Part shown: piece by piece, positions 1 through 28,682 of the stretch
Position numbering within the stretch: position 1 is the first letter of the stretch
Layout: the number at the start of each line of letters is the position of its first letter
NCBI GenBank assembly: GCA_038208905.1
Contig: JBBQYG010000038.1
Coordinates: 1 to 28,682, forward strand
Length of the DNA stretch: 28,682 bases
Direction of reading: 5' to 3'
Source: Candidatus Sumerlaeia bacterium
GTDB lineage: Bacteria > Sumerlaeota > Sumerlaeia > SLMS01
The notes under the pieces: generated by a model
What the model was told of the DNA's origin: nothing
What the model saw: only the letters and a program-made list of their open reading frames with translations
The model's database searches: none
Position numbers and translations under genes: made by a program

Positions 1-1
1 C

Positions 2-781
2 GATGAACCCATCCTTGCGGCACTGATTCAGTCAGGAGCGAGCCATGCGAAGGGCGAGTGCGGCACGCGGGAGGCCTTTGCCGCCGCGCTCGCCGGCTGC
101 GACGCCCTCATAAGCTGCGCCCATGTGAAGCACGCGCCCGGCTGCGTCTCCGCCTGCGCGGACGCGGGCGTGGCCCGGTATATCCAGATGAGCAGCGCGC
201 GCCTTTTCTCCCAGGTTGCCGACCAGACGGTCGAGCAGGTGAAGCACGGAGAGAGTGCGATCACGGCCAGCAACCTGGACTACACGATCCTTCGCCCCAC
301 CATGATCTTCGGCGGCCGCCGCGACGCCAACTTGACGCGCCTCGTGGCGTGGTTCCGCAGGCATCGCTGGCTTCCGATAATCGGGGACGGCGCCGCCCTC
401 GTTCAGCCCGTCTATACAGAGGACGTGGTGACCGCCATCGCGCAGGCGCTCGAGCACCCCGGGCGCGCAACCCGCCGCGCCTTCAACATCGGCGGCCCCG
501 ACGCACTGACTTGGCGTGCCATGATGGAGGAGATCGCACTGGCCGTGCGCGGGACGCACCCGCTCTTCATTCCCGTGCCACGCGGCGCGGCGCTGGCCGC
601 GGCGTCAGTGCTCCCCCGCCGCATTGTCTCACGCGAACAGATCCTCCGAATCAGCGAGGACAAGTCTGTCGATATCGCAGAAGCTCGCGCGGCACTGGGG
701 TTCGCGCCGGTGCCGTTTCGCGACGCGATTCGTCTCAAGGAATCCGGCAAGGCAGAAGTGGAAGCTTTGTATTCAAGGTAG
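2..781 (+). CDS. NAD(P)-dependent epimerase/dehydratase (atypical SDR / NAD(P)H-binding family), 5'-truncated by the window edge
   Basis: The frame is open from base 2 to TAG 779-781. Motifs 'GVARYIQMSSA', 'K..GE..I..S.LDYTILRPTMIFG', 'VQPVYTEDV' and 'FNIGGPDALTW' are typical of atypical SDRs. Confidence 0.85.
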   Translation, partial: DEPILAALIQSGASHAKGECGTREAFAAALAGCDALISCAHVKHAPGCVSACADAGVARYIQMSSARLFSQVADQTVEQVKHGESAITASNLDYTILRPTMIFGGRRDANLTRLVAWFRRHRWLPIIGDGAALVQPVYTEDVVTAIAQALEHPGRATRRAFNIGGPDALTWRAMMEEIALAVRGTHPLFIPVPRGAALAAASVLPRRIVSREQILRISEDKSVDIAEARAALGFAPVPFRDAIRLKESGKAEVEALYSR

Positions 782-827
782 CGTGGGCGTCTCGCCCGCG
801 CCGGCTCGGGCGGGACGCCCAAGCTAC
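778..827. repeat. GTAG-type REP-like inverted doublet (family A) between convergent genes
   Basis: GTAGCGTGGGCGTCTCGCCCGCG (778-800) and CTCGGGCGGGACGCCCAAGCTAC (805-827) are inverted copies matching at 20/23. Each is GTAG followed by a short GC hairpin (GGGCG-TCT-CGCCC). Confidence 0.8.
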
Positions 828-839
828 CATGGCAGCCAC

Positions 840-1271
840 TTAGATATGAAAGTTCGGATGCACCCGCGCGAGTCGTTCCGACTCCGCGTCGAGGAGGCCG
901 TGCAGCGTGGTGCTGTCGTAGATCTCCGCCGTCGCCGCCTCCACGCGGTCCCAGAGGGGGCCGAACACGTCGTCCCGCGCGGGGGACCCCTTGGACTGAT
1001 CGACCGGGGAGAGCGGTCCCTGTACGAAGCGGATCACATCGCCCACGGTGATGTCGGCGGGCGGGCGGCTGAGGGCGTAGCCGCCCGCCTTGCCGCGGCG
1101 CGAGACGGTGAAGCCGCCCTGCTTGAGTTCCTTCAGAATCACCTCGAGAAAGCGCATGGGAATCTTCTGGGCGTCGGCGATATCGCCGATGCGCGCCGTG
1201 CCATCGCCGTCGCGCCGCGCGAGCTCGAAGAGCGCGCGCAGCGCGTACTGACACTTGAGCGTGATCGCCAC
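840..1271 (-). CDS. Rrf2-family transcriptional regulator (CymR-like, lacks the IscR three-Cys cluster motif)
   Basis: 'YALRALFELA', 'IADAQKIPMRFLEVILKELKQGG...SRRGKAGGYAL' and 'ITVGDVIRFVQG'. GTG start 4 bp after the sulfite reductase stop; last gene of the cys arm. Confidence 0.92.
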   Translation of the reverse strand: MAITLKCQYALRALFELARRDGDGTARIGDIADAQKIPMRFLEVILKELKQGGFTVSRRGKAGGYALSRPPADITVGDVIRFVQGPLSPVDQSKGSPARDDVFGPLWDRVEAATAEIYDSTTLHGLLDAESERLARVHPNFHI

Positions 1272-1275
1272 GCGG

Positions 1276-3039
1276 CTAGGCCTTCAGCGCTTCGAGGCCG
1301 AGGCGGTGGGTCCAGTCGCCGAACGCTTCGTCCGGCTGGCGCTCCGCGCGCCAGCGCCCGACCAGGCGTGCGATCTCCGGCGGCACATCCTCGAAGAGCA
1401 TGCGCTCCTTGAAGAGCTTGTTGAGTCGCGTCCCCTCGAAGTCTCCGCCGAGGTAGAGGTTGTACTTGCCGGGGGCGCAGCCGATGTGGCCGATCTCCGC
1501 GCTCTCTGGCCGCGAGCAGGAGTTGGGGCAGCCGCTCATGCGGATGGAGATGCGCTCGTGGCCGAGGCCGAGTTCCTCCAGCTTGTCGATGAAGACGGGC
1601 ATGGCGCGTTCCGATTCCGCCAGCGCGAGCCCGCAGGTGGGAAGCGCGACGCAGGCTATCTCGTGCCGGCGGATCTCGCTCAGCTTGCCGTTCACGTTCA
1701 CGGCCAGGCCGGTGTCGGCGAGCATTGCACTGATTTCCGCCTGGCACTTTTCGGAGACATTGGCGAGGAGGATGTTCTGCTGGCCGGTAAGGCGGACCTC
1801 CGGGCGGAACTTCTCCACGATACGGCGCAGGATCGTCCGCGCGGGGCGCCCCGGCGCGTCGATAATGCGGCCGTTTTCGATGAAGATGCCGACGTACATC
1901 AACCCAGGCTGACGCTGGGCGTGCCAGCCAAGATGATCGTCGTATTTCCAGGCGGAGTCGTCGATGGGGCGCGCGGGAGCCAGCTCGATCCCCATGCGGC
2001 GGGACATCTCCTCGCGATACCACGTTTCCCCGACTGCATCCAGCAGGTACTTGAGGCGGGCCTGCTTGCGGTCGGTGCGGTTTCCATAGTCGCGCTGCAC
2101 GGTGATCACCGCATCCACTGCGGCCAGAATATCGTCGCGGTGGACGTAGGCGATGTTGGTGGCGAGGCGCGGATAGGTGGCCTTGTTGCTGTGGGAATGG
2201 CCGAGCCCGCCGCCCGCGACGATATTGTAGCCGGTGACCTCGCCGTCCTTGGTGAGCGCGATCAGTCCAAGGTCCTGTGTAAAGACATCGATGCAGTTGT
2301 CGCCGGGGGTGGTGACGCCGATCTTGAACTTTCGCGGCATATACGTCTCGCCGTAAAGATCCTCATTCGGATCGCGGAGGTTGATGATCGGGACACCCTC
2401 CTGATTCCGCTCTCCGTCTATAAAGATATCATAGAAGGCGGTGGTGCGCGGGAGGGTGCGGTCGGAAATCTGCCGCGACAGCTCGATGAACACGTCGCGC
2501 CCGGCCCACTCGGGGCGCGGGTCCAGGTCGATCACCGGGCAGCTCATCACGTTTCGGACAACGTCTCCGCAGGCGCCATAGGTGGTGAGCAGGCGCGTGT
2601 TGAGCTCGCGGGAGAGGCCCTGCAGCTTCTCCTTCCCGATGCCGTGGAACTGGATCGTCTGGCGCGTCGTCAGGCGGATGGAGCCCTTGGAAAACTTCGT
2701 CGCGCAGTCGTCCAGGATCAGGTACTGGTCGGCGGTGAGGCGTCCGCCGGGCACCTTGGTGCGGACCATGAAGCTGAAGTCCTTGTCCAGCCCGGCGCGC
2801 TTGCGCTCGATGCGCGTGTCGCGGTCGTCCTGCTGGTACATGCCGAAGTGCTTCATAAGCTGGTAGGACTCTTCCGAGACCTCCGGCAGGTTGGGATCGG
2901 TCATCTCCTTGAAGACATCGCCGCGCAGGCCGTGGCTCACGGTCTTGAGATGCTCGACCTTGTTTTTCTTCTCGAGGGGCGCGTCGATGCCGAGCGTTCC
3001 GCGAAGCTCCTCGGGGTCTTGAAAGGTCTTCTCTGACAT
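1276..3039 (-). CDS. cysI: Sulfite reductase hemoprotein (siroheme-[4Fe-4S]; CysI/SirA type)
   Basis: 'KHFGMYQQDDRD', 'RLTTRQTIQFHG', 'GACGDVVRNV', 'YMPRKFKIG', 'RKQARLKY', 'CVALPTCGLA' and 'SGCPNSC'. ATG 3039 is preferred over 3060 because AGGAG lies at 3055-3051. Confidence 0.95.
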   Translation of the reverse strand: MSEKTFQDPEELRGTLGIDAPLEKKNKVEHLKTVSHGLRGDVFKEMTDPNLPEVSEESYQLMKHFGMYQQDDRDTRIERKRAGLDKDFSFMVRTKVPGGRLTADQYLILDDCATKFSKGSIRLTTRQTIQFHGIGKEKLQGLSRELNTRLLTTYGACGDVVRNVMSCPVIDLDPRPEWAGRDVFIELSRQISDRTLPRTTAFYDIFIDGERNQEGVPIINLRDPNEDLYGETYMPRKFKIGVTTPGDNCIDVFTQDLGLIALTKDGEVTGYNIVAGGGLGHSHSNKATYPRLATNIAYVHRDDILAAVDAVITVQRDYGNRTDRKQARLKYLLDAVGETWYREEMSRRMGIELAPARPIDDSAWKYDDHLGWHAQRQPGLMYVGIFIENGRIIDAPGRPARTILRRIVEKFRPEVRLTGQQNILLANVSEKCQAEISAMLADTGLAVNVNGKLSEIRRHEIACVALPTCGLALAESERAMPVFIDKLEELGLGHERISIRMSGCPNSCSRPESAEIGHIGCAPGKYNLYLGGDFEGTRLNKLFKERMLFEDVPPEIARLVGRWRAERQPDEAFGDWTHRLGLEALKA

Positions 3040-3044
3040 CGTTG

Positions 3045-4985
3045 TCACAGCTCCTTGCACCGCGTGTCGGCGGTGCCCATGTTGGGTATATACGCTCTCA
3101 TTTCGAGTTCGGCGACGACCATCTCGGCGCAGTCTTTCAGGCTGCTAAGACCCGTGTCCACGACGAGTTCCGGCTTGGCGGGCGGCTCGTAGGGCGAGCC
3201 GATTCCCGTGAAATCCTTGATCTGCCCCGCGCGGGCCTTGCGGTACAGCCCCTTGGGATCGCGCTGCTCGCACACGGCGAGGTCGGCCTTGACGTGAACC
3301 TCCACGAAGGTCTCTGGCTGGAGCGCGCGCGCCATGTCGCGCTCGTGGCGGAAGGGGCTGATGAACGCCGCCAGGGTCACGATCCCCGCGTCGCTGAACA
3401 GGCGCGCCACTTCGGCGATGCGGCGGATGTTTTCCTTCCGGTCCTCCTCGCCAAAGCCCAGCCCCTTGCTGAGGCCCATGCGGATGTTGTCCCCGTCGAG
3501 CACATAGGTCCTGACGCCGCGCTCGTGGAGGATCGCCGACACCTCGTTGGCGAGGGTGGACTTGCCCGATCCGCTGAGGCCCGTGAACCAGAGCGTGACG
3601 CCGCGATGGCGGTTCTGGTTCTCGCGCATTTCGCGCGTCACTTTCTGCGAGTGCCACACGATGTTGGGCTCGGGGGCTGGGGGGTCCTTGGGGGCTTCGC
3701 GAGCGAGCTTGATCCCCGATTGCATCTCGCGATAGGCTCGGCTTAGCACCTCGCCCACCTCGGGGCGCATGATGCGCTCGTCGGGGGCAACGCCGCTGCG
3801 CAGCAACTCGCGCAGCTTGCGGTCGGGGATCGTGACGGTCTTGAGGCCCCTGTCGGCGTGGTCGGCGATGAGCGCGACGGCGCCCAGTTCCTCGAAGTAC
3901 GCGGCGGCGCCGACGAAGATCGGCTCGATCAGGAGCTTGCCGGCAAGGCTCTCGAACTTTGCCCGCGCCTCCGTGCCGGAGGGAAAGCTACTCCCCGAAT
4001 CATAGAGCGGATCCGCGGTGCCGTGCCCGATAATGATGTGGGTGAAGCCCATGTTCTGGCGATAGATCGCGTGCATCACGGCCTCGCGCGGGCCGCCGTG
4101 AAACGTGCGCATTTCCAGCGCATAGAGGTCGAACACATCGTTTATTGTATATCCAGCCTGCCGCCAAAGGCTCTCCTCGGCGTCGCCCTTGCCGAGGAGG
4201 CGCATCTCCTTCAGCACCGCGTGGGAGGCGATGCGGACCTCCGCGGGAACATCGTCCCAGCGGGTCTCGCTGGCGAGCGGCGTCAGCACCACGCCGGCCC
4301 ACGTTCCGGCGTGCATCAGGCGTTCCGCCGCCACGACCATCGCGTACTCGTGATCGCGGCGCAGCGGCCGCCGCGCGGGCATCGCAATGGCGGCGGACCA
4401 ACCCTTGACCTTCAGCAGCGCGCGGACGCGGTCGGTCGAGTGCGTGTAGCGCGCGATGGCCTCGTTGGGCCGAAAATCCGAGGGGAACACGTGGATCTTG
4501 CCGCCCGCGAGCCAGCCGCGGCGGTCCTCCAGCGTTTGGCGCGCCCCCGGATGCTCGGGCGTTTCGCTGCCGTGAATCACGAGACAGTAGCGCGCCTTGT
4601 CCCACGCATAGACATCTTCGACTTCGAGCAGGGCGACTTCCTCGCCGCGCTCCGAAACCATGATCGCGGGCTGGCCCGGCTTGACCGCGGCCTTCTCCTC
4701 CTCGGTGAGGGGAAACGCGATCGGCACGCCCCAGGCCCACGAGTCGCCGTTGGCAATGATGATTTCCTCGTCCAGCACGCGATCCCACACATCGCGCGTC
4801 ATCGGACCAACCAGCGGCGTCAGCAATCCATCGCCGAATCGCCGCACGGTAAGGAGGTCGATGCCACTGACGACGATGCGCGGCGCGTCGGCATGGGCTC
4901 GGCTCAGTTCCACCGCGCGCTCTGCGCCAACAAGGCGCACGGCCAGTTCCTTCGCTCCGCCGTGGGGCTGCATGGGGACGCTCAT
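3045..4985 (-). CDS. cysC: Fusion of a Sat-type ATP-sulfurylase-like domain (active-site motifs degenerate) and an adenylylsulfate kinase
   Basis: N-terminal Sat scaffold: 'PHGG..L', 'LTPLVGPM', 'HPGA', 'GPREAVMHAIYRQNMGFTH', 'IMRPEV'. C-terminal APS kinase: 'WFTGLSGSGKST', 'LDGDNIR', 'ENIRRIAEVA', 'RDPKGLY', 'FTGIGSPYEPP'. ATGA overlap with the cobA-hemD stop. Confidence 0.93.
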   Translation of the reverse strand: MSVPMQPHGGAKELAVRLVGAERAVELSRAHADAPRIVVSGIDLLTVRRFGDGLLTPLVGPMTRDVWDRVLDEEIIIANGDSWAWGVPIAFPLTEEEKAAVKPGQPAIMVSERGEEVALLEVEDVYAWDKARYCLVIHGSETPEHPGARQTLEDRRGWLAGGKIHVFPSDFRPNEAIARYTHSTDRVRALLKVKGWSAAIAMPARRPLRRDHEYAMVVAAERLMHAGTWAGVVLTPLASETRWDDVPAEVRIASHAVLKEMRLLGKGDAEESLWRQAGYTINDVFDLYALEMRTFHGGPREAVMHAIYRQNMGFTHIIIGHGTADPLYDSGSSFPSGTEARAKFESLAGKLLIEPIFVGAAAYFEELGAVALIADHADRGLKTVTIPDRKLRELLRSGVAPDERIMRPEVGEVLSRAYREMQSGIKLAREAPKDPPAPEPNIVWHSQKVTREMRENQNRHRGVTLWFTGLSGSGKSTLANEVSAILHERGVRTYVLDGDNIRMGLSKGLGFGEEDRKENIRRIAEVARLFSDAGIVTLAAFISPFRHERDMARALQPETFVEVHVKADLAVCEQRDPKGLYRKARAGQIKDFTGIGSPYEPPAKPELVVDTGLSSLKDCAEMVVAELEMRAYIPNMGTADTRCKEL

Positions 4986-6466
4986 GCGATGCCCTCCTGG
5001 GCGGCGGGCTCGGGATGCGCCGTCAAGTCCTCGACCGCGGCGAAGCCAAGCCGCGACGCGGCGGCGGAGGCCAGCTCGCCAATGGCGATGGCGCGCAGCG
5101 ACGGCAGAGGCGCCTCCGCGTAGATCGCGGCGAAGTCCTCCACCGCGCGGGGGCTGGCGAAGAATACCGCGTCAACAAAGGCGAAATCCACTGGGGCGGG
5201 CTGGCCGGCTTCCGCGCGATAGACTGCGATGCACGCAACATCCGTCGCGCCCGCGCGGACGAGTTCCCCCGCCATGCCGCCCCGATAGTGGGCCGCGCAG
5301 GGAAAGGCGACCCGCTGGCCGGCAAAGACTTCGCCAAGCCCGCCGCTGACGAGGTGATCGGGGAGGAGCGCCAACGCCTCCAGTGCCTCGACCGTCTCCT
5401 CGCCCGCCGCCGCAATGCGCGCGGAAATACTGCGCGCGTCATGGCCTGACTCACGCAGCAGGGCGAAGAACTCCCGCGCGGAATGCGGGTTGTTGAAGAG
5501 CAGCCAGTCCGCCCCCCGCGCATCCGCGACAGCGATTCGGGCCTGGGCGCGGGCCTCGCCTTCGAGCGGATGGAACGCCGTCACCGGCCTCCAAAGCATC
5601 GAGGCGTGGGGAAATCGCGCGGCCAGCAGCGGCGACACGCGCGAGGAGGTGACCATGATCGTCTGCGCGTGGCGCGGGCCTCCCGCCCGAGAATCACGGC
5701 CCAGCGCCGCCGTTTCCCCCACCACGAGAACCGCGGGTGGCTTGATCCCCGCCGCTTTCACGGCGGCCTGAATTCCAGAGAGCGGCGCCCTCGCCACCTG
5801 CTGTCTATACGTGGTGCCGCTGGCGACAAGCGCGGCGGGCGTCCCGGGCGCGACGCCGCGGGCGAGGAGCCGTGCCACAATGTCGCCCAGCGCCTCCACA
5901 CCCATCAGGAAGATGCGCGTGTCCGACTCGCCGGGCTCGGGAAGAACGCCGTCCTTGCCGCGCCCGGTCCACACGGCGAAGCCCCGCGCCAGCTCGCGAT
6001 GCGTCACCGGAATCCCGGCGGCGGCGGGAACCGCGAGCGCGGAGCTGATGCCGGGGACCACGCGGCACTCGACGCCGCGCGCGGCGAGGAAGTCGCGCTC
6101 CTCGCTGCCGCGTGCAAACACGAAGGGGTCGCCGCCCTTTAGTCGCACGACGCGGTTTCCTGCGCGGGCCTCGGTCAGGAGGGTTTCGTTAATCTGGTCC
6201 TGCGACGCGGGACCATCGCCGGGGCGCTTGCCCACGTCGATGCGGCGCGTGGCCGGGGGGAGCGCCTGGAGCAACTCCTCGCACCCGAGCCGGTCGTGTA
6301 CCACCACGTCGGCCTCCGCCAGAAGCTGCCACCCGGCCAGCGTCAGCAGTCCCGGATCGCCGGGTCCCGCGCCCACGAGCCAGACCTCGCCCGGACCGAA
6401 GCCGCGACCGAGGGGCGGGGGTTGCGGGTGGCGCCGGGGGCTGATGTTTTGTAGCTTGGTTGGCAA
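4982..6466 (-). CDS. cobA: Uroporphyrinogen-III C-methyltransferase fused to a uroporphyrinogen-III synthase (HemD)-like domain
   Basis: 'VWLVGAGPGDPGLLT', 'ADVVVHDRL', 'VRLKGGDPFVFARGSEE', 'VPGISSA' and 'AGIPVTHR'. The C-terminal half has HemD-like patterns ('WLLFNNPHSA', 'AAAGEET', 'VFFASPRAV', 'IAIGE'). The start is uncertain (TTG 6466 or 6517). Confidence 0.88.
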   Translation of the reverse strand: MPTKLQNISPRRHPQPPPLGRGFGPGEVWLVGAGPGDPGLLTLAGWQLLAEADVVVHDRLGCEELLQALPPATRRIDVGKRPGDGPASQDQINETLLTEARAGNRVVRLKGGDPFVFARGSEERDFLAARGVECRVVPGISSALAVPAAAGIPVTHRELARGFAVWTGRGKDGVLPEPGESDTRIFLMGVEALGDIVARLLARGVAPGTPAALVASGTTYRQQVARAPLSGIQAAVKAAGIKPPAVLVVGETAALGRDSRAGGPRHAQTIMVTSSRVSPLLAARFPHASMLWRPVTAFHPLEGEARAQARIAVADARGADWLLFNNPHSAREFFALLRESGHDARSISARIAAAGEETVEALEALALLPDHLVSGGLGEVFAGQRVAFPCAAHYRGGMAGELVRAGATDVACIAVYRAEAGQPAPVDFAFVDAVFFASPRAVEDFAAIYAEAPLPSLRAIAIGELASAAASRLGFAAVEDLTAHPEPAAQEGIA

Positions 6467-6599
6467 CGGAAGGGATGGCCGGGAGCGTGGGGGATTCGGG
6501 GCGCGGCGAAGGGGCAACAGCTTGCCCGCGAGGCCCCCGCCCCGCGCAAGTGCAACGATGAATCAGGGCGACCGGAGGGCGTCAATAGAAATACCGATT

Positions 6600-6623
6600 A
6601 TTCCGACCGGATTAGTCCAGATT
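6600..6623. promoter_or_regulatory. Candidate Rrf2 (CymR/IscR-like) operator upstream of the cobA-cysC-cysI-rrf2 unit
   Basis: ATTCCGAC-CGGATTA-GTCCAGATT, an imperfect dyad with GAC-N7-GTC in the AT-rich patch at about 6583-6623. It lies just upstream of a minus-strand TTGACG (6585-6580). Confidence 0.45.
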
Positions 6624-7163
6624 GGCCAGACCCCCCTCCGCCTCCCAATCCACGCCTTCGATGGCGGCGGTGATGGCCTGGCGCAGGCGCTTGGCGCGCC
6701 CGGGGGACTGGCCAAAGGTGGAGATGGAAATAAGCACGCCCTCCTCGGGGTGGCGGATCACGGCGGTGGTAAAGAAATCGGAACCCTCGGGATCGTCGGC
6801 CACATTGACCGGGACGCCCGCGGCGTTGGCGGCCCGGGCAACCGCGCGATTTGCCTCCCGGTGGTTGGTGGCGGCAAAGATGAGGTTGAAAATTCCGACC
6901 TCCGGCGCGCCGTCGGGAAAACTCCCGGGGACGTGCCCGATGGCACCGCTTGCGTGGAGCTGGCGAAGCTCGTCGGTGATCTCGGGACTAAGCACCGTCA
7001 CGCCGAATCCCCCTTCCAGTAGTCCGCGGACCTTGCGCGTGGCGACGGCGCCTCCGCCCACGACGAGGGCACTCCGCTCTGGCCCCACCAGGACCACCGG
7101 ATAGAATGCTCCCGATTCGATCCGCTTCTGGCGCCGATCGTGCAACTCGTCCTCGTGCGTCAT
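6612..7163 (-). CDS. sirC: Precorrin-2 dehydrogenase / siroheme synthase N-terminal-type protein (SirC/Met8p-like)
   Basis: 'FYPVVL...ALVVGGGAVATRKVRGLL', 'LIFAATN....N..VA', 'VNVADDP...DF' and 'ISISTFGQSP..AKRLR'. The real start is ATG 7163; the longer ORF-track extension to 7916 is antisense to the chelatase gene. Confidence 0.9.
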   Translation of the reverse strand: MTHEDELHDRRQKRIESGAFYPVVLVGPERSALVVGGGAVATRKVRGLLEGGFGVTVLSPEITDELRQLHASGAIGHVPGSFPDGAPEVGIFNLIFAATNHREANRAVARAANAAGVPVNVADDPEGSDFFTTAVIRHPEEGVLISISTFGQSPGRAKRLRQAITAAIEGVDWEAEGGLANLD

Positions 7164-7205
7164 GATTCCGGCTCCGTTGAGCAAGGTAAGGAAAGTCCCC
7201 GCAAA

Positions 7206-8261
7206 ATGAAACCACAGCCCCTCCCCGGCGGCAAGCCCCCCCGCATCGTGATCGTGGCCCACGGTTCGCGCTCGCGGGAGTGGGTCGCCGCCCTGCGCGC
7301 GTGGCATCGCGGCGTGGTGGAGCAAATGGGCGACGCGGGCGGCGCCGTGGAGCTGGCGTTCCTGGAAATCGCGGAGCCGTTGCTGGAGGACCGCCTCGGC
7401 GATCTCGCGAAGCAGGGCGGGCCGGTGGTCGTCGTGCCGTTCTTCCTCTCTCGCAGCGGCCACGCCGGCGACGATGTGCCGCGCATCGCCGAGGAGAAGC
7501 TGGGGGGGCACGTGCCGTGGCGGATTGTCTCGCCACAGGGATGGGAGACGGTTCTTGGCCGCAACGCCGCGAGGCGCCTCCTGGCGGCGGGCGCGCGCAC
7601 GGGCGACCCGGTGATCGTGTCGGGCTATGGCGCCTCTCATCACGACGAACTGTGGCGCGAGTTGATCCGCGAAGTCCAAGACGCGGCGGGGCCGTTTGCC
7701 GGAGGCGCGCCGTGGCTGTGGGCGCCGAGCGGGCATTTTCTGGCGGACTACGGGGCGCCGCTGCGCACTTGTCTCGCGTCGGTGGAGAGAAGCGCGCGCC
7801 GGATTTCCACACGCCACGCCACGATGCGCCGCGGGAGCGGCGCCACATTCGTCGCCCCGGACTTCAGTCCGGGGTTCACTGGCCCCGGTGGATTCCGACG
7901 CCCGCAGGGATCGCACAGTCGCGCGCCTGTTGGACCCCTCCCAGGGTCCGGTTCCCTATCCTCTCGCGTCCCCGGACTGAAGTCCGGGGCTACGAATGTG
8001 GCGTCCCTGCCGGGACGCACGCGACTGGCGTCGCCGAGAGGTCGCGGCAAACCCCGCGCGGCGATACTTCCACTTTACCTTTCGGTCTCCACCTATCAGA
8101 AGGAACTTATTCCGGCGGCGATCTCGGAGTTTCCCGGGCTCCGAATCAGCTTTCAACCCGACGCCATCCTGCCCGACGCTGAACTGGAGTCGTGGATGGC
8201 TCAGCTTCTGCTGAGGGAGTTGTTGCCGGAACCGCGCCGCATTGGCCAAGGAGCCCCATGA
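7206..8261 (+). CDS. CbiX/SirB-family (sirohydrochlorin) chelatase with an in-frame REP-derived insertion
   Basis: 'IVIVAHGSR', 'AFLEIAEP' and 'VVVPFFLSRSGH..DDVP' form the first CbiX unit. The second unit runs 'VIVSGYG...APLRTCL' [insert] 'AILPLYLS....Q..LIP'. ATG 7206; the stop overlaps the cysH start (ATGA). Confidence 0.82.
   Translation: MKPQPLPGGKPPRIVIVAHGSRSREWVAALRAWHRGVVEQMGDAGGAVELAFLEIAEPLLEDRLGDLAKQGGPVVVVPFFLSRSGHAGDDVPRIAEEKLGGHVPWRIVSPQGWETVLGRNAARRLLAAGARTGDPVIVSGYGASHHDELWRELIREVQDAAGPFAGGAPWLWAPSGHFLADYGAPLRTCLASVERSARRISTRHATMRRGSGATFVAPDFSPGFTGPGGFRRPQGSHSRAPVGPLPGSGSLSSRVPGLKSGATNVASLPGRTRLASPRGRGKPRAAILPLYLSVSTYQKELIPAAISEFPGLRISFQPDAILPDAELESWMAQLLLRELLPEPRRIGQGAP
7826..8018. 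repeat. REP doublet / REPIN-like palindromic element (GTAG family B) inside the chelatase CDS
   Basis: 34-bp inverted repeats at 7841-7874 and 7970-8003 (33/34 match), each holding a perfect CCCCGGACT-NN-AGTCCGGGG hairpin preceded by GTCG or GTAG. Accessory hairpins at 7826-7843, 7932-7949 and 8001-8018. Confidence 0.9.
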
Positions 8262-9085
8262 ACCTCGATTCGTCCCGCGGCAGCCAGACCACCAGCCGCG
8301 TTGGCGTGGCGGTGTTCAAGGGCACGGGCTCGCGCCTGGAAAGTCTCTCCGCCGACGAGATCATCCACTGGACGCTGGATACTTTCCCCATTGGGAAAAT
8401 CGCTGTGCTCTCCGCCTTTCAGAAGGCCGGATGCGTCCTCTGCCACAGCATCGCGCGCCTCGGTCTTCAGTCGCGCGTGGACGTTCTGTTCGTGGACACG
8501 GGGGTGAACTTTCCCGAGACGATCGAGACGGTGGATCGCTATCGCACTGAGTATGGCCTCAACGTGATCGCGCTGCATCCCGAGCGCACAATGGCCCGGC
8601 AGACGGCGGAGGAGGGCGTGCTCTATCTCTCCAAGGAGGGGCAGGAACGCTGCTGCGAATTGCGCAAGAAGGATCCGTTGAAGCAGATCCGCGGGCGCTA
8701 TGAGGCGCTGCTGTCGAGCCTCCACCGCAGTGATGGCGGCCGCCGCGCCAAGACCCCCGTTCTCGCGCCCGACATCGAACTGAATCTCGTCCGCATCCAC
8801 CCGCTGATCAGCATCACCGAAGAGGAAATCGAGGCCTATATCCGCCAGCACGGCGTGATCGTGAATCCGCTCCACGACCAAGGCTACCCGACGGTTAGCT
8901 GCGCGCGATGCACCACGCCGGTCCTCCCTGGTGAGGACGAACGCGCGGGCCGCTGGCGCCACTTGGAGCACGCCTCTCAATACTGTAACATCAATCCGAC
9001 CGACCGGGCGCGAGGGGGCGACAACTCCGACTTCGTGGAACTCAGCTACGAGACGGCGCTGAAGATCGAGAACTACGACATCTGA
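8258..9085 (+). CDS. cysH: APS/PAPS reductase (CysH family) with Fe-S-type CC...CxxC ligands
   Basis: 'FVDTGVNFPET', 'RCCELRKKDPL', 'NPLHDQGYPTVSCARCT' and 'GEDERAGRW'. AAGGAG RBS just before ATG 8258. Confidence 0.92.
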   Translation: MNLDSSRGSQTTSRVGVAVFKGTGSRLESLSADEIIHWTLDTFPIGKIAVLSAFQKAGCVLCHSIARLGLQSRVDVLFVDTGVNFPETIETVDRYRTEYGLNVIALHPERTMARQTAEEGVLYLSKEGQERCCELRKKDPLKQIRGRYEALLSSLHRSDGGRRAKTPVLAPDIELNLVRIHPLISITEEEIEAYIRQHGVIVNPLHDQGYPTVSCARCTTPVLPGEDERAGRWRHLEHASQYCNINPTDRARGGDNSDFVELSYETALKIENYDI

Positions 9086-9157
9086 CGCGCGGTTTCCCTC
9101 GACACGCCCCCACGCCCAACCGAAGTTGGCCTTGTGCTTGTCGAGTTAGGCATACCA

Positions 9158-10105
9158 ATGAAAGCCGGTATCAATCCCACCTTGTTCCTCCCCCCGTTTG
9201 TCCGGTCCTTCGCCGCAACTTTGCTCGCCGTTGCATTGGTCCTCGCCCCCGGTTTTGCGACCGCCGAGGAAGCCCCGGCGCCGGAAAGGCTGGTCATCGC
9301 CTTTCAGAAACAGAAAGATCCCCGCAAGATTCAGGAAACCGCCGACTCGCTGGCGGCGATCCTTACAAAGGATATCGGCATCCCGGTGGAGGTCTATGTT
9401 CCGGCGACCTATACCGCCAGCGTTCAGGCTCTGGCCAGCGGCAAGGCGCACTTCGCCTACATGAGCGCGATTCCGTATCTGCTGGCGCGGCAGGAGGCGC
9501 CGGTTGAGATCGCGCTCGCCGAAGTGCGTGGCAATCGGACCGACTATGATTCAGTCTTCGTAGTGAGGAAGGATTCCCCCTATCAGACGCTGGCCGATCT
9601 AAAGGGCGCGCGGATGATGTTCACGTCGGCCACCAGCACGTCGGGCTATGTGATGGCCTACTCGCGCTTGGTGGACGAGAAGCTGCTGGAGAAGCGCGCG
9701 GCGCCGACCACGTTCTTTAGCGAGGCGAATTTCGCCGGCGGTTACGACCGCGCGCTGTTGGCGGTGCATCGCGGCCAGGCCGACGTTTGCGCGGTGAGCT
9801 ACTACACCGTCGAGGGGGAGAAGGCCGATGTGTATTCGACGCCGCAGATGCGCGAGGAATTGCGCGTCCTGACGCGGACGCCCGGTGTGCCCACGCACCT
9901 GATCTGCCAGCGCAAGGACCTTCCGATATCCGTCCGCGAAGCCTTCAAGGCCTCGATCCTGCGCATCGCGAAGGAGCAGCCCGCGCTGCTTTCGGATGTT
10001 TACGGCGCCGCGACGTTCAAGGAAGTGGACGAGAAGGAACACCTGAAGGGCGCCGAGGCGGCGCTCGAAAACACGGGCCTCGGATTGGCGGGCCTCGTCG
10101 AGTGA
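9158..10105 (+). CDS. phnD: PhnD/PtxB-like (phosphate/phosphite/phosphonate family) ABC substrate-binding protein
   Basis: Signal-peptide-like N-terminus, then 'PATYTASVQAL', 'YDSVFVVRKDSP..TLADLKG', 'SATSTSGY' and 'GGYDRALLAV..GQADV'. Start 9158 or 9134. The substrate is not determined. Confidence 0.85.
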   Translation: MKAGINPTLFLPPFVRSFAATLLAVALVLAPGFATAEEAPAPERLVIAFQKQKDPRKIQETADSLAAILTKDIGIPVEVYVPATYTASVQALASGKAHFAYMSAIPYLLARQEAPVEIALAEVRGNRTDYDSVFVVRKDSPYQTLADLKGARMMFTSATSTSGYVMAYSRLVDEKLLEKRAAPTTFFSEANFAGGYDRALLAVHRGQADVCAVSYYTVEGEKADVYSTPQMREELRVLTRTPGVPTHLICQRKDLPISVREAFKASILRIAKEQPALLSDVYGAATFKEVDEKEHLKGAEAALENTGLGLAGLVE

Positions 10106-11709
10106 GTGTGTATCCCCAGCCCCTGACCCTGGCCGTCGGCGCGGGAGAGGCAGGCACCGCGGAAGCCGCGCCGGTGCTGAGGCTGTGCGATGCCAGCGTG
10201 CGTTATGGGCGGGCGGAGAAGGCGGCGCTTGTCGGCGTGTCGCTGACCCTGCAGCCGGGAGAACGCGTGGCGTTGCTGGGTCCATCGGGTGGTGGAAAGA
10301 CGACGCTGCTGCGCGCGCTGGAAGGTTCGCTTCCGCTGAACGAGGGGACGCTTGAGCGTGGCGGCGTGGCGAGCTTGATCTATCAGGACCTTCGCCTGGT
10401 GGGGGAAGCGACGGTGCTGGCCAATGTGTGCAACGGCGCCCTGGGGCGGATGCCTGGGCGGCAGGGCCTTTTTGGATTCCCGCGCGAAGTGGTGGCGCGG
10501 GCGAAGTCGTTGCTGGCAGAGTTGGGACTCTCCGAATTCATTGATCGCAAGGCGTCCTCGCTCTCCGGCGGCCAGCGCCAGCGCGTCGCGATTGCGCGGG
10601 CGCTCTGTGGCCAGCCCGACGCGATTCTGGCCGACGAGCCGATGGCCTCCCTGGACCCGGCCAACTCCGGGCGCCTGCTGGAGGTGCTTGCGGTCCTGCA
10701 ACGGCGCCATCGCTTTGCGTTGGTGCTGTCGATGCACGACGCGGGGCCCGATCCCGATTTCTTTGACCGGTATATCGTCGTCCGGGATGGAAAGTTGGCG
10801 CTCTCCACCGCAAGCGCCGCCGAGGCGTGGGGGACGATGCACGCGGTGCCCGCGCACCATCCGCAGGACAGCGAGTTCGTGCCCCCGCCCCGCCAGGACG
10901 CGGCGACCGAGGCTGGCGCGCCCCTGTGGAGGCGCGTCGCCCCCGCCGTGGCGGTGGCGATGATGGGCGCGGCGGTATGGTGGTCCGCGTCGGCGCTGGG
11001 CCTTGTGCGTGCGGCCTCCTCGATGGAGGCCAGCGGCGTCTCTGCGTTTCTGAGGAGACTCCTGCCGTCGAGTTGGGCCGAAGTCGCGGCGCTGCCGTGG
11101 GCGACGCTCTTTGCCTCGCTCGTGGAGACGATCCAGATGGCCCTGGTGGGGACGCTCGCGGGCGTGGCGCTGTCGCTGCCCATGGCGGTGATGGCCTCTC
11201 GCGCGACGTCGCCGCGGCTGCTGCGCGTTCCCGCGCGATTCCTGCTCAACGTCGTCCGCACGGTGCCGTCGATCGTGTGGGCGCTGTTCTTTGTGGCCTT
11301 TGTGGGGTTGGGTCCGGCCTCGGGCGTGATGGCGCTGGCGGCTTACTCGATGGGGTATCTGACGAAGTTGTTCTACGAAGGGCTGGAGGACGCCGACAAC
11401 CGCCCGGCGCTGGCGCTGAAGGCGCTCGGTGCAAGCAGGCTCCAGATCTTCCGTCGCGCGATCCTTCCCACGGCGCGTCCGGCACTGGTGGGCGCGTGCC
11501 TGTTCGTGTTCGAGTACAACATTCGCTCCGCCAGCATTCTGGGCGTGGTGGGCGCGGGCGGCATCGGGCAGGACCTGATGTACTACATCGAATGGCGCCA
11601 GTTCCCCGCCGCCATCGCGGGCCTGCTGATGATCCTCGCGATCGTGGTTGGGCTCGACGCGATTTCGGAGCGGTGGCGCCGCAGCTTGACGAAGCAGCGC
11701 GGCGTTTGA
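10102..11709 (+). CDS. Fused ABC ATPase + permease (PhnC-PhnE type)
   Basis: GTGA overlap with the phnD stop. Walker A GPSGGGKT, signature LSGGQRQR, Walker B ILADEP and H-loop MHD, followed in the same frame by PhnE motifs 'ETIQMA..GT', 'RTVPSIVWALFFV..VGLGP..G', 'KLFYEGLE' and 'FEYNIRSASILGVVGAGGIG'. Confidence 0.9.
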   Translation: MSVYPQPLTLAVGAGEAGTAEAAPVLRLCDASVRYGRAEKAALVGVSLTLQPGERVALLGPSGGGKTTLLRALEGSLPLNEGTLERGGVASLIYQDLRLVGEATVLANVCNGALGRMPGRQGLFGFPREVVARAKSLLAELGLSEFIDRKASSLSGGQRQRVAIARALCGQPDAILADEPMASLDPANSGRLLEVLAVLQRRHRFALVLSMHDAGPDPDFFDRYIVVRDGKLALSTASAAEAWGTMHAVPAHHPQDSEFVPPPRQDAATEAGAPLWRRVAPAVAVAMMGAAVWWSASALGLVRAASSMEASGVSAFLRRLLPSSWAEVAALPWATLFASLVETIQMALVGTLAGVALSLPMAVMASRATSPRLLRVPARFLLNVVRTVPSIVWALFFVAFVGLGPASGVMALAAYSMGYLTKLFYEGLEDADNRPALALKALGASRLQIFRRAILPTARPALVGACLFVFEYNIRSASILGVVGAGGIGQDLMYYIEWRQFPAAIAGLLMILAIVVGLDAISERWRRSLTKQRGV

Positions 11710-11715
11710 TTCCCC

Positions 11716-12003
11716 CTACAGCTTGAAGCCCTTGCGAATCGCGATGGCGCGCTTGGCCTGCTGAAACGCGGCGAAGTACTCGCCGGTTCCCTCCGGCGGA
11801 AGGCTCGGCTGGCGGGAGAGCATCTCGCGCGCCTGGCCTTCGATCTCCTCCTCGATGCGCTGGTCCTGCAACATGATCTTGCCGATCACGTCGGCGATCT
11901 GGTCGGCCCCGGTCATGCATTTTACGGCGCCACGGGTGGTCATTTCGCGGGCCATGGCCTTGGCCAACTTGCGGATGCGGGTTTCGCTCATCTTCATCGG
12001 CAT
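11716..12003 (-). CDS. DUF507-like small protein
   Basis: 'MKMSETRIRKLAKAM...IEEEIEGQAREML....F...KRAIA.RKGFKL' matches the size and end motifs of DUF507 as I recall them. It converges on the Phn operon with a 6-bp gap. Confidence 0.7.
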   Translation of the reverse strand: MPMKMSETRIRKLAKAMAREMTTRGAVKCMTGADQIADVIGKIMLQDQRIEEEIEGQAREMLSRQPSLPPEGTGEYFAAFQQAKRAIAIRKGFKL

Positions 12004-12161
12004 GCCCTCGGATCAGATAGGCCTGTATGGTAGGCGTTGGGGTGGCCCAAGCACAATGGAACTATCCATAGAGCGCTTGGGCGATGCGGACAAAGAAATA
12101 GTTCGCATGGAAAACTGATATGGGGCATCTTTCGTGCGCAGTTCGAAACGAGGAGAACAAG

Positions 12162-14099
12162 ATGAAAGCCCACGTAGAAAGCCACGGTCACCCCGACAGC
12201 GACGGGACCTCCGGATGGAGGGAGCCCGCCGTCGCGTCAGCGCTGTGCCTCGCCTTCCTTCTGGCGGCCCTCGCGACCTCCGCAGCGTGGCCGATCGTCT
12301 CCGCCGCGCTGTTTGCGGCGGCCTTCATCGCCGGGATGCGGTATCCCCTTCCGGAGATGGCGCAGTCGCTGGCCCACGGCCAGGTGGATGTTGACCTGTT
12401 GATGGTCGTGGTGGCCCTGGGGGCTTGGTTCCTCGGGCACCCGGGAGAGGGCGCCTCCCTTCTGGCGCTCTTCGGCGCGAGCCGCGCGATGGAGGCCTAT
12501 GCGCGCGGCCGCACGCGTGCCTCGGTGAAGGACTTGGTGGCGGAGCTACCCAGTCGCGCCATGCGCGTGGAGGGCGGGGAATTCAAGGACGTCGCCGTGT
12601 TGGATCTGGTTCCCGGGGACACGATTCTCGTCCGCGCGGGGGAACGCGTCGCGGTGGACTGCGAGATTGTGGAGGGTGAGACCACGCTGGACCTTTCCGC
12701 CATCACCGGCGAGTCGGCGCCGAGCGAGGCCAAAGTCGGCACGGACATCCCCTCGGGCGCCGTGAACGGCGGCGGAGTGGTGCGCGCGTCGGTGACGCGA
12801 CTCGCGGCCGAAAGCTCCTTCCAGAAAATCATCCATCTGATCGAGAACGCGCCGATGCGCCGCTCGCCCGCCCAGGAACTGTCGGACAAGGCGGGGCGCA
12901 TCTTCACCGTGGCGATCCTTTCCGTATCGGCGGTGGCATTCCTTGCGTGGTGGCTGGGCATGGGATTGACCGCGGCCGATGCGACCTATCGCGCGATGGC
13001 ATTGTTGGTGGCGGGATCGCCTTGTGCCATCGTGCTGTCGGTGCCGAGCGCCATTCTTGCGGCCATCGCGAGCGGCGCGCGGCGCGGCATCCTGTTCAAC
13101 GGCGGGCGCGGGCTGGCGGCGCTTGCGGGCGCGCGCATGGCCGCCTTTGACAAGACGGGAACCCTGAGCGTGGGAATCCCCGGCGTGGTCAAGGTCACGG
13201 GCCCCGGCGCCGAGGACCCCGAGATGCTGGGCGTGGCGTGGGACCTTGCGCGGTCCTCCACGCATCCGGCATCGCTCGCGATCGCGCGCAACTTTCGCGA
13301 GGAATTCGAGCGCGGCGCGCATCCCACGATGAAGGAAGTTCACGAGCGCGCGGGCCGCGGCATGACTGGCGAATGGCACGGGCGCAAGTTCGAGCTGGGC
13401 CGCGCGCGAGGCTGCGACGCGCTCGACGGCGAGGATCGCGAGTATTCGCGCGTGGTGCTATACGCGGACGGCAAGCCATCGATTCACTTCTATCTGGCGG
13501 AGACGCCGCGCGAGGACGCGGCGCAAGCAGTAGCCGCGCTGCGCGCGCGCGGCCTGACGCCGCTGATCATCAGCGGCGACACCCAGGCCGCCGTGGATCG
13601 GCTGGCGAAGCAAGTTGGCATCGCCGATGCCCGGGGCGAGTTGCGGCCCGAGGGCAAAGTGGAGGCGATCCGCGCGCTGGCGCTGCAGGGCGGCGTGATG
13701 ATGGTGGGCGATGGCGTGAACGACGCCCCCGCCCTGGTGGAGGCCGACGTGGCTGTGGCGATGGGCGTGCGCGGTTCGGCGGCGACGCTGGCGCAAGCCG
13801 ACATGATCCTGGCCAAGGACCGGCTAATCGCCCTTCCGATGGCCGTGGATCTGGCGCGCCGCACACGCCGCGTGGTAGCCCAGAACCTGACCATCGCCAT
13901 AGGCGCCGCGGCGGTGCTGATGGCCTTTGCGCTGCTGGGGCATCTGCCGCTGCTGGCGGGCGTTTTTGGCCACGAGGGCGGCACGGTGCTGGTGGTGCTC
14001 AACAGCCTGCGGCTGCTGTCGATTCCCGAGGCTCCCCCGGCGCCGCCGACCGCGACTGTGCGGGCTACTCCGGGCGAAGCTGCCGCGGCGGCAGCTTGA
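12162..14099 (+). CDS. Heavy-metal P1B-4 type ATPase (Co/Fe/Zn class)
   Basis: TGES, SPC in the metal-binding helix ('GSPCAIV'), DKTGT, HP, GDGVND and HEGGT; SPC plus HEG(G/S)T defines P1B-4. AGGAG RBS at 12151-12155. Confidence 0.92.
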   Translation: MKAHVESHGHPDSDGTSGWREPAVASALCLAFLLAALATSAAWPIVSAALFAAAFIAGMRYPLPEMAQSLAHGQVDVDLLMVVVALGAWFLGHPGEGASLLALFGASRAMEAYARGRTRASVKDLVAELPSRAMRVEGGEFKDVAVLDLVPGDTILVRAGERVAVDCEIVEGETTLDLSAITGESAPSEAKVGTDIPSGAVNGGGVVRASVTRLAAESSFQKIIHLIENAPMRRSPAQELSDKAGRIFTVAILSVSAVAFLAWWLGMGLTAADATYRAMALLVAGSPCAIVLSVPSAILAAIASGARRGILFNGGRGLAALAGARMAAFDKTGTLSVGIPGVVKVTGPGAEDPEMLGVAWDLARSSTHPASLAIARNFREEFERGAHPTMKEVHERAGRGMTGEWHGRKFELGRARGCDALDGEDREYSRVVLYADGKPSIHFYLAETPREDAAQAVAALRARGLTPLIISGDTQAAVDRLAKQVGIADARGELRPEGKVEAIRALALQGGVMMVGDGVNDAPALVEADVAVAMGVRGSAATLAQADMILAKDRLIALPMAVDLARRTRRVVAQNLTIAIGAAAVLMAFALLGHLPLLAGVFGHEGGTVLVVLNSLRLLSIPEAPPAPPTATVRATPGEAAAAAA

Positions 14100-16056
14100 C
14101 CTCGTATTGTTGGAGCATTCGCGCAACGAGCGCGGGCGCGGTGGCTTGCGCGCGAGCGAGCCACTCCGCGGCATCGGCGCCGCGGCCCCGCGCGCGGAGA
14201 AGAATCGCCTTCGCGAAGAGCACGTCGGCGCGGGTGACTCCGCCGGAGGAAAGCGCCTTCTCCACGCGAGGCTCCGCGTCGTCGAGGAAGCCCGCGCGAA
14301 TCTCCAGAATCGCCGCACCCGCCAGCGACGACAGGTGGCCGGGCGCCACTTCCAGCGCACGCAGGTAGGCTTGGTACGCGCCCGCGTGATCGTCCAGCGC
14401 CTCCAACGTCGCCCCCAGGTTGTTCCACGCGCGCGGCTCCGCGGGCTCCATCCCCGTGACATGCAGAAAAGACAAGCGGGCGTTGGCGAAATCATCCGCC
14501 GCGAAGAGCGCATTGCCCAACTGGAAGTGGATGTCCGCATTGGCGGGATCCAGTTCCACCGCGCGGCGCGCGTCGGCGACGGCGTCGGCGGGGCGACCGA
14601 TCTCGAAGTTGGCGATCGAGCGGAAGAAGTAGTCGCGCGAGTAGTCGTCGGGCGGCACGCGCCACCAGTTTGCGAGCGACAGGGCGGCCATGCCGAGGGC
14701 GGCGGAACACAGGGCCAGGCGCTCCCTGGCTGGATGCCTGCCGAAGTCCCATGCCCATGCCACTCCCCCGCCCGCCAAAATCGCCATCGTCGGCCAGATC
14801 GGGATGCGAAAGCGCGAGTTGACGAAGAAGAGGGCGATGCTGGCACTGTATAGAAGTATATGCGCAACGACAAAGGCGAGAATGCGCCGGTCGCCCCGCC
14901 TCCAGGCAAACCACGCGCCCGCCGGAGCCAGCGCAAGCAGTAGCCACCATCTCACCGGTAGGAGCCGCAGCAGGAGCGATTCCTCCCTGAGAATGAAGGA
15001 GAAGGAATTGTTGTTTGCGACCTCGTGATTCCACGCCATTAGCCACGACTTCTTCAACATCAGTCCGATCCAGCGAGGAGGATCGGCGGCGATTTCCCCG
15101 CGTGCCTTCGCGGACCAGAAATCGGAGATGACGCGCGGATCGTCGCTGGGGGCGGTCCCGCGCGCCGCTATCTCGCGGCGGTACTCCTGCTCCGCAAACA
15201 CCTGGATGGAATCGCGGTATTCGCCCGAGTAGGTCGCCGCGCGAGCCTGACGCGGGATCATGCCGTCGGCCTGGCGATTGTTGCCGACATAGAGATTTAT
15301 CCCGCCGGCCCCGGTGACAAATTGGTAGTATCCCGACTGCCTCGCGTTGGCGAATCCCCACAACGCCTGGGTGACGAACGCCGCCGCCAGCGCCAGCAAG
15401 GGCAGAAGCGATTCCCGCCGCCTGCAACTGAGCCAGTGCAATCCCGCCACCGCGGGAAACGCCGCAAAGAAGAGCACCATGTTGGGCCGCGCCTGGGCGG
15501 CGAAGCTGGCCAGCACGCCACACGCGATCCATCCCGCGATGCGGCGCCCGCCCGATTGCGCCACGGTGTGGGCGATCAGCCACAGCAGGGCCATGACGAG
15601 GAAGGCGAGGAAGGGCTCGATGAGCAAGTCGCCCTCGAAGTACAGCGGCGGCGACGCCAGCGCATACAGCAGGCCCGCCGCCAGCGCCGCGCGGGCCGAG
15701 CGGAACATGCGCCCCGCAACGCTTGCCACCAGCAGCGCGGTTGCCACGCCGAGGGCGTGCTGGACCGCGATCGCCAGAACAATCCCCATGGCTGGGCCCG
15801 CGATCCAGTACCACGCGGCGAGGAAGAGCGGATACAGCATCGGGCGGAAGCCCGCGAAGTCGCGCAGGCTCCCCTCGCCAAGGAGTGCCCGCGCGAATCC
15901 GTCATAGTACTTCTGGTCCAGGAGCGGCAGCGCGAAGAGTGGCGATCCCGTGTGCTCCAGGAAATAGAGCGCGCGGAGCAGCATCGCCGCGAGTCCAACG
16001 ATCAGGTAGATTCGAGCCCAAGCGGGCGCGCGAGGCTGGGCTTGCGATTCCGCCAT
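14065..16056 (-). CDS. Polytopic membrane glycosyltransferase (GT-C, PMT/ArnT-like) with C-terminal TPR repeats
   Basis: Many hydrophobic segments plus 'LDQKYYD', 'RPMLYPLFLA', 'ARPN', 'GGINLYVGNN' and 'FFVNSRFRIP'. TPRs: 'ARRAVELDP.NADIHFQLGNAL' and 'AWNNLGATL...A...Y.RALEVAP'. Likely start MAESQ at 16056; the 3' end overlaps the ATPase by 35 bp. Confidence 0.78.
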   Translation of the reverse strand: MAESQAQPRAPAWARIYLIVGLAAMLLRALYFLEHTGSPLFALPLLDQKYYDGFARALLGEGSLRDFAGFRPMLYPLFLAAWYWIAGPAMGIVLAIAVQHALGVATALLVASVAGRMFRSARAALAAGLLYALASPPLYFEGDLLIEPFLAFLVMALLWLIAHTVAQSGGRRIAGWIACGVLASFAAQARPNMVLFFAAFPAVAGLHWLSCRRRESLLPLLALAAAFVTQALWGFANARQSGYYQFVTGAGGINLYVGNNRQADGMIPRQARAATYSGEYRDSIQVFAEQEYRREIAARGTAPSDDPRVISDFWSAKARGEIAADPPRWIGLMLKKSWLMAWNHEVANNNSFSFILREESLLLRLLPVRWWLLLALAPAGAWFAWRRGDRRILAFVVAHILLYSASIALFFVNSRFRIPIWPTMAILAGGGVAWAWDFGRHPARERLALCSAALGMAALSLANWWRVPPDDYSRDYFFRSIANFEIGRPADAVADARRAVELDPANADIHFQLGNALFAADDFANARLSFLHVTGMEPAEPRAWNNLGATLEALDDHAGAYQAYLRALEVAPGHLSSLAGAAILEIRAGFLDDAEPRVEKALSSGGVTRADVLFAKAILLRARGRGADAAEWLARAQATAPALVARMLQQYEVKLPPRQLRPE

Positions 16057-16081
16057 CGGGGCGCCGCCGCGGAATGGGATA

Positions 16082-16846
16082 TCAGCCGAAGAGGTAGCGA
16101 GTGAGCAGGTAGTTGGCGACGAGAACGCCGCTGAGGGAAACAACGACGGCGCTGGTGGTGGCGCGGCCCACGCCCTCGGCGCCGCCGGAGGTGTTCACGC
16201 CCTTGTAGCAGCAGACGGAACTGTAGATCGCGCCAAAGACAACGCCCTTGAAGAGGCCCTTGGCGATTTCTCCCACGGTGATGTAGCGGAAGGTCTCTGC
16301 CCAGAAGGTGACCCAACTGACGCCGAAATAGCTCGTGGCGATCAGGCAACCGCCAAAGAGTCCCGTGACGGTGGAATAAGCCGTGAGCGCCGGCGTCATG
16401 GTGACCGCCGCGACGATGCGCGGCATCAGGAGGTAGCGGTTCACACGGATGCCGAGCACGCGGAGGACGTTGACCTCGTCGTTGACCGCCATCGTGCCCA
16501 GCTCCGCCGTCATGGCGGCGCCGACGCGGGCGGCGATGATGAAGGCGGTGAAGACGGGACCCATCTCCTTGATCATCGACTCGGAGACGACACTGGCGAT
16601 CCACTGCTGCTGGCCAAACTGAGCGAGGACGATTCCCGTGCCGAGGGCCACGGTCATCCCGGTGAAGAGCCCGATCATCAGCGCGAGGGGAATGGTCTCC
16701 CACCCGACGCGGGCCATCTGCTGGAGGAGGCGCCGGCGCTCGTTGCCGCCAAGGTGGAATTCCCTCATCCCGCGCAGGAACGTGAGGATGATCCCGCCGC
16801 TTTGGACGTAGAAATCGGAGAACTGTTGCTCGACCCGCTGCCACAT
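16082..16846 (-). CDS. mlaE: MlaE-family ABC permease
   Basis: 'QQMARVGWETIP', 'KEMGPVFTA.IIAARVGAAMTAELGTMAVNDEV..L..LGI....YL.MPRI.A' and 'GGAEGVGRATTSAVV'. Confidence 0.93.
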   Translation of the reverse strand: MWQRVEQQFSDFYVQSGGIILTFLRGMREFHLGGNERRRLLQQMARVGWETIPLALMIGLFTGMTVALGTGIVLAQFGQQQWIASVVSESMIKEMGPVFTAFIIAARVGAAMTAELGTMAVNDEVNVLRVLGIRVNRYLLMPRIVAAVTMTPALTAYSTVTGLFGGCLIATSYFGVSWVTFWAETFRYITVGEIAKGLFKGVVFGAIYSSVCCYKGVNTSGGAEGVGRATTSAVVVSLSGVLVANYLLTRYLFG

Positions 16847-16939
16847 GGCTGGGGATTCCGGCCACTTGGCGGCGCGGTGGCAACCGGGAATGTCGTGCGG
16901 GCTGGGCTTGCGGGGGCGGAGGGCTTGGTCTATCCAAGG

Positions 16940-19231
16940 ATGGTATTGAATTCACGCCACGCGCGGAGGAGCCCCTTGCTACGATTTCAGGCGATTTGGT
17001 GTACAGCGATGGCACTTCCCGTTGGACTGGCCCTGGGCGGGCCGGGCGAGGTTTTTGACCTGCGCAACCGCCCGACCGGGTCGTCGTTCACTTACTACAC
17101 CGACATGGCTGGCGGCCAGCGCGGCGTGCCCGTGACCACGGGCGATTTCAATGGCGATGGATTCCTGGATATCGCGGCGTCCCCCTTCTCGGGCTCGACG
17201 CTGGGGAGGACGGCCAACGGCGTCCTGAGAATCACTTTCGGCGACGGCACCATCGGCGCAGAAGTCGATTGGAACACCTACACCGGGCCCCAGCTCACGG
17301 TCCACGGTGCGGAGACCCACAGCCTGTTTGGCGTGGAGGCCTACGTGGCGGATTTCGACATCGACGGCTTCGACGACATCCTGGTCGGCGCCTCCCACGG
17401 AAAGTTCATTGCCGACGCCCCCCGCGCGGGCGAGGCCGTGATCCTGTTTGGCGCGCCGGACTGGGGCGCCAGCGTCCGCACGCTCGACATCAAGTCCCTC
17501 CCATCCAGCCAGCGCGCCAAGTTCTTCATTGGCCAGCGCGAGAACGACCGCCTGGGGAGCTGGTTCCAGATCGACGATCTGGACGGCGACGGCGAGCTGG
17601 ACGCGATCATGGGCATGGACCTTTCCGATGGCCTGGCGAACAACCGGACCAACGCGGGCGCCGCGGTGATCGCATGGAGCGCGGGGTCTTCCTTCCCCGA
17701 CCGCCCGTATATACGCGTGGGCGACGCGGAGACGGCGCAAGCACTGACGGTGATCTATGGCCGCGACGCCGCGGACCTTTTTGGCGCGACCAGCTTCTCC
17801 GCCGACCTGGATGGCGATGGAAGGCGCGATGCAATCATCTCGGCAGGGGTGAATCGATCCGGGCTGGCCTATGGCGCCAATGGGTATCCGGGATCCGGCG
17901 GAGGAGACGGCCCCGAAGGCACGCGGTTCAACGCGGGCGAGGCGACGATCTTTTGGGATGCGGCGAAGCTGAAGGATTTCCGCGCACTCGATCTGGCAAG
18001 CCTTCCCGTAGAGATCGAGACAACGATCATCTATGGCGAAACACGGGACGACTACTTCGGCGAGGAACTCTTTGCGGGGGATTTTACTGGCGATGGCGTG
18101 GACGACCTGTTTGTCGGCGCGCTGTTGGCCAAGCGCCCCCCGCCGGTCTCCACCGTGGGCGCAGCCTATATGTTTCCCGGCGGGGCGGCGCTTCGCAACT
18201 CAGTCGCCATCGATGTGGCCTCGCCGCCCGCTGGCTTCGTCAGCGGGATCTACGGAACTGAATCGCTTGGCATCGCGGGCGATACCTTCGAACTCTTCGA
18301 CATCAACAAGGACGGCGCCCTAGACCTGTTCTATGCCGTGCCGCAGGGCAACCCATCCAGCAACCGGCTTCAGTCCGGCTATGCGATGGTGATCTACGGT
18401 GGGCAGGCCCTTCCGAAGATGCCCACGCGCGTCTTCGTCGATCCGGTGAACACAACGCCCGAACTCATGCGCGCCCTCGTCTATGGCGTCGATGGCAAGC
18501 CGGAGCAGCTCGACGGCGACCTCTTCGCCTATTCGTCCGCCTTTGGCGACATGAATGGCGATGGCGTTCTGGATTATGTGCCCAACGCGATGCTGGGCGA
18601 TGGAAAGAACAACGGCTTCGTCAATGCGGGCGAGAACTATGTGGCGGATGGACTGATGATCTCGCGCCATGCGGCGGCGCCGCTGAATCGAAGGGGCCTG
18701 GGAAACACCGGCGCCATGGGGCCCGTTGCCGCATGGAATGCCTCGCAGCCGATCTTTGGCGAGGTGACGGGTTACGAGGTCACTTTCCTGCCCCTCGGCG
18801 GGGCTGGAAACGTGCTGGTGACGGTTCCCGGAACGAGCGCGAACGTGGAGGACTTCCCGGGGAACGGGAACATCCTGAACGTGAGGGCCGTGATGCAGCG
18901 CGGCGCCGAGATCGAGCGTTCCATCGTGGTGCCGTTTTCTCCACCCGTGGAGATTCGCGGATTCCCCACGGCAACGCCAACGATGTCGCCGACGGCGAGT
19001 CCGACACCCTCGGGAACAGGAACACCCACCACAACGACATTGACGCTAACCGCAACGCCGACGCTGACACTGACGCCCACACCGTCCCCATCGGCGACGG
19101 CATCGCCCTCGGCAACGCTGGTGCCCGGCGACGTGGTTCCCGCGCTGCTTGGCGTGGATTCTGGCACGCTGGCGCTCGACAACAACGGCGACTTGATCCT
19201 GGACGCGGCGGATATACGGCGGAATGACTGA
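16940..19231 (+). CDS. Probably secreted FG-GAP / integrin-alpha-type beta-propeller repeat protein with a Pro/Thr/Ser linker and a C-terminal Ca-binding-like motif
   Basis: Repeated DxxxDG loops (GDFNGDG, ADFDIDG, DDLDGDG, ADLDGDG, GDFTGDG, FDINKDG, GDMNGDG), each followed by 'G.A.I..G'-type strands. Thr/Pro/Ser tract at about 18960-19120, then 'DNNGDLILDAADI'. The start is uncertain (16940 or 17009). Confidence 0.82.
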   Translation: MVLNSRHARRSPLLRFQAIWCTAMALPVGLALGGPGEVFDLRNRPTGSSFTYYTDMAGGQRGVPVTTGDFNGDGFLDIAASPFSGSTLGRTANGVLRITFGDGTIGAEVDWNTYTGPQLTVHGAETHSLFGVEAYVADFDIDGFDDILVGASHGKFIADAPRAGEAVILFGAPDWGASVRTLDIKSLPSSQRAKFFIGQRENDRLGSWFQIDDLDGDGELDAIMGMDLSDGLANNRTNAGAAVIAWSAGSSFPDRPYIRVGDAETAQALTVIYGRDAADLFGATSFSADLDGDGRRDAIISAGVNRSGLAYGANGYPGSGGGDGPEGTRFNAGEATIFWDAAKLKDFRALDLASLPVEIETTIIYGETRDDYFGEELFAGDFTGDGVDDLFVGALLAKRPPPVSTVGAAYMFPGGAALRNSVAIDVASPPAGFVSGIYGTESLGIAGDTFELFDINKDGALDLFYAVPQGNPSSNRLQSGYAMVIYGGQALPKMPTRVFVDPVNTTPELMRALVYGVDGKPEQLDGDLFAYSSAFGDMNGDGVLDYVPNAMLGDGKNNGFVNAGENYVADGLMISRHAAAPLNRRGLGNTGAMGPVAAWNASQPIFGEVTGYEVTFLPLGGAGNVLVTVPGTSANVEDFPGNGNILNVRAVMQRGAEIERSIVVPFSPPVEIRGFPTATPTMSPTASPTPSGTGTPTTTTLTLTATPTLTLTPTPSPSATASPSATLVPGDVVPALLGVDSGTLALDNNGDLILDAADIRRND

Positions 19232-22200
19232 CGCCCCGGACGAACCGGAGGAGAGCGCCGCAAGCCCGGCGCATCGCTATCCGATCCTGAGCCTGGAGCC
19301 GGGCGAGTCGCTGGCGGCTTTTCTGGATCGGCTGCTGGCAATACACAACTGGCCGGCGGAGTCGCGCGCCGGGGACAGGCCGCTGCTGGCAAGCCTTCTG
19401 GCGAGTGTGGGCGAGGAGCACGGCGCCGCGGAGTTCGGCGCCCACCTGGTCCGCTCGCTCAGCTTCTCCGCCGACCCGGCGATGGCGCTGCGCCATTTCG
19501 ACCGCTACCTGCGCGCGCTCGGCGACGGCATGGCCAGCGAGGTCAGCGGCCTTCCCCACAATCCCGAACAGCTTCACTTCCTAAGCTCGCTCTTCTCCTT
19601 CAGCCAGTACCTCAGTGAAATCGTGATCGCGCATCCCGAATATCTGGCGTGGATATTTCGCCACAGTCGGCTCAATCGCGAGAAGCCGGTGGAGCGGTAT
19701 CGCGAGCAGCTTGCAGAGGCGCTGGCGCCACACGCGGATTTCGAGGCGCGGCGCGCGGCGGCGACGCTCTTCAAGAAGCGCGAGCTGCTCCGCATCGGCA
19801 TCCGCGACATCCGGGAGCTGGGGATGACGGGGGAACTCTGCCGCGAGCTGTCGAGCCTTGCCCAGGCCGTGGTGGAGGTCGCGCTGGAGGAGTGTCGCGC
19901 GCGGCTACTGGCGATCCACGGGCTACCGATATCGGAAACCGGCGGGGGGGAATCGGGCTACTGTATCTACGCGATGGGGAAACTCGGCGCGGGGGAGTTG
20001 AACTTCAGCTCCGACGTGGATATAATCTTCGTCTACGACGAGGAGGGCGAAACGGAGGGAGTGCCGGTGGGGCTCGGCGGCCAGCGCGTCCGCCGCGTGA
20101 GCAACCACGAGTACTTCAACGCGCTCTCGCGCGATGTGAGTTCCTGGATCATGGACCGCAACGCGGAGGGCTTTCTGTTCCGCGTGGATGCGCGCCTGAG
20201 GCCGGAGGGCATCAACGGCCCGCTGGCGCGGTCGCGGCCCGCCTACTCGGCATATCTCAACACTCAGGCTGGAGTGTGGGAGAAGATCGCCTACCAGAAG
20301 GCGCGCTGCCTGGCCGGAGACGGGAAACTGGCGTCGGTCTTCGACAAGATCGTGGAGCAGTTTGTCTATACGCACAACGTGGCCGAGGAACTCTTTCCGG
20401 AGATCGCGCGCCTGAAGCGCCGCATCGACCACGAGTCGCTCGACGCCGAATCGCGCAAGCTGGACATCAAGCGCGGCACCGGCGGCATTCGCGAAATCGA
20501 GTTCCTCGTCTCGGCGGAGCAACTCCTTCACGGAGAGGACATGCCCGCGCTCCGCGTCCGGTCCACGCTGATGGGGCTATCCATGCTCGAAGCCGCGAAG
20601 ATCATGGACGCCGACACGGCGGAAAGGCTGGAGCGCGCGTACCACCTCTTCCGCCGCGTCGAGCACACGCTGCAGATGATGCACGAGGCCCAGACTCACC
20701 GGATGCCATCGGACCCGCGGGAGCGCGAGGCGCTGGCGCTGCGGTGCGGCTTCCTGAAGCCCGCGGATTTCGAGAAGACCATCGCGGGGCTGCGCGACTT
20801 CGTGAGGACGCGATTCGAGGAAAAGTTCCACGCAAGGGGCGAGGACGCGGGCCTCTCCCTGCTGGATCATCTCCTCTTCACGGAGGAGCCTCCCGACGAG
20901 GTGCTGGAGCAGTTGCGCCCGGCGGGACTCGGCACGCAGGAAGGCTATCGCGCGCTGAAGGCGCTGGCGACGGGGACGCGCGAATACGCGCCAAGCGCCA
21001 GCGCGCGGGCGGACTTCGCGAAGCTCCTTCCGATGCTCCTCGCCGAGCTCCCCGGCGTGGCGCTGCCGGAGTTGGCCGTGCGCCACTTCGACCAGATGAT
21101 GAAGGCGGCGCGCGGCAACAAGTTCGTGTACGAGATGTGCCTCACGCATCCGCCGATCCTGCGGCTTTTCCTGCGGACGCTGGGCTTTGGCTCCTTCCTC
21201 GCGCGCCAGTTGATCGCGCATCCCGAGTGGCTGGAGGAAATCTTTCGGGGGGGCGGCCTGACGGAGGGGCGGACCGACGAGGCGCTGGCATCTCTGGCGC
21301 CGCCCACTGGAAGCATCGGGAACGACCTGCGGCGCATCCGCCAATTCAAGCAGCTTGAGGGGTTCCTCCTGAGCACGCAGGAAGTCCTTGCCGTGGCGCC
21401 CGCCCCCGCCGCGGCGGCGCGGGCAACGCGCCTGGCGGAGGGAGTACTGCGCTTCGTGGCCGCGGTGGCGGAGCGCGAGGCGCTGGAAGGCATCGGCGCG
21501 TCGCGGCTCCCGGCGCGGTGGGCCATCATCGGCCTAGGCGGAATCGGCGACGGCCAGGTGCACATCGCGGGGGATCTGGACATCGCCTTTGTGGTGGAGG
21601 GCAACGACGTGTGGATGGGCGAGGCGATGACGCGCTGGGTGGATCGCGTGGGCCAAATTGCGATCGGGCACATGGCGGCGATCTCTCCCGATGGGCAGCT
21701 CTGGAAGGTGGACGCGCGCCTTCGTCCCGACGGCGCGGGGGCCCCCCTGGCCGCCACTGCCGACCGGTTTGTGGAGTACTACCGCCGGGAGGCGGGCCTG
21801 TGGGAGTGGCAGGTCCTGACGAAGGCGCGCGCCGTGGCGGGCGACCTCGGGTTCGGCGGAGAGGTGCTATCGCGTCTATACAAGGTCTTTGGCGAGATCG
21901 GCCCGCTGCCCGGGCTGGCGGGCGAGATCCAATCCATGCGGCGCCGTATCGAAGAGCACGTGCGCGTGCCGCGCAATGCGCTGTTTGACATGAAGTCGAG
22001 CCCCGGCGGAGTGGTGGATGTGGAGTTCCTGACGCAGTTTTTCCAGCTCGGGAACCACGCGGAGGCCGCGGTGCTCTTTCCCATGACGACGGAGCAGGCG
22101 CTGGCGGAGTTCATCCGCCGGGGCGATGTCCCGGCGGAGGACGGCGCCTGGCTGCTGGATCATCTGGGGCTGCTGCGTATTCTGCAACGCGCCCACCGCG

Positions 22201-22406
22201 TCCTGTGGGAGACGACGCAGGACCAGTATCCCGCGACGGCGGAGAAGCAGGAGGCCCTGGCGCGCGGCGTGGCGGACCAGTTGACGCTCCGCTTCGGAGA
22301 GACGGGCAAGAGCCAGTGGGACGGCGCCGCCGCGGGCCTTGAATCCCGATTCGAGAGGGCGCGGGCGATCTTCGACCGCGTGCTCGACGGCCTAGGCTGT
22401 GTTTGA
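19224..22406 (+). CDS. glnE: Bifunctional glutamine synthetase adenylyltransferase/deadenyltransferase
   Basis: Two nucleotidyltransferase halves. First: 'RIGIRD', 'MGKLGAGELNFSSDVD', 'FRVDARLRPEG', 'DIKRGTGGIREIEF', 'RRVEH.LQM'. Second: 'GDLD', 'VDARLRPDG', 'WEWQVLTKAR', 'DMKSSPGGVVDVEF'. Confidence 0.93.
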   Translation: MTDAPDEPEESAASPAHRYPILSLEPGESLAAFLDRLLAIHNWPAESRAGDRPLLASLLASVGEEHGAAEFGAHLVRSLSFSADPAMALRHFDRYLRALGDGMASEVSGLPHNPEQLHFLSSLFSFSQYLSEIVIAHPEYLAWIFRHSRLNREKPVERYREQLAEALAPHADFEARRAAATLFKKRELLRIGIRDIRELGMTGELCRELSSLAQAVVEVALEECRARLLAIHGLPISETGGGESGYCIYAMGKLGAGELNFSSDVDIIFVYDEEGETEGVPVGLGGQRVRRVSNHEYFNALSRDVSSWIMDRNAEGFLFRVDARLRPEGINGPLARSRPAYSAYLNTQAGVWEKIAYQKARCLAGDGKLASVFDKIVEQFVYTHNVAEELFPEIARLKRRIDHESLDAESRKLDIKRGTGGIREIEFLVSAEQLLHGEDMPALRVRSTLMGLSMLEAAKIMDADTAERLERAYHLFRRVEHTLQMMHEAQTHRMPSDPREREALALRCGFLKPADFEKTIAGLRDFVRTRFEEKFHARGEDAGLSLLDHLLFTEEPPDEVLEQLRPAGLGTQEGYRALKALATGTREYAPSASARADFAKLLPMLLAELPGVALPELAVRHFDQMMKAARGNKFVYEMCLTHPPILRLFLRTLGFGSFLARQLIAHPEWLEEIFRGGGLTEGRTDEALASLAPPTGSIGNDLRRIRQFKQLEGFLLSTQEVLAVAPAPAAAARATRLAEGVLRFVAAVAEREALEGIGASRLPARWAIIGLGGIGDGQVHIAGDLDIAFVVEGNDVWMGEAMTRWVDRVGQIAIGHMAAISPDGQLWKVDARLRPDGAGAPLAATADRFVEYYRREAGLWEWQVLTKARAVAGDLGFGGEVLSRLYKVFGEIGPLPGLAGEIQSMRRRIEEHVRVPRNALFDMKSSPGGVVDVEFLTQFFQLGNHAEAAVLFPMTTEQALAEFIRRGDVPAEDGAWLLDHLGLLRILQRAHRVLWETTQDQYPATAEKQEALARGVADQLTLRFGETGKSQWDGAAAGLESRFERARAIFDRVLDGLGCV

Positions 22407-22556
22407 CAATTGCATTCGGCTTTCCGATGGCTGCGAACCTTCGTCCTGACGCGTCGCGATTCCTCGACGATGAACCACATCGCCTCGTCATCGGCGCCAT
22501 CGTCATGACTCGTTCTCGCTCAACGGACCAGCTCGAAGCCATTTATCAAACACAGC

Positions 22557-23837
22557 CTAGTCAGTGAGTTCCCGCAACGCCTCGCGCAGCCCCGCCAGAG
22601 CCCGGGCGCGGTGGCTGATGCGATTCTTGACCTCGTCGCCAAGCTCCGCCAGGTGCGCGCCGTCGAATCCGTCGGGAACGAAAATCGGATCGTAGCCAAA
22701 GCCCGCCGCGCCTCGCGGGCCATGGGCGATGTGGCCCTCGCAGGTGCCGGAGGCGTGGAATTCACGCCCATCGGTTGATCGTAGGACAACGGTGCAGGCA
22801 AAGCGCGCCGTGCGCTTTTCGTCGGGCACGCCATCGAGCTCCGCCAACATGCGTGCGTTGCGCTCCGCCGCGGTGGGGGCATAGCGGCTGCTGTGGATTC
22901 CCGGTCGCCCGTCAAGCGCGTCCACCTCGAGGCCGCTGTCGTCGGCGAGAGTCCACGCCCCGGTGCGCTCGCCCCAGGCGCGTGCCTTGATCTGCGCGTT
23001 TGCAATATACGTGGAGCCATTTTCGTCCGGCTCCGGCGCGCCGGGAAACAGATCAGTCCCCTGTATATACAGCGGAAGGTCGCCGAGAATCGCCGATATC
23101 TCTCCAAGCTTGTGCGCGTTCCCTGTGGCGACGAAAAGCGGCGCTACCGGCCGCAGATCCGGCTCCAGCTCCGGATAGCTTCCCGGACCGCGCAGCACAA
23201 CCACCCGGCGACCGACCACCCTCAGCCGGTCGCGTGAAAACAAATCCACCGCGAGCGGCAGCGCGCGGTGCTCCTCGGCCAGAATCCGCGCCGAAAGATC
23301 AGCCTCCGTGTCGGTCGGATATGCGGGCACGGCGCGCTGGGCGATGATCGGGCCCTCGTCCATGCCCAGCGTCACGAAGTGCGCGGTGCAGCCCGCCACC
23401 TTCACGCCGTAGGCATGGGCCTGCGACTGTGCGTGAATGCCAGCGAACGCGGGGAGCAGCGACGGATGAATGTTGATCATTCGACCCGCGAAAGCGCCGA
23501 CAAGCACCGGTGTCAGCAAACGCATATACCCGGCGAGGATCAGGAAGTCGATGCGACGGGCCTCCAGCTCGCGGATGATCGCCGCCTCGTGGGCCTCGCG
23601 ATCCTTGCCATAGGATCGATGGTGCACGCATAGGCCGGGAATGCCCTCGCGCTGCGCGATCTCCAGCGCGCCTGCCCCCGGAAGGTTAGAGAGCACCAGC
23701 GCGAACTCCACGTTGGGCAACCGGCCCGCCTTCGACTCCGCGAGCAGCGCCAACAAGTTGGATCCACGCCCGCTGGCGAGCACCGCGGCGCGCAACGGCC
23801 TGGCCGGCGGATTCGGCGGCAGGATTAAACCGCTCAT
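22557..23837 (-). CDS. purN: Fusion: phosphoribosylglycinamide formyltransferase (PurN) + RdgB/HAM1 non-canonical purine NTP pyrophosphatase
   Basis: PurN: 'LASGRGSNL', 'LAGYMRLL', 'NIHPSLLP', 'GCTAHFV...MDEGPII'. RdgB: 'ATGNAHKLGEI', 'ANAQIKA', 'ADDSGL.VDALDGRPGIHS.RY', 'GFGYDPIF', 'KNRISHR'. One uninterrupted frame from ATG 23837. Confidence 0.93.
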   Translation of the reverse strand: MSGLILPPNPPARPLRAAVLASGRGSNLLALLAESKAGRLPNVEFALVLSNLPGAGALEIAQREGIPGLCVHHRSYGKDREAHEAAIIRELEARRIDFLILAGYMRLLTPVLVGAFAGRMINIHPSLLPAFAGIHAQSQAHAYGVKVAGCTAHFVTLGMDEGPIIAQRAVPAYPTDTEADLSARILAEEHRALPLAVDLFSRDRLRVVGRRVVVLRGPGSYPELEPDLRPVAPLFVATGNAHKLGEISAILGDLPLYIQGTDLFPGAPEPDENGSTYIANAQIKARAWGERTGAWTLADDSGLEVDALDGRPGIHSSRYAPTAAERNARMLAELDGVPDEKRTARFACTVVLRSTDGREFHASGTCEGHIAHGPRGAAGFGYDPIFVPDGFDGAHLAELGDEVKNRISHRARALAGLREALRELTD

Positions 23838-24229
23838 GGAAGCGCCTGGTTGGCGAACGACAACCGGATCACGCCGCATACCAGCAGGTCGCCGCGCCGG
23901 ATCGCGCTGGCCTCGGCAAATCGCGCGAGCGGCCCATCGGCGGCCTGAACCTGCACCACACCCCGCCACGGCGCGCCGCGGCCAAGGAGCGCCTCCTCCA
24001 GTCCGCCCGGTACCTTGTCCCGATTGCCGAATCCCAACAGCGAGAACGACAGCCGGTTCACCAGCGCCTCCGCCCGTTCGCCAAACAACTCCTCAGCGGC
24101 GGCGTTCAGATACAGCGAATTGGCAAGCCGATCCGTCAGTATCAGCGGCGAGGCATCGAACAGCGCGGCCATATCGGAGGCAAGTTGCAGGTCGGCGGGC
24201 TGGGGCCAGAGCGAGGCGGGAAGTTCCAA
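23834..24229 (-). CDS. Stand-alone PAS-domain protein
   Basis: 'ALFDASPLILTD.....LYLNAAAEELFG....ALVNR', 'WRGVV' and terminal beta strands. TTG start; the stop overlaps the purN start (ATGA). Confidence 0.72.
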   Translation of the reverse strand: MELPASLWPQPADLQLASDMAALFDASPLILTDRLANSLYLNAAAEELFGERAEALVNRLSFSLLGFGNRDKVPGGLEEALLGRGAPWRGVVQVQAADGPLARFAEASAIRRGDLLVCGVIRLSFANQALP

Positions 24230-24422
24230 GTGGGCGCGTCTTCTCCCTAAAGGATGGCCGAACTATTGCCCGGGGCCCGGCGTGGGCAAGGGCCGATGCG
24301 GAGATCGGAGGCAAACACAGGTACATGGTGCCCCCCGGGAATCGCATTGCGCCATCGCCGCCGCGGGTGCATCCGTTCGCAAGAACATGGACCAAGAGAA
24401 GAAATCCGGGAGCATTTTGTCG

Positions 24423-25832
24423 ATGCCATCGAAGCCCCCAAGTAAACCCGCTCAGGGGAAGGCCAAGGCGGGAGGAGTAGCCCCCGGCCCGCTGATGGCG
24501 ACGATTTCGGGCATCCGCGGGGTGGCCGGGCGGGAGCTGACCGCCGCCACCGTCGTGCCCTTTGTCGATGCCTTTGCCCACATGATCGGCGGTCCGCGCA
24601 TTGTGATCGGCTATGACGCGCGCCCATCCCATCAGTGGATCGTCCCCTTGGTGGAGGCTGTGGTGCGTTCCCACGGCATCGACGTCGTTCAGCTCGGCCT
24701 TTGCCCCACGCCGACCGTCGGCATGATGACGCGCAAGCTGAAAGCCGCAGGCGGCATTTGCGTGACCGCGAGCCACAATCCCATCGAATACAACGGACTG
24801 AAGTTTTTCCACTCCGCCGGGGAGTTCATCACCGGCGAGATGCTGGCGAGGCTGAAGGAGCTGATTGCGACGCCGCACTCCCCCGCCGAGGCCCCCCGCG
24901 TTGGTGCCCGGAAGGAATTCGGCGGCGCGGCGGAACTGCACCTGCGCGAACTCGTCGCCGCGCTTCCCCCGCCTGGCCGCGCACGCACGGGCAAAGCCCC
25001 CCGCGTCGTCATCGACTGCTGCAATAGCGCGGGCACCACGCTGGCCCCCGATGTCGCCGATGCCTATGGCGCGGTGATCCAGCTCCTGCATTGCGACACG
25101 CGAAAGCTGGAGTTCCCCCGCGGCGCCGAGCCCACGGCGGAGAATATCGTGAAGCTCCGCCGCGCGGTTGTAAAGGAGGTCGCCGACCTCGGCTTCGCCA
25201 TCGATCCCGACGCCGACCGCCTGGCGCTGGTCGATGCGCAGGGCAACGCCCTCGGCGAGGAGCGTACCTTCATCCTCGCGGCGGACGCCTTCCTGACGCT
25301 GGGCAAGCGAAAGTCGCCGCTGGTCGTGAATCTCTCCACGTCGATGGCCGTCGATGATCTGGCAAAGAAGCACGGAGTGAAGGTCTATCGCACCGCCATC
25401 GGCGAGGCCAACGTCCTTGCGGGAATGCGAGCCCACAAAGCCAGGATCGGCGGAGAAGGAAACGGTGGCGTGATCCTTCCCCAGGTGCAGCCAGGCCGCG
25501 ACGCGGCGACGGCGATCGCGTTGGTGCTTATGGGCCTTCAAGCACGCGGCGGCACGCTGGCCGACTGGAACGCGACGATTCCCGACTACGCGATGCGCAA
25601 GACGAGCGTCCCTCTCGGCTCCGTTCCCGTTGCCGCGGCACTGGAGAAAGTGAAGCGAGCATTCCCTCGCGAGAAGATCGAGACCACCGACGGCGTGAAG
25701 GTCTCCCTCGCCGACCGCTGGGTGCACGTGAGGGCGAGCAACACGGAACCCATCGTGCGCGTCTTTGCCGAGGCCCCGACGGCGGCGGGCGTGGAAGAGC
25801 TGGTTGAGAAGGTCGCCGGGCTCCTGAGATGA
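24423..25832 (+). CDS. Alpha-D-phosphohexomutase (phosphoglucosamine mutase / phosphomannomutase)
   Basis: 'ISGIRG', 'GYDAR', 'PTPT', catalytic 'TASHNP', metal loop 'DPDADR', sugar loop 'GGEGNGG' and 'RASNTEP'. The start is uncertain (24387, 24423 or 24495). Confidence 0.92.
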   Translation: MPSKPPSKPAQGKAKAGGVAPGPLMATISGIRGVAGRELTAATVVPFVDAFAHMIGGPRIVIGYDARPSHQWIVPLVEAVVRSHGIDVVQLGLCPTPTVGMMTRKLKAAGGICVTASHNPIEYNGLKFFHSAGEFITGEMLARLKELIATPHSPAEAPRVGARKEFGGAAELHLRELVAALPPPGRARTGKAPRVVIDCCNSAGTTLAPDVADAYGAVIQLLHCDTRKLEFPRGAEPTAENIVKLRRAVVKEVADLGFAIDPDADRLALVDAQGNALGEERTFILAADAFLTLGKRKSPLVVNLSTSMAVDDLAKKHGVKVYRTAIGEANVLAGMRAHKARIGGEGNGGVILPQVQPGRDAATAIALVLMGLQARGGTLADWNATIPDYAMRKTSVPLGSVPVAAALEKVKRAFPREKIETTDGVKVSLADRWVHVRASNTEPIVRVFAEAPTAAGVEELVEKVAGLLR

Positions 25833-27253
25833 GCCGCATCCTCCTGGTGGGCGTTGGCCCGCTTCCCGCCGGGGATTTGCGCCGCGTCTATGCGCCGGGC
25901 CTCCGGCTGGAGGCGTTTCTGGACGCGCTCCTTCGCGCGGGATGCGATGTTCACCTCGGCGAGATTCACTTCGCCGGAATCGACGACGCGTTCCGCCCCG
26001 CCAAGCGCGATGGCCTCGTCGCTCACGAGCTTCTTGGCCCCGGCCTCGACGCGATCATCGCTGGCATCGACGCCATCGCGGAAAAGTCCCCCCCCGACGC
26101 CATCGTGGCCCTGACAGACATCGGATGCCTCGCCGCGTCTCGGTCGAAGTTCGGCGGTCCCCTCCACGCCGATTTCTTTGGCCACCCCATGGCGGAGCGG
26201 CAGCAGCAGGCGTATATACACCGCAGCGACGCCTCCCTCCACGCGCAATGGCTCGATGTGCTGCCAACGCTTCTTCGCGCGGACCGCTTCTCTGCGTGCT
26301 CGCCAAGCCAGCGCCTCGCCCTCGTGGGCGAACTCGGCGCCGCGGGGCGGCTGAACAGCCAAACGTGCAATCTTGAATTGGTAGAGGTCGTTCCGCCCAC
26401 GCTCCCCTTCTCGGAGCCCATCGTCGCGAAACACCCGAACTATCTGGAGACAAAAGGCATACCCTCGGGCGCGCGGGTCGTCTTCTCCTCCGGTGGCTAC
26501 AACACCTGGCTCGACGAGGAGACGATGTTTCGCGGGATCGAGGACGCCCTCCAGCGCGACACCGCGCTACACTTCGTCTCCACTGGCGGCGCCATCGAGG
26601 GCCACGTCGAAGTTGTCTATACACGCTTCCGCGAACGAGTCGCCGCGAGCCCCGTCGCCGACCGGTTCCACCTGCTCGGCTGGGTCCCCCACGCCGAACT
26701 TCTCGACGCGATGCTGGGCGCCCATGTGGGCATCAATGTGGATCGCCAGACGCTCGAGGGCGAACTCGGATGCCGGAACCGGATTCTCGGATGGCTCTGG
26801 ACGGGAATGCGCGTCGTCAGCACCGTCAGCAGCGACGCCACCGCCGATCTGGTACGAGATGGGTGGGTCAACCCAGTAACCGACGGCGATTGGGAAACGC
26901 TCTCCGCCGCCCTCCGCGAGGAAGCCCACCGCCTCCCCGAAGCCGACCCCGCCACGCGCCGTGCCGCCCTCCGCGCCCGCTGGGGCCCCGAGAACAATTT
27001 CCGCGCCCTCGCCCAATGGGCCCGCAACCCCACCTCCGCCACCGACCGCCCACCCTGCGGCATCGTGGACAACCCGCTTGCCAACCTCCACCGAGCCTTC
27101 CTCGCCCACGCCGCCTCCTCCGCCGACACCGACGCCATCCGCCAACGCGCCCGCGCCATCGCCGCCCGCCTCTCCGGCAGCCGCGCCTTGGCGCTCTATG
27201 CCAAGCTCCACCCCGAAACCGCCGCCCTCATCGACGAACTCAACCGCCTCTGA
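25829..27253 (+). CDS. GT-B fold glycosyltransferase (GT4-like)
   Basis: 'APGLR', 'LLRADRFSACSPSQR...G.LGAAGRLN', 'SGGYNTWLD..T', 'LGWVP', 'E.ELG.RNRIL..LW.G..VVST'. ATGA overlap with the mutase stop. Confidence 0.75.
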   Translation: MSRILLVGVGPLPAGDLRRVYAPGLRLEAFLDALLRAGCDVHLGEIHFAGIDDAFRPAKRDGLVAHELLGPGLDAIIAGIDAIAEKSPPDAIVALTDIGCLAASRSKFGGPLHADFFGHPMAERQQQAYIHRSDASLHAQWLDVLPTLLRADRFSACSPSQRLALVGELGAAGRLNSQTCNLELVEVVPPTLPFSEPIVAKHPNYLETKGIPSGARVVFSSGGYNTWLDEETMFRGIEDALQRDTALHFVSTGGAIEGHVEVVYTRFRERVAASPVADRFHLLGWVPHAELLDAMLGAHVGINVDRQTLEGELGCRNRILGWLWTGMRVVSTVSSDATADLVRDGWVNPVTDGDWETLSAALREEAHRLPEADPATRRAALRARWGPENNFRALAQWARNPTSATDRPPCGIVDNPLANLHRAFLAHAASSADTDAIRQRARAIAARLSGSRALALYAKLHPETAALIDELNRL

Positions 27254-27271
27254 ATCGCCGGAAAATAACCT

Positions 27272-27299
27272 TTGACTCCCCGAAGCTCCTGAATAGGCT
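27272..27299 (+). promoter_or_regulatory. Sigma70-type promoter for the tRNA
   Basis: TTGACT (27272-27277), 16 bp, TAGGCT (27294-27299), in the AT-richer gap 35 bp upstream of the tRNA. Confidence 0.6.
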
Positions 27300-27334
27300 T
27301 CCAACCTCTGTGGCTGACGACTTGGCCACACCGC

Positions 27335-27412
<78 letters not shown>

Positions 27413-27413
27413 C

Positions 27414-27860
27414 TCAAATTTCTCGACTTACGAACCGCCGCCGAGGCCACTTGGCGGCGGTTTCGCTTGAAGTTGCAAGTTTCTTGCAAGTGCCCGGCGC
27501 CGAGAGCCTCTTCTGTACTTCAGAAATGGCCTCTTCCAAGGGTCCGATTACAGACCGTCGGAAAGAATCCATCTTCTCTTCCAAGGCCTCCTTTTGGCCC
27601 CTCGTGCGGCTTGCGATGCTGGGGATGTAGTGCTTCTTCGAGACGCTAGGCGCCACGTGCCCCGTGTACTCCTCCCAGAGCGCCGAGCGGATCCGGATGC
27701 CTCGGTCGTCCGAGAAGGTAAGTAGGACGTTCCTCATGTCCTAGGGGGGAAGGATACCTGAGGATCCCAGGCCTTGCGGGCGCGCTTGAACTCGGGGCGG
27801 TAGGAGTCGTGGTTTAGAGAGCCATTGTGGTCGCGAACAGGGACGGCGCTTCGTCGCGGC
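27414..27860 (-). pseudogene. Disrupted 3' portion of a tyrosine recombinase/integrase pointing toward the tRNA 3' end
   Basis: 'DMRN.LLTF...G.....WEEYTGH.APSVSKKHY' fits the (H/K)xLR...(L)GH...Y catalytic order. The frame breaks at about 27741 (in-frame TAG, or a 1-nt frameshift from a frame reading 'EFKRARKAWDPQVSFPP'). No intact N-terminus is found. Confidence 0.6.
27433..27463 (+). terminator. Hairpin downstream of the tRNA (probable intrinsic terminator)
   Basis: AACCGCCGCCGAG-GCCA-CTTGGCGGCGGTT, a 13-bp stem with one G-U pair and only a short T run. Confidence 0.6.
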
Positions 27861-27968
27861 GTCTACCTCAGGCTCGTGAAATTCGGAGAGGACAAGCTCG
27901 TCAGCAAGGACGAACTCGGTTAGGGTTACACTACCCACCCCAAGCTCCGGAATGTGCACTGTGTTCTT

Positions 27969-28682
27969 TCATTGGTCTGTTTCAATCTTGGCTGTTTTTA
28001 ATACTTTTCGATCTTTGCGGGCAGATGGTTCTTGATCGCCCGGCGGGACTTGCTCTTCGCCATCTTTCTGAGGGTCGGTTTTGATTTTCAGCAATCGCGC
28101 GTTGATGGCCACAATCACCGTGCTCGCGGCCATCAGCACCGCGCCCACCGCGGGAGTGAGCAACACGCCCCATGCATAGAGCGCTCCGGCCGCCAGTGGA
28201 ATGGCGACGACGTTGTAGCCCGTGGCCCAGGCCAGGTTCTGCATCATCTTGCGGTAAGTGGCGCGGGAAAGTTTCAGGATCGCCAGCACGTCCGCTGGAT
28301 TGCTTCTCACCAGAATGACGTCCGCGGTTTCGACCGCGACATCCGAGCCGGCTCCGATGGCGATTCCCAAATCAGCCTGCGCCAGCGCCGGCGCATCGTT
28401 CACTCCGTCGCCGGTCATGGCCACCAACTGGCCACGTGCCTGGACATCTTTCACTTTGGCTGCTTTATCCTGCGGCAGGACTTCGGCGAAGTATTCATCG
28501 AGTCCAATCTGGTCCGATACCCATTTGGCAGTCGCTTTGTTATCGCCGGTAAGCATCATGCAGCGAATACCCATTTCCTTGAGTGCCGCGACGGCCTGCT
28601 TCGATTCGGGCCTGATGATGTCGGCCAGGGCCATCGCGCCTTTCAGCGCTCCGTCCACGAGGACAAACACCACCGTCTTACC
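27969..28682 (-). CDS. Copper-translocating P1B-type ATPase (CopB-like), C-terminal part; 5' end outside the window
   Basis: 'MLTGDN', 'AEVLP.DK', 'GDGVNDAPAL', 'QNLAWATGYNVVAIPLAAG' and 'LMAASTVIVAINA' (YN and MxxST copper motifs). The frame is open to the window end. Confidence 0.9.
   Translation of the reverse strand, partial: GKTVVFVLVDGALKGAMALADIIRPESKQAVAALKEMGIRCMMLTGDNKATAKWVSDQIGLDEYFAEVLPQDKAAKVKDVQARGQLVAMTGDGVNDAPALAQADLGIAIGAGSDVAVETADVILVRSNPADVLAILKLSRATYRKMMQNLAWATGYNVVAIPLAAGALYAWGVLLTPAVGAVLMAASTVIVAINARLLKIKTDPQKDGEEQVPPGDQEPSARKDRKVLKTAKIETDQ

Follow-up and report, generated by a model that had tools for sequence, protein, structure and literature searches.

The ATP sulfurylase of Penicillium chrysogenum (1I2D/1M8P) is a two-domain Sat/kinase protein with one non-catalytic half; there it is the kinase-like half that is dead and allosteric, and the QxRN and HxxH motifs of Sat serve in substrate and phosphate binding. 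The mirror image of this arrangement is found in the two-domain APS kinase of Thiobacillus denitrificans (3CR8), in which an N-terminal Sat-like domain devoid of the catalytic residues precedes a C-terminal kinase of the active type. According to the accessible part of a preprint, this dead domain has been proposed to stabilise the hexamer (bioRxiv 10.64898/2026.04.02.716029). The accessible parts of the same preprint and of an earlier article describe an APS kinase of Entamoeba histolytica in which a non-functional sulfurylase-like domain likewise lies ahead of the kinase; this eukaryotic enzyme is mitosomal and dimeric, and stimulation of the kinase by the dead domain is reported from mutagenesis (bioRxiv 10.64898/2026.04.02.716029; PMC6715247). 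The ORF at positions 3045-4985 (minus strand) of the 28,682-nt window, i.e. the whole stretch of DNA analysed here, encodes a 646-aa protein that, to judge from its residues, has this TdAPSK/EhAPSK-type architecture, with a dead Sat-like domain and an intact kinase in one polypeptide.

The frame is uninterrupted over 646 codons and starts with an ATG that overlaps the stop codon of the preceding cobA/hemD gene (ATGA). An AGGAGG lies 7-12 nt upstream of this ATG, and neither of the in-frame Met406 and Met421 codons is preceded by a comparable Shine-Dalgarno sequence. From the N-terminus, the protein consists of a PUA_2-like domain (aa 6-167, 4485-4970; Pfam PUA_2, 92.3 bits), a degenerate ATP-sulfurylase-like domain, hereafter SLD (aa 180-416, 3738-4448; PF01747, 135.8 bits for a cut-off of 24.3), an interdomain linker with pLDDT <50 (aa 425-447, 3645-3713) and an APS kinase domain (aa 461-610, 3156-3605; PF01583, 224.4 bits), all on the minus strand. 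In an order-wide search the PF01747 score (138.6 bits) was the lowest of all full-length matches, the others ranging from 168.6 to 198.8. The Sat domain also misses the curated NCBIfam cut-offs (TIGR00339, 191.8 for 322.95; NF003166, 193.9 for 387), and the 646-aa protein does not reach that of the bifunctional model NF004040 (313.8 for 669); the kinase passes its own (TIGR00455, 258.5 for 138.7; NF003013, 277 for 163). The predicted structure has a mean pLDDT of 87.9, and within the folded domains the sole low-confidence stretch is at about aa 321-340, after the GHGTA sequence discussed below. The modelled Sat region superposes on the solved Sat domains 4maf, 7fh3 and 2qjf with TM scores of 0.90-0.92 (normalised to the target) and the model also superposes on the two-domain chains 1i2d, 2gks and 3cr8, a confident fold that weighs little as evidence since canonical homologues made up the alignment behind the model. 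At the domain level, the SLD is a homologue of the ATP-sulfurylase fold.

To compare the active site residue by residue, the SLD was aligned with Aquifex 2GKS and P. chrysogenum 1I2D, and its changed motifs were found opposite FQTRNPMHRxHE, GLTKPGD, GPREA and GRDHA(S/G)PG. The segment carrying the QxRN and HxxH motifs, FQTRNPLHRAHE in the clade, reads MPARRPLRRDHE (aa 202-213, 4347-4382; F202M, Q203P, T204A, N206R, H209R, A211D). PLVGETK(G/S)DD is replaced by PLASETRWDD (aa 236-245, 4251-4280; G239S, K242R), MFYGGP by TFHGGP (aa 294-299, 4089-4106; M294T, Y296H), GRKHA by GHGTA (aa 320-324, 4014-4028; R321H, K322G, H323T) and (V/I)(A/S)G(R/S/T) by IPDR (aa 386-389, 3819-3830; G388D), again all on the minus strand. 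The column of G388D is a glycine in 119/119 homologues. Q203, T204, N206, H209, G239, K242, R321 and H323 are likewise present in 119/119 sequences of the wider family, and every one of them is replaced in the SLD. The original prediction of a degenerate Sat fused to an intact APS kinase is borne out by the open 646-codon frame, the replaced motifs and the intact kinase motifs. Its list of motifs calls for two corrections: the replacements are real, but GGP, not AGP, is the usual form in the clade, which leaves M294T and Y296H as the true departures; similarly, the tetrapeptide reported as ISGT turned into IPDR is changed, but measured against the clade form its true departure is G388D. Judged from these alignments, the residues by which the active site of a catalytic Sat is recognised are gone from the SLD, in QxRN/HxxH, in the GR(D/K)HA loop and in G.TK..D, and APS synthesis by this domain has very probably ceased.

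The canonical motifs were retained in 119/119 non-self database homologues and in 13/13 same-order orthologues, and the SLD substitutions were found in no other sequence among 5.8 billion clusters, a 1.84-billion-representative library and metagenome contigs. A single locus in the metagenome scan was 100% identical, with no hit in the range from there down to about 50% identity, and the 90%-identity cluster holds the protein itself, an identical 642-aa call and a 76-aa fragment. In the tree of the order's orthologues the SLD nests inside the clade of 12 canonical sequences with a support of 100/99. These data argue that the motif loss is confined to a single lineage.

Regarding the C-terminal half, alignment with canonical kinases shows that the motifs GLSGSGKST, LDGDNIR, FISPF, RDPKGLYRKARAG and FTGI are intact, so that the P-loop, the LDGD(N) with its catalytic Asp and the lid Lys region are all in place. 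The second Asp of LDGD is the likely catalytic base and is essential in the mouse enzyme, according to the accessible part of PMC4373884. We infer that this half is a normal, active-type APS kinase. PF01583 matches the genome twice, in the kinase domain at 3156-3605 and in a tail fused to CysN, and by its motifs the former is the sole canonical APS kinase of the genome.

The gene lies in an assimilatory operon, as had been predicted, in the order sirC-like, cobA/hemD, Sat-CysC-type ORF and cysI, with a divergent cysH. The sirC or cysG-N-like gene for a precorrin-2 dehydrogenase (6612-7163, minus strand) has its likely start at Met 7163 in a frame open to 7916, and the cobA/hemD fusion (4982-6517, minus strand; uroporphyrinogen-III C-methyltransferase and synthase) has an uncertain start codon. 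The cysI gene for the sulfite reductase haemoprotein (1276-3039, minus strand) probably starts at ATG 3039, 5 nt past the kinase stop, its AAGGAG being embedded in the end of the kinase ORF. GC3 is alike in the SLD (0.87), the kinase (0.89) and cysI (0.87) and does not separate the domains. The cysH-family gene (8258-9085, plus strand) encodes a (P)APS reductase with a likely start at Met 8258 in a frame open from 8192, and its product carries CC...CxxC cysteine pairs, which we take to be typical of APS-dependent reductases. If the cysH product is indeed APS-dependent, assimilation would need no PAPS and the retention of a kinase would be left unexplained; no sulfotransferase of the PF13469 (Sulfotransfer_3) or PF00685 (Sulfotransfer_1) families was detected in the genome, and no PAPS consumer besides cysH was identified.

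The genome (93.9% complete, estimated contamination 0.84%, 301 contigs) contains a single PF01747 match, the ORF at 3045-4985. It also encodes CysD (519.4 bits, cut-off 396.6) and CysN (639.6 bits), which are carried by contig C104 and thus by a different contig of the 301-contig assembly. CysN is fused to a kinase-like tail, and the fusion passes the NF004035 cut-off. This tail reads LDGS, FVAPS, QGMYNRAD and FPGV where canonical kinases read LDGD, FISPY, KGLYKKAR and FTGI; a Ser replaces the catalytic Asp of LDGD, and the tail is inferred to be inactive as a kinase. The genome thus encodes two bifunctional-looking sulfate-activating proteins with one dead half each, CysN with a dead kinase tail and a dead Sat with a live kinase, which suggests that each of the two fusions supplies one activity only. 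Automatic annotation would call both bifunctional, since NF004035 passes for the CysN fusion, and the source databases name the relatives 'sulfate adenylyltransferase'. Should each fusion indeed supply a single activity, the metabolism reconstructed for this little-studied phylum would contain errors of detail.

Among the 25 genomes of the order, 13 encode a Sat-CysC fusion without CysD, six CysD without Sat and five neither; the present genome is the only one with both. CysD occurs in 8/75 genomes of the phylum, Sumerlaeota to judge by how homologues are named in databases, the one outside the order also being without Sat, and the Sat and CysDN routes were found together in no other of the 75. 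Each of the order's six CysDN-type genomes keeps a separate, canonical stand-alone CysC in addition to a kinase-dead tail on CysN. Seven family members show the order cobA/hemD, Sat-CysC, cysI. Two relatives in this family, G007 and G003, are of the CysDN type; neither has a Sat domain, and in both the kinase lies directly upstream of cysI: G007 has cobA/hemD, CysC alone and cysI, with a GAAGGAG and a TTG start directly after the cobA/hemD stop, and G003 has CysC followed by cysI. The kinase domain of the 646-aa protein pairs with the stand-alone CysC of G007 (71% identity), the support of 88/76 for this branch not being strong. Across the order, this slot forms a neat natural series, from an active Sat-CysC through a dead Sat-CysC with CysDN to CysC alone with CysDN.

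To quantify the divergence of each domain, columns invariant among 12 same-order orthologues were defined, with a leave-one-out control for each orthologue (118-125 invariant Sat columns each). In the Sat catalytic domain 36/118 order-invariant columns were changed, compared with 0-7 per orthologue in the control, a count far above chance; the other 82 were kept. Assembly or sequencing error was ruled out, as 36 missense changes at invariant columns without a frameshift cannot arise in this way. Divergence was moderate in the PUA domain, where 8/47 columns were changed, mostly conservatively (P = 0.03), and in the kinase 7/84 were changed, all conservatively, for 0-3 in the orthologues. No lineage-specific indel was found in the PUA or Sat domains in the alignment with the orthologues, the sole one being a 4-residue insertion in the linker (aa 429-432). 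The Sat catalytic domain is 49-55% identical to its orthologues, which are 68-93% identical among themselves; the corresponding values for the kinase are 64-75% and 67-86%. The terminal branch reaches 1.12 in the tree of the N-terminal region, compared with 0.05-0.46 in the 12 orthologues, and 0.40 in the kinase tree for a median of 0.21. On these alignments and trees, the acceleration concerns the Sat domain specifically.

The changes at invariant columns were also scored with BLOSUM62 and compared with simulated random single-nucleotide missense changes. The Sat changes, with a mean of -0.36, did not differ from the simulation (-0.63 +/- 0.26; P = 0.16), and the seven kinase changes had a mean of +1.43 (P = 0.0006). 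Clustering of the changed Sat columns did not exceed chance (26 observed versus 23.9 +/- 3.0 permuted, P = 0.30). A release of the active site with the fold kept predicts concentrated changes and was rejected, as the permutation test shows none. It should be noted that the nearest relatives in the collections searched share only about 55% amino-acid identity, at which synonymous sites would be saturated for dN/dS; relaxed selection is read here from indirect substitution statistics instead.

Taken together, these observations lead us to propose, with a probability of about 0.6, that CysDN took over sulfate activation and that the Sat half of the fusion now decays under relaxed selection, its frame being kept by the kinase translated behind it. 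The gene would descend from a Sat-CysC fusion, the common sulfate-activating enzyme of the order. CysDN, a GTP-driven ATP sulfurylase, would supply APS and so render the Sat half redundant, and missense changes would pile up in that half under relaxed selection, including those at the QxRN, HxxH, GxxK and GR(K/D)H residues. Because translation of the kinase would start at the ribosome-binding site and ATG ahead of the dead domain, a stop or a frameshift within this domain would abolish the kinase; with the kinase lying behind the SLD in one ORF, 440 codons could stay open without any function of the SLD itself. Residual selection for a foldable N-terminus is probable. The next stage would correspond to the G007/G003 type, which has shed the Sat part and carries a stand-alone CysC immediately upstream of cysI. 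The order of these events is our reconstruction from sequence facts, genome distribution, synteny and substitution statistics, which were observed directly.

The kinase might instead need the dead domain, either to activate it or to scaffold a dimer or hexamer, an explanation that we hold possible but doubtful. It has precedents in T. denitrificans and E. histolytica, as described in the accessible part of bioRxiv 10.64898/2026.04.02.716029, and the 82/118 retained columns, the lack of indels outside the linker, the mild PUA changes and the predicted fold (TM 0.90-0.92) are compatible with ongoing selection on the fold, as would be expected of a scaffold too. However, the G007 and G003 relatives manage with the kinase alone directly upstream of cysI, which indicates no inherent need for an SLD, the changes that the invariant columns have taken are no less radical than random missense and spread across the whole catalytic domain, and the open frame is already explained by the kinase downstream in the ORF. 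A pocket adapted to a different ligand or reaction, such as an allosteric APS/PAPS sensor or another nucleotidyl transfer, is very unlikely. Its first motif has become more basic (ARRPLRRDHE, with N206R and H209R) and R205, H212, D244/D245 and the GGPREA...H...R.N.G block are retained; moreover, degenerate Sat-like domains exist elsewhere, since 8/80 representative relatives of at least 340 aa have at least 4/8 key residues replaced, a count made by alignment because a regex motif survey was too crude (39/80 apparent misses), and one in which four of the eight may be mis-framed translations. Against such a pocket, the substitutions are shared by no other sequence in the collections searched, their pattern is statistically random and, within the folded domains, the model loses confidence only in the region of the GR(K/D)H loop. 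The original prediction had favoured a repurposed domain under purifying selection, and close orthologues with canonical motifs had been named beforehand as the finding that would speak against it: all 13 are canonical and no relative shares the substitutions. Together with replacements resembling random missense (P = 0.16), their lack of clustering (P = 0.30) and the Sat-less kinases of G007 and G003, this leaves repurposing of the SLD unsupported, although it may still act as a scaffold.

That neither half works and the gene as a whole is on its way to becoming a pseudogene, or that it occurs together with CysDN only because binning brought in a C104 from another organism, has in our view only a slight chance of being true. 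The kinase is somewhat accelerated (branch of 0.40 for a median of 0.21; 7/84 columns for 0-3), but 7/7 of its changes are conservative (P = 0.0006), its catalytic motifs are all intact and it is the only canonical kinase of a genome that keeps cysI and cysH. Likewise, the assembly is in 301 contigs and the contig of the window stands at the 96th percentile of tetranucleotide distance, but C104 is itself typical in composition (GC 0.640 for a mean of 0.645, 46th percentile of tetranucleotide distance), contamination is estimated at 0.84% and the CysN tail groups with the tails of two same-family genomes (support 94/90 and 94/83). Without CysDN, moreover, sulfite and (P)APS reductases would be present yet sulfate activation absent. 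A further idea, which we regard as unlikely, is that the dead halves are docking modules, the CysN tail and/or the SLD recruiting the live kinase onto CysDN so that APS is channelled to phosphorylation; if true, it would account for the kinase-dead CysN tail that accompanies a separate CysC in every CysDN-type relative of the order.

If decay after takeover by CysDN is the correct reading, the series at this slot illustrates the loss of a domain after its functional replacement, and a pseudo-enzyme domain can stay open over hundreds of codons by virtue of an essential domain behind it. For other pseudoenzyme claims this is a caution that an intact frame does not amount to a retained function.

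Compared with the known systems, the 646-aa protein has the same domain order and fold as the Aquifex aeolicus Sat/APS kinase (2GKS) and the Sat-CysC fusions of its own order; these keep FQTRNP.HR.HE, G.TK..D and GR(D/K)HA, whereas it is without them. The best match of the SLD is the P. chrysogenum ATP sulfurylase (E = 5.4e-28), which also ranks first by structure, but the closer analogue of the dead kinase half of that enzyme in the present genome is the CysN tail, not the 646-aa protein. The T. denitrificans chain 3cr8 ranks fifth in Foldseek for the whole model (E = 3.5e-33), and its phmmer match is limited to the kinase domain (aa 439-633). At E <= 10 the SLD alone matched 15 catalytic Sats, but 3cr8 and the 500-aa kinase chain 23vk were not among its matches; the Sat-like domain of E. 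histolytica went unmatched. For T. denitrificans we found no close canonical kin reported, whereas here the loss marks one lineage inside a canonical clade; a scaffold role, merely possible for the present domain, has been proposed for that of T. denitrificans. The independent origin suggested earlier agrees with the nesting of the SLD (100/99) among 12 canonical orthologues and with the absence of a match to the 3CR8 domain at E <= 10. The dead-Sat APS kinase is therefore a type already known, of which the present protein is, by its placement in the tree, an independent origin.

The 646-aa product of the ORF at 3045-4985 (-) contains three Pfam domains, PUA_2 (aa 6-167, 92.3 bits), ATP-sulfurylase (Sat; aa 180-416, 135.8 bits) and APS_kinase (aa 461-610, 224.4 bits), and NCBIfam placed the kinase above its curated cut-off and all sulfurylase and bifunctional models below theirs. 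In agreement with the original prediction, the five changed Sat motifs were found where it had placed them, facing the canonical motifs of solved enzymes in HMMER alignments, and every APS-kinase motif was intact in the alignment. The claim of five altered motifs holds as to motif loss, but the 'GGP' and '(V/I)(A/S)G(R/S/T)' forms are the norm of the clade, and the true departures at the GGP and ISGT-type motifs are M294T, Y296H and G388D. When the protein was compared with 119 non-self homologues, namely 22 Sat-CysC fusions (49-54% identity) and 97 stand-alone Sats (41-48%), FQTRN..HRAHE, G..K.DD and GR(K/R)HADA were kept in all 119 and the window protein alone differed, a replacement of key motifs which supports the proposal that the Sat domain is probably non-catalytic. 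At least four of eight key residues were replaced in 8 of 80 aligned representative relatives of at least 340 aa, including one kinase-first fusion; four of these eight may be mis-framed translations.

Orthologues were detected in 13 of the 24 other genomes of the order (12 full-length, one split across two contigs), and the motifs were canonical in all 13. In a maximum-likelihood tree built from the first 425 residues, the window protein grouped with the 12 orthologues with a support of 100/99, on a terminal branch of 1.12 changes per site compared to 0.05-0.46 in the orthologues. Its Sat catalytic domain is 49-55% identical to theirs, which are 68-93% identical to one another, the corresponding values for the kinase domain being 64-75% and 67-86%. 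No intermediate of the degenerate Sat was found in 5.8-billion-cluster, 1.84-billion-representative and metagenome searches, which returned only a 100% identical copy. From these comparisons, the motif loss is a single-lineage event within a canonical clade. The earlier idea of a repurposed domain under purifying selection, which had itself been made dependent on close orthologues departing from the canonical motifs, is not supported, since they keep them.

The operon, on the minus strand, begins with a sirC/cysG-N-like gene (about 6612-7163), followed by a cobA/hemD fusion (4982-6517), in which uroporphyrinogen-III C-methyltransferase and uroporphyrinogen-III synthase form a single ORF, by the Sat/APS kinase ORF and, at the downstream end, by cysI (1276-3039); a cysH-family reductase gene (8258-9085, +) is divergent from it. 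These neighbours agree with the assimilatory context proposed earlier. The start ATG of the window ORF, preceded by AGGAGG, overlaps the cobA/hemD stop (ATGA), and the cysI ATG lies 5 nt past the stop of the window ORF. The cobA/hemD fusion is conserved 5' of the Sat-CysC gene among family members. A phosphonate-type periplasmic binding protein gene (9134-10105, +) adjoins the sulfur operon and is followed, within 9134-11709 (+), by a 640-aa open frame carrying ABC ATPase and permease domains together. Elsewhere, a 470-aa open frame (22557-23969, -) contains Formyl_trans_N (aa 60-241) and Ham1/ITPase (aa 278-463) and could be either a genuine fusion or a pair of genes joined by stop-to-stop reading. 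The contig has a GC content of 0.666 (genome mean 0.645, sd 0.013) and a tetranucleotide distance from the genome mean at the 96th percentile.

The window genome (93.9% complete, 0.84% contamination) has the window gene as its sole PF01747 match and carries, on another contig (C104), CysD (519.4 bits, cut-off 396.6) and CysN (639.6 bits), the latter continuous in the same frame with an APS-kinase-like tail. Across the 25 genomes of the order, CysD being counted when above the cut-off, 13 contain Sat-CysC without CysD, six CysD without Sat, five neither and one, the window genome, both. The catalytic residues of Sat have therefore been lost in the very genome that alone has both routes. CysD is present in only 8 of 75 genomes of the phylum, and of these eight a single one falls outside the order; it, too, has no Sat. 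This co-occurrence could be read as a binning artefact, which is argued against by the composition of C104, ordinary for this assembly, and by the CysN tail, which groups with tails from two same-family genomes. In another genome of the order, an open frame of ~840 aa (locus L083, G021:C68:16622-20077) pairs a canonical APS-kinase-like stretch (229.8 bits) with a second, weak one (50.2 bits), close to a sub-threshold CysD-like gene, a third sulfate-activation architecture in the order.

The CysN fusion (C104:5790-7577; locus L103:5496-7652) passes NF004035 'bifunctional CysN/CysC' (945.9 > 715), and its tail still passes TIGR00455 (177.2 > 138.7). In this tail, the canonical kinase motifs LDGD, FISPY, KGLYKKAR and FTGI read LDGS, FVAPS, QGMYNRAD and FPGV, respectively, and the second Asp of LDGD is Q, A or E in the four other genomes in which such a tail was observed. 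According to the available sections of PMC4373884, this residue (Asp480 in M. tuberculosis CysC) is the likely catalytic base and is essential in the mouse enzyme. Each of the six CysDN-type genomes in the order possesses a separate high-scoring canonical stand-alone CysC, directly 5' of cysD in two of them (G020 and G024). A PF01583 profile search found no stand-alone CysC in the window genome, whose sole canonical APS kinase is the domain behind the degenerate Sat. Judging by motifs and co-occurrence, the CysN tail probably has no kinase activity and would then be mis-annotated as active. The reason for keeping the kinase is decided by whether the cysH product uses APS or PAPS. Its open frame (8192-9085, +) encodes CC...CxxC cysteine pairs, which we take to be typical of Fe-S, APS-dependent enzymes, and a C-terminal YCNIN, not the usual ECGLH-like form; the product passed NF002537 (177 > 154) and failed the APS_reductase subfamily model (160.2 < 235.3).

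At columns invariant among the 12 orthologues, the window protein was changed at 36 of 118 (31%) in the Sat domain compared to 0-7 per orthologue, at 7 of 84 in the kinase domain (0-3) and at 8 of 47 in the PUA domain (0-10). The Sat replacements (mean BLOSUM62 -0.36) are as radical as random missense changes (-0.63 +/- 0.26 for simulated single-nucleotide missense, P = 0.16), whereas all of those in the kinase domain are conservative (mean +1.43, P = 0.0006) and those in the PUA domain mildly so (P = 0.03). The changed Sat columns showed no excess clustering over columns drawn at random among the invariant ones (P = 0.30), and the whole Sat catalytic domain, beyond its pocket alone, looks relaxed in these alignments. 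Seven family members have the order cobA/hemD, Sat-CysC, cysI. In G007, a CysDN-type genome of the same family, CysC alone stands between cobA/hemD and cysI, with GAAGGAG and a TTG start immediately past the cobA/hemD stop, and in G003, also of this family, CysC precedes cysI. Stand-alone CysCs from the order fall among fused kinase domains in the kinase tree, in which the window kinase pairs with the G007 CysC (71% identity; moderate support, 88/76). The window genome may represent the middle stage of a series running from an active Sat-CysC fusion through a dead-Sat fusion to the kinase alone.

We therefore favour, with a probability of about 0.6, the reading of the dead Sat domain as a relic. 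Its 440 uninterrupted codons would not require a function of its own: because the only good ribosome-binding site of the ORF is at its front, with none comparable ahead of the in-frame Met406 or Met421, stops or frameshifts in the domain would silence the kinase and be purged. A scaffold, by analogy with the roles described for the sulfurylase-like domains of T. denitrificans and E. histolytica APS kinases (available sections of bioRxiv 10.64898/2026.04.02.716029), appears less likely. Such a role, or a recent relaxation, would be in keeping with the survival of 82 of the 118 invariant Sat columns, with PUA and Sat domains free of lineage-specific indels (only the linker has a 4-residue insertion) and with a confidently predicted Sat fold. 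The AlphaFold model has a mean pLDDT of 87.9, low only in the linker and at aa 321-340, the region of the degenerate GR(K/D)H loop, and its Sat region superimposes on solved Sat domains with TM 0.90-0.92 (normalised to target); it is weak evidence because it was built on an alignment of canonical homologues. The residual constraint fits either a short time since relaxation, coupled with selection to avoid a misfolded N-terminus, or a genuine scaffold function.

Fungal Sat, which carries a regulatory kinase-like domain (1I2D), is the mirror case, and 1I2D was the top match both for the window model in a structure search and for the Sat-like domain in a PDB sequence search. When this domain alone was searched against all PDB sequences (E <= 10), it matched 15 catalytic sulfurylases and neither T. 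denitrificans 3CR8 nor the 500-aa kinase chain 23vk; 3CR8 aligns to the whole window protein over the kinase part only. Together with the nesting among canonical orthologues, this supports the independent origin suggested in the original prediction. A catalytically dead sulfurylase-like domain on an APS kinase is established for T. denitrificans (PDB 3CR8; same preprint, sections available) and E. histolytica (PMC6715247 and the preprint, likewise in part), and a full-text literature search yielded, for domains of this type, only the studies of Entamoeba and Thiobacillus. Since these precedents are known and the dead domain described here is unrelated, the window protein would be an independently arisen case of an established kind, to which it adds mutually exclusive activation routes as context, a putative series of three states at a single operon slot and, on CysN, a complementary kinase tail that is probably dead.

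Follow-up and report, generated by a model that had tools for sequence, protein, structure and literature searches.

The window, i.e. the whole stretch of 28,682 nt that was analysed, from an assembly of a Candidatus Sumerlaeia bacterium, carries a divergent cluster of siroheme and sulfate genes (Table 1). The gene on which we focus is an open reading frame of 351 codons without an internal stop, whose own stop codon overlaps the start of cysH as ATGA, as stated in the preliminary description made from the sequence. The profile of an alignment of 14 homologues identified SirB from B. subtilis as its best match (E 7.5e-18), and the predicted model was aligned with the SirB structure 5zt7 over 238 residues (Z 19.9, rmsd 3.2). 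H19, E54 and H86 correspond to the SirB metal ligands His10, Glu43 and His76 (available part of PMC11301274), and all three are kept. The protein thus exhibits both the two-domain fold and the His/Glu/His ligands of SirB-type class II chelatases; it shares this fold, the N-terminal location of the ligands and the siroheme gene context with B. subtilis SirB (PDB 5zt7, 6jv6; PMC11301274, same part), to which it is only 17% identical and which, like all orthologs, lacks the 84-residue loop discussed below. At least one of cysH, the precorrin-2 dehydrogenase-like gene and cobA-hemD lies beside the chelatase gene in 11 of 12 ortholog loci, and this gene context points to iron insertion into sirohydrochlorin as the role of the enzyme. 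It is the sole CbiX match in the genome, where no match to CbiK or to the CysG middle domain was found (the assembly is 94% complete). Of the 9 ortholog loci examined, 7 show the ATGA overlap, which is therefore older than the insertion. The nearest orthologs show 51–56% identity, and two protein searches returned none above 56%.

Table 1. Features of the chelatase locus (positions in the window)
Feature	Position	Strand	Remarks
cobA-hemD fusion, sat-cysC fusion, sulfite reductase hemoprotein	1276..6517	-	siroheme-requiring pathway
precorrin-2 dehydrogenase-like gene (CysG N-terminal type)	6612..7163	-	first of divergent siroheme and sulfate cluster
SirB-like class II chelatase gene, host of the insertion	7206..8261	+	351 aa; Pfam CbiX; SirB profile match; model alignment; ligands
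probable left copy of duplicated target	7764..7811	+	the protein still relies on the 5' part (RTCLASVER); the 3' part has decayed
84-codon excess over orthologs	7791..8042	+	G/S/R/P-rich; predicted disordered; ends uncertain by a few codons
head-to-head doublet of ~95-bp three-hairpin repeat, REPIN-like, gene-less	7825..8019	.	195 bp; 9 bp below the usual 204 bp
outer hairpin, left	7827..7842	+	family-conserved
tag (GTCG here; consensus GTAG) and central palindrome, left	7851..7874	+	
inner hairpin, left	7893..7914	+	decayed in the window copy
inner hairpin, right	7931..7950	+	
central palindrome, CTAC tag and outer hairpin, right	7970..8017	+	full-length sub-threshold match to RF01687 Acido-Lenti-1
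probable right copy of duplicated target	8016..8076	+	the 5' part (RTRLAS...) has decayed; the protein uses the 3' part (GKPRAAILPL)
cysH (PAPS/APS reductase)	8258..9085	+	start overlaps the chelatase stop codon as ATGA; this arrangement is ancestral

Several other features of the window deserve mention in their own right. Fused genes are found at 3045–6517 and 22557–23969, namely sat-cysC, cobA-hemD and formyltransferase-Ham1 (one stop-free frame). Between glnE and the purN/Ham1 gene (22392–22562) lies a MITE-like element of 170 bp that carries terminal inverted repeats and has CTAG at either end, and whose 17 other near-full genomic copies are 92–99% identical and thus indicate a recent expansion. 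A second, unrelated family of GTAG-tagged palindromes, with many genomic copies, is represented at 771–835.

Comparison with 25 ortholog rows (some of which represent one protein from two sources) revealed that the chelatase is longer by 84 aa (252 bp, hence an exact number of codons) than 19 of them, and by 83–89 aa across all 25; the stretch between the invariant P185 and P289 comprises 105 residues here vs 16–22 in the orthologs, none of which possesses the 84-aa loop. This agrees with the preliminary description, which had read an open frame with a Pro/Gly/Arg/Ser-rich insert of roughly 65–85 aa and had proposed an alignment with orthologs and a structure prediction as checks. In the predicted structure, which has the SirB fold, residues 213–279 of the insert have pLDDT values below 50, with most of the core above 85, so that the insert is predicted to be a disordered loop; it comes after the last helix ahead of the strand 284–290. 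The class II chelatase fold has an internal symmetry, which together with the SirB alignment would place the insertion site at a helix-to-strand turn in the C-terminal half, at that end of the strand which is remote from the metal ligands.

The repeat element accounts for 195 bp of the excess, leaving a remainder of 57 bp. Its arms (7841–7874 and 7970–8003) are complementary at 33 of 34 positions as originally noted, and the sole mismatch is indeed GTCG for GTAG in the left arm; the change is silent (GTC vs GTA, both encoding Val216), which rules out removal of a stop codon as its cause. Other details needed revision: the full inverted repeat (7825–7874 and 7970–8019; 50 nt at 88%, longer than any other of the window's 750 pairs) extends slightly beyond the interval 7826..8018 given before, the perfect 9-bp hairpin reported for each arm exists, but with a 2-nt centre, so that its fold has a stem of 8 bp and a loop of 4 nt, and instead of three smaller hairpins there are four good ones plus one decayed. 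The stretch 7820–8025 folds as RNA with z = -8.5 (none of 200 shuffles was equally stable), and DNA folding of the element stretch gave z -6.5 against shuffles.

The profile search of the genome identified 27 matches in 23 clusters, among them 10 full doublets of 195–207 bp, mostly 204 bp; the genome has 10 exact copies of the 24-mer of the family and 23 with up to 3 mismatches, while a scan of the genome contigs with an exact 26-nt pattern gave no match. Each half-unit consists, in this order, of the outer hairpin, an AACAATC linker, GTAG, the central palindrome, ~20 variable bases and the inner hairpin. Per-position conservation across the copies stops at the outer hairpin, and the flanks of 12 doublets, compared for longer repeats only, have none in common. 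The family thus exhibits the features of REPs, i.e. a short palindrome with a 5' GTAG tag repeated in the genome, although in low copy number for a REP family, as well as those of REPINs, i.e. an inverted doublet with conserved spacing, diverged spacer and hairpin fold. Among the nine aligned copies, that in the window has moved furthest from the consensus (19 of 146 positions differ), which argues for an insertion of long standing. A literature search for Sumerlaeota together with repetitive extragenic palindromic sequences found nothing.

The window copy is also the only one of the 23 loci that lies inside a recognisable gene, in line with the earlier remark that REPs are normally extragenic: the other 22 clusters lie outside or at the margins of recognisable genes, as judged by Pfam searches of 61 ORFs and GC3 rather than by a gene caller, so that overlaps with gene starts may occur. 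Long ORFs spanning other copies were considered as further in-frame cases and rejected, since none of the 61 has a domain on both sides of a copy; a NAD-GH match in one spanning ORF is what we take to be the antisense shadow of an Hsp70 gene. Of 9 non-coding full copies, 6 have no stop in the reading phase used in the chelatase gene (counting all frames of non-coding copies, 19 of 54 are open), and the length is divisible by 3 in 9 of 10 full copies, so that translation through the element needs little luck.

Some copies elsewhere show peculiarities of their own. Three copies (L025 and L039; C4 and C172 of this genome, G000) lie between genes of bat-type operons (DUF58, BatA, VWA, BatD). Copies in contigs C5, C18, C26, C121 and C191 share a further motif ~40–70 bp beyond the outer hairpins, which in C121 and C191 occurs on both sides and inverted, as would be expected of a sub-family of greater length or of nesting within a different repeat; L001, a locus with a Y1 transposase gene, has a similar motif beside it. 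At C5:19549–19854 a hairpin doublet is seemingly interrupted by a piece of the 170-bp MITE.

Searches of related genomes identified the element in 14 out of 40. In five relatives a Y1_Tnp gene is enclosed by half-units whose inner hairpins point toward it, and the five enclosed proteins form one clade (94/88), all with the motif Y...Q..HH (motif scan of 30 loci). Both partner proteins scanned with the IS200 family model matched it, one of them above the cut-off. The partners exhibit the HUH motif, Y---Q--HH and the short core of TnpA-Y1 subclass 1.2, an assignment by motif and size rather than by position in the published tree of that subclass; none of the five has the Y...NP motif of class 2 RAYTs, hence the element is termed here 'REPIN-like' and not a classical RAYT-REPIN. 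From sequence comparison, the element in the window is best read as the gene-less form of this Y1 cassette. No member of the cognate Y1 clade was found in the present assembly (94% complete). The genome has two Y1 genes of its own, and both were rejected as the cognate partner: L002 is a fragment, and L001 has other hairpins and only 26–31% identity to the cognate clade. L001 (G000:C12:8537–9052) is a long-branched Y1 transposase gene flanked by its own CTTCAG-loop hairpins.

The right arm of the element aligns with the whole Rfam model RF01687, Acido-Lenti-1 (29.6 bits, E 3.6e-5), but below the gathering score of 37. The genome contains 8 such matches, all of them arms of this element family (28–31 bits). 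Genomes G046, G052 and G053 are rich in such repeats, with ~80 Rfam matches each. Thus, by its sequence, the arm is a distant relative of Acido-Lenti-1, not a member by threshold. Among the 24 loci with the Y...Q..HH motif, which come from related genomes and are not independent, six lie near an Acido-Lenti-1 match above the threshold, and 13 lie near a window-type unit or an Rfam match of any kind, against 0 of 5 loci outside that clade. The literature on Acido-Lenti-1, in its available parts, yielded no link to a transposase. A long G-rich/C-rich inverted heptamer-like array at L037:101–285 matches plant miRNA models by hairpin shape only.

What is the origin of the additional 57 bp? At an offset of 252, the left flank matches 8016–8033 at 14 of 18 bases, in an 18-nt window chosen after the match had been seen; of 200 offsets this one scored highest (genome null P 0.0023), and it falls exactly at the length derived from the orthologs. 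In a gapped alignment of 61 bases, the decayed left stretch pairs with the codons for RAAILP (P ~0.02), and both halves resemble native helix-strand sequence (RTCLAS/RTRLAS). With the nearest orthologs at 51–56% identity, both the ends and the duplication are read from decayed sequence. We consider it rather probable that the 57 bp are a decayed target duplication, of which each copy has kept the half needed by the protein. A less probable, though substantial, alternative is that they are DNA flanking the donor site and carried along, or later small in-frame gains around the element. Indeed, the E. coli TnpA-REP cleaves at a distance and can sequester flanking DNA, which it was proposed to amplify or capture (PMC3333891, in part); such distant cleavage is, however, also a possible route to flanking duplication. 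Flank-repeat tests without an anchor were not significant (P 0.11 and P 0.65), and a run of three CACGC at ~7810–7824 suggests local expansion. These readings do not account for the coincidence of the best diagonal with the ortholog-derived length or for the native-like sequence of both halves, and against carried DNA speaks also that the left flank has no other genomic match above 17 nt among the 40 matches listed.

Other insertions of the family were inspected for comparable repeats. Only one of the 23 clusters in this genome (C55) has a flank repeat at P < 0.02, which is about chance, while 7 of 46 clusters in the relatives have flanking direct repeats at this threshold (one cluster, at a contig end, was skipped). 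Four of the loci, L149, L151, L153 and L154, were discarded as target duplications because of neighbouring repeats of other families or tandem arrays; L126, L058 and L132 have long flanking direct repeats that fit the geometry of a duplication wholly or partly. The clearest such case is L126:1690–1936 (G005), where one three-hairpin unit is enclosed by a pair of ~72-bp direct repeats. In the available parts of the REPIN/RAYT literature no account of long target duplications was found.

Since the assembly is split into 301 contigs and the repeat is multicopy, an artefact of assembly has to be considered, but it is exceedingly improbable. Five distinct 351-aa variants from JGI, ENA and NCBI sources all carry the insert, and its junctions are crossed by contigs from runs of four studies: one contig of the X1 run spans 7209–9100 without a gap (X1 may be the source sample), and pieces from runs X2, X4 and X6 cross one or both junctions, the spacers of the doublet being unique to the window copy. 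Misassembly, named in the preliminary description as a finding that would refute it, can thus be largely dismissed. No joint skipping the insert was seen among the contigs of the 4 runs, which demonstrate presence rather than absence, and a metagenome scan recovered 3 loci, none of them an empty allele. No RNA run figured among the 19 runs listed for the sequence, from which nothing follows about expression. Two metagenome loci (L044 and L045) have a 225-bp copy of the repeat at a place absent from this assembly.

The same variants bear on whether the enzyme still works. Variable residues are concentrated in the insert, 7 of 84 vs 2 of 267 in the host part (Fisher P 0.0009; small counts, taken from assemblies; one of the seven sits at the junction), and one strain contig has 4 nonsynonymous and 2 synonymous changes in the insert vs 0 and 3 in the host part. 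Of 56 conserved columns the latter departs at only one, its end branch, at 0.42, is shorter than the median of 0.68, and residues 283–335, behind the insert, are conserved as in orthologs (mean identity to the other 25 rows 54%, mid-range). The host part of the chelatase therefore looks functional on the evidence of sequence, and conservation and strain variation together make a working enzyme with a nearly neutral 84-residue loop, its frame kept, the simplest reading. That the insertion impaired or killed the enzyme, leaving a young pseudogene whose frame is open by chance and whose task is taken over by the CysG-N-type neighbour or by a gene missing from the assembly, appears improbable to us. 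The load of 84 extra residues is large, the repeat frequently has an open phase in any case and the genome is incomplete; however, the copy that diverged most is not young, yet the host part has hardly changed, the variation is confined largely to the insert, and the sole large indel within the element is 9 bp long.

We give equally little credence to a co-opted insert, be it an mRNA hairpin that tunes the stability or processing of sirB-cysH, a functional disordered loop, or a segment whose frame is kept mainly for coupling to cysH. The outer arms are still almost perfectly complementary and fold strongly, and the insert is present in all five variants, but arms kept equally well are normal in intergenic copies, the residues of the insert vary freely, the left inner hairpin has decayed, and strain changes occur within the arms at 7855 and 8001, which by their positions are not a compensatory pair. 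The coupling to cysH, for which selection had been suggested as possible in the preliminary description, is superfluous as an explanation given that the overlap predates the insertion, and the frame would be kept because the last strands and helices of the protein (residues 283–335) are needed. The broader idea in that description, namely that the chelatase has put up with a mobile repeat of the REP/REPIN kind by accommodating it in a surface loop, is supported by the repeat family, the excess over orthologs and the disordered model of the insert.

We thus favour, as the likely history of the locus, an old insertion of a trans-mobilised doublet, probably with target duplication, into an enzyme that has gone on working with a neutral disordered loop. 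A gene-less doublet of three-hairpin units would have entered the C-terminal helix-to-strand connection of the chelatase long ago. From the element, site, family and partner gene observed we infer that an IS200-like Y1 (HUH) transposase may have catalysed the insertion in trans, in an event that probably duplicated ~57 bp of the target, for which the support is moderate. As the element and the duplicate together would amount to a multiple of three, an intact helix would have remained before the insert and an intact strand after it, and with one phase of the repeat usually stop-free, read-through would not have been unlikely. The outcome, judged from sequence, would be an enzyme whose 84-residue disordered loop drifts almost neutrally while the frame is kept.

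Translated REP-like insertions are already known. REPs with GTAG or CGTC tags, as described by Di Nocera et al. (2013, PMC3733652), are mostly intergenic but sometimes lie wholly inside ORFs of known proteins, where dimers or clusters add 20–30 aa, and up to 43–82 aa in Thauera and R. conorii. The present case resembles them in having GTAG-tagged palindromes translated inside an ORF, but here one three-hairpin doublet and a probable duplicated target make up 84 aa, the host is a metabolic enzyme and not a repair gene, the repeat family and the phylum are others, and only one of 23 loci is intragenic. Rickettsia palindromic elements are likewise long palindromes read in frame in genes that stay functional, but many of their copies are intragenic, they are CGTC-tagged and have no known dedicated transposase (all according to PMC3733652), whereas ours is a single case. 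With the REPIN/RAYT system, or REPtron (PMC3337134, PMC3116915, PMC2817692, and PMC3333891 in part), the element shares the inverted pair of units, the conserved spacing, the diverged spacers and the gene-less dispersal, and, as far as that literature was available, also the occurrence of the same units around a Y1 HUH transposase gene, as in the five relatives; it differs in its ~95-bp three-hairpin unit and in partners with Y...Q..HH, not the class 2 Y...NP. The present case stands out by its repeat family, its size, the strain variation that speaks for neutrality and a duplication that is probable and would be long. IS200/IS605 members are described, in the available part of PMC2817692, as not making larger target duplications, in contrast to what is suspected here.

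TnpA-Y1 subclass 1.2 proteins (Quentin et al. 2018, PMC6006769, in part) are ~150 aa long with Y---Q--HH, occur in low copy number, mostly in Cyanobacteria and Bacteroidetes, and are generally without the typical terminal IS200 structures; this differs from the loci reported here, over half of which (13 of 24) have a window-type unit or an Acido-Lenti-1 match nearby. Acido-Lenti-1 itself (Weinberg et al. 2010, PMC2864571, in part) has the same hairpin-linker-hairpin arrangement, equal length and similar sequence, but is listed as an RNA whose function is not known; in the present genome the unit behaves like a DNA repeat. We would propose only tentatively that subclass 1.2 Y1 enzymes move Acido-Lenti-1-like units by a route that can duplicate 30–150 bp of target, and that inside a gene the spare helix and strand thus created let a ~200-bp element become a loop.

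If so, the orphan Acido-Lenti-1 motif would gain a role in DNA and subclass 1.2 a substrate, and the long-duplication footprint of insertion would be new for IS200/IS605-type enzymes, as far as the available descriptions go. If the long duplication is real, it would be a footprint of how these single-strand transposases insert. Independently of that, the chelatase adds one well-supported case to the translated REP-like repeats, at the upper end of the published sizes and in a little-studied phylum, with population evidence for a loop that appears neutral while the enzyme around it is conserved.
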